Shown in pieces: positions 1 through 64,000 of a stretch of DNA of 64,000 nt. The translations under genes were made by a program, and so were the position numbers. Source of the stretch: a virus. Lineage: Duplodnaviria; Caudoviricetes. The DNA is taken from the IMG/VR virus record IMGVR_UViG_3300032295_004079, positions 32,001 to 96,000 of that record, one strand, 5' to 3'. The first letter of the stretch is position 1. Each line of letters opens with the position of its first letter. The notes below the pieces were generated by a model that made no database searches, had not been told where the DNA came from, and saw only the letters and a list, made by a program, of their open reading frames with translations.

Positions 1-2
1 AG

Positions 3-923
3 CCATTTGAATACCAACAAGCATTTGAGTTCTATAAGAACCAACATAGAGCACACTGGCTTGCAGATGAGGTGCCATTAGCTTCAGATTTGAACGACTG
101 GAGATTGAATTTGAATGAAAGTGAAAAAAACCTAATTGGAAACATTTTAAAAAGTTTTGCTCAAACAGAAGTACACGTAAATGATTATTGGTCTGGTAAA
201 ATTTCACAATGGTTTCCAAAACCTGAAATTGTTGCTATGGCAGGTTCATTTGGTGCATTTGAAGCAATTCACGCTGAAGCATATGCTAGATTGAACGATG
301 AATTAGGTTTGGATGATTTTCAGGCATTTATGGAAGATGAAGCATCTCGTAACAAAATTGAAAGATTGCTTGAAACCCCTTCCGATACACTAGAGGAAAA
401 AGCATTGGCTCTAGCTATTTTTTCTGCTTTTACTGAAGGTGTAAACTTGTTTTCCTCTTTTGCTATCTTAATGTCTTTCCAACTACGTAATTTGCTTAAA
501 GGAACAGGTCAAATCGTTGAGTGGTCCGTGCGAGATGAATCGCTACACTCACAAGCAGGCTGTTGGCTATTCCGTACATTGATGCAGGAAAATCCCGAGC
601 TAGATACCGTAGAAATGCGAAATAACGTAATTGAGGCATGTAACTTATCTGTTAAACTTGAATTTGATTTTATCGACAAAGCATTTGAAATGGGTGAAAT
701 TGAAGGTTTAAATAAAGAGCAACTCAAGAACTTTATTAAAGCAAGAGCAAACGATAAGATGAAAGAACTTGGATACAACCCAGTTTATAATGATATTGAC
801 CCCGCACTATTAAAACAAATGGAATGGTTTGGTCACTTAACATCTGGAAAAACACACCAAGATTTCTTTGCAAATCGAGTTACAGACTATTCAAAGTCAA
901 CAGGAGATTGGTCCGATCTATAA
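3..923 (+). CDS. nrdB: Ribonucleotide reductase class I beta subunit (5'-truncated by window edge)
   Basis: The frame is open from base 3 (PFEYQQAFEFYKNQHRAHWLADEVPL). Di-metal ligand motifs EAIHAEAY, TEGVNLFSSF and RDESLHS; C-terminal DFFANRVTDYSK. Confidence 0.95.
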   Translation, partial: PFEYQQAFEFYKNQHRAHWLADEVPLASDLNDWRLNLNESEKNLIGNILKSFAQTEVHVNDYWSGKISQWFPKPEIVAMAGSFGAFEAIHAEAYARLNDELGLDDFQAFMEDEASRNKIERLLETPSDTLEEKALALAIFSAFTEGVNLFSSFAILMSFQLRNLLKGTGQIVEWSVRDESLHSQAGCWLFRTLMQENPELDTVEMRNNVIEACNLSVKLEFDFIDKAFEMGEIEGLNKEQLKNFIKARANDKMKELGYNPVYNDIDPALLKQMEWFGHLTSGKTHQDFFANRVTDYSKSTGDWSDL

Positions 924-944
924 TTTATTAATTAACACTAAAAT

Positions 945-2669
945 ATGAGCACACAAGTAGATACCAGCAAATGGGTAAAGGGTAAAAATTTTCCAAATTG
1001 GATGGACGATATTGCAGTTAGCATTATCTCTAAAGGATACCTTATACCAGGTGAAGACGTTTATAAGGCTTTTACTCGAGTAAGTAAAGCAGCCGCAAGA
1101 CGACTTCGTAAACGAGAACTCCAACCTCTATTCTATGAGGCAATTGAAAAAAACTGGCTATGTTTAGCATCTCCAGTATTATCTAACTTAGGTACTGAAC
1201 GCGGAATGCCTATTTCTTGTTTCGGTATTGATGTAGAAGATTCTATTGAGGGAATCGCAGGGTCAAATTCCGAACTAATGAGATTATCTTCTCAAGGTGG
1301 GGGAGTTGGTATTGGAGTATCTCGTATTAGAGGTAGAGGTAAAGCCATTAAGGATAATGGTGTATCTGAAGGTGTAGTTCCTTGGGCTAAGATTTTTGAT
1401 TCAACTATTTTAGCAACCAACCAAGGTTCAGTAAGAAGAGGTGCTGCTTCTGTAAACCTATCAATTCACCACCCAGATATTGAAGAGTTTTTGGGTATTA
1501 GGCGTCCAAAAGGTGATGTTAACAGACAATGTTTGAATCTACATCAATGCGTTGTAATTGATGATAAGTTTATGAACGATGTTGAAAACAAAGAACCTAA
1601 AGCATTAAAATTGTGGGGCGAAATTCTAAAAACTCGACTTGAAACTGGTGAACCCTACATTATGTACGAAGATAATGTAAATAATGCTAATCCTGAGGCG
1701 TACAAGCAAAACAATTTAAAGGTTTCAATGACCAACATTTGTAGCGAAATTTCCTTGTACACAGATGAATTGCATTCCTTCATTTGCTGTCTATCTTCTT
1801 TAAACGTGGCACGTTGGGATGAATGGAAAGACTACAGGTTTGAAAATGGTATGTCGTTGCCTGAGCTTACCACTTGGTTCTTGGATGGTGTATTGCAAGA
1901 GTTTATTGACCGCGCTAAGGGTATGAAATTCATGGAAAATACCGTTAGATCTGCTATTAAAGGCCGAGCAATTGGTATTGGGGTGCTAGGATGGCATACA
2001 TTATTACAAACTAAAGAATTACCGTTTATTAGCGTTGCTTCTTCTGCTTTACGTAAACAAATCTCTAAGTTTATTTACGAGGAAGCAATTAAAGCTTCCA
2101 AAGCACAAGCAATTGAATTGGGTGAACCTGAATGGTGTAAAGGAACTGGCTTAAGACATTCCCACCACATTGCAATTGCTCCAACTGTAAGTAATGCTCA
2201 CATTTCAGGTGGTGTATCTCCTTCAGTAGAACCGATTCCAGCAAATGTTTACAACCTTAAAACCGCTAAAGGAGTGTTTATCAAGAAAAACCGAATTCTT
2301 GAAGAACTACTAGAGACTAAAGGCTACAACATTGATAGTGTTTGGGATCAAATCCTAAAAGATCAAGGATCTGTACTAGGATTGCCTGATTATATCTTGA
2401 CACAAGAGGAAAAAGAAGTATTCTTAACATTTAAAGAAATCAACCAGTTAGGTATTATCCAACAAACTGCTGTTTCTTATCCTTACGTTGACCAAGCTAT
2501 TTCTCTTAATTTAAATTTTGATCCAAATGACTCACCAAAGTGGATTTCTCAGGTGCACAAAGAAGCCCATAGATTAGGTATCAAGACTTTATATTACATG
2601 AGAACAGAATCAGTTTTACGAGGTGATACACTCTCCAGAATGGATGACTGTATTGCATGTCACGCTTAA
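945..2669 (+). CDS. nrdA: Ribonucleotide reductase class I alpha subunit, compact form without an ATP cone
   Basis: PISCF, GGGVG, TNICSEI (thiyl Cys), APTVSN, KTLYY and C-terminal CxxC (CIACHA). Confidence 0.95.
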   Translation: MSTQVDTSKWVKGKNFPNWMDDIAVSIISKGYLIPGEDVYKAFTRVSKAAARRLRKRELQPLFYEAIEKNWLCLASPVLSNLGTERGMPISCFGIDVEDSIEGIAGSNSELMRLSSQGGGVGIGVSRIRGRGKAIKDNGVSEGVVPWAKIFDSTILATNQGSVRRGAASVNLSIHHPDIEEFLGIRRPKGDVNRQCLNLHQCVVIDDKFMNDVENKEPKALKLWGEILKTRLETGEPYIMYEDNVNNANPEAYKQNNLKVSMTNICSEISLYTDELHSFICCLSSLNVARWDEWKDYRFENGMSLPELTTWFLDGVLQEFIDRAKGMKFMENTVRSAIKGRAIGIGVLGWHTLLQTKELPFISVASSALRKQISKFIYEEAIKASKAQAIELGEPEWCKGTGLRHSHHIAIAPTVSNAHISGGVSPSVEPIPANVYNLKTAKGVFIKKNRILEELLETKGYNIDSVWDQILKDQGSVLGLPDYILTQEEKEVFLTFKEINQLGIIQQTAVSYPYVDQAISLNLNFDPNDSPKWISQVHKEAHRLGIKTLYYMRTESVLRGDTLSRMDDCIACHA

Positions 2670-2695
2670 TTATATTTTTTATATTACATTTTTTT

Positions 2696-2722
2696 GAGGG
2701 GCGCAAAGCGCCCCTCTTTTTT
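2696..2722 (+). terminator. Intrinsic terminator after nrdA
   Basis: GAGGGGCGC-AAA-GCGCCCCTC followed by TTTTTT. Confidence 0.85.
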
Positions 2723-2794
2723 ATATTTATAAACAAATCCCACGTTTTTCCTATTGTTATATAATGGTTGTTTTAACTTTAAACCCAAGTTAGA

Positions 2795-3268
2795 ATGAGA
2801 TTATTATATTTGTTTTTTGCTTTGTTATTAAGCATGAACCTCTATGGCCAAGAAGCTGTACGAATCGAAAATGTAACTAATAATATTGTACTAGGCCCAT
2901 TTGCTAACAATAGAGATTTGGCTTTTGGTGTTAAAAATCTTTTAGAAGAAGTAATACAAGATAAAGGATTTGATTTAGATAACACCTCTACTAAAAGCAT
3001 TAAAGTAGAACTACTTTATTTTGATGTATTAAAAAATAATGTACAATTGGGTGCATTTGGTAAAAACACAAGTGTTACCACAATTATAGCTAAAGCCTAT
3101 TTAATCGAAAATGGTAAAGTAATTAAAACAACTGAGGCAAAAGGTCAAGCTAAAGACATCTCCACTGCAACTTTAATTATAGATCAGGGAGGTAAGTTTT
3201 CACAAGCAGGGGTTTCAACAGCGCTTAAAAAGGTTTGTGAACAACTTATTGATAACTTACTTCTATGA
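2795..3268 (+). CDS. Exported protein, short CsgG-like fold
   Basis: Signal peptide LYG|Q. The C-terminal half aligns by eye with the CsgG-like protein at 9429 (GxA...TL..DQ....FxQ...TxxKK). Confidence 0.5.
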   Translation: MRLLYLFFALLLSMNLYGQEAVRIENVTNNIVLGPFANNRDLAFGVKNLLEEVIQDKGFDLDNTSTKSIKVELLYFDVLKNNVQLGAFGKNTSVTTIIAKAYLIENGKVIKTTEAKGQAKDISTATLIIDQGGKFSQAGVSTALKKVCEQLIDNLLL

Positions 3269-4887
3269 AAAAACTATTAATTCTTTTACTGCTATTACCA
3301 ACACTTTCTTTTGGTCAAATTACTATTAACCAACAGATTGTTGAAGCTCCTCCTTATAAAGTAGGAGATGTAATTACTATAAGATATAATGTTAATACAG
3401 GAACCCAATCCCCAAGATATTTGTGGGTACGATACCAATACAACAATAAAATTCTAACTCCTGTAGCTAACAGTACTATCTACTCACAAGGAACTTCAGT
3501 ACAAACCTTTAGCACTGAATGGGCTAACTTTAGATTTACTCCAAATCCAACAAAACCTTCTACATCTTTATACGAACAATATCAGTTAACACCTTGGAAT
3601 TATGCCTCAAATTCAGATTGGAATTCAGGACAATTAACCATTCAAAGAACTGATGCTAAAATTGATGGGGATTTTGTTACACAAAAATTTACTATAAAGG
3701 ATAATATAGTATACGATAACATACATCAAATATCCCTAGCTTATGCTATTGGGTCTAACTCCCAATTTATTTCCCCTGTAACAACTTCTGGCACTTCCAT
3801 ATCTTTAGGTACAGTAACAGGTGGATCTTCTTCATTTAAAGTAAAAGTAGCATTCCCTTCTAATTATGCTAGTATTGTTCACCACAATGTTCAAATAATG
3901 AAATTGAAAGTAGATGGAACAATTGATTTCTCACAACAACCTATTGCACAATTACCATTAGATGCAGCAGGAGAGGCAATATTTACCCAATTAAAAATAG
4001 GGGATGAAGTAGGTGTATTTGTTTCTCCTACTTTGCAAAAACCATTTATGAGTGATATCATAACTGTTTCAGATGCCTATAAAGCATTTTTAGGTCATTC
4101 ACAAACTGATATTAATGGTAATAATACATTTTTTACGTATCCTAATTTGGAAAAAAGAGTAGGTAATGTATCTAAAAATGATGAAATATTCAATGAAACT
4201 GATTCTTATTATATATTTGCTTATGTAATGGGAATTGATGTATCCTCCCTTGCTTCTATTCCAACCCCAACTGCAACTTCGGTAGGATGGAATAGTGGAT
4301 TATTAAATCAAAAATGGTTAGATGGAACCCCTACACATAAAGTAGTAATAACATCCAACAATCAAGTTGCAAATGCTGTATTTGCATGGGGTGGTGACTT
4401 GAACTGGTCTCATTCAACTGATCCCGCTGTAGTAGCACAAAATGTGCAAAACAATACTAACGTAACTAACAGAACTACAGCTCCTATTCAAATTGTAGGG
4501 TCATACCAACCTAAACAATACGAACAAGTTAATCTAAATGTTAGCTCTAAAATAGAAGCTGGTAAAGTAATATTATCAACTAATCTCCAAAAAGATGGAT
4601 TAGCAGGTCTAGAATTAATCATGAAGTATGACGATACTCGACTCCAATTAGATAGAGTAGAATTTGATACGGGCAATACAATGACCAACTTCTGGACTAA
4701 TGATAATGGAAGATTAACATTTGGTTCAATAGATCAACTTAAAACTGCTAGAATTAAAAAAGGCACTCCATACAGATTAATATTCACACCTAAAGTTCAA
4801 TTAACAAATACTGCAGGACTATTCTATTTTGTGTTAACAGATGCCGTAGATGCCGCGGGTAACAAAATAAACTTAATAGTTGAATAA
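3265..4887 (+). CDS. Exported protein with cohesin-like domains and a dockerin-like segment
   Basis: Signal peptide SFG|Q. Cohesin-like GLELIMKYDDTRLQLDRVEF; the segment ITVSDAYKAF...FNETDSY is shared with the next gene. Confidence 0.6.
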   Translation: MKKLLILLLLLPTLSFGQITINQQIVEAPPYKVGDVITIRYNVNTGTQSPRYLWVRYQYNNKILTPVANSTIYSQGTSVQTFSTEWANFRFTPNPTKPSTSLYEQYQLTPWNYASNSDWNSGQLTIQRTDAKIDGDFVTQKFTIKDNIVYDNIHQISLAYAIGSNSQFISPVTTSGTSISLGTVTGGSSSFKVKVAFPSNYASIVHHNVQIMKLKVDGTIDFSQQPIAQLPLDAAGEAIFTQLKIGDEVGVFVSPTLQKPFMSDIITVSDAYKAFLGHSQTDINGNNTFFTYPNLEKRVGNVSKNDEIFNETDSYYIFAYVMGIDVSSLASIPTPTATSVGWNSGLLNQKWLDGTPTHKVVITSNNQVANAVFAWGGDLNWSHSTDPAVVAQNVQNNTNVTNRTTAPIQIVGSYQPKQYEQVNLNVSSKIEAGKVILSTNLQKDGLAGLELIMKYDDTRLQLDRVEFDTGNTMTNFWTNDNGRLTFGSIDQLKTARIKKGTPYRLIFTPKVQLTNTAGLFYFVLTDAVDAAGNKINLIVE

Positions 4888-7133
4888 TGAAATTTCTACT
4901 AGTTATATCATTTTTACTAATATCAACTTTAGGGTTCGGACAGAGTGTATCTGCTCCGGACTCTAAATCTTTTTTACAATCAACAAATGGGCAAGATGGT
5001 AGTGGATTTGTATTAAATGGGTTTAGTTCAACAGCAACTGTATTAGCATCAATCAGTTTAGTTAATCCACCAACAGGTACTACATTTAATTTAACCACAA
5101 CAACAGGTCTAACCGCAGCTAGTGGATTCACTTTAGCAGGTAATAAAACTCGTTTAGTAGTAACAGGAACTATGGCCAATATTAACAATGCTTTAGCTTC
5201 CTTAAAAGTAAATACAGGCTCAATAAAAGGTAATATTCAAATATCAGTTGCTGCTACAATAAATCCAACTGGATTTTTTTATAATGGAACAAACGGACAC
5301 TTTTATAGACCAATATCACAAGGGACAACTTATACAAATGCTAGAGCTGCAGCTTTAAACACAACATTTAAAGGTCAACAAGGATATTTAGTAACAATTA
5401 CTTCAGCGGATGAAGATGCATTTATTTTTAATAATGTACCACAAGGTAATATTTGGTTTGCATTAACCGATGAAGCAAGTGAAGCAAGATGGACAATTGA
5501 TGCAGGACCTGAAGCAGGAACTTTAATTAAAATCAATAATGGTCAATTAAATGGAAACATTCCTGGTCAATACAATAACTGGGCACCGGGTGAACCAAAC
5601 AATAGTGGTAACGAAGACTATGCGGTAACAAAATGGGGTGGGGGTTCACAGTGGAACGATTTGCCAAATGGGTTTAATTGTGCTTACGTAATTGAATACG
5701 GAACTTGGACAAATCCAGATGATGCTATATTTACAGAGTTTTACACTAATAGTGTAACACATTCAAACGGAGAAATATTAAGAGCCCAATTTAATTTTAA
5801 TTTTGGTGGTAATGTAGATGAAACTAGATTCACAACAAAATTGCTAGCACAATCCAATAACCAATATCTTCCAACTACAAATACTAACCGAACATTAAAT
5901 GGGTTAGGCAAAGTAGAAATGACAAGTGATTTAGATACTGCTAAAATATCAAACGGTAAAAAAGGAACTATTGTTGCAGGAGGAGTAGAATGGTCCTATG
6001 TGAATATTTCAAATGGGGTAACAACACTTTATATTGATTTAAGAAAATTTGATCAAAATACACAACCAACTGATGTTAAAAAAGTTTCCATTTTAGATGC
6101 ATACGATGGAGATGTAATATATCAACAAACCTCTTTGTATTGGGCACATTATATAGTTCCATCAACTCTCACAAAAATTACTGATGGGAGTTCGTCATTT
6201 GTAGGGAGCATAAGAAATTCTGGATATGATAACTGGGCATTTGCTTGTGAAATATCATTTAATAACATTAATGTATATAAACCCCATCAAGTTGAACTAA
6301 ATACAACAAACCTATCTTCACTCTATAATAATGTAATAACAGTATCAGATGTATTTTTAGCATTTAAGGAGGTATCAAATGGTGGAATATTTGGAAATGA
6401 AAGTGGACTAGAATTTACAAATGGCATTCAATTTATGAACGCGGATGTAGATGGCAATGGAATGTTCAATGAAATTGATACATACAAACTTTTACAACAT
6501 TTAACGGGTGTAGAAACTATTAATAATGGTTCAACCAATTTATCTGATTATGTAAAGATGTATTTAAAATCTGAATATGATGCTATTACAAAATTAAATT
6601 GGAATACTCAAAATAATAACACAAGAAATTTACTACCCTTTACTTTAAGCAATACTACCCTTAATAACATTTACAATATAAATGTAACTTGGAAAGGAGA
6701 TGTAAACCTCTCCCATTCAGCTCAACAAACTCAATCTGCTAACAGAACTAATTCAGTTTTAAACGAAATTAATGCTTCGTTAATGGGAGAAATAATTGAG
6801 GGTAAAGTAGTTGTAACATTATCGTTAGACCCACTACAACAAGAAGTTGTAGGTACACAATTTCAAGTAAATTATGACAATACTAGGTTAAAGTTTGAAA
6901 AAGTAGAATTTATCACTAAAGGTAATCCAACTAATTTTGCAACCAACAGAGGTTCGTTTATAACATTAGGTTCATTAATAACAGATGGGTCAACCATATT
7001 AGATAAAACCACTGAATATAAAATTATATTTAACTTCGTAAATACTACAACAGATATATTAGGGTTAACTTCTATATCCTTAACAGATGCAGTTAATAAA
7101 GAGGGTAAACAGTTAAAGATAAAAATAAACTAA
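4887..7133 (+). CDS. Exported protein: C-type lectin, dockerin-like EF-hand and C-terminal cohesin-like domain
   Basis: Signal peptide GFG|Q. C-type lectin motifs GYLVTITSADE, YNNWAPGEPNN, WND, YVIEY. Ca-loop ADVDGNGMFNEIDTY. Cohesin-like VGTQFQVNYDNTRLKFEKVEF. Confidence 0.7.
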   Translation: MKFLLVISFLLISTLGFGQSVSAPDSKSFLQSTNGQDGSGFVLNGFSSTATVLASISLVNPPTGTTFNLTTTTGLTAASGFTLAGNKTRLVVTGTMANINNALASLKVNTGSIKGNIQISVAATINPTGFFYNGTNGHFYRPISQGTTYTNARAAALNTTFKGQQGYLVTITSADEDAFIFNNVPQGNIWFALTDEASEARWTIDAGPEAGTLIKINNGQLNGNIPGQYNNWAPGEPNNSGNEDYAVTKWGGGSQWNDLPNGFNCAYVIEYGTWTNPDDAIFTEFYTNSVTHSNGEILRAQFNFNFGGNVDETRFTTKLLAQSNNQYLPTTNTNRTLNGLGKVEMTSDLDTAKISNGKKGTIVAGGVEWSYVNISNGVTTLYIDLRKFDQNTQPTDVKKVSILDAYDGDVIYQQTSLYWAHYIVPSTLTKITDGSSSFVGSIRNSGYDNWAFACEISFNNINVYKPHQVELNTTNLSSLYNNVITVSDVFLAFKEVSNGGIFGNESGLEFTNGIQFMNADVDGNGMFNEIDTYKLLQHLTGVETINNGSTNLSDYVKMYLKSEYDAITKLNWNTQNNNTRNLLPFTLSNTTLNNIYNINVTWKGDVNLSHSAQQTQSANRTNSVLNEINASLMGEIIEGKVVVTLSLDPLQQEVVGTQFQVNYDNTRLKFEKVEFITKGNPTNFATNRGSFITLGSLITDGSTILDKTTEYKIIFNFVNTTTDILGLTSISLTDAVNKEGKQLKIKIN

Positions 7134-7474
7134 TGAAAAAGTTAATAATACTGTGTTTTTTAATTTTTACCTCTTGTGTTGAAGAGATAATAGAACCCCC
7201 ACCACCTCCCATTACGAATATATTTGACGTTAAAGAAAGTAAAGTAACTGATGGGCAAACTATAAATTTTGTACTCCCCTCAGCTGGAGTTTACACTTTA
7301 ACATTGATAGATAAAGAAACTAACCAAGTTGTAAGTAGAGAAAAATTTAATGGCACAGTTGGCAAAAATAATAAAAAAATCTATACTAGTTCGATACAAT
7401 CTCAATATTTATACGTGTTATTAGAAAATGTTGCTAAAACTGAAATCGGTAAAACAACTATAATAACAAAATAA
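7133..7474 (+). CDS. Lipoprotein with T9SS type-A CTD-like Ig domain
   Basis: Lipobox FTSC, poly-Pro linker, then INFVLPSAGVYTLTLID...GKNNKKIYTSSIQSQYLYVLL. Paralog of the next gene. Confidence 0.5.
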   Translation: MKKLIILCFLIFTSCVEEIIEPPPPPITNIFDVKESKVTDGQTINFVLPSAGVYTLTLIDKETNQVVSREKFNGTVGKNNKKIYTSSIQSQYLYVLLENVAKTEIGKTTIITK

Positions 7475-7482
7475 GGCAACCT

Positions 7483-7860
7483 ATGAAAAATTTCTTAATA
7501 ATTTTAGCGGCATCTTTTATGCTAACTTCATGCTATGATGAAGTTGTAAATCCTGAAGTTCCTGTAACCGAAGTTAAGGATGTACTGAAAATAAATGGCC
7601 TATATGGCATAAAATTAGAAAATACATTTGTAACTGATGAGGTCTCTATAAATGTAAAACTCGATACCCCCGATAAGGTTTTAATTAGAATTTTTGATAT
7701 TAACAATAGAGTAATTTCAAAAGAGGAAATTAGCGTAAAAGCAGGTAACAACATTTTAAAAGTATACACTGCTGCTTTACCTTCTTCCGCTTATCAAATT
7801 GCTTTATATAAGTCAAATGGAGTTATGTTAGGTATAACAGATTTTAATAAAATAAACTAA
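7483..7860 (+). CDS. Lipoprotein with T9SS type-A CTD-like Ig domain
   Basis: Lipobox LTSC. VLIRIFDINNRVI...AGNNILKVYTAALPSSAYQIAL resembles the Por secretion tail pattern. Confidence 0.55.
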   Translation: MKNFLIILAASFMLTSCYDEVVNPEVPVTEVKDVLKINGLYGIKLENTFVTDEVSINVKLDTPDKVLIRIFDINNRVISKEEISVKAGNNILKVYTAALPSSAYQIALYKSNGVMLGITDFNKIN

Positions 7861-7866
7861 ACAGCT

Positions 7867-8202
7867 ATGAGCGAAGAACAAGAACAAGGTGGTGGATTCT
7901 TTTCCAACCTAAAAAATCAAATTATTACTGGAGCAGGAGCAATCCTTGCTACAATTGGAACTGTCTTTATAGACGAAATCAAATCTATAGTTGGTATTGA
8001 AGATGAGACTGAGCAAGTACAAGGTACCCAACAAAACAACCAACAACAGCAAAATGTTGTAATTAACATTCCAGAACAAAAAGCTGCAGAAACCAAAACT
8101 GTGGTTATTAAGGAACAAGCAGCTGCAGCCCCTGTGGAGAAAAAAGCTCCACCTAAAAAGACTGAAACAGAAAAACGTAAAGAAGAGGGGCTAGATTGGT
8201 AA
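7867..8202 (+). CDS. Hypothetical membrane-anchored protein with Gln-rich linker
   Basis: One hydrophobic helix, QQNNQQQQN tract, coupled to neighbouring genes. Confidence 0.6.
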   Translation: MSEEQEQGGGFFSNLKNQIITGAGAILATIGTVFIDEIKSIVGIEDETEQVQGTQQNNQQQQNVVINIPEQKAAETKTVVIKEQAAAAPVEKKAPPKKTETEKRKEEGLDW

Positions 8203-8522
8203 TGGAAAATAATACACAACAAACAGGGTTTAAGCAACTGCTAAACTCTATGATGCAAAGAAGATGGTTAATGACCTTAATTGTCTTGATTACTTTTATG
8301 TTTACAACATTCGGTATTATGATTTCTATTCACATGGACACTACAGTAGGACAGGAATGGAAAGAGTTACTACTATTGTTATTGGGTGCATTTATCGGTT
8401 CTTATGGTAAAATCATTGACTACTGGTTCTCTGATACAGATAAAGATAAAATGTTAGTCCAGAAAATGGACGAAGAAGATGGAGTTTCTTTATCAAACAC
8501 AAGTTCAACAGAAGAAAAATGA
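8202..8522 (+). CDS. Two-TM membrane protein (holin-like topology)
   Basis: Two hydrophobic helices and an acidic tail. The ATG overlaps the upstream stop (TAATG). Confidence 0.6.
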   Translation: MENNTQQTGFKQLLNSMMQRRWLMTLIVLITFMFTTFGIMISIHMDTTVGQEWKELLLLLLGAFIGSYGKIIDYWFSDTDKDKMLVQKMDEEDGVSLSNTSSTEEK

Positions 8523-8617
8523 CAAACCGCGAAACAAAAGACAAAAACAGAAAAGCAATGGCTAAAGCCACTATTAAGGCTCAACAAAAATCTGGACTGT
8601 ATAAAAAGAAAATGTAA
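8519..8617 (+). CDS. Small basic peptide (32 aa)
   Basis: MTNRETKDKNRKAMAKATIKAQQKSGLYKKKM fills the gap exactly, with ATGA and TAATG overlaps. Confidence 0.45.
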   Translation: MTNRETKDKNRKAMAKATIKAQQKSGLYKKKM

Positions 8618-9228
8618 TGAGACTTACACTACTTTTTTTCATTTTAGCAATACAATCTCTCTTGGCACAAACCAAGAGGGATTCTGTTTTAGTAGAGACA
8701 CCTGTTTTTACAGTAATGTATTCTGAAACTTTAGAGCAACCTCTTTGGATCAAATACAGATCTACAAACCGTCCTACAAATGTAAATAGAGGTCACATGA
8801 ATTTCTATAAAGAAAAGAATATCCTTACCTCTGATGATGCCGACTATAAGGCAAATGTATATGATAAAGGACATGGAGCACCAGCTGCAACATTTTCCGA
8901 TAATGAGGTAAATTTAAAGCAAACATTTTCGTACTTAAACTCTATAATGCAAGATCAATATCTCAACAGAGGTAGTTGGAGATTGTTAGAGGAACAAGAA
9001 CGAAAGTGGGACGATGAAGAACCATTGACTGTAATAATCAAAACTTATTTTGATAAACCTGCAAAAAGAGTAGCAACAGGAGCAGCAATTCCCTCTTATA
9101 TAGAAAAACATATTCATTTTGAAAAATCCAAGCAATGGAGATGTTACGTATTTTTAAATCAAAAACCTGAATACGAATTTGAACGAGCAGGTATGTTATG
9201 TAAACCAGAAAAACATAAACTCAAATAA
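8617..9228 (+). CDS. Exported DNA/RNA non-specific endonuclease (NucA/EndA-like beta-beta-alpha-Me)
   Basis: Signal peptide LLA|Q. YDKGHGAPAA (DRGH-type motif), TFSYLN...Q...LNRGSWRLLE, AIPS. Confidence 0.85.
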   Translation: MRLTLLFFILAIQSLLAQTKRDSVLVETPVFTVMYSETLEQPLWIKYRSTNRPTNVNRGHMNFYKEKNILTSDDADYKANVYDKGHGAPAATFSDNEVNLKQTFSYLNSIMQDQYLNRGSWRLLEEQERKWDDEEPLTVIIKTYFDKPAKRVATGAAIPSYIEKHIHFEKSKQWRCYVFLNQKPEYEFERAGMLCKPEKHKLK

Positions 9229-9231
9229 TCT

Positions 9232-9435
9232 ATGAAAAATTTATTCAGTTTCTTAACATTAATCACTGTTATATTCATTTCTCCTGCAATCGGTGTATAT
9301 TTTGCTCTTAACAGTGCCCACCCCGAAATTATATTTCTATCCTTTTTTACATTAAGTATAGTTTTATGGTTTAGCTTACGTAAAGTTTTTGGTTGGAAAA
9401 TTGATGAACAAACAAGAAAAACTCACTCATGGTAA
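9232..9435 (+). CDS. Small two-TM membrane protein
   Basis: Two hydrophobic helices in 67 aa. Confidence 0.55.
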   Translation: MKNLFSFLTLITVIFISPAIGVYFALNSAHPEIIFLSFFTLSIVLWFSLRKVFGWKIDEQTRKTHSW

Positions 9436-10148
9436 AATATCTTTTAAGTATTCCATTCTTTTTCCTATCTACTACTTTGTTTGGACAAGTAATAGGAAAA
9501 ACCTCAACTGAAAGCTATCAAGCTGAATTTGAGAAATCTGCTTCTATATATTCTATTCCAGAATATAATGGTAAGCCTGTACCTGTTGCTTTATTAACAA
9601 TTGGTATAAGCGATGAAGTACTAGCTCAATACCCAGAATTAGGTGACTATAGAGTAGGATTAGGTCTAGCTAACATTGTAGTAGCATTTATGGACGAAAC
9701 TTTTAGATTTGAATTTGTAGAAACAAAGGATGAAATAAAGGATCGTATGATTGCTCAAATGAAAGCCTCAGACAAAGGTATTTCTGCAAATAAAATAGAG
9801 GTAAAAGGTAATATTGTACTAGCTAAATATTTAGGCTATGTTGAAGTATACGATTTCTCTATTTCCGAAGACGAAACTATAAACCTAAAAGATGGTGTAA
9901 AAAATACACTAGTAACTAGATTAGGCTTACAATTAAAGCTAGTAGATGCAGAAACTGGATTATATATGACTGGTTCAGGATTAGGTACCGCTACTACTAC
10001 TCGTGAATTAACTTTATTAAGTGATCAAAATTTAGAGGAAGTAGCATTTAACCAATCCTCTATTGGTACTTCTACCAAAAAAGCTCTAGAAACTGCAGTA
10101 GCAAAGGTTGTAAAAAGAATGATACAAAAGGGTGTGTTTGATCACTAA
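9429..10148 (+). CDS. CsgG/HfaB-family exported protein
   Basis: Signal peptide LFG|Q. Pattern GLGLANIVV...RFEFVE...LQLKLVDAETG...GSGLG...KKALETAV is typical of the CsgG-like fold. Confidence 0.65.
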   Translation: MVKYLLSIPFFFLSTTLFGQVIGKTSTESYQAEFEKSASIYSIPEYNGKPVPVALLTIGISDEVLAQYPELGDYRVGLGLANIVVAFMDETFRFEFVETKDEIKDRMIAQMKASDKGISANKIEVKGNIVLAKYLGYVEVYDFSISEDETINLKDGVKNTLVTRLGLQLKLVDAETGLYMTGSGLGTATTTRELTLLSDQNLEEVAFNQSSIGTSTKKALETAVAKVVKRMIQKGVFDH

Positions 10149-10152
10149 CCTA

Positions 10153-11421
10153 ATGAAATATTTTCTTTTTATATTACTACTATGGGGGAATGTGGTCTTG
10201 GCCCAATCCCCCATTATCATGCAAACATACACCGATAGATGTACGGGAGAAACATTTACATTCTCTGTACCCGCAAACGGGCAAACTGTAGTAATGTTTT
10301 ACAATAAATCACGTGTATTTACCGCAAATGATTTTACAAGTGGTGTGTTACGTGCCTGGCTAGAAGAAACATATACTTGGTGGAGAAACCTAAGTCCATG
10401 TTCTGCAGCTCAAACAACTACAACTGTAGCACAACAAACCGCTCAACAAGCAGCAAGTTCAGCTGCATCAGCAGCTACTAATATACCCACTCCTCCCTCA
10501 CCACCACCTTCAAATCCACCACCTAGTTCAGGATCTTCTTCTAGTAGCTCTTCTAGTTCAAGCAGCTCTTCTAGTTCTAGCAGTTCTTCTTCCCAAGAAA
10601 AAAGTGGAGGCGAAACAGAAAAAAGTGGTGGTAGTACCGAAGAAAAAAGTGGTGGATCTGAGGAAAGTAGTAGTTCCGAAGAAAGTAGTAGTGAATCTGA
10701 ATCTTCAGATAGTGAAGAAAGCTCTTCAGAAGAAAAAAAAGAGGAGAAAAAAGATGACAAGAAAAAATCCACAACTCCTCCTATAGTAGTTGCAAACGTA
10801 GCATCAATACAAGGTTTAGATGGTAAATGGGCTAGTGCTCTATCTTTGGGTGTAAGTAAGTCTTCTTTACTTGGAGACAAATCTTATGGGGTAAACAGTA
10901 TGATATGGTCCAATATGAAACAATTTTTGGTTGTTGGAAACTATTCAAAAACACATATAGTAAAAGGTGAAGTAGACATGATTAGTTCTACTACTGTAGG
11001 TGCAGCTAAAATGTATTCAACCTATTTATTTTCTATAGGCCACAGCAAAGTATTTCCAGGTAGAGATGGGTCTGTATTTGGATTTAACTTTGCCAATAAC
11101 ATGATGTCTATAGAATTAAGTCCTATAAAACGTGAATTATCTGGATCCTTTAATACAGTATTTTTTTATACTAAACCATTTAACTTTACTAGACTATCTA
11201 TAGCTCCATTAGCGGCTTTAGCCTCAAATTTGGTTACCTATAATTTTAGTACCCGAACTATGGATATGCCCCATTCACATATTTTATTAACCGGAAATAA
11301 TTTCAACTACGCTATAACACAAAGATTTGTAGCTAACTTAGGTATAATGGCTACTTCATCTTTATCTAATGAATTTCCAACCACCTACGCTGTAACTATT
11401 GGTTCTAGATTTCAATTTTGA
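10153..11421 (+). CDS. Predicted outer-membrane beta-barrel protein with Pro/Ser/Glu-rich stalk
   Basis: Signal peptide VLA|Q; low-complexity linker; C-terminal amphipathic strands ending IGSRFQF (terminal Phe, BAM-signal-like). Confidence 0.6.
   Translation: MKYFLFILLLWGNVVLAQSPIIMQTYTDRCTGETFTFSVPANGQTVVMFYNKSRVFTANDFTSGVLRAWLEETYTWWRNLSPCSAAQTTTTVAQQTAQQAASSAASAATNIPTPPSPPPSNPPPSSGSSSSSSSSSSSSSSSSSSSSQEKSGGETEKSGGSTEEKSGGSEESSSSEESSSESESSDSEESSSEEKKEEKKDDKKKSTTPPIVVANVASIQGLDGKWASALSLGVSKSSLLGDKSYGVNSMIWSNMKQFLVVGNYSKTHIVKGEVDMISSTTVGAAKMYSTYLFSIGHSKVFPGRDGSVFGFNFANNMMSIELSPIKRELSGSFNTVFFYTKPFNFTRLSIAPLAALASNLVTYNFSTRTMDMPHSHILLTGNNFNYAITQRFVANLGIMATSSLSNEFPTTYAVTIGSRFQF
10490..10765 (+). 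repeat. Low-complexity coding repeats (poly-Pro, poly-Ser, 3x EKSGG)
   Basis: Repeated TCTTCTAGT units and three GAAAAAAGTGG copies inside the beta-barrel gene. Confidence 0.8.
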
Positions 11422-11466
11422 TATGTATAATAGATAAAATAATGTTTTACTCAAATATGTTGTGCC

Positions 11467-11736
11467 ATGTTTAACTATTTAAAAAATAAATGGATGGCTT
11501 TCAAGGACATTTTTAAAGACAACAACTCTTACAACGAAAAAAACATCGTAGGATTTGGATCATTTGCGGTAATGGCAGTATTTGCGGCCGCAGACATTGT
11601 AACTGGTATATTAGGTATGCCGTTAGAAATTACCGATATCATTTTCAACTCATTTGTAATCATTACATTGGGTTCTTTTGGTATTGATGGAGTAACTAAA
11701 ATCTTTAGTAAAGACAAAAAAGAAGAAGAACTATGA
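11467..11736 (+). CDS. Putative holin (two TM)
   Basis: Two TM helices and a charged C-terminus; overlaps the endolysin start. Confidence 0.5.
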   Translation: MFNYLKNKWMAFKDIFKDNNSYNEKNIVGFGSFAVMAVFAAADIVTGILGMPLEITDIIFNSFVIITLGSFGIDGVTKIFSKDKKEEEL

Positions 11737-12347
11737 GCTTAAAATCCTTACAAGCTAAAATTGGAGTTGCTGCAGACGGTGCATTTGGACCTGGTACTTT
11801 AAAAGCAGCTATGGCGTATTACAAAATGACTCCTGAAAGAGCAGCACATTTCTTTGCTCAAACTGCTCACGAAAGTGGAAACTTTAAGGCATTTGCCGAA
11901 AACTTAAACTATGGTGCTTCAGGTTTAACTACTACTTTCAAGAAGTATTTCCCAACTACAGAAAAAGCATTACTTTATGAGCGCAAGCCTGAAAAAATTG
12001 CTAACCTAGTTTATGGTAACCGTATGGGAAATGGAGATGAAGCATCAGGTGATGGATTCAAATTCAGAGGTAGAGGTGCTCTACAATTGACTGGTAAAGA
12101 TAACTACAAAGTATTCTCTGAATACTTGAAAAAACCAGAAATCATGACTAATCCTGATTTAGTAGCAACTGAGTATGCTTTCGAATCTGCAATTTTCTTC
12201 TTTGACAGAAACAAGCTATGGGACATCTGCGATAAAGGTGTAAACAAAGACACAATCTTAGCTCTCACTAAGAGAATCAACGGTGGAACTCACGGATTAG
12301 CTGATAGAGAAGAAAAAACACTTAAGTATTACGGCTTCCTAAAATAA
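11733..12347 (+). CDS. Endolysin, glycoside hydrolase family 19 with short N-terminal PG-binding motif
   Basis: ADGAFGPGT; HFFAQTAHESG; FRGRGALQLTGKDNY; INGGTHGLADR. Confidence 0.9.
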   Translation: MSLKSLQAKIGVAADGAFGPGTLKAAMAYYKMTPERAAHFFAQTAHESGNFKAFAENLNYGASGLTTTFKKYFPTTEKALLYERKPEKIANLVYGNRMGNGDEASGDGFKFRGRGALQLTGKDNYKVFSEYLKKPEIMTNPDLVATEYAFESAIFFFDRNKLWDICDKGVNKDTILALTKRINGGTHGLADREEKTLKYYGFLK

Positions 12348-12356
12348 TATTTTAGA

Positions 12357-12776
12357 ATGAAATCCAGCTTAAGTTTAATTGTATCTTCTATTAGCATGAC
12401 TACAGCTTTTGTATGCTCATATTTTATGGAAATTACAATGCAAAACGCCGAACAATATTTAGCTATTACAGCTCTAATATTTGCTGATGGATTTTTTGGA
12501 GTAATTGCGGGAGTAAAGAGAGAGGGATTCAAAACTTACAAAGCAGTTAAAATATTAAAAAATTTATTATTTTGGATTATATTTTTAACTGTAATACTAG
12601 GAATTGAAGCTAATTTTAGTGGAACATTTTGGTTAAGTGAAACTATAATTACCCCTCTAATCATATTTCAGCTAATAAGTGCTTTAAAGAACGCATCAAT
12701 GGCAGGGTTTGTTAAAATAGATGAATTAAACAAGATACTGGATAAAATAGATAAACATAAAGGGGAGCGATCCTAA
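12357..12776 (+). CDS. Phage holin family protein
   Basis: Three to four TM helices; DGFFGV..GVK and QLISALKNASMAG pattern; follows the endolysin. Confidence 0.65.
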   Translation: MKSSLSLIVSSISMTTAFVCSYFMEITMQNAEQYLAITALIFADGFFGVIAGVKREGFKTYKAVKILKNLLFWIIFLTVILGIEANFSGTFWLSETIITPLIIFQLISALKNASMAGFVKIDELNKILDKIDKHKGERS

Positions 12777-12786
12777 AAAAATAAGG

Positions 12787-12817
12787 TTGGATTTTATCCA
12801 ACCTTATTTTATATTTA
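12787..12817 (+). promoter_or_regulatory. Bacteroidota-type promoter TTGG-N19-TAtaTTTA inside a terminator-like hairpin
   Basis: TTGG 12787-90, TATATTTA 12810-17; inverted repeat ATAAGGTTGGA/TCCAACCTTAT. Confidence 0.6.
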
Positions 12818-12822
12818 TGACT

Positions 12823-13839
12823 ATGTTAAAAAATCTAAAACAAAGTATATTTCCATTTATTATAGCATTTTCTGCACTATCTGTTAGTGCTTCTGCTGCT
12901 TTCTATTCTATAAGTGGGTTAAGCAAACTATTTGCAGGGGCTTCATTTGAAGTAGTAATCATGGCTAGTTCTTTAGAAATATCTAAACTAGTAATTGCCT
13001 CTTTACTGTATCAATATTGGAATACTATAAATAAAGTATTACGTACCTATCTAATGGTAGCCACAGTAATATTAATTCTTATCACCTCTATGGGTATTTA
13101 TGGTTTTTTATCTGCTGCTTATCAAGAAACAGTTAATAAAGCGGGCAATATAGATGCCCAAATATCTTTGGTAGAAGTCAAGCGAGATAACATTAAAGAA
13201 CAACTTACAGTATACACGCTCGAAAAAGAAAATATCACTAAAGCCATTGCCGATCTACGGGCAGGACTAGCTAATAACATTATACAATACAAAGACAAGG
13301 ATGGTAATATGGTCACCTCTACCTCTTCAGCTACACGCAATGCTTTAGAAAAACAATTAGATCAAGCAGTAAGCAGACAAACTGACGTTAATCTTAAGGT
13401 TGATGAACTAAACACTCAACTCTTTGAATACGAAACCCAAATTGTAGAAATTAAAACTGGAAGTGATCTGGCTGGAGAACTAGGACCTTTAAAATACCTT
13501 TCAGGTCTTACGGGTGTAGCTATGGATAAAATAATAAATGTACTACTTTTAGTTATTATATTTGTGTTTGACCCACTAGCAATTTCTCTAGTAATAGCTG
13601 CTAACTTTGCATTTGCTCAAATAAATCCCATAAAAGAAGAACAACAGTACGATCCATTAGATTTAAATAAAGATGGGATTGTAGATGAAAATGAAGCTTT
13701 AGCTGCTAAAAAGCAAATAGAAGAAATTGAAACTAGAATGCAAAATCCACTATCAGGTTGGAGATTAAAAAAATTAATGAATCAAATTAGTTCCTTAAAA
13801 TCTAAAATTGGAGAAGAAGACGAAATAAAAACATACTAA
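12823..13839 (+). CDS. Membrane protein with long coiled coil and C-terminal EF-hand-like loop
   Basis: Three N-terminal TMs, coiled coil, a fourth TM, then DLNKDGIVDENE. Confidence 0.7.
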   Translation: MLKNLKQSIFPFIIAFSALSVSASAAFYSISGLSKLFAGASFEVVIMASSLEISKLVIASLLYQYWNTINKVLRTYLMVATVILILITSMGIYGFLSAAYQETVNKAGNIDAQISLVEVKRDNIKEQLTVYTLEKENITKAIADLRAGLANNIIQYKDKDGNMVTSTSSATRNALEKQLDQAVSRQTDVNLKVDELNTQLFEYETQIVEIKTGSDLAGELGPLKYLSGLTGVAMDKIINVLLLVIIFVFDPLAISLVIAANFAFAQINPIKEEQQYDPLDLNKDGIVDENEALAAKKQIEEIETRMQNPLSGWRLKKLMNQISSLKSKIGEEDEIKTY

Positions 13840-13842
13840 AGC

Positions 13843-13873
13843 TTGGCTTCCCTAAATATAGTTTGTACATTTA
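13843..13873 (+). promoter_or_regulatory. Promoter TTGG-N19-TAcaTTTA
   Basis: TTGG 13843-46, TACATTTA 13866-73; intergenic. Confidence 0.7.
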
Positions 13874-13888
13874 TATCAAATAAAAGTT

Positions 13889-14392
13889 ATGATTTACTCT
13901 CCGACATTTCCAAAACCGTACATTCAAGAAAAGCTTTCCAAGCTTCGCAAACTAAAATACAACCAATTTAGATGGTGGAGAATGTACGACAATCCTGTTT
14001 TACCTTTGCCAAATAAGGCACCATTGATTGATAAAATCTTGAATGGTGATTTTGATTACCCACACTATAAACTCCAGGCTGAACTAGTAGAACACGAGCT
14101 AAACGAATTAGCTCAAAAGTGTGGGGGCAACAATGAAAAATTTGGAGAAAAAAGTGCGCTATTACGTGCTAAAAGAAAAAGATTGCTTGATGACTTTGAA
14201 AAAGAAGAAAATGATAAGCTAGATAGAATATTTAAAGAGTTTATTAAAAACTTTGCTTTAACCAAAGAACAAATTGAGGAAGAAATGCTAAGATTTGTTG
14301 GTAATTTAGGAGAATTTTATTATTATATGGGAGTTAGATACCAAAAAGTACAAAACCCAAACAGACGCGGACGTAAAAAGAAAAATATATGA
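13889..14392 (+). CDS. Hypothetical protein
   Basis: 167-aa ORF behind a promoter; AAGTTATG start context. Confidence 0.7.
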   Translation: MIYSPTFPKPYIQEKLSKLRKLKYNQFRWWRMYDNPVLPLPNKAPLIDKILNGDFDYPHYKLQAELVEHELNELAQKCGGNNEKFGEKSALLRAKRKRLLDDFEKEENDKLDRIFKEFIKNFALTKEQIEEEMLRFVGNLGEFYYYMGVRYQKVQNPNRRGRKKKNI

Positions 14393-15177
14393 TCAAAGTT
14401 TCACACGAAGTACCTAGATGTTTATTAAAAGCATCCCTTGAATTTAATGATTACCAGTATTGTCTACCCCATTTGCTAGATCAGGATACAGCTTATAGAA
14501 AGCACTTCTATGATTTTAAAAAATCAGGTGGGTATATTATAATGGACAATTCGTTACATGAACTAGGAGAGGCATATGACCACGAACGTTTAATGTTCTG
14601 GGTAAATGAGCTTGAACCTGATGAATTTATTGTACCTGATGCTTGGATGGATATTGATACTACTCTTAAAAATGCTGAAGAGTGGATTAAACTTAAATAC
14701 CCTTCAAACACTACACCAGTAGCAGTAGTACAAAGTAGAAGTTTTAAAGATGCAGAAGAATGTTATCTTACGTTAAAAAAACTAGGATATAAAAAAATCG
14801 CATTCTCGTATGGAGCGGATTGGTACATGGATAAATTCCACGGTATTCACGTAGATAAAGCAAAAATGCTAGGCCGAATATCAGCTGTAAAGCAAATGTT
14901 CCATAATGGTACTATCCAGAAAAATGATAGAGTACACCTCCTAGGATGTTCTTTACCACAAGAATTTGGATGGTACGAAAATTGTTCGTACATTGAGTCA
15001 ATCGATACTTCAAATCCAATTATGGCTGCTTTAGAAGGTATTAGGTATGATGAGTTTGGTTTGGTAACAAAACCAAAGGCAAACATGAACGATTATTTTA
15101 ACATTGATGTTAAAAATGTAAATTTAAAATTAGTATTATACAACGTAGAAACATTTAAAAAAATTAACGAGTTATGA
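14389..15177 (+). CDS. TGT/DpdA-like transglycosylase-fold protein
   Basis: Motif order IMDNS, IVPD, VAVVQ, IAFSYG, VHLLG, SIDTS mirrors TGT-family barrels; lies near queC. Confidence 0.6.
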   Translation: MIKVSHEVPRCLLKASLEFNDYQYCLPHLLDQDTAYRKHFYDFKKSGGYIIMDNSLHELGEAYDHERLMFWVNELEPDEFIVPDAWMDIDTTLKNAEEWIKLKYPSNTTPVAVVQSRSFKDAEECYLTLKKLGYKKIAFSYGADWYMDKFHGIHVDKAKMLGRISAVKQMFHNGTIQKNDRVHLLGCSLPQEFGWYENCSYIESIDTSNPIMAALEGIRYDEFGLVTKPKANMNDYFNIDVKNVNLKLVLYNVETFKKINEL

Positions 15178-15371
15178 TTTCACTATATGATTATTTAGGA
15201 AAAGCCGCAGGTAGAGAACTTGGGGGAAAAGTTTGGCAATATTCTCTTATTAGAGGAGTAGTTTCTGGATTTAGAACAATAGAAAATCCAATGTACAAAG
15301 GAATAGTTGCCTTGTATCCTAAAGAGTTTTTGGATGAGTTTTTTCTAGTGCAAAAAATATTTGATAAATAA
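15174..15371 (+). CDS. Hypothetical protein
   Basis: 65-aa coupled ORF (SLYDYLGKAAG...YPKEFL). Confidence 0.6.
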   Translation: MISLYDYLGKAAGRELGGKVWQYSLIRGVVSGFRTIENPMYKGIVALYPKEFLDEFFLVQKIFDK

Positions 15372-15372
15372 T

Positions 15373-15549
15373 ATGGGACTGTACTTAAAAGGTGCTTTAG
15401 ACATGGGAGTTAAATTCCCATCCAACCTAAACGAAGGTATCACTTCTAGTCAAGAAGATTTGAAGGAAATGCTTGCTAAAGTTTGGAACAACCAAAATAA
15501 CTTGACAAAAGAGGATATTAAAACTCTAGAGTATTTATCTAAAAAATAA
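15373..15549 (+). CDS. Hypothetical protein
   Basis: Short ORF directly after the previous stop. Confidence 0.5.
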   Translation: MGLYLKGALDMGVKFPSNLNEGITSSQEDLKEMLAKVWNNQNNLTKEDIKTLEYLSKK

Positions 15550-15601
15550 CGTTTGCCTATACGTTTAAAATACCTGGTAAAATTAAAAATTATACAAACA
15601 A

Positions 15602-16474
15602 ATGAAAAGCGTAGTAGTATCACTAAGCGGAGGAATGGATTCCTCAACATTATTATTAAGAGCATTATCTGAATATGATAACGTAATTGCAGTATCTTTT
15701 GACTATGGTCAGAAACATAGGGTGGAGCTTGAACGAGCTCAAGAGTTAATAAATTATTTAAATACTTGTGTAAATTGCTCATCATTTGAACCTATCAAAA
15801 TCATTTACCAAATAATTAAACTTGATGGTTTAACTCCACTACTTAACTCTGCTCTTGTAACTGGTGGAGCGGAAGTGCCAGAAGGCCATTACGAGCAAGA
15901 TAACATGAAAGCTACAGTTGTTCCTAACCGTAACAAAATCTTTAGCTCAATTGTACAAGCTATTGCTTTGTCTACTGCTAACCAAAACGAATCTACTTGC
16001 GATATTGCACTAGGTATTCACGCAGGAGACCATGCAATTTATCCAGACTGTAGACAAGAATGGAGAGATGCAGACGATCAAGCATTTAGAGTTGGAAATT
16101 GGGATGTTGGAAGAGTTGGACACTTTACACCTTACCTACACACAGACAAATTTGGTATCTTACAAGATGGAGAACGATTGTGTAAGAAATTAGGTTTGCC
16201 CTTTGACGAGATTTACTCAAGAACAAACACATCTTACAAACCAATTCAACACCTAGTAGAAAAGAAAATTAGTGTATTGGCTAATCTTTCCGAGATGCAA
16301 CAAATTCCAGTATGGTTTAGCGACTATAAAAGTGCAAGTAGCGTGGAGAGGATAGAAGCCTTTATTAAATTAGGTAAACCTGATCCAGTTGCTTATGCAG
16401 ACGAAACCGGACCTGTAAGTTGGGAAGTAGCTAAAGCCCATGTAGAGCAAATATTAGCTCAACATCAAGCTTAA
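15602..16474 (+). CDS. queC: 7-cyano-7-deazaguanine synthase
   Basis: SLSGGMDSST, FDYGQKH, VPNRN, YPDCR. Confidence 0.93.
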   Translation: MKSVVVSLSGGMDSSTLLLRALSEYDNVIAVSFDYGQKHRVELERAQELINYLNTCVNCSSFEPIKIIYQIIKLDGLTPLLNSALVTGGAEVPEGHYEQDNMKATVVPNRNKIFSSIVQAIALSTANQNESTCDIALGIHAGDHAIYPDCRQEWRDADDQAFRVGNWDVGRVGHFTPYLHTDKFGILQDGERLCKKLGLPFDEIYSRTNTSYKPIQHLVEKKISVLANLSEMQQIPVWFSDYKSASSVERIEAFIKLGKPDPVAYADETGPVSWEVAKAHVEQILAQHQA

Positions 16475-16486
16475 GCTATTGATGAT

Positions 16487-16557
16487 TGTCCTATGGTGTA
16501 ACGGTAGCACAAGTGGTTTTGGTCCACTTAGACGAGGTTCGAATCCTTGTAGGATAA
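16487..16557 (+). tRNA. tRNA-Gln(TTG)
   Basis: Cloverleaf; anticodon arm AGTGG-TT-TTG-GT-CCACT; T-loop GTTCGAATC. Confidence 0.9.
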
Positions 16558-16562
16558 CATAC

Positions 16563-16636
16563 GGGCCTTTAGCTCATTCGGTTAGAGCAGAACACTCATA
16601 ATGTTAAGGTGGCAGGTTCGATTCCTGCAAGGCCCA
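16563..16636 (+). tRNA. tRNA with CAT anticodon (probably Ile2/lysidine type, otherwise Met)
   Basis: GGGCCTT/AAGGCCC acceptor stem; loop CT-CAT-AA; lacks the initiator GGG/CCC anticodon stem. Confidence 0.85.
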
Positions 16637-16665
16637 CAAAAAATAAATTTATAAACTAAAAAAAT

Positions 16666-16890
16666 ATGGAAATAGTATATTTTACCTTAGGTGCCGCTAC
16701 AGTTTTATTAGTAATTGGAGTTGCAATTATGATTAGGATAGGTATTCTAGTAAGAACATTACAAGAAGATCTAAGAGATCATGAAAGAGGAACTCATGAT
16801 GTGGCAGTTGATTTACATCGTAGAATTGATAATGAATTAAGAGATTTACAATCTCAATTAGATTCAAGATTGAGTAAACTTGAAGATTAA
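16666..16890 (+). CDS. Small membrane protein with coiled coil
   Basis: N-terminal TM, heptad-rich tail. Confidence 0.65.
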   Translation: MEIVYFTLGAATVLLVIGVAIMIRIGILVRTLQEDLRDHERGTHDVAVDLHRRIDNELRDLQSQLDSRLSKLED

Positions 16891-16912
16891 AATAGTTCTT
16901 TGATATGTATAT

Positions 16913-17067
16913 TGTAGAGTGTTGAAATTGGCAGACATGCCCACCTGTCTCGTGGGCGGGGGTAACGAAATAAAGTAAGGATATTGGGGTAGACCACCGG
17001 CTTGCAAGCGCTATTTGTCCTTTACCTAATTGCCCCGTGGATGGTTCGAATCCTCCCTCTACAGCCA
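16913..17067 (+). ncRNA. tRNA-like RNA (GTC/Asp anticodon) with ~80-nt structured variable region
   Basis: Acceptor TGTAGAG/CTCTACA + G + CCA; class-II-like D loop; anticodon stem GCCCAC/GTGGGC with loop CT-GTC-TC; T loop GGTTCGAATCC; 155 nt in total. Confidence 0.75.
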
Positions 17068-17071
17068 TTAT

Positions 17072-17145
17072 TCCTCCTTAGCTCAGCTGGTTAGAGCACA
17101 TGACTGTTAATCATGGGGTCCTTGGTTCGAGCCCAAGAGGAGGAG
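17072..17145 (+). tRNA. tRNA-Asn(GTT)
   Basis: TCCTCCT/AGGAGGA acceptor; CATGA-CT-GTT-AA-TCATG. Confidence 0.92.
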
Positions 17146-17150
17146 CACCA

Positions 17151-17222
17151 GCTCCTAAAGCATTGCTGGCGATGCGCATGACTTGTAATCATGATAACTT
17201 GGTTCGATTCCGAGTGGGAGCT
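17151..17222 (+). tRNA. tRNA-Thr(TGT)
   Basis: GCTCCTA/TGGGAGC acceptor; CATGA-CT-TGT-AA-TCATG; GGTTCGATTCC. Confidence 0.88.
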
Positions 17223-17228
17223 CAACAG

Positions 17229-17427
17229 TACCTCGATACTTCTCATAAGAACAGTTCTGAGGTCTTATTGTGATATAAGTGAATAGCCCAAGGCATAAGC
17301 TAGAATCACACCCCTAACCACTATTCAAATGACGATTTGATTATGTTAGGGTTTTAACAACACCCTATGACGAAGGAACTCAATTGAGAACTAGAAGTAA
17401 GGGCACTATGCACATAGGGTGTTTTTT
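17229..17427 (+). ncRNA. Candidate structured ncRNA (four stem-loops, possible long-range pairing)
   Basis: Stems ACCTC/GAGGT, TGTGAT/ATCACA, CCCTAAC/GTTAGGG, AACACCCTATG/CATAGGGTGTT; no credible ORF. Confidence 0.45.
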
Positions 17428-17433
17428 ATATTT

Positions 17434-17505
17434 GCTCGGTTCGTCTAGGGGTTAGGACGTATCCCTTTCACGGATAAAACACGGGTTCGATTCCCGTATC
17501 GAGTA
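17434..17505 (+). tRNA. tRNA-Glu(TTC)
   Basis: GCTCGGT/ATCGAGT acceptor; TATCC-CT-TTC-AC-GGATA. Confidence 0.9.
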
Positions 17506-17507
17506 CA

Positions 17508-17618
17508 AGATTGTAACGATTCGAAAGAATGACGGAACGGACGCTATGAATGAAATGGTAATCTTTGAAACTGTAGAAAGGAGTATAAGAGAAACAAACC
17601 GTACAGACGTTACAATCT
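17508..17618 (+). ncRNA. Candidate ~110-nt ncRNA closed by an 11-bp stem
   Basis: AGATTGTAACG/CGTTACAATCT perfect pairing; internal ATTC-GAAA-GAAT GNRA hairpin. Confidence 0.45.
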
Positions 17619-17655
17619 CCCTCTTTAAAGGAGTATAGAAAGTTATTTGAAATAT

Positions 17656-18032
17656 GGGGTTGAAAGGTATAGATTGGCAATGTAAATGAAGTAGATGATG
17701 CAAGCCGGGTTAGATGGAAATCCGTAAATACCTATCGAACAATAAGAGGCGAAGAGAAATCTTCATTCACCTTCGAAGATGCTTTGGCATTCGTAGGTGC
17801 TGATTACGCTGTAGCAGCCTAATCTTTCCCGCACACATCGTGGGGTGTTAAAAAGAATGTGTACCAAGGTGGAAAAGTGATTGAACCCGAAATCGAATCA
17901 CCCATTGGTTGTCAGGTTTACGATGGTGAAGAACAAACCGACTATTTTGTTTATTAAGAAAAATAAACTAAGCTTGTGAATGAGTCCTTTAGTTAGTTGA
18001 GCAAGACGGCGGTTCGATTCCGCCCAACTCCA
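17656..18032 (+). ncRNA. ssrA: tmRNA
   Basis: 5' GGGGTTG pairs with 3' CAACTCC-A (G3:U70); T arm GGCGGTTCGATTCCGCC; tag ORF 17748-17822 GEEKSSFTFEDALAFVGADYAVAA*. Confidence 0.92.
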
Positions 18033-18050
18033 CTTTTATTATTAAAAATT

Positions 18051-18227
18051 ATGGCACTATTTAAAGATTTAAAAGAATTACAAGAAGAATTGCAATACTG
18101 GAAAGAATACGAGCCTGTAAACAATATGGGAAAATGGTATGTAAGTGTCAGAATTGATAAAATAAAAAGAAAAATTAAAGCAGTTGAAGAAGAGTTAAAG
18201 AAAAGAAAAAATAGATTGGCTACTTAA
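18051..18227 (+). CDS. Hypothetical protein
   Basis: Started at the ATG after the tmRNA; the ORF-track start overlaps the tmRNA. Confidence 0.55.
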   Translation: MALFKDLKELQEELQYWKEYEPVNNMGKWYVSVRIDKIKRKIKAVEEELKKRKNRLAT

Positions 18228-18246
18228 ATCTCATTTCGTACCTTTA
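18216..18246 (+). promoter_or_regulatory. Promoter TTGG-N19-TAccTTTA upstream of tRNA-Leu
   Basis: TTGG 18216-19, TACCTTTA 18239-46. Confidence 0.65.
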
Positions 18247-18259
18247 TATTATATTAAAT

Positions 18260-18343
18260 GCCGGGATGGTGGAATAGGTAGACACGCAAGACTTAAAATC
18301 TTGTTCGCCAACGCGAGTGCGGGTTCGATTCCCGCTCCTGGTA
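18260..18343 (+). tRNA. tRNA-Leu(TAA)
   Basis: Class II; CAAGA-CT-TAA-AA-TCTTG; long variable arm; GGTTCGATTCC. Confidence 0.92.
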
Positions 18344-18393
18344 CTATTAATAAACATATTTATATTTATAACAAACAAAAACAAACAAACAAA

Positions 18394-18570
18394 ATGAAAA
18401 AAGTAACAATGATTTTCGCTGCAGCAGTAATGTTTGCTGTAGCATCTTGTGGAGCTAAGAAAACTGAAGAAGTGGTAGTTGACTCTGTAGCAGTTGAAGC
18501 TGACACTACTGCTGTTGATAGCGCTGCTGTTGTAGTTGCTGACAGCGCTGCTGTTGAAGCTGCTCTCTAA
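18394..18570 (+). CDS. Small acidic Ala/Val-rich lipoprotein
   Basis: MKKVTMIFAAAVMFAVASC lipobox; VDSxAV repeats typical of small Bacteroidota lipoproteins. Confidence 0.75.
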   Translation: MKKVTMIFAAAVMFAVASCGAKKTEEVVVDSVAVEADTTAVDSAAVVVADSAAVEAAL

Positions 18571-18596
18571 TAAAGCAGTTCACAAGATGAATTAAG

Positions 18597-18631
18597 GAGC
18601 TTGGAGACCCAAGCTCTTTTTTTTACCTTTA
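18597..18631 (+). promoter_or_regulatory. Overlapping terminator and promoter (TTGG-N19-TAccTTTA)
   Basis: Hairpin GAGCTTGG-AGAC-CCAAGCTC followed by a T-run; TTGG 18601-04, TACCTTTA 18624-31. Confidence 0.7.
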
Positions 18632-18647
18632 TATAAAATAAAATGTT

Positions 18648-19145
18648 ATGATAAAAGATATTAAATATTTCTTCAAAAGAAAATACCAACAGGTAGAACG
18701 AGTAATTGACTTCCTACCAATTATTTGGAATGGGTTCGATTTCGATTATAGCTATTCAATAGAACTGTTCAAAAAACAACTAGAAAGACAGGCTAAACTA
18801 TTTGAATCAGATCCACTAAATCCAGACAGATCAAAACAAAACGCTTCACGAATTAGAACTGCAATTCAACTGATGGATAAAGTTTATAATGAGGACTACA
18901 GTATGGAATGGATAGATACCATTGAAGTAAAATATGGTTCAGAAGTATTAGACTTTTGGTTTGAAGATGCAGGTGAAGGTGATGGTTCATCTTTTTTGAG
19001 GTTAGAATATGAGAAATGGGATAATTCAAAAGAAATTGAAAAAGTTCAGAAAAAATTATTATTAGAATCAAGAGAAAAACAAAAACGAGCACATAAGTTA
19101 CTTTGGGATTTTATAGAACATAATATTCAATATTGGTGGGACTAA
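18648..19145 (+). CDS. Hypothetical protein
   Basis: 165-aa ORF ending WWD. Confidence 0.7.
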   Translation: MIKDIKYFFKRKYQQVERVIDFLPIIWNGFDFDYSYSIELFKKQLERQAKLFESDPLNPDRSKQNASRIRTAIQLMDKVYNEDYSMEWIDTIEVKYGSEVLDFWFEDAGEGDGSSFLRLEYEKWDNSKEIEKVQKKLLLESREKQKRAHKLLWDFIEHNIQYWWD

Positions 19146-19146
19146 T

Positions 19147-19380
19147 ATGAAACAGACAGCAATACAACAAGCCATTGTAATAGTTAGAAGTAGAATAGAG
19201 TCAATAGACGAGACTTTAATGGGTAAACATACCGCTCATCATCTTCAGCAGATTGAAAGAGTTTTATATGATTTGCTTGAGGCAGAGAAGGAGCAGATAA
19301 TTGAATCTTGGTGGGATGGTTGTCAAAATTGGGATAATGAAAAAGAAGCAGAACAATACTATAATGAAACATACAAATAA
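19147..19380 (+). CDS. Hypothetical phage protein (KQTA...YYNET family)
   Basis: Shares KQTA and YYNET motifs with the next ORF. Confidence 0.6.
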   Translation: MKQTAIQQAIVIVRSRIESIDETLMGKHTAHHLQQIERVLYDLLEAEKEQIIESWWDGCQNWDNEKEAEQYYNETYK

Positions 19381-19381
19381 A

Positions 19382-19672
19382 ATGGTAAATATTGAATCTA
19401 ACCCATTAAATGGTAATAGTTTTATGAATGATTTAAGAAATAAATATATGGAAAAGCAAACCGCAGTAGAATATTTATTTGAACAGTTATGGGATACTCC
19501 AAAGGATAAGTTGACTTGGTACAGTATTTTATCAAAAGCTAAAGAAATGGAAGAAACCCAAACAATTAAATTTGCTTATAGTTTTTTAGATAACTGTTTT
19601 ACAAAAGATGGAATTATACAAAAATCAGCGGGTGAATACTACAACGAAACCTTTAATACTAAAGAGAAATGA
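19382..19672 (+). CDS. Hypothetical phage protein (KQTA...YYNET family)
   Basis: EKQTAVEYL...EYYNETF; paralog of the previous ORF. Confidence 0.6.
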   Translation: MVNIESNPLNGNSFMNDLRNKYMEKQTAVEYLFEQLWDTPKDKLTWYSILSKAKEMEETQTIKFAYSFLDNCFTKDGIIQKSAGEYYNETFNTKEK

Positions 19673-19836
19673 AAACCACAGAAGAAATAGTAAATGAAAT
19701 GATGGAACAAACTGATGAGATGTTAGTTGAAATCCATAAAAATCTTAGTGAGAAAATTGGAGAAGCATCCGCAGATAAATGGGTTGAGATGCTTAAAAAA
19801 ATTAGAGAAAAAGAAATCGAAAGACAAACAAAATGA
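19669..19836 (+). CDS. Hypothetical protein (55 aa)
   Basis: ATGA-coupled ORF MKTTEEIVNEM..., read from the sequence. Confidence 0.45.
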   Translation: MKTTEEIVNEMMEQTDEMLVEIHKNLSEKIGEASADKWVEMLKKIREKEIERQTK

Positions 19837-20107
19837 AACTATCAATCAACGAAGTATGGGGTCAAGTTTACTTTCTCCCGTTTATAAAACTAACACACAC
19901 ACGCCAATTAAATGGTGATTTAGAATTAATTATTGGTTATCTAAAATGGGAACTAGTAATAGGAATGTAAAAGCTACAGAACAGGGGTACCAATACTGTT
20001 CTAAATGTCAAAAAGAAACTTGGCATACTCCCAAACTAGGACTGGTACGTGAAAATAGTAGAAAATGTGATGTGTGTAATAGTGTAAACCAAATAGAAAA
20101 ATAATAT

Positions 20108-20260
20108 ATGGGAACTTTAGTTGCAATTGGAGTTATTTTAGTATTTACAGGTATGATATCTGTTCTCTGGGTACGAGGAATTAATTATATGGATAAAAAC
20201 CACCCAGATTATAAAGGTTATGATTTGTTTGACGAAGAAGAAGATGGCAAAGTATCTTAA
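20108..20260 (+). CDS. Small membrane protein (50 aa)
   Basis: MGTLVAIGVILVFTGMISVLWVRGINYMDKNHPDYKG. Confidence 0.5.
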   Translation: MGTLVAIGVILVFTGMISVLWVRGINYMDKNHPDYKGYDLFDEEEDGKVS

Positions 20261-20394
20261 AACCGCATTCATAAGGGATTTAGAAATTCAACTCCATAAT
20301 GAAGAAATATCTTATGGTCGAATGCTAGAGCTAATACAAGAAGAAGTAATTAAAAATTACAAACAAGATATAAAACAAAATAAATTATAAGGTT

Positions 20395-20682
20395 ATGGCA
20401 AAAAGATTAACACTAGCAGAAAAACAAAATTTATTCGTTGAAAATGCAATCAACAAAATGTTTGAAATTGCAGGACATGATGTCACTTACAATGATATAA
20501 AAGGTAGACAAGACAATTGGTATGCCCAATGGACTATGACCATGGATCAAAGCGAGGAGTGGAGAAAATGGGGTGTAGCTGAAATTAAAAAACAGTTCAA
20601 ATACAGTACTGTAATGGCTGAAAGAGAAATGGGAATGGTTTCTCTAATGTGGGGGTTAAAATTTAGCGATTTTAATAAATAA
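20395..20682 (+). CDS. Hypothetical protein
   Basis: 95-aa ORF; AAGGTTATG start context. Confidence 0.65.
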   Translation: MAKRLTLAEKQNLFVENAINKMFEIAGHDVTYNDIKGRQDNWYAQWTMTMDQSEEWRKWGVAEIKKQFKYSTVMAEREMGMVSLMWGLKFSDFNK

Positions 20683-20715
20683 GCTTGGAATTCCAAGCTT
20701 TTTTTCTTACATTTA
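20681..20715 (+). promoter_or_regulatory. Overlapping terminator and promoter (TTGG-N19-TAcaTTTA)
   Basis: AAGCTTGG-AATT-CCAAGCTT followed by a T-run; TTGG 20685-88, TACATTTA 20708-15. Confidence 0.7.
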
Positions 20716-20719
20716 TATC

Positions 20720-21118
20720 ATGGAAAAAGAAACATACAAAAACAGGTACGGAGACATTTACACATTCACTCCCACAAGTGATGGTAATATCCTATGGGAA
20801 GGTAGTTTTAGCTATACACGATTTGCATGGCCCAATGACTACACAGCAGCTTACAATGCCTACCTTGAGCAAGGTGGAACTATGCCTCTAAATGAATTCA
20901 AAAAGAAGATTCATGAATGGGATGAAGAGAAAAAAGAATATGTTATGGGTAGAGATTTGGTAAAACTGATTAAATCAGATTTATCTAAAATTGATATGGT
21001 TGATCCTTCAGGCGGACCTTATATAGGTACAGGAATGGAATGGATGGGAAAAATTATAGTAGGTATTAAACCCCAAGAAAGTGGGTATTTGCTTATAACT
21101 GAAGATATTGAAAAATAA
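20720..21118 (+). CDS. Hypothetical phage protein
   Basis: NRYGDIYTF...VDPSGGPYI motifs. Confidence 0.7.
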   Translation: MEKETYKNRYGDIYTFTPTSDGNILWEGSFSYTRFAWPNDYTAAYNAYLEQGGTMPLNEFKKKIHEWDEEKKEYVMGRDLVKLIKSDLSKIDMVDPSGGPYIGTGMEWMGKIIVGIKPQESGYLLITEDIEK

Positions 21119-21121
21119 GTT

Positions 21122-21355
21122 ATGATAGATGTAAAAATCAGATGGAATACTAAATGTCAAGATAATCATTCCTATTGGCGTATTTTAATTGATGGAGTTG
21201 AACATATTTGCTCAGATGTTATAATTGAAGTCCCAACATATACTACTCAGGATGAAGTGTGGGATAGTTTAAGAGATCAAGAAGTTATAAAACACCATAT
21301 TAGCTGTAAAGCTAACGAAATTATTTGGAAAGGTAGTATTGTAGTTGTAAAATAA
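21122..21355 (+). CDS. Hypothetical protein
   Basis: 77-aa ORF; AAGTTATG start. Confidence 0.6.
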   Translation: MIDVKIRWNTKCQDNHSYWRILIDGVEHICSDVIIEVPTYTTQDEVWDSLRDQEVIKHHISCKANEIIWKGSIVVVK

Positions 21356-21362
21356 ACAAAAT

Positions 21363-21506
21363 ATGCTAGAAATTGTAAGACACACTTTTGGGTTGTGTGG
21401 AGAACACTCTCACCCAAATCTTTTCACTTTATTTGCAAGTGGAGTTGGATTTACGGGTATTTATTCGTACATTAAATACAAATATTTTACTAAAAACAAA
21501 CAATAA
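21363..21506 (+). CDS. Small protein (47 aa)
   Basis: MLEIVRHTFGLCGEHSHPNLFTL...; fills the gap before thioredoxin. Confidence 0.45.
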   Translation: MLEIVRHTFGLCGEHSHPNLFTLFASGVGFTGIYSYIKYKYFTKNKQ

Positions 21507-21509
21507 TTT

Positions 21510-21755
21510 ATGAAACAAATTCTTTATTTCACCGCTTCATGGTGTCAACCTTGCCGTATGCTAGGTCCTATTATGGAATCTGTAAAAGGACAAGTTAACT
21601 ATTCAAAACTAGATATTGATGCTGAACAAGATTTAGCTATTAAATACAAAGTTAGAAGTGTACCTACTTTGGTTTTGGTTGAAAACGGTGTTGAAAAAAA
21701 CAGATTAGTAGGAGTACACCAATCACCTGAAATTCTAAAATTTTATAACAGCTAA
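21510..21755 (+). CDS. trxA: Thioredoxin
   Basis: FTASWCQPCR active site; VRSVPTLV. Confidence 0.9.
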   Translation: MKQILYFTASWCQPCRMLGPIMESVKGQVNYSKLDIDAEQDLAIKYKVRSVPTLVLVENGVEKNRLVGVHQSPEILKFYNS

Positions 21756-21761
21756 TTAGTT

Positions 21762-22226
21762 ATGGGAACATTTCAATCAAGTAAGTTATTTGACGGTTAT
21801 TCTACCGTCTTTAGACAATGGAAAGCAGATACTACACACTGTAAATTTTTACATGGTTATGCAGTATCCTTTAGAGTATGGTTTGAAGGTGAACTAGATG
21901 AGAGAAATTGGGTATGGGATTTTGGTGGTATGAAAAGAGCCAAAAATACAATTCAAGGTAAATCTCCTAAAGATTTTTTCACCTGGTTATTGGATCATAC
22001 TATGATTATAGCTGAAGATGATCCATTTCTGGAATCATTTAAACGAATGGATGAAGCAGGAGTAGTACAACTAAGAATTTTACCTGCTACAGGATGTGAA
22101 AAGTTTGCAGAATACCTGTATAATGTTATTAATGAATTTCTAGCAGTAGAAACTGATGGTAGAGTTAAAGCATCAAAAGTAGAAGTATATGAAAACAAAA
22201 GAAATGCAGCGAGTTATGGCAAATAG
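21762..22226 (+). CDS. queD: 6-carboxy-5,6,7,8-tetrahydropterin synthase
   Basis: CKFLHGY, WDFG, LDHT, CEKFAE, EVYE. Confidence 0.88.
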   Translation: MGTFQSSKLFDGYSTVFRQWKADTTHCKFLHGYAVSFRVWFEGELDERNWVWDFGGMKRAKNTIQGKSPKDFFTWLLDHTMIIAEDDPFLESFKRMDEAGVVQLRILPATGCEKFAEYLYNVINEFLAVETDGRVKASKVEVYENKRNAASYGK

Positions 22227-22473
22227 AAAAAGTACAATAGCAGAGGTTGAACAGGAACTATATGAAGTACGTCAAAGACAATCATTAAATAAACCAAAAA
22301 ATATTCCTGATCCCGTAAAACACCCTGATCCTAAAAAACATCAACAAATTTCATTTGTTAAATCTGGAGTTAGGATTGTAGCATGTCTTTTAGGATTTGC
22401 TGGGATGTACGAAATAGGTTTTCTAGGCTTATTTTTAGCTGAATTAATTGGGGTTTACGAGGAATTGGTTTAA
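22216..22473 (+). CDS. Hypothetical membrane protein
   Basis: C-terminal hydrophobic helices, KSGVRI...AELIGVYEELV. Confidence 0.6.
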   Translation: MANRKSTIAEVEQELYEVRQRQSLNKPKNIPDPVKHPDPKKHQQISFVKSGVRIVACLLGFAGMYEIGFLGLFLAELIGVYEELV

Positions 22474-22484
22474 ATTAAAAATAC

Positions 22485-23339
22485 ATGAACAAATTAGGTA
22501 GAATTGAAGACTACAATAAGGTATTACCTATTGTAGAACTATATACAGCGGTTCAATCCGAAGGAAGTAGAGCAGGTTATCCAACTATTATTATCCGAAC
22601 CACAGGTTGTACTCACAGATGTTTCTTTGGAGAAGGAGGATGGTGCGACAGCTGGTATACAAGTATCCATCCAGAAAAAGGTACATTTACCTTTAATGAC
22701 ATCATCAAAATGTATGACGCTAATCCCCACATTTCAGAAATGATGTTAACAGGCGGTGCTCCAACTATGCACCCTGCTTTAGTAAACGAACTAACACATT
22801 TCGCAAATGAAAGAAACATATTCATCACCATTGAAACTGAGGGATCGCATTTTCTCCCTACCGATTATCCTATTAATCTCGTTAGTATTTCTCCTAAGTT
22901 TGCTAATAGTGTCCCCGTTCTTGGGGCTGTTACGCCGCAAGGAAAAGTAGCAGATCAAAAGATGATCGATCAACACAACAAACTTAGATTGAATTATGCT
23001 TCAATCGCTAGAATGATTGCATACCATGATAGCTACCATCTAAAACCAGTTATTGACAAGAATTTAGCTATTATTCCCGAATACGAGGAATTTTTAGATG
23101 CACTAGCTGTAGAACTACAGAGCATAAGAGATGTACAAGATGCTTTCTTCTATACAGTATCTGATGTAGATGACATTCGAGACATGTTAAAGTTTAATAC
23201 CTGGATGATGCCTGCAGGAGATGATAGACCTGCACTATTTGAATCTTATCCTGTTGTAATGAACTACTGTAGAGATAATGGCTACAAGTTTACAGGTAGA
23301 GAACATATTATGGCTTTTGGTACTGAAAGATGTGTTTAA
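22485..23339 (+). CDS. queE: 7-carboxy-7-deazaguanine synthase (radical SAM)
   Basis: VQSEG...RTTGCTHRCFFGEGGWCDS, LTGGAP, IETEG, SISPK. Confidence 0.88.
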   Translation: MNKLGRIEDYNKVLPIVELYTAVQSEGSRAGYPTIIIRTTGCTHRCFFGEGGWCDSWYTSIHPEKGTFTFNDIIKMYDANPHISEMMLTGGAPTMHPALVNELTHFANERNIFITIETEGSHFLPTDYPINLVSISPKFANSVPVLGAVTPQGKVADQKMIDQHNKLRLNYASIARMIAYHDSYHLKPVIDKNLAIIPEYEEFLDALAVELQSIRDVQDAFFYTVSDVDDIRDMLKFNTWMMPAGDDRPALFESYPVVMNYCRDNGYKFTGREHIMAFGTERCV

Positions 23340-23340
23340 T

Positions 23341-23371
23341 TTGGGATCCCAAATCAGGATTCGTATATTTA
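23341..23371 (+). promoter_or_regulatory. Promoter TTGG-N19-TAtaTTTA upstream of folE
   Basis: TTGG 23341-44, TATATTTA 23364-71. Confidence 0.7.
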
Positions 23372-23389
23372 CAAAAAATAAGATAGTTA

Positions 23390-24118
23390 ATGGAAAATAA
23401 TAGAAAGAAAAAACACACAAATTTAGAGGTAGTACCCGTAGGGTTTGCAAATGGTATTTCAACTCAATTAGCTGCTAAACGTGCTTTGTTTGGAGAAGCA
23501 ACTGAGCTAACTGAAACAGAAAAAAATGATATCATCCAAAAAGCTACTAAAGCATATGGAGAATTTTTAACTGCACTAGGTTGTGATTGGGAAAACGATC
23601 CCAATTCAGCTGATACTCCTAAACGAGTAGCTAAAGCATATGTTAATGATTTGTGGAAAGGTAGATTTTCTCCAATGTCTGAAATTACATCTTTCCCAAG
23701 TGATGGATACGATGGAATTGTAATTGAAAGAAATATTCCACTTACTTCAATGTGTTCACACCACCACCAAACAATTGGAGGAGTAGTTCATATTGGTTAC
23801 GTGGTAGGTTTGGAAGGTAGAGTGATTGGTCTTTCCAAACTAAACCGAATTGTAGAACACTTTGGTCGTAGAGGGGCAATTCAAGAACAACTTACCTCTG
23901 CAATTCACCAAGCAGTAGATAAAATTACTGAAAATAATAAAGGTGTAATTGTTACAGTTGTAGGAACACACAATTGTGTTTCATGTCGAGGTGTTAAACA
24001 TCAAGGTGCATCTATGGTGACAACAAAAGCTTCTGGCGTATTTATGGACAATAGCAACCAAGCACGCAAAGAATTTTTTGACAGCATCAAAATCAATAAT
24101 GGAAACCACCCGGTATAA
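23390..24118 (+). CDS. folE: GTP cyclohydrolase I
   Basis: TPKRVAK, SMCSHH, GLSKLNRIV, IQEQLT, HNCVSCRGV. Confidence 0.95.
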   Translation: MENNRKKKHTNLEVVPVGFANGISTQLAAKRALFGEATELTETEKNDIIQKATKAYGEFLTALGCDWENDPNSADTPKRVAKAYVNDLWKGRFSPMSEITSFPSDGYDGIVIERNIPLTSMCSHHHQTIGGVVHIGYVVGLEGRVIGLSKLNRIVEHFGRRGAIQEQLTSAIHQAVDKITENNKGVIVTVVGTHNCVSCRGVKHQGASMVTTKASGVFMDNSNQARKEFFDSIKINNGNHPV

Positions 24119-24119
24119 A

Positions 24120-24515
24120 ATGTTAAAAGTAGGAAATAAAATTATATTAAATTGGGAAAATGTAGGTAGTCTTGTAAATAAGATTTGTGCTACAATTTTA
24201 AAAGATTTTCCTAATATTGACTCAATTCATGGTATCAAACGGGGGGGATTAATTCCCTCTGTTATGATATCCCATCAATTAAATTTACCGTGGACTTACG
24301 AAATATTTCCTAATACTTTAGTAGTTGACGATATCTGTGATAGTGGTGAGACATTAACAAATTATGCAGGAGTTTACACTGCAGTTCTGGTTTACAAACC
24401 ACACACATCCACTTTTAAACCTAACATATATGCCCGAGTTCATAGTGGAGATGAGTGGATTATCTACCCTTGGGAAAGTGAAAAAGCAAAACCAATTCAA
24501 GACTATAAGCTATGA
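24120..24515 (+). CDS. Purine phosphoribosyltransferase-like protein (Gpt/Xpt type)
   Basis: GIKRGGLIP, PRPP-binding motif LVVDDICDSGET, WIIYPWE. Confidence 0.85.
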   Translation: MLKVGNKIILNWENVGSLVNKICATILKDFPNIDSIHGIKRGGLIPSVMISHQLNLPWTYEIFPNTLVVDDICDSGETLTNYAGVYTAVLVYKPHTSTFKPNIYARVHSGDEWIIYPWESEKAKPIQDYKL

Positions 24516-24655
24516 AATTAGGGGATTGGTTGGAAAAGCTAATTTCTATTATTACCTTTAATCAAGGTAAAAAGATCGCAACTTACATAGCTAAACTGTT
24601 AGGTAAAGAAGATTGTGGGTGCGAGCGAAGAAAACAAAAATTAAATAATCTATAA
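24512..24655 (+). CDS. Small phage protein (DCGC motif, 47 aa)
   Basis: MKLGDWLEKLI...EDCGCERRKQKLN; ATGA/TAA coupled. Confidence 0.5.
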   Translation: MKLGDWLEKLISIITFNQGKKIATYIAKLLGKEDCGCERRKQKLNNL

Positions 24656-24672
24656 ACTAAAAATTAAAAGTT

Positions 24673-24879
24673 ATGATGTACTGGCAAGTAGATGTAAAAC
24701 TCGAGTTTACAAATGATCGAGGTAAAGTTCAAAAAGTTACCGAAAAATATCTAGTAGAAGCATTTTCTGCAACTGAAGCAGAAGCTGTTATCTATAAAGA
24801 ATTTGAAGGTGAAAGTAATTTTACAGTTGAAAAAGTAGCTAAGTCTAGAATTCTAAAAGTAATTAACATTGAACAATAA
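24673..24879 (+). CDS. DUF4494-like protein
   Basis: GKVQKVTEKYLVEAFSATEAEA pattern. Confidence 0.65.
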   Translation: MMYWQVDVKLEFTNDRGKVQKVTEKYLVEAFSATEAEAVIYKEFEGESNFTVEKVAKSRILKVINIEQ

Positions 24880-25576
24880 TAATCTAAAGTATCTATACTG
24901 TATCCAGTATAAAACTATTGATGGTCAAGCCCACACTTTGCACCCTTGGTTTGAAACTCACCCAGATGATAGTGTAATTAAAAAAGAAATTCATAAAGTT
25001 GAAAAACTATCTAGAACTGAACCTGATTTTGTTTATTACATGGTTTATGATAAGTCTCAAGAAGTACCATTTGTAGATGAAGTAGAAAAATTTAATGCTA
25101 CATTTGGTAAACCTAATAATTATAAACCTAATATTCCAAGTAGAAACGAGTGGGAGTTTGTTTACAACTTTGTTTTAGAGGAACTAGAAGAGTATAAAGA
25201 AGCATGCGAAAGTGGAGATATCGTTGGAGTTTTAGATGCTCTTTGTGATATTACGTATGTTTCTTTAGGTAATGGAGTTATGTTGCATGGGCTTAGACGC
25301 AAAATCTTACCAGCGTATGCTGAAGTTCAAGCCTCAAACATGTCAAAATCTTGTTTAACCGAAGAAGAAGCAAGACAAACCGTAGAATTGCGCTCTAAAG
25401 AACAAGGTGAACCGTGCCATTACGAGGAAAAAGGTGATTACTATGTAGTTTATCGTACACGCGATCGCAAAGTAATGAAATCTATTAATTATTTTAAACC
25501 TGATTTAACGCAATTCTTTAGTGTTACTGAAATGAAAGATTGCGAAACAAAACATGATTCAGATACTATAATTTAA
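24869..25576 (+). CDS. MazG/PRA-PH-like nucleoside triphosphate pyrophosphohydrolase
   Basis: EELEEY...VLDALCDITYV...EVQASNMSK...KVMKS. Confidence 0.8.
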   Translation: MNNNNLKYLYCIQYKTIDGQAHTLHPWFETHPDDSVIKKEIHKVEKLSRTEPDFVYYMVYDKSQEVPFVDEVEKFNATFGKPNNYKPNIPSRNEWEFVYNFVLEELEEYKEACESGDIVGVLDALCDITYVSLGNGVMLHGLRRKILPAYAEVQASNMSKSCLTEEEARQTVELRSKEQGEPCHYEEKGDYYVVYRTRDRKVMKSINYFKPDLTQFFSVTEMKDCETKHDSDTII

Positions 25577-25587
25577 AAAAAAATGTT

Positions 25588-25797
25588 ATGTTCTTAAAAT
25601 GTACTAAAGGCCACCCAGGAATTCTAGAAGAAGGACAAATATATGAAGCATATATGGTCACTGAAAATGGGCATTTTCTATTACTAGGAGTTGATCCTCC
25701 TTCACCTCATACTTGCTTTAACAAAGAAAGGTTCGTACCTATCGATATTGATGATATTAATATTGAAGAGGTATTTGAACTTACTATGGAGCTATGA
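25588..25797 (+). CDS. Hypothetical protein
   Basis: 69-aa ORF coupled to the polymerase gene. Confidence 0.55.
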   Translation: MFLKCTKGHPGILEEGQIYEAYMVTENGHFLLLGVDPPSPHTCFNKERFVPIDIDDINIEEVFELTMEL

Positions 25798-27500
25798 GTT
25801 ATAAAAAATGTTATGCTACTCGATTAGGTGGAAATAAATATAAAATTCACCTATGGGATGAAGCTGGTTATGATGAGATTGAGTGGTCTAATGCAGCTTA
25901 TCAAGAATGTGATGAAAGTGAATCCGAATTTAGGGGCTTGAATTATGAGCCCCTAAAACGGGTTTACAAATGGGATAAAAATACTACCCATTTGCATTTT
26001 CATGACATGAAACCTCACCAAAAATTTCTTATTGAAAGATATAAGACAGACGATACTCCATCCAAAGGACATAGAGAACTATTTTTCGATATAGAGTGCG
26101 AAATTGGAGGTGCTTTAACTGAAGAATACATTGAAAAGGCTCCTATGCCTATTACCTCTATAGCGTATTGGGATAAAACACCAAACAAATGGGTGATTTT
26201 AATTTTGGATAAACAAAGCCAACTACAACCCTTTAAATCCGAAGATAAAGAAATTATTCCTATTGCTACCGAAAGGCAATTGCTTACTAAATTTATTGAA
26301 CATTTTAGATCAATTGACCCAGACATACTAATAGGATATAACAGTGATTTCTTTGATATTCCTTACCTATACTACCGAATGTGTAATGTTTTAGGTAGTG
26401 AAGTAGCTAGTTATTTGTCTCCAATTAACCAAATAACATGCAAAAAAGGTAATGACTATTGGTATGTTGAAAACCAGTACGTTCAAATTGTAGGAGTTGA
26501 ATCTTTAGACTATATGCGCTTGCATAAAAAATATAGTTGGAAAGATGAGCCATCCTGGAAACTAGATGCTATTGGAGAAAAATATGCAGGGTTAAATAAA
26601 ATTGAATTTGATGGAAATTTGGATCAATTATTTGCCACTGACATTCACAAGTTTATAGAATATAACTTTCGTGACGTTGAAATTCTTAAAGCGTTAGATG
26701 AAAAACTCCAATACATTGGTTTAACAAAAAACTTGGCTCATAAAGGAAAACACAACTACAGTGAAGTATACCAAAACAGTGTAACTCAAGATGGAGCAAT
26801 TTCAGCTTATTTATTAGGAAATGGTATTATCCCACCTCGTAGAGATCCAAATCCACAAAGTAAAAAGGGATATGCTGGTGGATATTTGTTCTGCCCTAAA
26901 GCAGGTTTGTACAAGTATATGTTTGATGAAGATTTAACTTCACTATATCCTTCAATTATTATATCTTTAAACATTGGTAAAGAAACATATACTGGAAGAA
27001 TTTTAGATGCTGATGATAGAAACAATAGATTAGGTCTTGGAGATCTAAAGCAAATGGATCCAAACGAAACAGTACTGGTTGAAAATCCTAAAGGTAAGCA
27101 AGCTCGAGTAGAGATAGAAAAACTTATTAACATTATAGAAACCCAAAAATGGACTATTTCAGCTAATGGTTCTATGTTCAATACCAACCGTGAATCTACT
27201 TTAGCAACTATATTGAAAAAGTGGTTCCAAGAACGAGTTGACTATAAAAACTTGATGAAAAAAGCATACAAATCAGGAGATAAAGAAAAAGGTGAATATT
27301 ATCATTTGATGCAATACACAATGAAAATTCTACTTAACTCACTCTATGGTGCTACTGCTTTACCTTCATTTAGATATGGAATGAGCTTTTCTATCTTAAG
27401 TGAAGCTATTACATTGAGTGGATGGAGAATTATTCAAGAATCTGCTTTAGCAGCAAATCGTCACATGAACAAGGTAATTAAAGGGCAAATAACGCTATGA
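25794..27500 (+). CDS. Family B DNA polymerase, N-terminal part (3'-5' exonuclease, motifs A and B)
   Basis: FDIECE, GYNSDFFDIPY, YNFRDV, DLTSLYPSII, KILLNSLYG. Confidence 0.92.
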   Translation: MSYKKCYATRLGGNKYKIHLWDEAGYDEIEWSNAAYQECDESESEFRGLNYEPLKRVYKWDKNTTHLHFHDMKPHQKFLIERYKTDDTPSKGHRELFFDIECEIGGALTEEYIEKAPMPITSIAYWDKTPNKWVILILDKQSQLQPFKSEDKEIIPIATERQLLTKFIEHFRSIDPDILIGYNSDFFDIPYLYYRMCNVLGSEVASYLSPINQITCKKGNDYWYVENQYVQIVGVESLDYMRLHKKYSWKDEPSWKLDAIGEKYAGLNKIEFDGNLDQLFATDIHKFIEYNFRDVEILKALDEKLQYIGLTKNLAHKGKHNYSEVYQNSVTQDGAISAYLLGNGIIPPRRDPNPQSKKGYAGGYLFCPKAGLYKYMFDEDLTSLYPSIIISLNIGKETYTGRILDADDRNNRLGLGDLKQMDPNETVLVENPKGKQARVEIEKLINIIETQKWTISANGSMFNTNRESTLATILKKWFQERVDYKNLMKKAYKSGDKEKGEYYHLMQYTMKILLNSLYGATALPSFRYGMSFSILSEAITLSGWRIIQESALAANRHMNKVIKGQITL

Positions 27501-28456
27501 AACATTTAGAGGAAACACCTTGGTTTGTTTGTGATGAAGGAGATACTAACTTTTGTGCCTACATTGACACCGATTCTAATTACTTTAATGCTGAACCACT
27601 TCTAAAATATCTGTACCCTGATTTTGAATCTTTTGATGATAGCAAAAAAGATGAAATACTAGAGGAAATAGCACTTAAATATCAAAATATTATAACTGAA
27701 CATTATAATGTTTTAGCTAAAGAATGTTTTAATGTACCTGACTTTATTGGAGAGGAAGAACATAAACACCGTTTAGAAATGAAAACTGAGTGCGTTATCC
27801 GCTCAGCTTATTTTAGAGCCACAAGACGATACGCTCAGTGGATTACTAAAAAGGAAGGTATTACTAAAGAGGAACTAGACATTAAAGGTCTAGAGTTTAT
27901 GAAAGCTAATTTCCCTCCTATCTTTGGAGAGTTCTTTAATAGCATATTAGAACAAGTACTAAAAGGTGCACAACATAAAGATATTTTAGATCAAATTAAA
28001 ACCTTTAAAAAGCAGGTACTTAACGGAGAAATACCTATTAATAAACTAGGTAACCCTACTTCAGTTAAAAAGCTAGAAAAATACACAACCAAAAAACCTA
28101 GAGCAGGGGAAGTATTTACGCAAATAGAAAAAGGAGCACCTGCTCCTGTTCGAGCCGCAACGCGATACAATGACTTATTAAGATTATGGGGTTTAGATAA
28201 AAAACACAATTTAATAACCATGTCTGATAAAGTTAAATGGATCTATCTAAAAGATAATTCATACAAAATAGAGGCTCTAGCATTTCTAGATTATGATATG
28301 CCAGATAAAATTAAACAATTCCTTGATGCTTACGCTGATAAGCAACAAGTGTTTGATAGCATCCTGTTAAATAAACTTGAAGGTTTCTTTTCTGACTTAG
28401 GGTGGTCTTTAGATTTGAATCCCCATCTAAATTCATTATCTTCATTTGAAATTTAA
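27497..28456 (+). CDS. Family B DNA polymerase, C-terminal part (motif C, thumb)
   Basis: YIDTDS, RRYA, IKGLE; ATGA overlap with the N-terminal part. Confidence 0.9.
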   Translation: MKHLEETPWFVCDEGDTNFCAYIDTDSNYFNAEPLLKYLYPDFESFDDSKKDEILEEIALKYQNIITEHYNVLAKECFNVPDFIGEEEHKHRLEMKTECVIRSAYFRATRRYAQWITKKEGITKEELDIKGLEFMKANFPPIFGEFFNSILEQVLKGAQHKDILDQIKTFKKQVLNGEIPINKLGNPTSVKKLEKYTTKKPRAGEVFTQIEKGAPAPVRAATRYNDLLRLWGLDKKHNLITMSDKVKWIYLKDNSYKIEALAFLDYDMPDKIKQFLDAYADKQQVFDSILLNKLEGFFSDLGWSLDLNPHLNSLSSFEI

Positions 28457-28461
28457 AATAT

Positions 28462-29187
28462 ATGATACACAAAAATAAGTTACTAAGTTTTATCTCTAAG
28501 TATTATCTTAATGGTTTAAATAACCAAGTCAAATGGAGAATTAAGGACAGTAAACTAATAGTTTACGGAGGAACAGCAGGTAGAGTTTGTAAGGTTGAAC
28601 TAGACAATTTTCCACTAGAGGATGGAGAACTAGGGATATTTGATACCCACAAACTAAGTAAGTTAGTTTCAATCACTAGTGGTGAATTAATGATTTTAAC
28701 TGAAAAAATTAAATCTATATTTACTAAACTACACCTTCAGGATGCAAATTTTAATTTAACGTATTCTTTAGCTGATGTTTTAATCTTAGGAAAAAACACT
28801 TACTATAATGATCCTGAAAAGTGGATTGTAGAAATTGATTTGGCAACTGAAGATGTTGATAATTTAATTAAAGCTAAAAATGCGTTAGCTGATGTAGATA
28901 ACATGTTAATTGCCACTAACAAGGATTTGGATGGCAATTATACGTGTGAATTTATCTTTGGAGATAACACGGGATTCTCAAATAAAATCACGTATCAAAT
29001 TACGTTAGGTTCAAACCCAATTGAAGAATTTCAAATCCCATTTGATTCAAATGTTTTAAGAGATATTTTATCTGCTAACAAAGATCAAGACAGATGTACA
29101 CTAAAGTTATCTCCTGAAGGTATTTTAAAACTAAACTTCTATTCAGATGATCTAAACAGTGAATACTTTGTAGCAAGAAACGAGTAG
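28462..29187 (+). CDS. Sliding clamp (T4 gp45/PCNA-like)
   Basis: 241 aa; GIFDT..L motif and C-terminal YFVA; located between the polymerase and the clamp loader. Confidence 0.7.
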   Translation: MIHKNKLLSFISKYYLNGLNNQVKWRIKDSKLIVYGGTAGRVCKVELDNFPLEDGELGIFDTHKLSKLVSITSGELMILTEKIKSIFTKLHLQDANFNLTYSLADVLILGKNTYYNDPEKWIVEIDLATEDVDNLIKAKNALADVDNMLIATNKDLDGNYTCEFIFGDNTGFSNKITYQITLGSNPIEEFQIPFDSNVLRDILSANKDQDRCTLKLSPEGILKLNFYSDDLNSEYFVARNE

Positions 29188-29197
29188 GCACTATATG

Positions 29198-29222
29198 TAT
29201 AATAAAGTAATACAGCTGGAGC
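29198..29222 (+). repeat. Left arm of 24-bp inverted repeat flanking hsp20
   Basis: TATAATAAAGTAATAC(A)GCTGGAGC is the reverse complement of 29697-29720 apart from one extra A. Confidence 0.85.
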
Positions 29223-29277
29223 GTATTAAATTTATGTTAAACCGAGGATCCTAGGACCTCACAAACCCGTATATCTT

Positions 29278-29685
29278 ATGAGTACTTTATTTAATGAATT
29301 CGACATCCTATTTCACAACTTCTTCCACCCATCGAGTGGATTTCTCTCTGCCTCAACGGCAAAACAACCCCACCCTTTAAATATCTTTTATACCGAAGAC
29401 AAACTTCATTTTGAAGTTGCGTGCACCGGTCTTGCAAAAGAAGATGTAAACGTGAATATCGAAGACGATATTCTCAAAATCAGTTACAAGAAACCAGAAG
29501 AAGAAGAAACACTTCATCCTGGTACAATTTACAGAGGCTTAGCAAAACGTTCATTCGATCTAGGCTATAAAATCTCAGCAAAATATGATTTAAGTAAAGC
29601 AGAAGCCAAACTTGAAAATGGCTTGCTTGAGATTTCTATCCCAGTATCTGAAAAAGCTAAGTCAAAAGTTTTAAAGATAAAGTAA
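29278..29685 (+). CDS. Small heat-shock protein (Hsp20/IbpA family)
   Basis: HPLNI, EVACTG, IYRGLAKRSF, AKLENGLLEISIP. Confidence 0.92.
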   Translation: MSTLFNEFDILFHNFFHPSSGFLSASTAKQPHPLNIFYTEDKLHFEVACTGLAKEDVNVNIEDDILKISYKKPEEEETLHPGTIYRGLAKRSFDLGYKISAKYDLSKAEAKLENGLLEISIPVSEKAKSKVLKIK

Positions 29686-29696
29686 AAAACCCCTTT

Positions 29697-29720
29697 GCTC
29701 CAGCGTATTACTTTATTATA
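29697..29720 (-). repeat. Right arm of inverted repeat, overlapping promoter TTTG(29694)-N19-TAtaTTTA(29717-24)
   Basis: GCTCCAGCGTATTACTTTATTATA. Confidence 0.85.
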
Positions 29721-29748
29721 TTTAGGTTATATCTAAAAATAAGTTATA

Positions 29749-30066
29749 ATGATTCGAAAACGAAAAACAAATCAAACTCTTACGGATTCAAAACTAGATC
29801 CCTTTTTTATTACTGTAGACGACTATTGTTTTACAATAAAAGAAAAAGTAACTCCAGATACTACCCACTTTAAATCAAATGGTGGAACTAAAGTATATGA
29901 ACGATCTTTATTCTATTATCCTAGCTTAGATACAGCTTTAGTTAAAATCTCTGAATTAAAGGCAGGTATGGGGGATTTTAATTCTCTGGATGAATATTTA
30001 AAAAATTATGAAACTATTAAAAACGAAATAAAAGAATACACACATGAACTTAGAAGCATTATTTGA
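29749..30066 (+). CDS. Hypothetical protein
   Basis: 105-aa ORF. Confidence 0.65.
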   Translation: MIRKRKTNQTLTDSKLDPFFITVDDYCFTIKEKVTPDTTHFKSNGGTKVYERSLFYYPSLDTALVKISELKAGMGDFNSLDEYLKNYETIKNEIKEYTHELRSII

Positions 30067-30340
30067 TGCCGTTATAGTTAAACCACAGGAAACTGAGGAA
30101 ACTACATTTGGAAACATCATTGTACCAGATTTGGGTAAAGAAAAAAACGAAACTGCTATTGTTGTAGCTGCAGGACCAGGTAAGTATTCAGTTACAGGTA
30201 ATTTTATCCCTAGCACTGTAAAAGTGGGAGATATAGTAGTATTGCCTACTATGGGATTTACAAAATTCCCATTTGATAACGAAGAATATTATGTAGGACC
30301 AGAAAGTCAAATTTTAGCAAGAATTAAAACTGAAGGATAA
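30044..30340 (+). CDS. groES: Co-chaperonin GroES
   Basis: LFDAVIVKP, GNIIVPD, VAAGPG, VKVGDIV, ESQILA. Confidence 0.92.
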   Translation: MNLEALFDAVIVKPQETEETTFGNIIVPDLGKEKNETAIVVAAGPGKYSVTGNFIPSTVKVGDIVVLPTMGFTKFPFDNEEYYVGPESQILARIKTEG

Positions 30341-31950
30341 TGGGAAAAGAAATAAATTTTGGAAACACAGCTCGTACCGAGCTAATGAAAGGAATTGATA
30401 TTTTAGCGGATGCGGTTGTAACTACTTTAGGTCCTAACGGACGAAATGTTGTAATTGCTAACAATGGTATTCCACAATCTACTAAAGATGGTGTTACTGT
30501 AGCTAAATCTATTACTCTTAAAAATGCTACTCAAGAAGTAGGTGTACAACTAGTTAAACAGGCTGCTATTAAAACCGCAGAAAAAGCAGGAGACGGTACA
30601 ACTACCTCTACTCTTTTAGCTAGAGAAATGGTTAGAGCAGGTTTGCAAGCTCTAAACAATGGAGAAAACGCTGTTGAAATCAAAAGAGAAATTGATAAAG
30701 CAGTTGACGCTATCGTAAAAAACCTAAGAGAAAATATCTCCGAAGATATTTCCTCTGAAGAACAACTAGAACAAATTGCTACTATTTCCTCTAACAACGA
30801 TCCTGAAACCGGAAAATTGATTGCAACCGCAATTGAAAAAGTAGGTATGGAAGGAGTAGTTCATATTGAAGAATCTAGAACTGGAGAAACATATCTTGAA
30901 ACTGTAGAAGGTATGCAGTTTGACAGAGGATACAAATCTCCATATTTTGTAACCAACAACAATAACATGACTGCAGTTTTGGAAAATGCTGTAGTGTTGA
31001 TTGCAGATCAAAAATTTACACAAGTAAAAGAATTGTTACCTATTCTAGAGGCAGTATCTTCACAAGGTAAATCACTTTTGATTATTGCAGAAGATGTGGA
31101 TGGTGAAGCGTTAGCTACTCTCATTGTAAACAAAATGAGAGGTATCATGAAAGTATGTGCTGTTAAAGCACCTGACTTTGGAGACAGAAGAAAATTAATT
31201 TTAGAAGACATTGCAGTTACAACTGGTGGTCAAGTATTCTCTAAAGAAAAAGGAATGAAACTTGAGAAATTTAGTTGGGACTGGTTCGGAGAAGCAAGAA
31301 CAATAACTATAGATAAAGAAACAACCACAATTGTCGATGGAAAAGGAAGAACTGAATCAATTGAAGCACGTATTGAAGAGCTACAACAACAAATCAACAA
31401 AGCACAAACCCCGTTTGAAATTGAAAAACTCCAAGAAAGACTGGCAAAGTTCGTCGGAGGAGTAGCTATCATTCACGTAGGTGGAGCTACTGAAACAGAA
31501 ATGAAGGAACTTAAGGATAGGGTAGATGATGCACTACACGCAACAAAAGCCGCTATTGAAGAAGGTATTGTACCAGGTGGTGGAGCTGCCCTATGGTATG
31601 CACGAGAAGCTCTCATGTACCCTAGTACAACAGGAGCAAAAATCGTTTACAAAGCATGTGGTAAACCATTTGAGCAAATTCTAGTAAATGCTGGATTCAG
31701 TTCAACTGAAGCCCAAATGGTAGGTTTACAACTTGATCCTTCTAACACCTGGTTAGGCTATAACATTAAGGAAGAAAAATGTGTAGACATGAAAGAAGCA
31801 GGTATCATCGATCCTACTAAAGTAACTAGAACAGCTCTACAAAACGCAGCTTCAGTTGCGGGTACTATTCTCTTAACTGAATGTACAGTTGTAGATGAAC
31901 CAGAAGAAGAAAAATCAAACCATATGGACCCTATGATGGGCATGATGTAA
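30340..31950 (+). CDS. groEL: Chaperonin GroEL
   Basis: TLGPNGRNV, AGDGTTT, EGMQFDRGY, KAPDFGDRRK, Met-rich tail. Confidence 0.97.
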   Translation: MGKEINFGNTARTELMKGIDILADAVVTTLGPNGRNVVIANNGIPQSTKDGVTVAKSITLKNATQEVGVQLVKQAAIKTAEKAGDGTTTSTLLAREMVRAGLQALNNGENAVEIKREIDKAVDAIVKNLRENISEDISSEEQLEQIATISSNNDPETGKLIATAIEKVGMEGVVHIEESRTGETYLETVEGMQFDRGYKSPYFVTNNNNMTAVLENAVVLIADQKFTQVKELLPILEAVSSQGKSLLIIAEDVDGEALATLIVNKMRGIMKVCAVKAPDFGDRRKLILEDIAVTTGGQVFSKEKGMKLEKFSWDWFGEARTITIDKETTTIVDGKGRTESIEARIEELQQQINKAQTPFEIEKLQERLAKFVGGVAIIHVGGATETEMKELKDRVDDALHATKAAIEEGIVPGGGAALWYAREALMYPSTTGAKIVYKACGKPFEQILVNAGFSSTEAQMVGLQLDPSNTWLGYNIKEEKCVDMKEAGIIDPTKVTRTALQNAASVAGTILLTECTVVDEPEEEKSNHMDPMMGMM

Positions 31951-31953
31951 GTT

Positions 31954-32217
31954 ATGGAAAAAAAGGTTGTTGAAAAAAACATCAGAATCGCTCGGAGAAT
32001 ACCTCCGGGCGATAGATGGAAACTAGAAATAGAGGAAGGTAAGGAAAAAATCCATGGTTCTTTAACTGAAGCTTTAGAAGCATATATGGTACTAACTGGC
32101 TTTAGAGGTGAATATAGACTTGCCCCTATGAAAAGTGAGTTGTATATTATACAAAGTGAAGAACAAGAAATAAAACCTGTACCTGAAAAGAAATACTCTA
32201 TTTATGGCGAATACTAA
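31954..32217 (+). CDS. Hypothetical protein
   Basis: 87-aa ORF. Confidence 0.65.
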   Translation: MEKKVVEKNIRIARRIPPGDRWKLEIEEGKEKIHGSLTEALEAYMVLTGFRGEYRLAPMKSELYIIQSEEQEIKPVPEKKYSIYGEY

Positions 32218-33145
32218 AGAACATAGTTTATTTGTAGAAAAATATCGTCCTTCCAAACTAGAAAATTATGTGGGTAATGAGCATCTCAAATCCACAATTT
32301 CTAAATACCTGGAACAAAACGATATTCAAAATCTTATATTTTATGGTCAAGCAGGAGGTGGTAAAACAACCTTAGCTAAATTAATCGTTCAAAATCTTAA
32401 TTGCGATTACCTGTATATCAATGCTTCAGATGAAAGAGGTATTGAAACTATACGAGATAAAGTATCAGGATTTGCAAGTGTTGCTTCTTTTAAACCATTA
32501 AAAGTGGTTATATTGGATGAGGCAGATTTCTTAACCATTAATGCTCAAGCCTCACTTCGCAATGTAATTGAAACATTCTCTCGTACTACACGTTTTATAA
32601 TGACTTGTAACTTTGTAGAGCGTATTATAGATCCTCTACAATCAAGATGTCAGGTAATTAAAATTGTACCTCCATCTAAAGGTGAAGTAGCTGCTCATAT
32701 TGCAGGCATTATGGAAAAAGAGGGGGTTTCATTTGAACGTGAAGATCTAAAAACTATTGTAAACCAATTTTATCCTGATTTACGTAAATGTCTTAATACT
32801 ATTCAGTTATCGATTGCACATGATAAAGTAAAAGGTGAAGACGATAAATGGCTTAGAATAGATAAATCAATACTTGTATCTTCTAACTACATAGATAAAG
32901 TAATTGATGAATTAAAAAAACCAAAACCATATTTTAACAACATTCGACAAACGATTGCGGATTCAAATGTGGAAGATTTTGATGAATTATTTAGAGCATT
33001 ATACGAAAAAGCTTCCGAATATTTACCTAATAAGGAAGGGACAGTAGCCATGCTAGTAAATGATCATCAATACAAAGCTAATTTTCGTATTGATAAGGAA
33101 ATTAACGTTATGAGTTTAATACAAAATCTAATAAACAACAAATAA
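32204..33145 (+). CDS. Clamp loader AAA+ subunit (RFC/T4 gp44-like)
   Basis: VEKYRP, GQAGGGKTT, NASDERG, ILDEAD, LQSRC. Confidence 0.92.
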   Translation: MANTKEHSLFVEKYRPSKLENYVGNEHLKSTISKYLEQNDIQNLIFYGQAGGGKTTLAKLIVQNLNCDYLYINASDERGIETIRDKVSGFASVASFKPLKVVILDEADFLTINAQASLRNVIETFSRTTRFIMTCNFVERIIDPLQSRCQVIKIVPPSKGEVAAHIAGIMEKEGVSFEREDLKTIVNQFYPDLRKCLNTIQLSIAHDKVKGEDDKWLRIDKSILVSSNYIDKVIDELKKPKPYFNNIRQTIADSNVEDFDELFRALYEKASEYLPNKEGTVAMLVNDHQYKANFRIDKEINVMSLIQNLINNK

Positions 33146-33147
33146 AA

Positions 33148-33384
33148 ATGGAACAACCACAACTTAACATTGACCTAAAAAACACCACAGGAATTCAAAA
33201 TTCTGAAGGTGGGAGTGTATTTCAACAAGGTCTTATCCTAAGAAAGATCTCTAAATTTATTGCAGGTACACCTGAAGATGCAATTCTTCCAATCCCTGTA
33301 TTTTATGATCCTCATACATTCAAAATCTTTGGAGAAGCACTACCAAAAGAATTGCGTGAAGAACTTAAAGACGAAAGCATTTAA
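33148..33384 (+). CDS. Hypothetical protein
   Basis: 78-aa ORF within the replication operon. Confidence 0.65.
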   Translation: MEQPQLNIDLKNTTGIQNSEGGSVFQQGLILRKISKFIAGTPEDAILPIPVFYDPHTFKIFGEALPKELREELKDESI

Positions 33385-33797
33385 TGAAAAACGTTTTTGA
33401 TTGGTTAAAGGAAATCAATTCTACAAAATCCCATCCTGATACATTTACCAATCAGGATTGGGATATTTGGAATTCTTACATGGTACATCGATTCCTAAGT
33501 ATGAATCCAGATTATATAGAATTGGTAAATGAAGTTCAAACATTACCCCCATCCAACAAAAAACAAATATATTCAATTTATAGAGAATATATTCCTAAAA
33601 ACAACAAATGGTCTAAATATGTTAAATCTAGCAGTAAAGAATTTGATAAAGATCTAGTCTTACAGCTAAAAAAACACTTTAATGTTTCTATTCGAGAAAT
33701 AAAAGACTATTTAAAGATTTTAGATAAAAAAGAAGTACAAAGTATTTTAAATAAACAAGGTTTAGAAGAAAAAGAAATTAAAAAATTATTAAAATGA
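33384..33797 (+). CDS. Clamp loader small subunit (T4 gp62-like)
   Basis: FDWLKEINSTK...YMVHRFLSM pattern; near the gp44-like gene. Confidence 0.7.
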   Translation: MKNVFDWLKEINSTKSHPDTFTNQDWDIWNSYMVHRFLSMNPDYIELVNEVQTLPPSNKKQIYSIYREYIPKNNKWSKYVKSSSKEFDKDLVLQLKKHFNVSIREIKDYLKILDKKEVQSILNKQGLEEKEIKKLLK

Positions 33798-34021
33798 AAC
33801 CAGAATTGTACGACATGCTCTTTACCCAAGCGATGGCCGAAAGAAGCAAAGCAATGTTAACTCTTAATCTATTATCTGAACATCCTGCGGGTATTGGAGA
33901 CCATTCAACTAAAGATTTCTATAATAACGCTGAAGAAGCTCTAGCTATGCTAGTGGATGCAGATGATAAAATTGAAGCATTGCAAAAATATTTTAAATCT
34001 AAATCTAAATCTATAATCTAA
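33794..34021 (+). CDS. Hypothetical protein
   Basis: PAGIGDHS motif; 75 aa. Confidence 0.65.
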   Translation: MKPELYDMLFTQAMAERSKAMLTLNLLSEHPAGIGDHSTKDFYNNAEEALAMLVDADDKIEALQKYFKSKSKSII

Positions 34022-34257
34022 TGAGCGATTCTATAACTGCTTACCACGATAGAGAAAGAGATAGACAGGACAAATATGTTCAGTCTGTAAAAGAAAAATT
34101 TGAACAGCGTTCACAAACTGGAATTAAAAAATATAATACTACTCTAGAAAGAGAAGATCTAGATTTCCTAGACTGGTTAAATCACCTCCAGGAAGAACTA
34201 ATGGATGCTACTTTGTACATAGAAAAACTAAAAGATTTTGCCCAAAAAACTACCTAA
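34021..34257 (+). CDS. Hypothetical protein, possibly a MazG-like helical fold
   Basis: GIKKYNTTL...HLQEELMDATLY. Confidence 0.55.
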   Translation: MSDSITAYHDRERDRQDKYVQSVKEKFEQRSQTGIKKYNTTLEREDLDFLDWLNHLQEELMDATLYIEKLKDFAQKTT

Positions 34258-35206
34258 AATAGTTAAAGAAATTCAAAAAGCTACTCCACCACCTGTGAAC
34301 TATGCTTACCAAAAAGGAATTTCTTTCTCTCAACTAACCATATTCAACAACTGTCCTCACAGATGGAAACTGCAGTATAAGGATAGAATTAAGGTATTTA
34401 CTTCCTCTATCCATACTGTATTTGGTACCGCAATGCACGAGGCTATCCAAAAATATTTGGATGTAATGTATGCTAGCAGTGGGGCTGAAGCCGATAGACT
34501 AGACCTAGTAGAAATATTTCAGGAAAAGTTTGTTGGAGAATATAAAGCTCAATACACATCAAACAATAAACAACATTTTTCCTCAGCAGAGGAAATGAGA
34601 GAGTTTTTTGATGATGGAGTAGAAATCTTAAACTGGTTAAAGAAAAAACGAAACAAGTACTTCTCTAGAAAAGGATGGTACCTAGTAGGTTGTGAGATAC
34701 CTATCGTAATTCAGCCAAATAAAATGTATAATAACGTATTATACAATGGATTTTTAGATGTTGTGATGTACCACGAACCAACTAATACATTTAAAATTCT
34801 CGACATAAAAACAAGTACTAGTGGATGGAGAGATAAGGAAAAGAAGGACGAAAACAAGCAATTCCAGCTAATACTATACAAACATTTCTTTTCAGAACAA
34901 TACAATGTCCCTATTGACAACATTGAAGTAGAATTCTTTATTGTTAAACGGAAAGTAATGGATTGGGACGATGAGAAAATTTTATCTCCACATCAAGCTT
35001 ACAGAGTGCAAACATTTGTTCCGGCTAGTGGGAAAATCAAAATAACTAAGGCTAAAGAAGCTTTAAATAATTTTATAAAAAAATGTTTTAATACCTCTGG
35101 AGAAATAAGGGAAGAAGAATATCCAAAAGTTGTAAGTAAATGGAATTGTTTGTATTGTCCTTTTAAAGAAGATAAGGATAATTGCGGAGAAGGCATTATT
35201 TTCTAA
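34238..35206 (+). CDS. PD-(D/E)XK nuclease (RecB/Cas4-like)
   Basis: ISFSQL...CP, GTAMHE, GFLDV, ILDIKT, QLILY, C-terminal CLYCPF...C. Confidence 0.85.
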   Translation: MPKKLPKIVKEIQKATPPPVNYAYQKGISFSQLTIFNNCPHRWKLQYKDRIKVFTSSIHTVFGTAMHEAIQKYLDVMYASSGAEADRLDLVEIFQEKFVGEYKAQYTSNNKQHFSSAEEMREFFDDGVEILNWLKKKRNKYFSRKGWYLVGCEIPIVIQPNKMYNNVLYNGFLDVVMYHEPTNTFKILDIKTSTSGWRDKEKKDENKQFQLILYKHFFSEQYNVPIDNIEVEFFIVKRKVMDWDDEKILSPHQAYRVQTFVPASGKIKITKAKEALNNFIKKCFNTSGEIREEEYPKVVSKWNCLYCPFKEDKDNCGEGIIF

Positions 35207-35268
35207 TCTTTAGTATATATTTATAATATATAAGTATATTAATATTCACTAAAACAATTATTTAAATT

Positions 35269-35451
35269 ATGGCTAAAGACCTAACTTTAACAAGCGTAAA
35301 AATTCAAACAGATTTGTTTGAAAATTTTAAAATTGAGTGCGTAAAACGAAAATTTAGTTTTCAAAAACTTGCCGATCGAGCTATTTATTTGTATCTTACG
35401 GATGAAGATTTTCGTAAAAAAATTACAAACCAAAACCTTACCGAACTTTAA
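35269..35451 (+). CDS. Small ribbon-helix-helix-like DNA-binding protein
   Basis: LTSVKI strand followed by two helices (FENFK, FQKLADRAIYLY). Confidence 0.55.
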   Translation: MAKDLTLTSVKIQTDLFENFKIECVKRKFSFQKLADRAIYLYLTDEDFRKKITNQNLTEL

Positions 35452-35460
35452 AAATAAAAT

Positions 35461-36897
35461 ATGAATAAAAGTTTTGATTATATCCCAAAGGATAAAAGAA
35501 AAAAAATCGTTTTAATTTGTGATGACATTAGAGTTCATTCTGGAGTAGCAACAGTTGCTAGAGAAATTGTTACTCACACTTGTCATCATTTTAATTGGGT
35601 TAATATTGGGGGTGCTATTAATCACCCAGATAAAGGTAAAAAATTAGACTTAAGCGCAGATAGTAATAAAATAGCAGAAATTGAAGATTCATATGTTATG
35701 ATGTATCCTACTAATGGATATGGTGATGCTGATTTTTTACGTCAGGTAATTAAAATAGAAAAACCTGATGCTATAATGTTAATTACAGACCCTAGATATT
35801 TTGTATGGTTATTTAACATTGAGCAAGAAATTAGAAAAAATATCCCAATTACATATTTGAACATTTGGGATGACTATCCTGCTCCTATGTACAATAGACC
35901 TTATTATGAGGCTTGTGATTTGTTGATGGGCATTTCAAAACAAACTGTTAATATTAACCAACTAGTTTTAGGTGATAAAGGTAAAAATAAAGTATTTAGA
36001 TATATTCCTCACGGTTTAAATCATAATGTTTATAAACCAGTAGAGGAAAATGATCCTGAATTAAAGAAATTTAAGAAAGAATTTTTTGGAAATGACAACC
36101 CAGATTTTGTTCTATTCTTTAATTCCCGTAATATTAGAAGAAAACAAATCCCAGATGCAATGTTAGCATTTAGAGCATTTTTAGATAGTTTACCTAAAGA
36201 AAAAGCTGATAAATGCCAAATGGTATTACATACTGAAATTGTAAGTGAGCACGGTACAGATTTAGCAAAAGTTAAAGAGTATTTCTTTAATGAAAATTAC
36301 CCTAATGCTATCAAGTTTTCTACTCAAAAATTATCTTCAATTCAACTTAACTATTTGTACAATATCGCAGATGCTCAAATATTGTTAACTTCTAACGAAG
36401 GATGGGGTTTAACTATTACAGAGGCAATTTTAGCAGGTACTCCTATTATTGCTAACGTTACAGGTGGTATGCAAGATCAAATGAGATTTGAAAATAAAGA
36501 TGGAAAATGGTTTACTCCAACCGCAGACTTTCCTTCAAACCACAATGGAACACTAACTAAACATGGAGAATGGGCATTTCCAGTTTATCCAACCTCTAGA
36601 TCAATCCAAGGTTCTCCCCAAACTCCTTATATTTTTGATGATAGATGTAAATGGGAAGATGCAACTGAAAGAATTAAAGAAATTTATAACTTGCCTAGAG
36701 CTGAACGTAAAGCAAGAGGATTAAAAGGTAGAGAATGGGCAATTGAAGAAGCAGGATTTACCTCAGAAAAACAGGCCGAAAGAGTTATGGAAGCATTTAA
36801 TGAGTTATTTTCTACTTGGAAACCTAAAGAAAAGTACGAGATTACTAATGCTACAGAGTATAAAGGAAAGTTTTTACCACATAAAATTTATTATTAA
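35461..36897 (+). CDS. Glycosyltransferase, GT-B/GT4-like
   Basis: SGVATV, IPHG, RNIRRK, SNEGWGLTITEA, GTPII. Confidence 0.85.
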   Translation: MNKSFDYIPKDKRKKIVLICDDIRVHSGVATVAREIVTHTCHHFNWVNIGGAINHPDKGKKLDLSADSNKIAEIEDSYVMMYPTNGYGDADFLRQVIKIEKPDAIMLITDPRYFVWLFNIEQEIRKNIPITYLNIWDDYPAPMYNRPYYEACDLLMGISKQTVNINQLVLGDKGKNKVFRYIPHGLNHNVYKPVEENDPELKKFKKEFFGNDNPDFVLFFNSRNIRRKQIPDAMLAFRAFLDSLPKEKADKCQMVLHTEIVSEHGTDLAKVKEYFFNENYPNAIKFSTQKLSSIQLNYLYNIADAQILLTSNEGWGLTITEAILAGTPIIANVTGGMQDQMRFENKDGKWFTPTADFPSNHNGTLTKHGEWAFPVYPTSRSIQGSPQTPYIFDDRCKWEDATERIKEIYNLPRAERKARGLKGREWAIEEAGFTSEKQAERVMEAFNELFSTWKPKEKYEITNATEYKGKFLPHKIYY

Positions 36898-38189
36898 TGA
36901 ACAAACCAGTTTTTGTAATTAGCAGCCCCTATGACACTTATTCAGGATATGGGGCTAGAGCTAGAGATATTATTCAAGCAATTTTAAATCTAGACAAATA
37001 TGATGTAAAACTTTTACCTCAAAGATGGGGAAGTACTGCTTGGGGATTTTGTGAAGATAATCCTGAATGGAACCATCTCCATCAATACAGATTAGATTCC
37101 CCTACTTTAAATAGCAAACCTGACATTTGGATGCAGATTACTATTCCAAATGAATTTCAATCAGTTGGAAAATACAATATTGGGGTAACAGCTGGAATTG
37201 AATCTAATTTATGTAAAGCTGAATGGATTGAGGGTTTGAATAGAATGGATAGGAATTGGGTTTCTTCTAATTTTGCAAAACATACCTTTGAAAATAGCAA
37301 ATACGAAAGGAGGAATACTCAAACTAATAATATTGAAGGGTATGTCCAACTAGAAAAACCAGTTGAAGTAGTATTTGAAGGAGCAAATTTAGATGTTTAT
37401 AAATCTATTGAACCTAAAGAAATCAAAACTATTAATTTAGATGAAATTAAAGAATCTTTTTGTTACTTGTTTGTAGGTCATTGGATGAATGGTGATTTTG
37501 GACATGATAGAAAAAATGTATCTTTGTTAATTAAATCTTTTTATGAAGTATTTAAAGACAAACCCCAAAAACCAGCTTTAATTTTAAAAGCCTCAATTGG
37601 TATTGCCTCTTACATTAGTCGAGATGAAATTTTAGATAGAATTAAAATTATCAGAGAATCTGTAAATTCTACTAATTTGCCTAACATTTATGTTCTAAAC
37701 GGAGAATTTAGTGATGGGGAAATGAATGAACTGTATAACCACCCTAAAGTAAAAGCTATGTTGTCTTTTACTAAAGGAGAAGGATTTGGAAGACCTTTAC
37801 TAGAGTTTAGTTTAACAGGTAAACCTATTATAGCCTCAGGATGGTCGGGTCATACAGATTTTTTAAAACAAAATCTAAGTACCCTAATTTCAGGAGAACT
37901 AGAAAATGTTCACCCTAGTGCGGCTAATGATTGGTTAATTAAAGAAAGTAAATGGTTTAAACCTAGTACGGTTGAAATTGGAAGACACCTAAAAGATTCA
38001 TATGCTAAATACAAACAATATGTTTTAGGAGGAAAACAACAAAAACAATATTCTAAAAGTAATTTTAGCTTTGAAAAAATGCAAGAATTAATTTCTACCA
38101 TTTTAGAAAAAAGTGTTCCTGACTTTCCAAAACAAGTAGAATTGGTGTTACCCAAAATCGAATTTTCAAAACTTAAAAAAATAGAATAA
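36897..38189 (+). CDS. Glycosyltransferase, GT-B/GT4-like
   Basis: SGYGAR, DRKNV, KGEGFGRPLLEF, GKPII. Confidence 0.85.
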   Translation: MNKPVFVISSPYDTYSGYGARARDIIQAILNLDKYDVKLLPQRWGSTAWGFCEDNPEWNHLHQYRLDSPTLNSKPDIWMQITIPNEFQSVGKYNIGVTAGIESNLCKAEWIEGLNRMDRNWVSSNFAKHTFENSKYERRNTQTNNIEGYVQLEKPVEVVFEGANLDVYKSIEPKEIKTINLDEIKESFCYLFVGHWMNGDFGHDRKNVSLLIKSFYEVFKDKPQKPALILKASIGIASYISRDEILDRIKIIRESVNSTNLPNIYVLNGEFSDGEMNELYNHPKVKAMLSFTKGEGFGRPLLEFSLTGKPIIASGWSGHTDFLKQNLSTLISGELENVHPSAANDWLIKESKWFKPSTVEIGRHLKDSYAKYKQYVLGGKQQKQYSKSNFSFEKMQELISTILEKSVPDFPKQVELVLPKIEFSKLKKIE

Positions 38190-38190
38190 T

Positions 38191-38634
38191 ATGCAATATG
38201 ATAATTTAACAGAATGTAGTAGGTGTGGCAGTGATGCTTGCTATATTCAAGAAATTACTTCTGAAATCAAACTAGAATTTTGTTATGGATGTGGATTTCA
38301 GTCTCATTCACTAATGAAACCAGGAACTGAATTCTTTACTGAACAGTTAGCTTTACTTCCAGATTTATACAAATCTTTGCTAGAGGAAGAGGAAGAAACA
38401 GGTAAAGTTTGGATGCCATCTTTTATCAATGTAGCAGAAAAAGGAATGGTATTTGCAGATGGAACAGGTAGAGACAATTGGAGATGGGCTGGGGTAAAAT
38501 CAGTACCTGTTTCTAAAGAAGAAAAGAAAAAATACAAAGATTCAAAGTATAGAGCAGACATGTCTACAATAAAACATTTTGGAGAACGTGACTTTATGGA
38601 GGCTTTATCGTATATTCAAGTGTTACCTGAATAA
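38191..38634 (+). CDS. Hypothetical Zn-ribbon protein
   Basis: CSRCG...CYGCG. Confidence 0.65.
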   Translation: MQYDNLTECSRCGSDACYIQEITSEIKLEFCYGCGFQSHSLMKPGTEFFTEQLALLPDLYKSLLEEEEETGKVWMPSFINVAEKGMVFADGTGRDNWRWAGVKSVPVSKEEKKKYKDSKYRADMSTIKHFGERDFMEALSYIQVLPE

Positions 38635-38641
38635 AAAAAAC

Positions 38642-38980
38642 ATGCAAAGATTTCTAGAAAAAATATCTTGGAAATTTAGAAGAATTAATATAACTTTTTC
38701 CCCTCTCCATATTGACTGGAGTGGGGCATCAAGCTATTTTAGTTTTAGTATCTTCAAAATAGCATATAATCTTAGAGCTTATTCATTAGTTGAAGTAGTT
38801 TTACTACTGCCCAATAAAACAACACATAAACATTTTTATGTATATTCCTGGGATTTTTTGTTTTTGAGAGGATATTTACTATATTTAAGTGATAGTTTAT
38901 CTGATAAGAAGGTTTGGAACAGAAATAAATTGACTAGTTGGGATAAGTTTAGATTAAAAATTTTAAACAAAATACTATGA
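38642..38980 (+). CDS. Hypothetical protein
   Basis: ATG at 38642; coupled to the next gene. Confidence 0.5.
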   Translation: MQRFLEKISWKFRRINITFSPLHIDWSGASSYFSFSIFKIAYNLRAYSLVEVVLLLPNKTTHKHFYVYSWDFLFLRGYLLYLSDSLSDKKVWNRNKLTSWDKFRLKILNKIL

Positions 38981-39603
38981 AGATTTCATATGCAATAACA
39001 GTAAAGGATGAATTAATTGAGTTAGATAGACTTTTATTTAAACTTGAAAATCACAAAAGAGATAAGGATGAAATTGTAGTTGTGTACGATAGTGCAAATG
39101 GGAGAGAAAATGTAAATCAATATTTAAGAGCTAAAACAGTCAATAAAAGTTTTTTTAGATGGCATGCCTTTGAATTCAAAAATGATTTTTCGGAATTAAA
39201 AAATTATTTAACCAAACAATGTACTGGTGATTATATTTTTCAAATAGATGCCGATGAAATCCCACATGAATATCTAATTTCAATATTACCCACCATACTA
39301 GAGTCAAACCTTGAAACCGAAGTATATCTAACACCAAGAGTTAACACTGTAGAAGATATTACCCAAGACCACATTCAAAAATGGGGATGGAGAGTGGATG
39401 AAAAAGGATGGATCAATTATCCTGATTACCAATGGAGAATTTGGAAAAACAAACCTGAAATAAAGTGGATAAATAAAGTTCATGAAAGGTTGGATGGGTT
39501 TAAAACTTATGTAGCTTTACCACCACAAGAAGAATTTTCTTTATATCACCCAAAAACTATAGAAAAACAAGAAAAACAAAACAATTATTATAATACACTA
39601 TGA
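38977..39603 (+). CDS. Glycosyltransferase family 2
   Basis: KISYAITV, QIDADE, YPDYQWRI, VHE. Confidence 0.85.
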   Translation: MKISYAITVKDELIELDRLLFKLENHKRDKDEIVVVYDSANGRENVNQYLRAKTVNKSFFRWHAFEFKNDFSELKNYLTKQCTGDYIFQIDADEIPHEYLISILPTILESNLETEVYLTPRVNTVEDITQDHIQKWGWRVDEKGWINYPDYQWRIWKNKPEIKWINKVHERLDGFKTYVALPPQEEFSLYHPKTIEKQEKQNNYYNTL

Positions 39604-40742
39604 AAAAAGTATGGTATGCCCCTAATAAACTAGAAGCTTATGGGGAAGAAGAAATAAAAGCAGTTGAACAATGTCTTCGAGACGGTTGGTTAGCAGGTTT
39701 TGGCCCACGTTCTATTGAATTTGAAGAAAAAATTGCAAAAGAATTTGGGAAAAAATTTGGTGTATTTGTAAATTCTGGCTCATCTGCTTGTTTACTTGCT
39801 ATTGCATCCATGGATTTACCTAAAGGATCTAAAATCATTACTCCTGCCTGTACGTTTTCAACTACACTGGCTCCTATTATCCAACTTGGATACAAGCCAG
39901 TATTTGTAGATGTGGGATTGAATGATTATGTAGCAGATATTGAACAAGTAGTAAATGCTATTACAGAAGAAGTAAAAGCTATTATGTTACCTAATCTAAT
40001 TGGAAACAAACCAAACTGGAAGCTTTTAAGACAAATTCTTAAAAATATGAATAGAGAAGATATTGTTCTCATTGAAGATTCAGCTGATACAGTAACTGAA
40101 ACTCTAGAATCAGATATCTCAACTACTAGTTTTTATGCTTCTCACGTTATTACAGCAGGCGGAATGGGAGGAATGGTAATGTTTAATGACGAAAAATATG
40201 TTAAACGTGCTTTAATGTTTAGAGATTGGGGTCGTATTGGAGATAATAGCGAAGATATGAGCGAACGTTTTGCACATGATGTTGATGGTTTGCCTTATGA
40301 CTATAAGTTCTTATATGGTGTTTTAGGATATAACATGAAGTGTAGTGAAATGAGTGCTGCATTTGGCTTAGTACAACTAGAACGTTTCCAAACCTTTAAA
40401 AACAAACGTAGAGATAATATCAAGAGATATCTAGAAAACCTTAAAGATGTTAAAGAACTTATTTTACCTGACGATAGTATAGAACCTAACTGGCTTGCTA
40501 TTCCCCTTCAAACTGAACGTAGACTAGAATTGCTTAATTTCTTGGAAAGTAATAATATTCAAACTAGAGTTACATTTGCAGGTAATGTTACTAGACACCC
40601 TATTTACAGAGAATATCTACAAGAATTCAAAAATTCAGATCTAATAATGAAAAACGGATTTTTGTTAGGTGCTCATCATGGGATGGATCTAGATGATGTA
40701 GATTATGTTTGTGATAAAATTAAAGAATTCTTTAATCAATGA
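39600..40742 (+). CDS. DegT/DnrJ-family PLP/PMP enzyme, RfbH/ColD-like 3-dehydratase type
   Basis: VNSGSSA, IEDSAD, SFYASHVIT (His at the catalytic Lys position), RDWGR, GYN. Confidence 0.85.
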   Translation: MKKVWYAPNKLEAYGEEEIKAVEQCLRDGWLAGFGPRSIEFEEKIAKEFGKKFGVFVNSGSSACLLAIASMDLPKGSKIITPACTFSTTLAPIIQLGYKPVFVDVGLNDYVADIEQVVNAITEEVKAIMLPNLIGNKPNWKLLRQILKNMNREDIVLIEDSADTVTETLESDISTTSFYASHVITAGGMGGMVMFNDEKYVKRALMFRDWGRIGDNSEDMSERFAHDVDGLPYDYKFLYGVLGYNMKCSEMSAAFGLVQLERFQTFKNKRRDNIKRYLENLKDVKELILPDDSIEPNWLAIPLQTERRLELLNFLESNNIQTRVTFAGNVTRHPIYREYLQEFKNSDLIMKNGFLLGAHHGMDLDDVDYVCDKIKEFFNQ

Positions 40743-41155
40743 TACAATATTTCTCTAAAATAGATCCCCAAAAACTACTGCATGTGGTAGTTAGAAAAGA
40801 AGATTTAACTCCTGGGAGAGTAGAAGTAGTACCTGAAGATAATTTTATCCAATGTGCTCTTCTTAATATGGAAAAAGGTAAAACTTTTAAACCACACAGA
40901 CATATCTTTAAAGAGAGAACTAGAAATGTTATAGCTCAAGAGAGTTGGATTGTGGTTCAAGGTAGTGTAAAATGTACTTTTTATGATCTAGATAATTCAG
41001 TACTAGTTGAACCTATCCTAAACCCAGGAGATGCTTCTTTTACACTAGAAGGAGGACATACCTACACTATTTTAGAAGACAACACTTTGGTGTATGAATA
41101 CAAAACAGGACCTTATGAAGGTCAGGCTTTAGATAAAATATTTTTAAATGACTAA
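40739..41155 (+). CDS. Cupin (WbuC-like)
   Basis: PHRH...QE...GGH...EYKTGPY. Confidence 0.7.
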   Translation: MIQYFSKIDPQKLLHVVVRKEDLTPGRVEVVPEDNFIQCALLNMEKGKTFKPHRHIFKERTRNVIAQESWIVVQGSVKCTFYDLDNSVLVEPILNPGDASFTLEGGHTYTILEDNTLVYEYKTGPYEGQALDKIFLND

Positions 41156-41660
41156 GGATATTTTTATTCACAAAGATGCAGAATTCAAAATAGATCCTGT
41201 AATGGGGGATCATATTGCAATTGATAAAGGGGTGTATTGTACCGTTAATATTACAATCGGAGAATACACCCATATCTCCCCATATGTTACTATTATTGGT
41301 GGAAAAAACGCGTACTTCTACAGTAATGGTTTCAATAATATAATGGCGGGTGCACGAATTATCTGTGGATCAGACAGATTTGATGGTTCGGGATTATTTG
41401 GAGCTATGATTCCAAATGAATTTAAAGGTAAACAAATTATGAAACCTGTAGTAATGGAAAAATTTTCTAACATAGGAACTAATGCTATTGTTTTACCTGG
41501 TTCTACTTTAAGAGAAGGAGTACTTTTAGCCGCGGGAAGTTTACTAATGGGTGATACTGAAGCTTGGGGTGTGTATAAGGGCAATCCTGCTGTTTTAGTT
41601 AAAAAAATAGATCCAACACTTACAAAACAAAAATATAATGAACTTTCAAGCCGTAACTGA
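41148..41660 (+). CDS. Hexapeptide-repeat acyltransferase
   Basis: IGTNAIVLPG, GVYKGNPA. Confidence 0.85.
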   Translation: MTKDIFIHKDAEFKIDPVMGDHIAIDKGVYCTVNITIGEYTHISPYVTIIGGKNAYFYSNGFNNIMAGARIICGSDRFDGSGLFGAMIPNEFKGKQIMKPVVMEKFSNIGTNAIVLPGSTLREGVLLAAGSLLMGDTEAWGVYKGNPAVLVKKIDPTLTKQKYNELSSRN

Positions 41661-42225
41661 ATTTGAAAATAAATTAGCTGAGTTTTTTGGTTCTCCTTAT
41701 GCTATAGCTACAGATTGTTGTACTCATGGGGTTGAATTATCTTTAAGGTACACAAAAGCTAAAGTTATAGAGGTTCCAAAACATACTTACTTGTCTATTC
41801 CTTTTTTAGCTGATAAACTAAATATAGAACTAAAATGGAAAGATGATAACTGGAAAGATTATTATTATCTAACCGATAAAGTTATTGACGCAGCTGTGCT
41901 TTGGAAGAAAAATAGCTATATTCCTGGAACTTACATGAGTATCTCATTTCAGTACCAAAAACACTTGTCTTTGGGAAGAGGTGGTGTTATATTAACAGAT
42001 GATAAAAATGCAGCTGAGGAATTAAAAAAGATGAGCTATGATGGTAGATTACCTAACATACCCTGGAGAGAACAAGATATAACAACCATGGGGTACCATT
42101 ATTACATGACCCCAGAAACCGCCCAATTAGGGTTGAATAAACTAGAAAATGCAATTAATTCCCAACCTAGACAATGGGTTGTAGAAGATTGGCCTAATTT
42201 AACTAACATGAAAATTTTTAAATAA
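41638..42225 (+). CDS. Short DegT-family aminotransferase
   Basis: DCCTHG, IDAA, SFQYQKHLSLGRGG; only 195 aa. Confidence 0.75.
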   Translation: MNFQAVTEFENKLAEFFGSPYAIATDCCTHGVELSLRYTKAKVIEVPKHTYLSIPFLADKLNIELKWKDDNWKDYYYLTDKVIDAAVLWKKNSYIPGTYMSISFQYQKHLSLGRGGVILTDDKNAAEELKKMSYDGRLPNIPWREQDITTMGYHYYMTPETAQLGLNKLENAINSQPRQWVVEDWPNLTNMKIFK

Positions 42226-43199
42226 TGAAAAAAGCTTTTATTACAGGTATAGGGGGACAAGATGGTTCTTATCTAGCAGAATATCTCTTAGATTTAGGGT
42301 ATGAAGTCCATGGAATTATTAGAAGAAATTCTACTCCTGAACATCAACAATCTCGATTAGATGGGATAAGAACTAATCCAAATCTTCATATATCTTATGG
42401 TGATTTACTAGATATTTCAGGTATTGAACGTCTACTATCTCAAATCCAACCTGATGAGATTTATAATTTAGCAGCCCAATCTCACGTGAGAATTAGTTTT
42501 GAAATTCCACAATTTACAATCCAAGCTAATGCTTTAGGAGTAGTTAATGTACTGGAAGCTATGAAAAATAACTGCCCAAATGCTAAATTTTATCAAGCAA
42601 GTTCCTCTGAAATGTTTGGTAGTGCTGTAGATGAAGATGGTTTTCAAAGAGAAACTACTAGGATGAATCCTGTATCTCCATATGGATGTGCAAAAGTATT
42701 TGGTTATAATATAGTTCGTAACTATAGAAATGCCTATAATTTACATTTATCAAATGGTATTTTGTTTAACCATGAATCTCCTCGTAGAGGTTCTAACTTT
42801 GTAACCAATAAAGTAGTTAAAGCAGCCATAAGAATTAGCTTAGGCCTTCAGGATAAATTAGAATTAGGTAACTTAGATGCTTATAGAGATTGGGGTCACT
42901 CAAAAGATTATATTAAGGCTATGCATTTAATTTTACAACAACCTAACCCTGGAGATTGGGTAGTAGCTACAGGTGAAACTCGTTCTGTGAGAGATATGTG
43001 TAAATATGTTTTTGAAAAACTAAATCTTAACTATGAAGATTATATTGTTCAAAATCAAAAATTCCTCCGTCCTGAAGAATTAAAATACCTAAAAGGAGAT
43101 TCTACTAGAATAAGAGAACTAGGATGGAAACCTGAATATACTTTCGAAAGTATGATGGACGAAATGATTGAATTTTGGGTTAAGTATTATAATAAATGA
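42225..43199 (+). CDS. gmd: GDP-mannose 4,6-dehydratase
   Basis: GIGGQDGSYLAE, YNLAAQSHV, QASSSEMFG, NHESPRRG, RDWGH. Confidence 0.95.
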   Translation: MKKAFITGIGGQDGSYLAEYLLDLGYEVHGIIRRNSTPEHQQSRLDGIRTNPNLHISYGDLLDISGIERLLSQIQPDEIYNLAAQSHVRISFEIPQFTIQANALGVVNVLEAMKNNCPNAKFYQASSSEMFGSAVDEDGFQRETTRMNPVSPYGCAKVFGYNIVRNYRNAYNLHLSNGILFNHESPRRGSNFVTNKVVKAAIRISLGLQDKLELGNLDAYRDWGHSKDYIKAMHLILQQPNPGDWVVATGETRSVRDMCKYVFEKLNLNYEDYIVQNQKFLRPEELKYLKGDSTRIRELGWKPEYTFESMMDEMIEFWVKYYNK

Positions 43200-44074
43200 G
43201 CAATTATATAACTTTAAAAGAAATGGGGTCTTCTGGGGGGCTATGCTCCCAACTCCAAATTTTTGCCTCACTAGTAGCAGTTGCAAAAGCAAATAATTTA
43301 AAAATTGCATTTTCTGAAAACATGATTAAAAATCATGGAGTAGGTATCCGAATATTTGATTTATTAGATTTATCCTCAGAATATGAATTAAAACCTGAAG
43401 AATTTTTTAGTAATTTTAGAGATAAACATATTAATTTTCATACCACAAGATATGATGAAAGTTTATTTAATCTAGAATCAGGATTTAATTATAACTTAGT
43501 TGGAAGATTTGATTTATACACTTATTGGTATAATAGTGTTGGAGAAAAAGTATCAAAATGGGAATACCAACCAGAACTAAAAATCCAAGCGCAAGAAAGA
43601 TTAGATCAAATAAAAAAATACTTTGGTAATGATAAACCCTTAGTTAGTATTCATATTAGAAGAGGAGATTATTTGCTCCCCCAATATTCTTTTTGTATAT
43701 TAGACCATGAATATTACACTAAAGCTATAGTAGATCATTTTCTACCTATAGAAGATTATAACTTTGTAGTTTTTTCTAATGATATAGAATTTGCTAAAAA
43801 TCTATTTGTTGGTGACAATATATGGTTTGTAGATCCTATTGGAGGAGAAAAAATATGCACCGATTCAGAAAAAGAAGATTTAACACTTTTAAGTTTGTGT
43901 GATCATCACATTATAAGTAATAGTTCGTATCCTTGGTGGGGTGCGTATTTAAGTAAAAATAAAGATAAAAAAATTATATGCCCCACAAATTATTTAAAAT
44001 CTTACCACCAGTCATCTTGGATAAACGGAAATTGGTATCCTCCTAACTGGTTTAACATTAATAACAAAACTTAA
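43196..44074 (+). CDS. GT11 alpha-1,2-fucosyl/colitosyltransferase-like
   Basis: HIRRGDY, FSNDI, IISNSSYPWWGAYL. Confidence 0.85.
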   Translation: MSNYITLKEMGSSGGLCSQLQIFASLVAVAKANNLKIAFSENMIKNHGVGIRIFDLLDLSSEYELKPEEFFSNFRDKHINFHTTRYDESLFNLESGFNYNLVGRFDLYTYWYNSVGEKVSKWEYQPELKIQAQERLDQIKKYFGNDKPLVSIHIRRGDYLLPQYSFCILDHEYYTKAIVDHFLPIEDYNFVVFSNDIEFAKNLFVGDNIWFVDPIGGEKICTDSEKEDLTLLSLCDHHIISNSSYPWWGAYLSKNKDKKIICPTNYLKSYHQSSWINGNWYPPNWFNINNKT

Positions 44075-44076
44075 TT

Positions 44077-45027
44077 ATGAATAAAATAGTATATGTTACA
44101 GGTTGTCTAGGATTTATTGGTTCCTATGTAACCCGCAAATGCCTAGAAAGAGGTTGGTACGTAAGAGGAATTGATAAGATAACTTATGCCTCTAACCCTA
44201 ATTTGTTATATGAATTTCTCGAATATCCTAATTTTGTATTTGAAGAAAAAGATATTAATGACATTGAATTTCTTTATGAATGTGATTATTTCATAAACAC
44301 AGCTGCTGAAACGCATGTAGGAAATTCAATTGTGAAAAGTGAAGATTTTCTCTATTCTAATGTAAACGGAGTATACCATATTCTTGAATTACTTAGGAAT
44401 TATCGCCAAGAAAGCTCTACTCTTCCTACTTTTATCCACTTCAGTACAGATGAGGTTTATGGAGATATTGAAAATGGATCACACGGAGAAAAAGATATAT
44501 TAAAACCATCTAACCCATATGCTGCAACAAAGGCAGCAGCAGATCAACTTATATTAGCGTGGGCCCGCACTTATAGTTTACCTTATGTTATTTTACGTCC
44601 TACTAACAACTATGGTATTGGTCAGTATGTTGAAAAACTTATCCCTAAGTCTGTTAAGTTTTTATCACTAGACAGAAAAATTCCTCTCCATAATGGTGGA
44701 ACCCCCATTAGAAATTGGCTAAACGCTGATGATACAGCTGAAGCTGTAATGGTTGTTATTGATAACAAAGTCCAAAATGAAATTTTTAACATTTGTGGTG
44801 GATTTGAACAAAGTAATTTGGAAACTGTAAGTAAAATTATTAATTTAATGTTGCCGAATGAAAATGTAGATGACCATTTAGATCTGCATATTGTAAGAGT
44901 AGGTCAAGATATAAGATATGCTTTAGATGATTCTAAATTGAGAGCATTAGGTTGGTCTCCTAAAAAAATATTTGACCAAGAACTTCCTAAAATTGTAGAA
45001 TATTATAAAAATAACTTTATTTGGTAA
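44077..45027 (+). CDS. rfbB: dTDP-glucose 4,6-dehydratase-like
   Basis: GCLGFIG, AAETHV, STDEVYG, PYAATKA, NNYG, RYALD. Confidence 0.85.
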   Translation: MNKIVYVTGCLGFIGSYVTRKCLERGWYVRGIDKITYASNPNLLYEFLEYPNFVFEEKDINDIEFLYECDYFINTAAETHVGNSIVKSEDFLYSNVNGVYHILELLRNYRQESSTLPTFIHFSTDEVYGDIENGSHGEKDILKPSNPYAATKAAADQLILAWARTYSLPYVILRPTNNYGIGQYVEKLIPKSVKFLSLDRKIPLHNGGTPIRNWLNADDTAEAVMVVIDNKVQNEIFNICGGFEQSNLETVSKIINLMLPNENVDDHLDLHIVRVGQDIRYALDDSKLRALGWSPKKIFDQELPKIVEYYKNNFIW

Positions 45028-45827
45028 TGAACAACAGAGAATTTAAATGTGTTAAGATTTTAACAGATCTTATTGAAAACGAAGGATTAGTTGGTATTAA
45101 AACTAGTTTTGAAGACGAAGGAGCTTTATTTAATGAAACTATTCGTTTAAAAGAAATTTGCAACCAATCTAAAACCAAAATTACTTTAAAGATTGGTGGA
45201 CCTGAAGCTATTCGAGATTTGAAAGATTCAATGGTGATTGGAGTAAAGGGAATTGTTGCACCTATGGTAGAATCAGATTTTGGGCTCAGAAAATTTGTCC
45301 AAGCTACTAAAACTTATATCCCTGAAGATGTACGTTCTTCTCTTCAACTTAGTATTAATGTTGAAACCGCTACTGCTGTATCTAACATCGAAAAAATGGT
45401 AGCTACTTCTGAAGTAGAAGATTTGTACGGAATTACTGTAGGACGTGTAGATTTGGTTTCGTCTTTAGGAAAAGATCGTAATTATGTAAATAGTGATGAA
45501 GTCTACAATATGGCTAAAACTGTTTTTACCCATGCTAAAGAAAAAGGATTAAAAGCTTGTTTAGGTGGAGCAATTTCTACAGATTCCCTCCCATTTTTGA
45601 AGAAATTGAATTCTGAAGGATTGCTAGATAAGTTTGAGACTCGTTATGCAATGTTTGATCCTTCAATTACTTTAAAAAATCTATCTAGAGCTTTATCTAA
45701 AGCCCAAATGTTTGAGTATGAATGGTTAATGGCAAAATATGAATTATATAGTTCAATGGCTAACCAAGATATCAAACGAATCCAAATGATCCAAGATCGT
45801 ATCAATCAGTCTATGACATTTAAATAA
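45027..45827 (+). CDS. HpcH/HpaI aldolase/citrate lyase family protein
   Basis: KIGGPEA, VAPMVES, INVET, VGRVDL. Confidence 0.75.
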   Translation: MNNREFKCVKILTDLIENEGLVGIKTSFEDEGALFNETIRLKEICNQSKTKITLKIGGPEAIRDLKDSMVIGVKGIVAPMVESDFGLRKFVQATKTYIPEDVRSSLQLSINVETATAVSNIEKMVATSEVEDLYGITVGRVDLVSSLGKDRNYVNSDEVYNMAKTVFTHAKEKGLKACLGGAISTDSLPFLKKLNSEGLLDKFETRYAMFDPSITLKNLSRALSKAQMFEYEWLMAKYELYSSMANQDIKRIQMIQDRINQSMTFK

Positions 45828-45828
45828 A

Positions 45829-46464
45829 ATGGATATTTTATTAACAGGAGGATCTAGGGGTATAGGAAAAAGTATTAAAGATTTATTTGAATCTCGTGGT
45901 CATAATGTATATTCCCCCACCAGAGAAGAATTAGATCTTTCTAAACCTATATCCCTACCCAAATGTGAGTTTGATATTGTTATTAATAATGCTGGGGTAA
46001 ATTTTCTAAAATCTATTTTAGATATAGATAATGATGAAATAATGAGGATTAATTATACCTCCCCATTAGAAATAATCCAGCAATGTCTCCCTTATATGAT
46101 TTCCAGAGAATATGGTAGAATAATTAACATAGGAAGTATTTGGATTGATTTAGCTAAACCTAAAAGGCTAGCATATAGTGCCAGTAAAAATGCTTTACAT
46201 TCTTTAACTAAAGCCCTTACAGCCGAATATGCCCATAAAGGAATTCTTTCCAATACAATTTCACCAGGATTTATTTCTACCGATTTAACTTACCAAAATA
46301 ATAGTACAGAACAATTAACTGCTCTGCAACACAATATACCTGTAGGTAGATTGGGATTGCCTGAAGAGGTAGCAAAATTAGTATATCAATTGACAGTTGA
46401 TAATACTTACATTGCGGGGCAAAATATCAAAATAGATGGAGGATACTCATGCACAATTTATTAA
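45829..46464 (+). CDS. SDR oxidoreductase (FabG-like)
   Basis: TGGSRGIG, NNAG, YSASK, IDGG. Confidence 0.9.
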   Translation: MDILLTGGSRGIGKSIKDLFESRGHNVYSPTREELDLSKPISLPKCEFDIVINNAGVNFLKSILDIDNDEIMRINYTSPLEIIQQCLPYMISREYGRIINIGSIWIDLAKPKRLAYSASKNALHSLTKALTAEYAHKGILSNTISPGFISTDLTYQNNSTEQLTALQHNIPVGRLGLPEEVAKLVYQLTVDNTYIAGQNIKIDGGYSCTIY

Positions 46465-47465
46465 ATATACCTTCTAAAGTTAATAATTATACTTTAGGTT
46501 TTGTTGATTCTATTTCTGAGATTGAAGATCTTATAGATCAAAGCAATACTATAACTATTATAGATCACAATGTTAGTGAATTATATCCTAATTTAAATCG
46601 TGATAATAATATAGTTTTAGTTTGCAATGAAAATTCTAAAACCTTAGAAGGAACTGCTTTATTAATATCTAATTTAATAAATCTAAAAGTTAATATTAAA
46701 ACCAAACTAGTGGTTATAGGGGGAGGAATACTACAAGACTTAGTAGGATTTAGTGCTTCAATATACGCTCGTGGGATTGAATATATTCTTGTTCCTACTA
46801 CTTTACTTGCTCAAACTGATAGTTGTGTTGGTGGAAAAACATCAATTAATTTTGATTCTAGAAAAAACTTAATAGGTACCTTTTATCCCCCTACAAGTAT
46901 AGTAATTTGTACTAAATTTTTAGATACTTTATCTCCTTTAGATTACATAAGCGGGTTGGGAGAAATATATAAATTTCACATTCTCCAAAATAAAACTCCT
47001 TATTTTTCTCCTAATTCTAATATAGAGTCTATGATTTTAGATAGTCTTAAATATAAAGTAGATATCTTATCAAGAGATGAATTTGATAAAGGAGAACGTA
47101 AGTTTTTAAATTTTGGTCATACTTTCGGCCATGCTTTAGAATCTACATCTAATCATGAAATACCTCACGGAATAGCGGTTATATTAGGAAGTATGCTTGC
47201 AGTAAAGTTATCCAATAACTTAGGGTATAAAGTAGATAACTATGATTGTATCATTGAAAAAGGAATAGATTTAATACAAAAAACTAATATTAACTTTGAT
47301 TCTAAGTGGTTTGATTTTGATTCTTTAATGGAAATAGTAAAATCTGATAAAAAAAGTACAGGAAAATTAACAATGGTATTAATAGATGATAAGCCTTTTT
47401 TGGAAAACGTTGAAGACGTTAGTATATTAAAGGAAACATTAAAACAAATTTATGAGAGTATCTGA
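46449..47465 (+). CDS. 3-dehydroquinate synthase-like sugar-phosphate cyclase
   Basis: GGGILQDLVGF, PTTLLAQTDSCVGGKT, LNFGHTFGHALE, PHG. Confidence 0.85.
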   Translation: MHNLLNIPSKVNNYTLGFVDSISEIEDLIDQSNTITIIDHNVSELYPNLNRDNNIVLVCNENSKTLEGTALLISNLINLKVNIKTKLVVIGGGILQDLVGFSASIYARGIEYILVPTTLLAQTDSCVGGKTSINFDSRKNLIGTFYPPTSIVICTKFLDTLSPLDYISGLGEIYKFHILQNKTPYFSPNSNIESMILDSLKYKVDILSRDEFDKGERKFLNFGHTFGHALESTSNHEIPHGIAVILGSMLAVKLSNNLGYKVDNYDCIIEKGIDLIQKTNINFDSKWFDFDSLMEIVKSDKKSTGKLTMVLIDDKPFLENVEDVSILKETLKQIYESI

Positions 47466-49182
47466 TTATGTAATCCAATTTCTTAGAGACAATTACGGAG
47501 TAGACACTATATTCACAGTTTCTGGAGGTGGGTGTATATTTTTAATTGATTCCTTAGGTAGTACTGAAGGAGTAAAATATGTAGCTACTCACCACGAGCA
47601 AGCTGCTTCTATTGCTGCTGAAGGTTATGCTAGAATGAATGATAAATTAGGAGCATGTATTGTTACCAGTGGGCCCGGTGGCACAAATGCTATAACCGGA
47701 ACTCTTTGTAGTTGGTTAGATTCTATACCTGTTATCACAATTAGTGGACAGGTAAATAAAGAAATGACTACTAATTACACTAAGTTACCTCTAAGACAGC
47801 TAGGAGACCAAGAATTTGATATCATTCAGTCTGTTAAAAACATGACTAAATACGCGATCCAGGTAAATGATCCTTTAGAAATTAGATATCATCTAGAAAA
47901 AGCATGCACTTTAGCTACTACAGGAAGACCAGGACCAGTTTGGATTGATATTCCACTAAATGTCCAATCTGTGGATATTGATCCCAATTCCCTAATAGGA
48001 TGGGAAGAAACTATTGATATTCCATCTCCTTCACAATCTCAAATAAATTTGGTTTTAGAAAAATGGAAACAGGCTAAAAAACCTCTTATGATTGTGGGAA
48101 ATGGAGTTAGATTAAGTAAGGGTATTAAAGAACTTTATTCTCTTTTATCTAAGACAAATATACCTGTTATATCTGCTGTAAATGGAAATGATATTGTAAA
48201 TAATGATTATGAATATTATTGCGGCAGATTTGGCACCCATGCACAAATAGGAGCTAATAATTTGTTAAGCGAGTGTGATTTTCTTCTTACAGTAGGCAGT
48301 AGACTGTATGTTCGACAAACTGGTTATAACTTTGAGGGGTTTGCAAAACAAGCTTATAAAATCCATATTGATGTAGACCAATCAGAACTAGATAAACCCA
48401 CTCTTTTTACTGATTTGAAAATCCATTCAGATGCTAAATTGTTTCTGTCTAATTTATTAGGTTACTCACTACCATCTACTTCTCCTGAATGGTTGGAAGA
48501 ATGTTCAAAATGGGCTTCTGCTCCTAAAGTATTGGACAGACATAGATCTAATAAAGATTATGTAAGTCACTATGCCTTCATAGAAACTTTATCTAAGGTA
48601 AAACCCAAAAATATGCATGTAATAACTAGTGATGGATCTGCTAATGTAGTTACAATGCAAGTAATGGATCTTGAAGGGGAACAAAGACTAATTACTAATA
48701 CAGGATGTGCTCCTATGGGATATGGTCTACCAGCAGCTTTAGGTGCCTCTACTCACCACGAAGTAATTTGTATAGAAGGAGATGGAAGTTTACACTTAAA
48801 TGTTCATGAGTTACAAACTATGAAACATTATAATCTTCCTATCAAACTTATATTATTAAATAATGATGGATATACTTCTATTAAAATATCTCAAAAAACT
48901 TTCTTTAATGGTAAATTCGTAGCATCTGAAAAAAATAGTGGAGTATCATTTCCAAATTTTGAAAAATTAATAAAAGCTTATGATTTACCATATTTTAGCA
49001 TCAAAACTAATGGTAAAGCTGAAGATGTTTTGAATGAATTCTTTTCACTAGATGGACCCGCGGTTTGTGAAGTATTTACTGATCCTAACGAGTACCATGA
49101 ACCTAAAGTTGTAGCTTCTTTAGATAAAAATGGAAAATTCATTCCTGGAGAACTAAAAAATATTCAATGGCTAGAATCTTAA
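47452..49182 (+). CDS. Thiamine diphosphate-dependent enzyme (ALS/YerE-like)
   Basis: HHEQAA, TSGPGGTN, GRPGPVWIDIP, MGYGLPAA, GDGS...NN. Confidence 0.9.
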   Translation: MRVSDYVIQFLRDNYGVDTIFTVSGGGCIFLIDSLGSTEGVKYVATHHEQAASIAAEGYARMNDKLGACIVTSGPGGTNAITGTLCSWLDSIPVITISGQVNKEMTTNYTKLPLRQLGDQEFDIIQSVKNMTKYAIQVNDPLEIRYHLEKACTLATTGRPGPVWIDIPLNVQSVDIDPNSLIGWEETIDIPSPSQSQINLVLEKWKQAKKPLMIVGNGVRLSKGIKELYSLLSKTNIPVISAVNGNDIVNNDYEYYCGRFGTHAQIGANNLLSECDFLLTVGSRLYVRQTGYNFEGFAKQAYKIHIDVDQSELDKPTLFTDLKIHSDAKLFLSNLLGYSLPSTSPEWLEECSKWASAPKVLDRHRSNKDYVSHYAFIETLSKVKPKNMHVITSDGSANVVTMQVMDLEGEQRLITNTGCAPMGYGLPAALGASTHHEVICIEGDGSLHLNVHELQTMKHYNLPIKLILLNNDGYTSIKISQKTFFNGKFVASEKNSGVSFPNFEKLIKAYDLPYFSIKTNGKAEDVLNEFFSLDGPAVCEVFTDPNEYHEPKVVASLDKNGKFIPGELKNIQWLES

Positions 49183-49934
49183 TTACAGGTGGGAATGGTT
49201 ATATAGCTCAAGCTATTTATACTTCATTAAAAAACGAACATAATATAATTTTAATTACTAGAAAAGATTTTGATTTAACAGATTCTGAGTTAACAAACCA
49301 ATGGTTTAAGAATAAATACTTTGATGTTGTAATCCACACTGCAGTAGTAGGGGGAAATAGATTAAAACCTGAAGATAAAACTATCACTGAATTTAATCTT
49401 AAAATGTGGAGTAATCTTTTAAATAACAGATCTCATTTCTCCCAGCTAATACACTTTGGATCAGGAGCTGAATTATACATGCAAGATACACCTTACGGTA
49501 TGAGCAAACATATTATAGCTGAGAATATTAAAAAAGAATCTAATTTTGCAAACTTAAGGATATTTGCTGTTTTTGATGAAAATGAATTAGAAAGAAGATT
49601 TATTATCTCTAACATTAGAAGATACATAAATAAAGAACCAATGGTAATCCATCAAGATAAATTTATGGACTTTATTTACATGGAAGATTTGGTTTCGTTA
49701 GTTAAGTTTAGTATCTTACACCCCTCAATAAATTTAATAGACTGTTGCTACCAAGAAAAATGCAAACTATCAGATATAGCAAAAATAATAAATAATTTAT
49801 CTGATTATCAAGTTCCCATAGAAGTTTCTTCTAAAGGATTAGCTTCATCTTATACAGGTATTTATAGTGAATTGGGAGTAAAATTTATAGGATTAGAAAA
49901 AGCAATTAAACAAATTTATGAAAAACTCAATTAG
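49167..49934 (+). CDS. NAD-dependent epimerase/dehydratase (nucleotide-sugar reductase)
   Basis: TGGNGYIA, GSGAE, YGMSK. Confidence 0.8.
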   Translation: MARILITGGNGYIAQAIYTSLKNEHNIILITRKDFDLTDSELTNQWFKNKYFDVVIHTAVVGGNRLKPEDKTITEFNLKMWSNLLNNRSHFSQLIHFGSGAELYMQDTPYGMSKHIIAENIKKESNFANLRIFAVFDENELERRFIISNIRRYINKEPMVIHQDKFMDFIYMEDLVSLVKFSILHPSINLIDCCYQEKCKLSDIAKIINNLSDYQVPIEVSSKGLASSYTGIYSELGVKFIGLEKAIKQIYEKLN

Positions 49935-51246
49935 TTTCTGCATAGCCTCAGCTAAAAATGAAAAATATTATACTTTAGGAGTATTAAAAAGTTTAGAAGA
50001 AAATACTAATTTTTCAGAACATGAAGCTATTATATTTATTGACTCTGACAATCAAGATACTTATGAAGCTCTTTTAGAATATAGAAAAAATAAACCAAAC
50101 ATTAAAATACATAGAAATACTACAGGTTTTCCTATTGGAAGTCAACGTAATGTTTCAATAATGTTTGCCCATGCATCTAAGGAAGTTGTAATTTATTTAC
50201 AATCAGATATGGTTGTTTGTCCAGATTTTGATAAATATTTTTTAGAGGCTTTAGATAATAACAAAAATAGAATTATAAGTGCTGCTAGAATTGAACCTCC
50301 TCTTCACCCTGCATCTCCCGAAAAAATAGTAAAAGATTTTGGATTATCTCCTGAAGAATTTAAATATCAAGAATTTTACCAATTTGCTAGAGATTTGCAA
50401 AAAGAGAATAGACCATTGATGGATGGACATTTTGCTCCTTTTGGGTGTTTCAAAGAAACTTATTTTAATGTAATTGGTGGATTTGATACCCAATTTCGTT
50501 GTTCTAGAGAAGATTCTGACTTTATTATTAGATTAAAATCTCTTAATTTAGAGACTTACCAAAGTTGGAATGCTTGTGTTTACCATTATACTTGTGTATC
50601 ATCTCGAGGAAATGATTGGTATAAACAAACTACCTCAGCTGAAATTAAAAATGAATGGCAATCAAAAGCAGATCAAGAGGAATTAAAAAGATTTATCCGT
50701 AAGTGGGGATATTTTGGACATGACTATAGACCTAAGTATCAAACTACCTTAGTACTTGATATTAATACTGCCCCTAATTTAAATTTTTTAATTCAAATTG
50801 AACCTTATTTTGATAAAATTGTTTTAAACGAAAAACCTGTTATTGATGTATTAATTTCATCCGTAAAATATGAAAGTTATTATTTTGCTAATAAAAGATG
50901 GGGGTATACCCAAGAACATTGGGATAACATAAGACATAAATTTATGGGTCCTGATCTTAGGGAAAAATTTATTTATACTGATGATTATTCTTTTGATGAT
51001 CATATTGTAGTAAAAACGGACTTACATTCTTTACATAAAAATTCAAAATCTGAAGAAGTGCAGCAATTTATACAAAATTATAATTTAATGTTTTATAATT
51101 TATTAACAACTTCTCCTGAAAATTATAAAGGTAAGTATCAAATAAATTGTTTTGAGGTTAAAATAAATGAATTAATTGATTCAAACCTAACTCATTTGAA
51201 TACTCAACAATATCTTTTTGACACAAATGAATTTATTTTTAATTAA
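49918..51246 (+). CDS. Glycosyltransferase family 2
   Basis: YLQSDM, GGFD, REDSD, YHYTCVSSR. Confidence 0.8.
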   Translation: MKNSISFCIASAKNEKYYTLGVLKSLEENTNFSEHEAIIFIDSDNQDTYEALLEYRKNKPNIKIHRNTTGFPIGSQRNVSIMFAHASKEVVIYLQSDMVVCPDFDKYFLEALDNNKNRIISAARIEPPLHPASPEKIVKDFGLSPEEFKYQEFYQFARDLQKENRPLMDGHFAPFGCFKETYFNVIGGFDTQFRCSREDSDFIIRLKSLNLETYQSWNACVYHYTCVSSRGNDWYKQTTSAEIKNEWQSKADQEELKRFIRKWGYFGHDYRPKYQTTLVLDINTAPNLNFLIQIEPYFDKIVLNEKPVIDVLISSVKYESYYFANKRWGYTQEHWDNIRHKFMGPDLREKFIYTDDYSFDDHIVVKTDLHSLHKNSKSEEVQQFIQNYNLMFYNLLTTSPENYKGKYQINCFEVKINELIDSNLTHLNTQQYLFDTNEFIFN

Positions 51247-51251
51247 AACTC

Positions 51252-51282
51252 TTGGCTCCTCCAGTTTTATTTCTTATATTTA
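51252..51282 (+). promoter_or_regulatory. Promoter TTGG-N19-TAtaTTTA
   Basis: TTGG 51252-55, TATATTTA 51275-82. Confidence 0.7.
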
Positions 51283-51309
51283 TAAAATAATTTACCAGAA
51301 GTAAAAAAT

Positions 51310-52188
51310 ATGAAAGCTTTAGTAACTGGGGGAGCAGGATTTATAGGAACAAATTTAATAAAAAAGTTATTAAATGAAGGATATAGAGTAATTAGCATAG
51401 ATAACTACAAATCAGGATTTGAATCTAATCATGTAAGTGGATGTCATTACTTTAATGGAGATATTAGGGACATTGAGGATTATTCATTATTGGAACCAGA
51501 TATTGTTTTTCATTTAGCGGCTATAGCTCGAATCCAACCTTCTTTTTTAGATCCTAAAGATTATTTTATTACCAATGTTAATGGTAGTTTAAATTTAATT
51601 CATTGGTGTGCCCAAAACAATATTCCATTGGTGTATGCTGGTTCTTCTTCAAAATATAGTGGAAGATTTAAGAACCCATACACTTTCTCTAAAGATATAG
51701 GAGAAGATATTGTTACTCTTTACCAACAACATTATAATTTGAAAGCCTCTATTACTCGATTTTATAATGTTTATGGCCCACACCAACTTGAAGAAGGGGG
51801 ATATAGTACTGTTATTGGCATATGGTTAAAAGCTTTTAGAGAAGGGAAACCATTGTTAGTGACTGGGGATGGTGAGCAAAGAAGAGATTTTACCCATGTT
51901 TATGATATTGTAGAAGCTCTATATAAAATAGGAGACCAAAATGCTTGGGGGTATGAATTTGAATTAGGAAGAGGAGTTAATTATTCCCTAAACGAATTAG
52001 TTAAACTAACAAATTCAATCCCTGAGTATATCTCTGCACGACCTGGAGAAGCAAGAGAAACACTAAATACTGACACACTTGCAAAAGAAATATTAGGATG
52101 GGAACCAAAAATAAACATCGAAAGTTATATTAAAAATGAATTTAACAATCAAAAAATCAAAAACAATGGAAATGATCCCTTGTTCTAA
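51310..52188 (+). CDS. NAD-dependent nucleotide-sugar epimerase
   Basis: TGGAGFIG, YTFSK, RFYNVYG, GDGEQRRDF. Confidence 0.88.
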   Translation: MKALVTGGAGFIGTNLIKKLLNEGYRVISIDNYKSGFESNHVSGCHYFNGDIRDIEDYSLLEPDIVFHLAAIARIQPSFLDPKDYFITNVNGSLNLIHWCAQNNIPLVYAGSSSKYSGRFKNPYTFSKDIGEDIVTLYQQHYNLKASITRFYNVYGPHQLEEGGYSTVIGIWLKAFREGKPLLVTGDGEQRRDFTHVYDIVEALYKIGDQNAWGYEFELGRGVNYSLNELVKLTNSIPEYISARPGEARETLNTDTLAKEILGWEPKINIESYIKNEFNNQKIKNNGNDPLF

Positions 52189-52492
52189 ATGCGGCAACAA
52201 CATGCCTGAACTTAGAAAAATTAAATTTGGGTATGATTTTTGTATCCAATGTTCAGACAAATACAATCTAATAGGTAAAAAAAGAGCAATTACTGTTCAA
52301 ATGGGAGAAGGCGACCATACCTGGAATGAAACTATCATTATGAGCGAAAAAGATTTTCTAGAATATGAAAAGCAAGAAGAATTGGCTTTACAATTAGCAG
52401 GGAAAAGAAAAACTCATAAAGCAGAATTTCTTTCATTTGAGGAAGAAAATATTGTTCCTGAAAGATTAGTTGTTAATCCTAAAGAAGACTAA
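52136..52492 (+). CDS. Hypothetical Zn-finger protein
   Basis: CSKCG...CIQCS. Confidence 0.6.
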   Translation: MNLTIKKSKTMEMIPCSKCGNNMPELRKIKFGYDFCIQCSDKYNLIGKKRAITVQMGEGDHTWNETIIMSEKDFLEYEKQEELALQLAGKRKTHKAEFLSFEEENIVPERLVVNPKED

Positions 52493-52494
52493 AA

Positions 52495-53130
52495 GTGCCT
52501 CAACCTAAACCACTAAGCAAAGCCATGATTGTGGCTGCGCATGCTAAAACCCAATCCAATTTAGCAGCTGCGCGTTATTTGCATGTTTCATATCAACATT
52601 ACCGAAAGTTTGCTAAAATATACACAGATGAAGCAACAGGTAAAAGTTTATTTGATTTACATAAAAATCAATGTGGTAAAGGCATTCCTAAATTTTTAAA
52701 ACAAAGCAAAAAAGAACCTGCGCTTCTAGATATTATAGAAGGAAGAGTAGCATCATCTCACTTCCAACCTGCCAAACTTAAGTACAGAATGATAGAGCAG
52801 GGATATTTATCAGAGGAATGTGCCCAATGCAAATTTAAAGAACGTAGGGTTCTTGATTATAAAATACCTTTACTTTTACATTTTAAAGACGGAAATAATT
52901 CAAATTGGTCTTTAGAAAATGTAGAGTTACTTTGTTATAATCATTATTTCCTACTAGTTGGGGACATATTCAACGAAAAAGATCTTAAATATATTGAATC
53001 ACATCAAGAACAGTACGGAATTTCAGATGCTGTAAGTTGGGAAGTGGATGATTACCACCTCCAAAGATTAAAAGAATTAGGTTTACATAATGATGAAGAT
53101 GATGTTAACCAGTATATTTCAAGAATATGA
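52495..53130 (+). CDS. HNH-like endonuclease/DNA-binding protein
   Basis: CAQC...LHFKDGNNSNWSLENVELLCYNH. Confidence 0.65.
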   Translation: MPQPKPLSKAMIVAAHAKTQSNLAAARYLHVSYQHYRKFAKIYTDEATGKSLFDLHKNQCGKGIPKFLKQSKKEPALLDIIEGRVASSHFQPAKLKYRMIEQGYLSEECAQCKFKERRVLDYKIPLLLHFKDGNNSNWSLENVELLCYNHYFLLVGDIFNEKDLKYIESHQEQYGISDAVSWEVDDYHLQRLKELGLHNDEDDVNQYISRI

Positions 53131-53285
53131 ATTTAGATGATAAACATAAAAGAATAAAAGAAGACTATGGTAAAATAAAATCCTCCCACCTTGAAAGATT
53201 AGGAACAACAATGTTGAAAAACGAAGAAAAGTTCCGTAAATTAAAAGACAAAAAAATTAATAACAACTTTCTTAAACATTTTTGA
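53127..53285 (+). CDS. Hypothetical protein (52 aa)
   Basis: ATGA-coupled ORF filling the gap. Confidence 0.45.
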   Translation: MNLDDKHKRIKEDYGKIKSSHLERLGTTMLKNEEKFRKLKDKKINNNFLKHF

Positions 53286-53286
53286 T

Positions 53287-53625
53287 ATGAAATTTAAACA
53301 TCATTTAGTTTACGATAATTCACATGAAATTGAATATATGTTGGAAGGAGGAGATTATAATTTATCACGTTTAGTAGTAGACACCACTCTTGAAAATCTT
53401 ACAACAAGAAAAAAAGTAATACCCATAGTTTCAATATACGCACAGGAAGAAGAAATGTTTTGGGATCTTACATTAGATAGAGAAGATATGGAAGAGACCT
53501 TAAGCAAAAATCTCAGCATAATGGAAAAATTTGAAGATTATGAGAGATGTCAGGAAATAGTTAATGGTATAAAGTTTATTCAAAGTAAAAAAAGTAATGG
53601 CAACAAAACAAAAAGTAAGCGTTAG
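53287..53625 (+). CDS. Hypothetical protein
   Basis: 112 aa; C-terminal EDYERC helix. Confidence 0.6.
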   Translation: MKFKHHLVYDNSHEIEYMLEGGDYNLSRLVVDTTLENLTTRKKVIPIVSIYAQEEEMFWDLTLDREDMEETLSKNLSIMEKFEDYERCQEIVNGIKFIQSKKSNGNKTKSKR

Positions 53626-53740
53626 CTCGTTTGCACCCAAAAGAACAAAAGTTTCAAGACCTGGAGTGCATGCTAAAACTAAAAATTCTAGCACTAAGCA
53701 CAACAAAAACTACGCTAAAGCTTATAGAGGACAAGGATAA
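53597..53740 (+). CDS. Small basic protein ending YRGQG (47 aa)
   Basis: MATKQKVS...KNYAKAYRGQG*. Confidence 0.6.
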   Translation: MATKQKVSVSSFAPKRTKVSRPGVHAKTKNSSTKHNKNYAKAYRGQG

Positions 53741-53776
53741 ACATCTTTTTGTTTTCTTTACAATTTTTTAATAATC

Positions 53777-53845
53777 TTTTTGCAGAAAGCCTCTCGCGAA
53801 ATGGTAGGCTTTCTGCTTTTTTGTTCGTAAATTTACACTGTTGAA
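53777..53845 (+). promoter_or_regulatory. Repeated promoter cassette with hairpin (TAGG-N19-TAaaTTTA)
   Basis: GCAGAAAGCCT/AGGCTTTCTGC followed by a T-run; similar to the cassettes at 55335 and 63174. Confidence 0.7.
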
Positions 53846-53866
53846 AAATTAAGAAATATCAAAACT

Positions 53867-54148
53867 ATGAGAAATAAAAACCAATCAATCTATAGAGCAA
53901 TAGAAGAATTGCGTAAGATGAGTAATGCAGGATTAATAGACGGAGATGATTTCTTGCTTGTGTTCCTTAGACTAAAGAACCAACTCCAACCAGAACAACC
54001 ACTATCTTCTTCACTAACATTAGCAGATTTGGAATGCTACGATTTCCAATATTATGTAGGCCACATTGCTGATATGGATGGGGATGGATGGGTTAATCAA
54101 GAAACAGCAGAATTAGTTTTGTTAGAATATAATGCAGGTGTAAGATGA
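53867..54148 (+). CDS. Hypothetical protein
   Basis: 93-aa ORF after a promoter. Confidence 0.6.
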   Translation: MRNKNQSIYRAIEELRKMSNAGLIDGDDFLLVFLRLKNQLQPEQPLSSSLTLADLECYDFQYYVGHIADMDGDGWVNQETAELVLLEYNAGVR

Positions 54149-54474
54149 TAAAATATAAACACACACATTCACATTTACCCCCAGTTCTATTTACTTCTAT
54201 CTTTAATGGTAAAAAATATATTGTACCTGGATGGAAAGAAGTTCACCCTAATACTACACTAGAAAATATTGAATGGGTAAAAGAAAAAGTAGTAGTTAAA
54301 AAAACAGAAATTGAAACATTCGAGTTCCCATCCTCAAGTGGTAATGAAGTTTATATTGCTAAAAAATATACTAACCCCAATGGATCTATTAAATTTAGCT
54401 GCAACTGCCCTGGTGTATGGCGCTCAGCTGATAGAAGATGTAAACATATAAAATCATTAGAAATAAATGGCTAG
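54145..54474 (+). CDS. SWIM-type zinc-finger protein
   Basis: CNCPG...CKHI. Confidence 0.7.
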   Translation: MIKYKHTHSHLPPVLFTSIFNGKKYIVPGWKEVHPNTTLENIEWVKEKVVVKKTEIETFEFPSSSGNEVYIAKKYTNPNGSIKFSCNCPGVWRSADRRCKHIKSLEING

Positions 54475-54700
54475 ATCAAGCGAAAGACTTAAAGCATCAG
54501 TTGGGGTAGTATTTACAACTTCTACTCAAGCAAACCCTAAATATAAAATTAAGGTATTCAAAAATAAAACAGTAGATGAGTTACTGGATTGCAACTTTGA
54601 AACTCCTGGTATCCCTCTAAAAGCGGACATTAAAGAGATGGTAGTGGGAGATAATCTTATAAATATGTTAAAAACAAAGTATAAGATTAAAGCTGCTTAG
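54467..54700 (+). CDS. Hypothetical protein
   Basis: 77-aa coupled ORF. Confidence 0.55.
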   Translation: MARSSERLKASVGVVFTTSTQANPKYKIKVFKNKTVDELLDCNFETPGIPLKADIKEMVVGDNLINMLKTKYKIKAA

Positions 54701-54807
54701 TATTTATTATAAAATGTTTGCTTCTACTCTCATCTCACTTTTATGTCTTATTGTGGTAATATCTATAATAAAAAAAAGACAAGAAAAACGAATTAATTGG
54801 TAATCCT

Positions 54808-55332
54808 ATGAGCAGCTATTCCACTTTATTAGTACCTATTTTAGAACAATTACTTGTAAAAGAAATTGGTGAGGCAAGTATTCCTCCTTTAAAATGGGAA
54901 CAATTAACCCCCACTAGATTTAGATTTGAAATTTATATTGAAGATGAGTTTAATTATGTACAAGTAGAATTTGAAAGAGGGGGTGGTGCTGCAAAAGAAT
55001 TTTTTCTTCCACCTGCTTATAGAAATATAAAATCTTTTTATAATGTAGGTTTTGATATTGATGGAACAGAGACCCAATATGCAAAAACTAAACTAAAAAC
55101 TTTATTACAAATTATGTCTACAATGGTAGATATAGTGAAGTTTTTTATAAAAACCAGACAACCTGATGCCTTATCTTTTATGGCTACAGAAAAAAATAGG
55201 GATAGTAATAATATGCAAAAATCAAACTTATATCAGGCATTTATAAAAAAAGGAATAAGCTCTATACCAGGTTATACTAGTGATACTTATAGAGATTCTT
55301 ATCTTGTTGTAAAAAATTCAATATCCCGCTAA
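54808..55332 (+). CDS. Hypothetical protein
   Basis: 174-aa ORF. Confidence 0.65.
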   Translation: MSSYSTLLVPILEQLLVKEIGEASIPPLKWEQLTPTRFRFEIYIEDEFNYVQVEFERGGGAAKEFFLPPAYRNIKSFYNVGFDIDGTETQYAKTKLKTLLQIMSTMVDIVKFFIKTRQPDALSFMATEKNRDSNNMQKSNLYQAFIKKGISSIPGYTSDTYRDSYLVVKNSISR

Positions 55333-55334
55333 AC

Positions 55335-55408
55335 TTTTTGCAGAAAGCCTCTTGCTAAAAATTTGGCTACCCGAGAAACCGTTCGTAGATTTACATTGTT
55401 GATTTAAA
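55335..55408 (+). promoter_or_regulatory. Repeated promoter cassette (TTGG-N19-TAgaTTTA)
   Basis: TTGG 55363-66, TAGATTTA 55386-93; 28 bp identical to 63213-63240. Confidence 0.75.
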
Positions 55409-55440
55409 ACGGATACAAAAACAAAAAAAAAATAACGGTT

Positions 55441-55662
55441 ATGGAAAAGCAATTACTACACACCTGTCTTTACAAAGCAAAGCAGTCTTTCAAATTAGGA
55501 AACGAAGAATCAGCTCGTGATTTTTGCGACTTAGGAATCGCTTATATTGCTGATAAAAGATTAGACGGATATGGTCCTGAGGATTTGATTGAAGGAATTA
55601 AAGTGGATTTGTGGTTGGAAAGATTTTGGATGTTTTTGGAAAATAAAAATTTGTTAATGTAA
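55441..55662 (+). CDS. Hypothetical protein
   Basis: 73-aa ORF; GGTTATG start. Confidence 0.6.
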   Translation: MEKQLLHTCLYKAKQSFKLGNEESARDFCDLGIAYIADKRLDGYGPEDLIEGIKVDLWLERFWMFLENKNLLM

Positions 55663-55967
55663 TGGGAGAAAAGAGAGGTAATACCGGAAAATTAGAAAAC
55701 CCGTACAACGATAATGGTGTTCTAGAAGTATACCACGAAGAAATAGAACAGTGGATTAGAGTAACTTCTCGAGAATTTAGATCTTGGGGAGGAAAAAGAA
55801 GAATAACAGAGTACAGGTATCCCTATAGACAACCTACAGAGATAAGTATGTATGAATATACGGGTCCCGTATTTGAATATCTTACAAATAAAATTATAAA
55901 TAAACCAAGTAAAGGAGTAAACGGATCTCGTCCTAAATCTCAATCTACATACAGTGAAAGAATTTGA
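55662..55967 (+). CDS. Hypothetical protein
   Basis: 101 aa; RVTSREFRSWGG motif. Confidence 0.6.
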   Translation: MGEKRGNTGKLENPYNDNGVLEVYHEEIEQWIRVTSREFRSWGGKRRITEYRYPYRQPTEISMYEYTGPVFEYLTNKIINKPSKGVNGSRPKSQSTYSERI

Positions 55968-56211
55968 TATTATGAAAGGTGAAATTGAAGTAAGCAAAAG
56001 AAAAGCTGCATTTGCTGAACTAAAAGATTGGTGTATAATGTCTGTTACTTCTAAAGAAAAAAACAATACTGATTTTTTGGAGGTAACTGAATGGACAAAT
56101 GGAGAAGGATATGATATTCACATCTCAGATAGTTCAGGAGAAAGAAAATTTGATTTAACCTGGGGTCAATTTAAAGCGCTTAAAGCATGTATAAAAAAAA
56201 TAGATAAATAA
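55954..56211 (+). CDS. Hypothetical protein
   Basis: EVTEWTNGEGYDI motif. Confidence 0.6.
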   Translation: MKEFDIMKGEIEVSKRKAAFAELKDWCIMSVTSKEKNNTDFLEVTEWTNGEGYDIHISDSSGERKFDLTWGQFKALKACIKKIDK

Positions 56212-56333
56212 AATGGAAATCAGAACATTAGAATCAGACACACGAATGCGATTTTTCTTGGGGAATAATCCTCTGGGAGAAATGGTAAAAATTGTATCAA
56301 AAGAGTGTAAAAGAATTGAAAAAAAGAAGGGTT

Positions 56334-57014
56334 ATGGAAAACAAATTCAAAACAAAGGATAATAGACCTTTGAGTCAAAAAGTAGGATATTTTTTAGAAG
56401 GACTACTATTTTGGAGAGGTAGACCTAAAGGAATGATTTATACTAGAGATATAGACTGGGATGATATTCGTGGAATATTTTTTCCAGATGGTTTTGAAGA
56501 AAAGTATGGCTACTTAGGATCTGTTCCTTATAATGAAGATAGTGAGGTATTTAAAGCTATGTATCCACTTATTTTGGCTATGGATTATGAAGCTAGACCC
56601 AAATGGTGTCCAAGATGGTTTTTGAGATTTTTACATTTGTTTGGTAACGATAAATCAATTGTTAGAGTTAGAAACTTTACCTTACATAATCTATTTAGAA
56701 AACTTACAAAAGGTATTATGATTTGGGATTACAAAACCAAATGGGAATGGTATGATTTGAGAATATCTATTTCTGCTCCTAAACATTTACAGGATTTAGC
56801 AGATGCTATTGAAAAGGATTTCTATTCTAGAGGTAGACAAGAAGAAATAGTAGACCAAATCAAAAAACTAGATCCTAAAGCTAAGATTATGATGGGAAGT
56901 GTTGATTTGCTTGTTAAACAATATAATGAACTTGTAAGTAAGAAATCAGAGCAGAAAAAATCTCTCAAAAAAATAATGAAAGAAGATGAAGACCTGGGTC
57001 TATATGATAATTAA
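56334..57014 (+). CDS. Hypothetical protein
   Basis: Long ORF; GGTTATG start. Confidence 0.65.
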   Translation: MENKFKTKDNRPLSQKVGYFLEGLLFWRGRPKGMIYTRDIDWDDIRGIFFPDGFEEKYGYLGSVPYNEDSEVFKAMYPLILAMDYEARPKWCPRWFLRFLHLFGNDKSIVRVRNFTLHNLFRKLTKGIMIWDYKTKWEWYDLRISISAPKHLQDLADAIEKDFYSRGRQEEIVDQIKKLDPKAKIMMGSVDLLVKQYNELVSKKSEQKKSLKKIMKEDEDLGLYDN

Positions 57015-57123
57015 AGTTCTGGTATTACTATTAGTGTTGATCGCGTAATAATCTTATAATATGTGTTTAAATGGTTCAAATAATTGCTTAGGTAGTTATA
57101 AGTGAACTAACTTAAACACATTT

Positions 57124-59598
57124 ATGAGATTATTTTTTTTATTTTTGTTATTCCCAATTTTAACATTTGGTCAAGTAACAATAAAAGGTAAAACTAAGTC
57201 AAAATCCGAAGACATCTATTTTGCCCACGTAACTTTCAAAGATATAAATGGTAATACATTTACTACTATATCAAACGAAAATGCAGATTACCAAATCCAA
57301 CTCAAAGCAGGTACCTACCAAGTAAAAGCAACTTATATTGGTTACGGTGATTACGTAACAGATATAAATCTAACTTCAGATACAACATTTGATGTAATAT
57401 TTGAAGAAAGTAGTACTGAGTTATCAGAAGTTACTGTACAAGCAATAGCTCAAAAAACAACTGAAATTTTAGTTGTGAAAACAATACGAGACAATAGTGT
57501 TGTATCAGACGGAATATCAACTGAATTTATTAAAAAAACACCTGATAGAAATGCAGGGGATGCTCTAAAAAGAGTAAGTGGCGTAACAATCCAAAACGAT
57601 AAATTTGTTCTAGTAAGAGGATTAGCAGACCGCTACAATTCAGCTATACTTAATAAAACTTTATTACCATCAACCGAACCCGACAGAAGAGCATTTTCAT
57701 TTGATATAATTCCTACCTCACTAATAGATAACATTATAGTTTCTAAATCATCAGCAGCTAATTTACCAGGTGATTGGAGTGGGGGATTAGTTCAAATCAC
57801 AACCAAAGAAGTATCAGACAATTTCTTTAATATATCTTTGGGGAGTGGATGGGGTTCAGTTTCAACTTTTAGAGATTTTAAGTTAGTTCAAGCTACTAAA
57901 TTCCCATCCCTCTTCCCATCTACCTACAAATATAGAATTAGTGGAAATGGGGATAAAAGGGCGTATACAAAACTAATTGGTAATCCAAAAGAAACAAATT
58001 TAAGTACGATACCTAATCTAAATGGGGGAATATCTTTCGGATATAATAAAAACAAATTTAGTGCTTTATACAGCTCCACAACTCGGAATACATATATCCT
58101 AAACTACATTGACCGAAAAGATTACCAATCATCAACCGAATTAGCTTATGATTATAAAGATGTTTTGTATGCACAACGCTTTTCTACAAATAATTTATTT
58201 AACTTAACTTATTTAGGTCAAAACAAATATAGTTGGAAAACATTAGTAAATTATCAAGCAGAAAACACTTATTTAACAAGAGAGGGAGACAATTTTGATA
58301 ACGTACAAAACGTTTTAAGTACTGCCTCAAACCACATTAACAATGTTGTAGTTAATTCTCAATTAGATGGAAAGATTAGAACGTGGGATTTTAATTTAGG
58401 CTACAATTTTATATTCAGAGAACAACCAGATTATAGAATAAATCCAATTACTAAATCCCTGGGTGTAAATGAGCCTTATCAAACGGCTTGGAGAGATACG
58501 TATCGGTTTTGGAGCGCAATGGAGGAAAATAGTCTTAGTGGCAATGTAAATAAAGAGTTGGGTAAGATAAAAGTAGGGGGTGGTTATTTGAAAAAGATTA
58601 GAGGGTTTAATGCAAGAGTATTTCGTTATCAGTCTGTAGACATTATGGATGAAATAACAAATAATACCGATAGATACACTGCGGATTTTGATTTGGCTAA
58701 CTTGTACACCATGTATGAGAATGATTGGGGGAAATGGAAAATTAACACGGGTCTACGTGGAGAATACAATTTATTTAATGTAGCAACAGCAGATTTTAGT
58801 GGTTCTAAAGTAAATGTAAATAGAGAGTATTTAGATGTGCTTCCTTCACTTAACTTGTCGTATAATGAGGAGAAAACAAAATATAGATTTTCTTTGAGTA
58901 AAACTTTGGCAAGACCTGAATTTAGAGAAGTAGCTAATTTTGCTTATTATGATTTTGTAAGAAATGCTCAAATATTGGGAAATTCTAATTTAGAAAAATC
59001 AGATGTGTACAATTTGGATTTAAAATATGAATTTTATCCAACAATTGGAGAAAATATTTCATTTTCGGTATTTGGTAAGAATTTTATTAGACCAATAGAG
59101 CAAGTTGTAGCAGATGGTTCAGTTCCTTCGAATTTGTTGTTAACTTATACAAACCCTGAATCAGCTGTTTTGTATGGTACAGAATTGGAAATTAGAAAGA
59201 AAATAGTGGAATGGATTGATGTTTACAGTAACATTTCAGTAATGAATTCTGAAGTTAATGTGAATGGGGAAAAGAGACAATTGCAAGGACAATCTAATTA
59301 TGTAGTAAATACTGGAATAAACATAAATAAAAAGAATGAAACGCTTAATATAACTTACAATAGAGTAGGAGATAGAATATCGGCTGTTGGATTTCAAGGT
59401 TATCCTGATATTTTTGAAAATAGCAGAGATGTATTGGATATTACATTCTTACATAAGTTAAAGAATGGAGAAGTAAAATTAGCAATAGGAGATATATTTG
59501 CTCAACCATCAGTTTATTACCAAAAAGCACAAAATAGAAATTTAATTAGAACAAATAACGAACAAACTATTTCATTAACCTTAAACTTAAACTTATGA
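57124..59598 (+). CDS. TonB-dependent outer-membrane receptor with N-terminal carboxypeptidase-regulatory-like domain
   Basis: Signal peptide TFG|Q; LSEVTV; plug motifs ALKRVSGV, VRGLADRYN, FDIIP; barrel motifs SKTLARPEFRE and NLDLKYEFY; C-terminal ISLTLNLNL. Confidence 0.92.
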   Translation: MRLFFLFLLFPILTFGQVTIKGKTKSKSEDIYFAHVTFKDINGNTFTTISNENADYQIQLKAGTYQVKATYIGYGDYVTDINLTSDTTFDVIFEESSTELSEVTVQAIAQKTTEILVVKTIRDNSVVSDGISTEFIKKTPDRNAGDALKRVSGVTIQNDKFVLVRGLADRYNSAILNKTLLPSTEPDRRAFSFDIIPTSLIDNIIVSKSSAANLPGDWSGGLVQITTKEVSDNFFNISLGSGWGSVSTFRDFKLVQATKFPSLFPSTYKYRISGNGDKRAYTKLIGNPKETNLSTIPNLNGGISFGYNKNKFSALYSSTTRNTYILNYIDRKDYQSSTELAYDYKDVLYAQRFSTNNLFNLTYLGQNKYSWKTLVNYQAENTYLTREGDNFDNVQNVLSTASNHINNVVVNSQLDGKIRTWDFNLGYNFIFREQPDYRINPITKSLGVNEPYQTAWRDTYRFWSAMEENSLSGNVNKELGKIKVGGGYLKKIRGFNARVFRYQSVDIMDEITNNTDRYTADFDLANLYTMYENDWGKWKINTGLRGEYNLFNVATADFSGSKVNVNREYLDVLPSLNLSYNEEKTKYRFSLSKTLARPEFREVANFAYYDFVRNAQILGNSNLEKSDVYNLDLKYEFYPTIGENISFSVFGKNFIRPIEQVVADGSVPSNLLLTYTNPESAVLYGTELEIRKKIVEWIDVYSNISVMNSEVNVNGEKRQLQGQSNYVVNTGININKKNETLNITYNRVGDRISAVGFQGYPDIFENSRDVLDITFLHKLKNGEVKLAIGDIFAQPSVYYQKAQNRNLIRTNNEQTISLTLNLNL

Positions 59599-60791
59599 AA
59601 AAACTATTATTAATTATCTTAGCATTTGGAGTATTCAGCTGTGAAACTGAATTAGGGGGAGAAGATGGTGTTATTGGGGTTCCAACTACAACAACACTTT
59701 CGGGTAATATCAACACAACTACAACTTTAACTTCTGATAAAGTTTGGACACTAAAAGGATATGTTTACGTAACAGATGGAGCAAAGTTAATTATTCAACC
59801 TGGAACTGTAATAGTTTCTGATATAGCTGAAAAAGGAGCATTGTGTATTGAAAGAGGAGCACAAATCATAGCAGAGGGAACAGCTACTAAACCAATTGTG
59901 TTTACTTCAGGTAAGCCTGCTGGAGAGCGAGCACCTGGTGATTGGGGAGGTATTATTATATTAGGAAGAGCAAAGACTAATCGTTCTTCTGAACCTACTA
60001 TTGAAGGTGGAATAGGTAGAGCTTTTGGTGGAACAAATGATGCTGATAATAGTGGTGTATTAAAGTATGTACGAATTGAATATGCTGGAATTGCTGCTAT
60101 GCCAAACTCTGAAATTAATGCCTTAACATTAGGAGGTGTTGGAAATGGAACAGTAATTGAAAATGTTCAAACTGTATATGCTAATGACGATGCGTTTGAA
60201 TTTTTTGGCGGAACAGTAAATGCTAAAAATTTATATGCTTATGCTACAGCAGATGATGATTTTGATTTTGATTTTGGCTATACAGGAACTATTACTAATG
60301 GGGTAGCTAAAAGAGACCCTCAATTTGTAGATAGTGGAGATGCAGGCAATGGAGTTGAATGTGATAATGATGGAACAGGTTCTTCTGCTCAACCAACAAC
60401 TCATCCTAAGTTGCTTAATATGATTTTAGTTGGTCCTAACGTATCTTCTGCTTTAGCTAACCACAATTTAGGATTAAGATTTAGAAGAGCAACTCAATTT
60501 ACAATGAAAAATAGTGTTGTATGGGGTTGGATGAAAGGTGGATTAAGTTTAGAAAGTAATGAAACAGCTCAATTTGTAAAAGATGGAGTTTCAGTATTTG
60601 AAAACAATTCAGTAGGAACATTTAATCCATCTCTAAATTTTATCAGCAGAGCAACTACAATTTTAACAAATGATCAGCTTAAAACACTAGCTTTAAGCAA
60701 AAACAACAAAGAAGTAAATGTAGTAATACCTGAATTGGATAAACCAATTTGGATAAATGGGTGGACGAGATTTCCATCAAAAGGAAATTAA
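59595..60791 (+). CDS. Lipoprotein with parallel beta-helix repeats (partner of the TonB-dependent receptor)
   Basis: Lipobox VFSC; GDWGGIIILGRA, DNSGVLKYVRIEYAG, DDAFEFFGG, DDDFDFDFG. Confidence 0.8.
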   Translation: MKKLLLIILAFGVFSCETELGGEDGVIGVPTTTTLSGNINTTTTLTSDKVWTLKGYVYVTDGAKLIIQPGTVIVSDIAEKGALCIERGAQIIAEGTATKPIVFTSGKPAGERAPGDWGGIIILGRAKTNRSSEPTIEGGIGRAFGGTNDADNSGVLKYVRIEYAGIAAMPNSEINALTLGGVGNGTVIENVQTVYANDDAFEFFGGTVNAKNLYAYATADDDFDFDFGYTGTITNGVAKRDPQFVDSGDAGNGVECDNDGTGSSAQPTTHPKLLNMILVGPNVSSALANHNLGLRFRRATQFTMKNSVVWGWMKGGLSLESNETAQFVKDGVSVFENNSVGTFNPSLNFISRATTILTNDQLKTLALSKNNKEVNVVIPELDKPIWINGWTRFPSKGN

Positions 60792-60796
60792 ATAAA

Positions 60797-60820
60797 GAGG
60801 AGCTATTTAGCTCCTTTTTT
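60797..60820 (+). terminator. Intrinsic terminator
   Basis: GGAGCT-ATTT-AGCTCC followed by TTTTTT. Confidence 0.75.
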
Positions 60821-60822
60821 AT

Positions 60823-60853
60823 TTGGAAAACTGGAGAAGGGATCGTATATTTA
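60823..60853 (+). promoter_or_regulatory. Promoter TTGG-N19-TAtaTTTA upstream of thyA
   Basis: TTGG 60823-26, TATATTTA 60846-53. Confidence 0.7.
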
Positions 60854-60872
60854 CAACTGTAAATAAAATTAT

Positions 60873-61844
60873 ATGCACAATATAGACGAAGAATACAGAC
60901 AACTCCTAATGGATATTCTAATTAATGGAGTTAAAAAAGAAGACAGAACCGGAACCGGTACACAATCAGTATTTGGTAGACAGATTCGTCATTCAATGAG
61001 TGAAGGATTTCCTTTACTTACAACCAAGAAAATGGCTTGGAAATCTATAGTAACAGAATTGCTTTGGTTTCTTAGAGGTGATTCTGATATTAGATTTCTG
61101 TGGGAAAGCAACTGTACAATTTGGGACGGTGATTGGTATAAGCGGTATAAAACTACTTGTTCTGAACCATACACATTAGAAGAGGTTAAACAGAAAGTAA
61201 AAGAAGGTGGCCATTATTTCCACGATTCAATGTTTGATATGGGACCAATCTACGGTAAGCAATGGAGACAGTGGAATTACCAAAGTAAGAAGAACCATTA
61301 TGTTATGGCAGGTCAACCTACTCATTATAGTATTAATATTGACCAAATTATAAATCTAATCTCTGAACTTAAATCAAATCCTGATAGTAGAAGATTAATG
61401 GTATCAGCTTGGAATGTAGGTGAACTAGATAAAATGGTTCTTCCTCCTTGCCATTATGGATTCCAAGTTTATACACAAGAAAGAGAAGGTAAACGATATA
61501 TTTCTTTAATGTGGAATCAACGTTCAGTAGATACATTCTTGGGATTACCGTTTAATATTGCTTCCTATGCTTTGCTATTAGAGATTATAGCTAAAGAAGT
61601 AAATATGATACCTGATGAAATAATTGGGAATTTAGGAGATGTTCACTTATATTTAGATCATATTGAACAAGCAAAAGAACAAATTAGTAGAAAACCATTT
61701 GAATTACCTAAATTAAAAATGAATCCTATATTCTTAGCTAATTTGGAACATAAATCATTTGATGAAGCTATTAATGGAGTAGTTAGTTTTGAATTAGAAA
61801 ATTATCAATCACACCCTGCTATTAAAGCACCTTTATCTAACTAA
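60873..61844 (+). CDS. thyA: Thymidylate synthase
   Basis: DRTGTGT, FPLLTTKK, ELLWFLRG, LPPCH, QRSVDTFLGLPFN. Confidence 0.97.
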   Translation: MHNIDEEYRQLLMDILINGVKKEDRTGTGTQSVFGRQIRHSMSEGFPLLTTKKMAWKSIVTELLWFLRGDSDIRFLWESNCTIWDGDWYKRYKTTCSEPYTLEEVKQKVKEGGHYFHDSMFDMGPIYGKQWRQWNYQSKKNHYVMAGQPTHYSINIDQIINLISELKSNPDSRRLMVSAWNVGELDKMVLPPCHYGFQVYTQEREGKRYISLMWNQRSVDTFLGLPFNIASYALLLEIIAKEVNMIPDEIIGNLGDVHLYLDHIEQAKEQISRKPFELPKLKMNPIFLANLEHKSFDEAINGVVSFELENYQSHPAIKAPLSN

Positions 61845-61847
61845 GTT

Positions 61848-62144
61848 ATGACATACGAAAATTTTGCAAGTATAGTAGAAACATTACAAAAACAAAGTGA
61901 TTTAGTAAATGATTTATACTCTAAGAAGGTAGACTTAATTGATTTTGCAGATCCTTATGACGGTATCATTCGTATTTTACTAACAGAAGTTTATACTGCA
62001 GAAGGTTACGATTGGTTTTCTTGGTTCTGTTATGAAAATGATTTTGGAACAGGAAGATTGGATGCTAATGATGAAAATGGACCTATCTGCTATGATGTAA
62101 AATCTCTTTGGGAGTTTTTGGAAACTAATTACAATAAATCATGA
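61848..62144 (+). CDS. Hypothetical protein
   Basis: DWFSWFCYENDFG motif. Confidence 0.6.
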   Translation: MTYENFASIVETLQKQSDLVNDLYSKKVDLIDFADPYDGIIRILLTEVYTAEGYDWFSWFCYENDFGTGRLDANDENGPICYDVKSLWEFLETNYNKS

Positions 62145-62680
62145 GAAAATTCTTAATTTTACTAACCCTACTTACTTTTATTACAGGTACTATAGGTGTC
62201 TCTAAATCTGCAGAAGATAATCTTAGACTTCTAATAGAAGAATATGAGGGCATAAAGTTAAAGGCTTATAGATGTCCTAAAGGAGTACCTACTATAGGAA
62301 TTGGATCTACAAGATATGAGGATGGTAGTAAGGTTAAATTGGGGGATGAAATATCTCTTGAATATGCTGAAGTGTTATATGAAAGAGAAGTAGATAAGGT
62401 AAGAAAGGAAGTTGATCAGTTAGTTATCCCTAATCTAAATAAGAACCAAGAAGATGCTTTAGTTAGTTTTGCTTACAATGTAGGTATTAATGCTTTTAAA
62501 TCTTCAACTTTATTAGAAAAAGTAAATAAAGATCCAAGAAGCAATTCTATAAAAAGAGAATTTATGAAATGGACAACTTCAGGAGGTAGAAGACTTAAAG
62601 GACTTGTTAAAAGAAGAAAAGCAGAAGTTGATTTATATTTCTTAAAAACACCAAACTATGCAAATAGTTCTAACTCTTAA
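62141..62680 (+). CDS. Lysozyme, GH24 family, with N-terminal signal/anchor
   Basis: EG...AYRCPKGVPTIGIGST, ALVSFAYNVG, GLVKRRKAE; hydrophobic N-terminus. Confidence 0.9.
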   Translation: MRKFLILLTLLTFITGTIGVSKSAEDNLRLLIEEYEGIKLKAYRCPKGVPTIGIGSTRYEDGSKVKLGDEISLEYAEVLYEREVDKVRKEVDQLVIPNLNKNQEDALVSFAYNVGINAFKSSTLLEKVNKDPRSNSIKREFMKWTTSGGRRLKGLVKRRKAEVDLYFLKTPNYANSSNS

Positions 62681-62894
62681 TAAAGATATTGCTCCACATA
62701 TAGCAGATTTGATACTTGATGGAAAACTTGAGGGAGGTTATTCAATCGACTACGCTTTAAATGCACTTGTATCATTTCTAAATGGAAGAGAAATTATTAT
62801 TTACAATTTCACAAAATATTTTTGGTTGGACAATAGATGGAGTGGATATAAGATTGATAATTATGGAACAAAAATAGTAATAAATTTTATTTAA
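62658..62894 (+). CDS. Hypothetical protein
   Basis: 78-aa ORF. Confidence 0.5.
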   Translation: MQIVLTLNKDIAPHIADLILDGKLEGGYSIDYALNALVSFLNGREIIIYNFTKYFWLDNRWSGYKIDNYGTKIVINFI

Positions 62895-62897
62895 TAA

Positions 62898-63134
62898 ATG
62901 CTACACTTAGAAGAAAAAGTAAAAGATCAAATTTACAATATAATTTTAAAATCAAACGGTATTATAGTAGGTGAATTTGTTAAAGTAGATGGGTTCTATT
63001 ATTTCGCTGAAAATGATAGTAGAACTTGGGGATTATGGTCACAGGAGTTTTTAAAGAGTTTGGTATCTGAATTAGAATTACTAAACAAAGAAGTAAATGA
63101 TGCCATAAAAGCAGATTACATAAATTTTCAATAA
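62898..63134 (+). CDS. Hypothetical protein
   Basis: VDGFYYF motif; 78 aa. Confidence 0.55.
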   Translation: MLHLEEKVKDQIYNIILKSNGIIVGEFVKVDGFYYFAENDSRTWGLWSQEFLKSLVSELELLNKEVNDAIKADYINFQ

Positions 63135-63173
63135 ATAATTGCAAGATTTTCAATAAGCACGCGAACTGCTTAG

Positions 63174-63240
63174 CGAAAGTTCCTCGCCGAAAGCTTGGCT
63201 TTCGGCTTTTTTGTTCGTAGATTTACATTGTTGATTTAAA
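63174..63240 (+). promoter_or_regulatory. Repeated promoter cassette with hairpin (TTGG-N19-TAgaTTTA)
   Basis: GCCGAAAGC-TTG-GCTTTCGGC followed by a T-run; TTGG 63195-98, TAGATTTA 63218-25. Confidence 0.75.
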
Positions 63241-63248
63241 CAAAAATA

Positions 63249-63443
63249 ATGGTTATGAAAAAATTAGATGAATTAGTAGCAGATAAGAATTATATACATG
63301 TTAGTTACTATGGTAACATTAGAACTACATTTAGATATATAGGTAAAACAGATTCAAAAAGACACGCCATCGTTATATTAGATGGTAAAGAAGAAGGAGT
63401 TAAATCATTCCTTATTCCAACAGATCAAATTATTGAATATTAA
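63249..63443 (+). CDS. Hypothetical protein
   Basis: ORF after a promoter. Confidence 0.55.
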   Translation: MVMKKLDELVADKNYIHVSYYGNIRTTFRYIGKTDSKRHAIVILDGKEEGVKSFLIPTDQIIEY

Positions 63444-63461
63444 TATAAAAAAATAAAGGTT

Positions 63462-63746
63462 ATGAACAAAACTGAAATTAAAAGACAAATCAATTATCGA
63501 TTCTATCAGTACGTAAATAATAATTTCCCGGAATATGAAATTGATGGTGGAGAAGGAAATGGAAGAATATATTTGGTACCAAAAGAAGGTGATAGTAGAA
63601 ATGATAATTCAATTGAATATCACCAATCCAGACATGATTTAGTTTGCCTTAATTATGCGTCTAAAAAAACACATGAAGACGTAGCTAAAATGCAATCTTA
63701 TGTCTCAAATAATATTATTCCATTCATAAACTTATGTCTCAAATAA
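63462..63746 (+). CDS. Hypothetical protein
   Basis: 94 aa; AAGGTTATG start. Confidence 0.55.
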   Translation: MNKTEIKRQINYRFYQYVNNNFPEYEIDGGEGNGRIYLVPKEGDSRNDNSIEYHQSRHDLVCLNYASKKTHEDVAKMQSYVSNNIIPFINLCLK

Positions 63747-63752
63747 TATTAT
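63697..63752 (+). repeat. 22-bp direct repeat
   Basis: CTTATGTCTCAAATAATATTAT at 63697-63718 and 63731-63752. Confidence 0.9.
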
Positions 63753-63990
63753 GACACCTAAAGAAAAAGCAGAAGAGTTGGTACATAAGTTTAAAAAGTA
63801 TTCTTATTATCCAAAAACAAATAATGATATGTTATTTGTAAATGAACTTAATAATAATGCCAAACAATGTGCATTGATAGCAGCAGATGAAATATTAAGT
63901 GATTATAAAAATTATTTGTTGCATGAAAATACAGAATATAAGGGTTTAATGTATTGGAAACAAGTTAAACAAGAAATCGAAAAACTATGA
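63751..63990 (+). CDS. Hypothetical phage protein (MTPKEKA...YWKQVKQEI type)
   Basis: MTPKEKAEELV, AKQCALIAADEI, YWKQVKQEIEKL. Confidence 0.65.
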   Translation: MTPKEKAEELVHKFKKYSYYPKTNNDMLFVNELNNNAKQCALIAADEILSDYKNYLLHENTEYKGLMYWKQVKQEIEKL

Positions 63991-64000
63991 CACAACAAAC

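Follow-up and report, generated by a model that had tools for sequence, protein, structure and literature searches.

How should one read an RNA that has the outline of a tRNA, the GUC anticodon of tRNA-Asp and a side arm of 79 nt, and that is encoded within a phage tRNA cluster? The DNA examined here, a stretch of 64,000 nt that we call the window, is part of a 113-kb phage contig in IMG/VR with an estimated completeness of 69%, and it contains just such an element. The original prediction, made from the letters of the window, was that the element is a maintained RNA rather than a decayed tRNA, that it is not a standard tRNA-Asp and that it is likely to be a mimic, which may have no part in decoding.

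A tRNA-shaped RNA in a phage RNA island

The element, here named X, is a tRNA-shaped RNA of 152-155 nt on the plus strand. Direct reading of the fold gives a full cloverleaf, with acceptor, D, anticodon and T arms plus a variable arm, and bears out the G73, the Leu-type D arm, the 6-bp anticodon stem, the CUGUCUC loop and the bulged T stem of the original description. The features are as follows:

16487-18344, plus strand: RNA island; ARAGORN and Rfam agree on its tRNAs and tmRNA
16913-17067, plus strand: X, tRNA-shaped RNA with its side arm
16913-16919, plus strand: acceptor stem, 5' strand UGUAGAG; seven pairs, six with compensatory changes
16922-16938, plus strand: D arm of tRNA-Leu type, 3-bp stem and 11-nt loop AAAUUGGCAGA
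16939-16957, plus strand: anticodon arm, 6-bp stem GCCCAC/GUGGGC including the 26:44 pair; the stem covaries
16945-16951, plus strand: anticodon loop CUGUCUC, 7 nt, with G34, U35, C36, U37 and C38
16958-17036, plus strand: whole variable-arm domain, 79 nt, supported by covariation
16958-16968, plus strand: 5' side of the arm base, GGGG (pairing with CCCC, 17033-17036), bulge GUAA, then CGA (pairing with UUG, 17030-17032)
16969-16974, plus strand: asymmetric internal loop, 5' strand AAUAAA, opposite CUAA at 17026-17029
16975-16983, plus strand: middle helix, 5' strand GUAAGGAUA, pairing with UGUCCUUUAC (17016-17025), one bulged U
16986-16998, plus strand: hairpin GGGG-UAGA-CC-A-CC with a bulged A; family motif GGGUWGACCAC
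17000-17009, plus strand: perfect 10-nt palindrome GCUUGCAAGC at the arm tip
17016-17036, plus strand: return strands of the arm (3' strand of the middle helix, CUAA, UUG, CCCC)
17039-17056, plus strand: T arm GGA(U)GG-UUCGAAU-CCUCC, 5 bp, with a bulged U after the third pair
17057-17067, plus strand: acceptor 3' strand CUCUACA (17057-17063), G73 (17064) and CCA (17065-17067)

The acceptor/T branch is of the 7/5 type, two unpaired nucleotides (GU) lie between the variable arm and the T stem, and the D stem of the window copy contains a U10.U25 mismatch. X is not called by ARAGORN, and none of the 4227 families of Rfam 15, the general tRNA family RF00005 included, matches anywhere in 16850-17120 even at E<=10. 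The same search returned no ribozyme or intron family for X at that threshold, and neither YrlA nor any other mimic family, which the original prediction had named as a check; a match to an already described family was an outcome that the prediction had itself named as fatal, and Rfam 15 holds none. When folded as a single sequence, X is no more stable than its shuffles (z = 0.34). The lone sequence thus proves nothing, and the case for a fold beyond chance has to be a comparative one.

The island also encodes tRNA-Gln, tRNA-Met, tRNA-Asn, tRNA-Thr, tRNA-Glu, tRNA-Leu and the tmRNA, which X adjoins, and X is, as first noticed, the sole island RNA followed by a full CCA. A cluster of 7-deazaguanine genes surrounds the island. 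Judged by one of these, QueC (65% amino-acid identity), the phage is related to the cultured Flavobacterium phage vB_FspM_immuto, in which the covariance model described below finds no copy of X. The cluster is not a trait of the family, because QueC lies within the fetched flanks of only seven of 85 phage loci.

Conservation and covariation among phage copies

The first homologues came from loci fetched via the neighbouring QueC gene, which yielded three close relatives (L003, L004 and L006). Two pattern scans of IMG/VR then enlarged the phage set to 86 loci including the window (at least 85 homologues), comprising 60 distinct sequences of 102-162 nt. The exact 29-nt pattern at the 3' end of X has zero matches in IMG/VR, and a blastn search of 50,697 cultured-phage records with X and a typical family member gave no true match.

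RNAalifold finds compensatory changes in 27 of 33 pairs of the phage alignment. When a 38-pair structure is laid over 59 distinct sequences, 96.4% of the cells are paired, against 45-54% when the partners are slid, and 29 of the 38 pairs have changed on both sides; none of 500 shuffles reaches any of the observed measures. All four cloverleaf arms covary, and the GG and GGUUCGAAUCC that form the G18G19/UUCGA elbow are invariant, as expected of the general tRNA fold. The RNA and its fold are therefore real and conserved. A decaying tRNA pseudogene, or a fold due to chance, would account for a single-sequence stability no better than that of shuffles and for the D-stem mismatch and bulged T stem of the window copy, but this reading is refuted by the hundreds of homologues with compensatory changes in every helix; the T-stem bulge, moreover, recurs in 20 of 59 sequences and is thus a lineage feature, not damage. 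On this point, that X is maintained and not decayed, the original prediction was right.

The closest relatives illustrate the pattern. L003 is a 99%-identical copy of X. In L004 the anticodon stem CCCAC/GUGGG of the window has become CCCUU/AAGGG, the arm base is likewise compensated, the D-stem mismatch is a Watson-Crick pair, the T-stem bulge is lacking and the arm, without its distal 35 nt, is a simple hairpin. Near-invariant among the phage copies are U1-A72 (U1 in 59 of 60 distinct sequences, the pair in 56 of 57 scored rows), G2-C71, G73 (58 of 60 distinct sequences), C74 (58 of 59 loci), U8, G9, the D loop, the loop YUGUCUC and the T loop. U33 is found in all of them and U37 in 58 of 59. 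A variant in two loci (L153 and L213) keeps the GACCAC-bearing arm described below and seemingly has no anticodon arm.

Two details that had been singled out at the ends of X turn out to be local. The encoded CCA, listed among the features first seen, is incidental: it is complete in only six of 59 distinct phage loci, and L003, L004 and L006 read G and then CACCA, which runs into tRNA-Thr. The CCA of the window arose along with the insertion of tRNA-Asn, a gene carried only by the window among the loci compared. Similarly, the ATATGTATA box directly upstream is common only to the nearest copy; the upstream positions conserved across the family are A -4, A -2 and U -1, in a leader that is A/U-rich. 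In many phage arrays X lies 4-9 nt from the flanking tRNAs, most often directly after tRNA-Ser, and in about half of the phage loci it is the only tRNA-like gene. This spacing, together with the A/U-rich leader ending in U -1 and the retention of C74 without CCA, suggests that X is processed as a tRNA is.

Homologues with covarying insert stems, on which the original prediction had staked its case, do exist, and covariation across the 59 distinct sequences establishes the insert as a conserved folded domain. Arm length differs among family members, between roughly 35 and 110 nt, but the parts follow one order. Directly after the 26:44 pair come 4 bp, a 5' bulge of 4-5 nt, 3 bp and the internal loop; beyond this lies a helix of 5-9 bp, to which the long forms add a hairpin, GG(G)G-UWGA-CC-A-C(C). 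The continuous GGGGUAA/UUGCCCC helix that was first drawn at the base is replaced, on the evidence of covariation, by GGGG/CCCC, a 4-nt 5' bulge and CGA/UUG. Among distinct phage sequences six of the seven pairs in these base helices have changed on both sides, as have all six pairs of the middle helix. No other element of the arm is as well conserved, in phages and bacteria alike, as the internal loop; its consensus is RAUARR / YKAA, with two coupled variants, AUAAA with CUAA and AUAG with UGAA, and it may resemble the UAA/GAN loop motif.

In the hairpin the outer pair covaries (G-C in 28 sequences, U-A in 14), and neither the inner GG/CC nor GACCAC varies among the 51 long forms; the hairpin as a whole is missing in short forms and in some bacterial types. 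The GAC of the hairpin could in principle pair with the anticodon GUC. The hairpin is lacking in many members, and wherever it exists both triplets are invariant, so covariation cannot test such a pairing. A perfect palindrome of at least 8 nt follows 3-4 nt past GACCAC in 24 of 40 distinct distal segments, compared with 9.6% of shuffles. The tip is nearly always a perfect palindrome, and its sequence differs: over 15 kinds occur, 6-12 nt in length. Even the four central bases of the tip are self-complementary, which makes it reasonable to imagine two molecules pairing there, and the tip may allow X to dimerise.

These data also bear on whether the 79-nt insert might be an intron or a mobile insertion, removal of which would leave an ordinary class I tRNA-Asp. 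Excision of the whole arm would indeed leave a short variable loop, and the distal 35 nt come and go between close relatives (the window and L004). Yet every member, down to the shortest, shows conservation and covariation in the arm base and internal loop, and the class II character of the D arm is the one associated with a long arm that is retained. Rfam offers no matching ribozyme or intron family, U37 would persist after removal of the arm, and we know of no bacterial splicing route for the variable-loop position. We consider an intron or insertion very improbable.

Bacterial homologues and their AsnC-like neighbour

X is not confined to phages but is also found in the chromosomes of many Bacteroidota. 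In a pattern scan, 185,579 species genomes yielded at least 120 bacterial loci, of which those listed are nearly all from Cytophagales, Pedobacter and other Sphingobacteriales, Saprospiraceae and Chitinophagaceae; some bacteria have tandem copies, with five in Persicobacter diffluens (NBRC 15940). Other culturable bearers of X are Algoriphagus alkaliphilus DSM 22703, Pedobacter zeae DSM 100774 and Spirosoma luteum DSM 19990. Independently of any loop pattern, a covariance model derived from the aligned phage copies was applied to 151 evenly drawn Bacteroidia genomes and detected X in 28, with scores of 83-137 bits against 40-59 bits for tRNA-Leu, the next-best class of match. The core is common to the phage and bacterial copies, and so in many lineages is the GACCAC hairpin, a distribution that fits exchange of the gene between hosts and phages.

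The bacterial copies have a characteristic neighbour. At 73 of 107 bacterial loci among the matches listed, a divergent gene for a 158-amino acid protein of the Lrp/AsnC family lies about 150 nt upstream. Among NCBIfam models it matches AsnC best, scoring 180 bits where the equivalog cut-off is 227, with every other named subfamily at 72 bits or less and Lrp at 48. A close orthologue of this regulator is encoded by all 28 of the X-bearing genomes but by only nine of the 123 that lack X, and gatB by all 28 as against 83 of 123, both being raw counts that ignore shared ancestry. No AsnC neighbour is seen at the phage copies of X.

In E. coli, asnC and asnA are transcribed divergently. Of the 28 X-bearing genomes, 26 encode a member of the AsnB family, so that X is not obviously required for asparagine. 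The asnA gene, found in six of the 151 sampled genomes, none of them X-bearing, is too rare to be informative. An inverse relation between X and asparagine synthetases thus goes unsupported by this crude test. Among the nine loci opened in which the regulator occurs in genomes without X, no asparagine synthetase lies beside it, and the neighbours are heterogeneous. AsnRS, GlnRS and GatB occur together in five named X-bearing bacteria, in which GatCAB is accordingly not needed merely to supply translation. A gene for an AMP-binding enzyme that lies downstream of X at 27 loci encodes an ordinary FadD-type ligase, which is probably unrelated.

Possible charging, decoding and use of X

Which nucleotides of X are kept, and which are free to vary? 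In E. coli the identity set of AspRS comprises G73, G34, U35, C36 and C38, and G10 (in G10-U25) is a further determinant. Decoding has other needs, namely U33 and a purine at position 37; a pyrimidine there is, as far as we know, nearly unheard of in decoding tRNAs. The 20 bacterial homologues found by covariance model, rather than by loop pattern, keep G34-U35-C36, C38, G73 and U1-A72, whilst in the same set all four bases occur at position 33 and U, G or C at position 37. The AspRS set is near-invariant in the family as a whole, save for two bacterial copies in which UUC replaces GUC, and G10 is not conserved (position 10 is A in 26, U in 19, G in 13 and C in one). The family does have the 7-nt loop in its phage members but not, across its range, the U33 and purine 37 of a decoding elongator. 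A canonical tRNA-Asp(GUC) is, furthermore, encoded alongside X in eight phage loci. With GUC, C38 and G73 kept, 33 and 37 free and a normal tRNA-Asp coexisting, the pattern suggests recognition of the kind given to tRNA-Asp, by AspRS or a similar reader, and no routine decoding. X has a class II body like that of leucine tRNA, furnished with the nucleotides that bacterial AspRS reads (G73, G34-U35-C36, C38 and G2-C71). The predicted absence of decoding agrees with the variation at 33 and 37 and with the separate tRNA-Asp genes; what X does instead we infer.

It could be argued that X decodes all the same, as an odd but working tRNA-Asp isoacceptor for GAC and GAU that evades host tRNA-cutting defences through its U37 and its arm. 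The phage copies retain the 7-nt loop, U33 and GUC, their spacing within phage arrays is tRNA-like and a Tad2-like anti-defence gene lies just downstream of X in 12 phage loci. The pyrimidine at 37 speaks against this, as do the canonical tRNA-Asp genes already mentioned and the conserved motifs of the arm, for which a mere escape variant would have no need. In the bacteria, one or a few copies of X sit beside a normal tRNA set, vary at position 33 and adjoin an amino-acid regulator. Precedents have been reported, in phage tRNAs whose altered anticodon loops evade anticodon nucleases (PMC10264068) and in engineered long-arm tRNAs that still translate with hairpins inserted (PMC7590224). On balance we think a decoding role rather unlikely.

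Somewhat less unlikely, if still a minority possibility, is that X is never charged and instead binds a protein, whether AspRS, a nuclease, an enzyme of tRNA modification or another, as a decoy, sponge or regulator, with the arm as a docking module for protein or RNA and possibly as a dimer. The invariant arm motifs (GGGUWGACCAC and the AUAAA/CUAA loop) and the palindromic tips suggest binding of a partner or dimerisation, and the variant that keeps the GACCAC arm apparently without an anticodon arm also speaks for this reading. But the helix most conserved in sequence is the acceptor end (U1-A72, G2-C71, G73, C74), a sign that the 3' end is used, and the short forms and some bacterial lineages do without the distal arm motifs, which therefore cannot be the core function. 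A decoy for anticodon nucleases, one of the roles originally proposed, is possible for the phage copies and leaves the chromosomal copies beside the AsnC-like regulator unexplained. The anticodon loop also contains UGU, the recognition triplet of bacterial TGT, and the window copy lies inside a 7-deazaguanine cluster. Since U33 is not conserved in bacteria, TGT is not a common reader of X, and insertion of queuine at UGU is unlikely to be a common purpose; with QueC so rarely nearby, we dropped TGT and queuosine as a general explanation.

Of the functions first proposed, an aminoacyl donor fits best. We put at a little under evens the reading that X is a carrier charged with aspartate that acts off the ribosome. 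RNase P and the enzymes of 3' processing would excise X, CCA would be added post-transcriptionally and AspRS would load it with aspartate, after which X would serve as an amino-acid carrier and not as a decoder. The phage record encodes neither a class IIb synthetase nor a SerRS-type core, its sole Asn_synthase match being QueC, so any charging of phage-encoded X would fall to host enzymes. The phage would have captured the gene from a host and would express it along with its tRNAs, and might thereby rewire amino-acid supply or tie up host enzymes during infection.

A more specific version of the carrier, tentative and in our view distinctly less probable than the carrier in general, involves GatCAB and asparagine. 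The AsnC-like regulator, the presence of gatB in all 28 X-bearing genomes and the U1-A72 pair together suggest the link to asparagine. U1-A72 is a positive determinant for bacterial GatCAB that lets it amidate Asp-tRNA (PMC1635274), and GatCAB could thus convert Asp-X to Asn-X, providing either an AsnC-controlled route to asparagine or a donor of asparaginyl and aspartyl groups. The huge arm, U37 and the lack of a fixed base at position 33 would hold the charged RNA away from decoding, and aptamer-tagged long-arm tRNAs are reported to stay active (PMC7590224). An extra nucleotide in the D loop (U20A/U20B) blocks GatCAB, however, and the tail of GatB docks near the D and variable loops (PMC1635274, PMC2811023); the long, 11-nt Leu-type D loop of X and its arm at the very docking site of the tail both count against amidation. 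The unconserved G10, the AsnB-family genes in nearly all X-bearing genomes and the two UUC copies weigh against the carrier and asparagine view too, as do the phage copies, which lack the AsnC neighbour and all have U33. Taken together as one scheme, in which a non-ribosomal tRNA is charged by AspRS, amidated by GatCAB by way of U1-A72 and used under AsnC control as a donor or platform for asparagine or aspartate, with an arm that keeps it off the ribosome and dimerises it, and in which phages have captured the gene, these steps make up a minority possibility.

How does X compare with systems already described? With bacterial tRNA-Asp(GUC) it has in common GUC, C38, G73, G2-C71, the 7/5 geometry and the GGUUCGAAUCC T loop. 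It differs in having U1-A72 rather than G1-C72, U37 rather than a purine, a 3-bp D stem of Leu type with an 11-nt loop where class I tRNA-Asp has a 4-bp stem, no conserved G10 and an arm of 35-110 nt in place of a variable loop of 4-5 nt, so the claim that X is no standard tRNA-Asp is borne out. The D arm (GAAAUUGGNAGAC), the GU before the T stem and the overall body are those of class II tRNA-Leu, whilst G73 instead of A73, the GUC loop, U1-A72 and an arm three to eight times longer, with motifs of its own, set X apart from it. The likeness to tRNA-Asn of the route that combines a non-discriminating AspRS with GatCAB (PMC1635274, PMC2811023) lies in U1-A72, G73, G34-U35, the co-occurrence with gatB and the AsnC-like regulator; tRNA-Asn has GUU where X has GUC, and lacks the long D loop (an anti-determinant for GatCAB) and the giant arm; the product made on X would have to be excluded from translation. 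By sequence, then, the ends and elbow of X are its most tRNA-like parts and its identity marks are most like those of tRNA-Asn and tRNA-Asp.

The allo-tRNAs and long-arm tRNAs of Mukai and colleagues resemble X (PMC5389517, PMC7590224) in being irregular and class II-like, in coming from metagenomes and phages and in tolerating hairpins in the arm. Allo-tRNAs have 8/4 or 9/3 branches and serine identity; X has a 7/5 branch with a bulged T-stem U in some members, aspartate marks and a far larger arm. YrlA, other bacterial Y RNAs and tmRNA likewise join a tRNA-like module to an extra domain, but YrlA ends in a Ro-binding stem, where X ends in an acceptor stem, and tmRNA has no anticodon arm, where X is a complete cloverleaf. 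Among phage RNAs, the stable "species 1 and 2" of T4 are encoded in a tRNA cluster, are about 140 nt long and have no known function; they resemble X in these respects and are possible relatives.

A full-text search of the literature found no description of the X family, nor does Rfam 15 contain one, and we know of no earlier account of this variant among tRNA-like RNAs. Missing from both Rfam and the tRNA finders, the family goes unannotated everywhere. Non-decoding RNAs of tRNA shape are few (tmRNA, YrlA and the tRNA-like ends of viral RNAs) and each has opened a field. The X family is abundant, in many phage contigs and roughly a fifth of the sampled Bacteroidia genomes, and elaborate in structure, and its conservation separates the nucleotides read by a synthetase from those read by the ribosome. 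The pairing with an AsnC-like regulator yields a definite hypothesis, open to test in strains that grow in culture, and an off-ribosome carrier, if that is what X is, would add a new branch to tRNA-dependent metabolism and make X a phage auxiliary gene of a new kind. Counts of phage tRNAs and analyses of codon supply, for their part, overlook X or would miscall it as tRNA-Asp.

A tRNA-Asn gene beside X and the origin of its CCA

X, the tRNA-shaped RNA with a giant folded variable arm and aspartate-type marks (window 16913-17067, + strand), is followed in the window by a tRNA gene that is unique to it among the close relatives compared:

window 17072-17146, tRNA-Asn(GUU)

This gene is a recent insertion, because three relatives (L003, L004 and L006, 96-99% identical) run from X via CACCA straight to tRNA-Thr, with no tRNA-Asn between them. 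The CCA found 3' of X in the window was made by the same insertion.

Tandem copies of X in bacteria

L274:6437-7247 (Persicobacter diffluens), five tandem X copies, spacing 172 nt

Among the matches listed, several other bacteria possess two or three adjacent copies of X, and adjacent copies frequently pair a long-arm form with a short-arm form. In the short-arm X of Cyclobacteriaceae (L251, L256, L263, L271 and L282), the hairpin loop at the tip of the arm is 8-9 nt long and contains the palindrome GAGCUC, a layout similar to that of kissing-loop dimerisation sites.

Other unusual RNAs on a tRNA frame in phage loci

L069:6025-6918, four paralogous RNAs, 97-128 nt
L153:6528-6666 and L213:10564-10702, tRNA-framed RNA, 139 nt
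L165:484-590 and L222:3257-3363 (also in L187 and L230), unusual tRNA-like RNA, ~107 nt

The four L069 RNAs, none of which was called by ARAGORN, are built on a common acceptor stem (AGUCAGG) together with a T arm and a D arm of the Leu type, and their middles are divergent and odd, lacking a clear anticodon arm; they may represent other cargo domains carried on a tRNA-Leu frame. The 139-nt RNA combines a D arm of the Leu type with an arm domain that contains CUGACCACC and CCUAAUC, and it apparently lacks an anticodon arm. In the ~107-nt RNA, the acceptor stem GUGGUCG/CGACCAC is followed by ACCA and the middle is irregular.

The RNA island and neighbouring genes

window 17656-18035, phage tmRNA (Rfam, 84 bits)
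L120:12019-12270, Tad2-like gene, same strand as X

Two ORF-free inter-tRNA spacers (window 17229-17427 and 17508-17618) gave no Rfam match at gathering score, and Pfam and NCBIfam searches with the 262-aa ORF at window 14389-15177 gave no match. The tag of the window tmRNA is long, at 24 residues, and similarly long tags are seen in related phage loci. Twelve phage loci, L120 among them, carry a gene resembling Tad2 (Thoeris anti-defence 2); it shares the strand of X and is located ~350 nt downstream of it.
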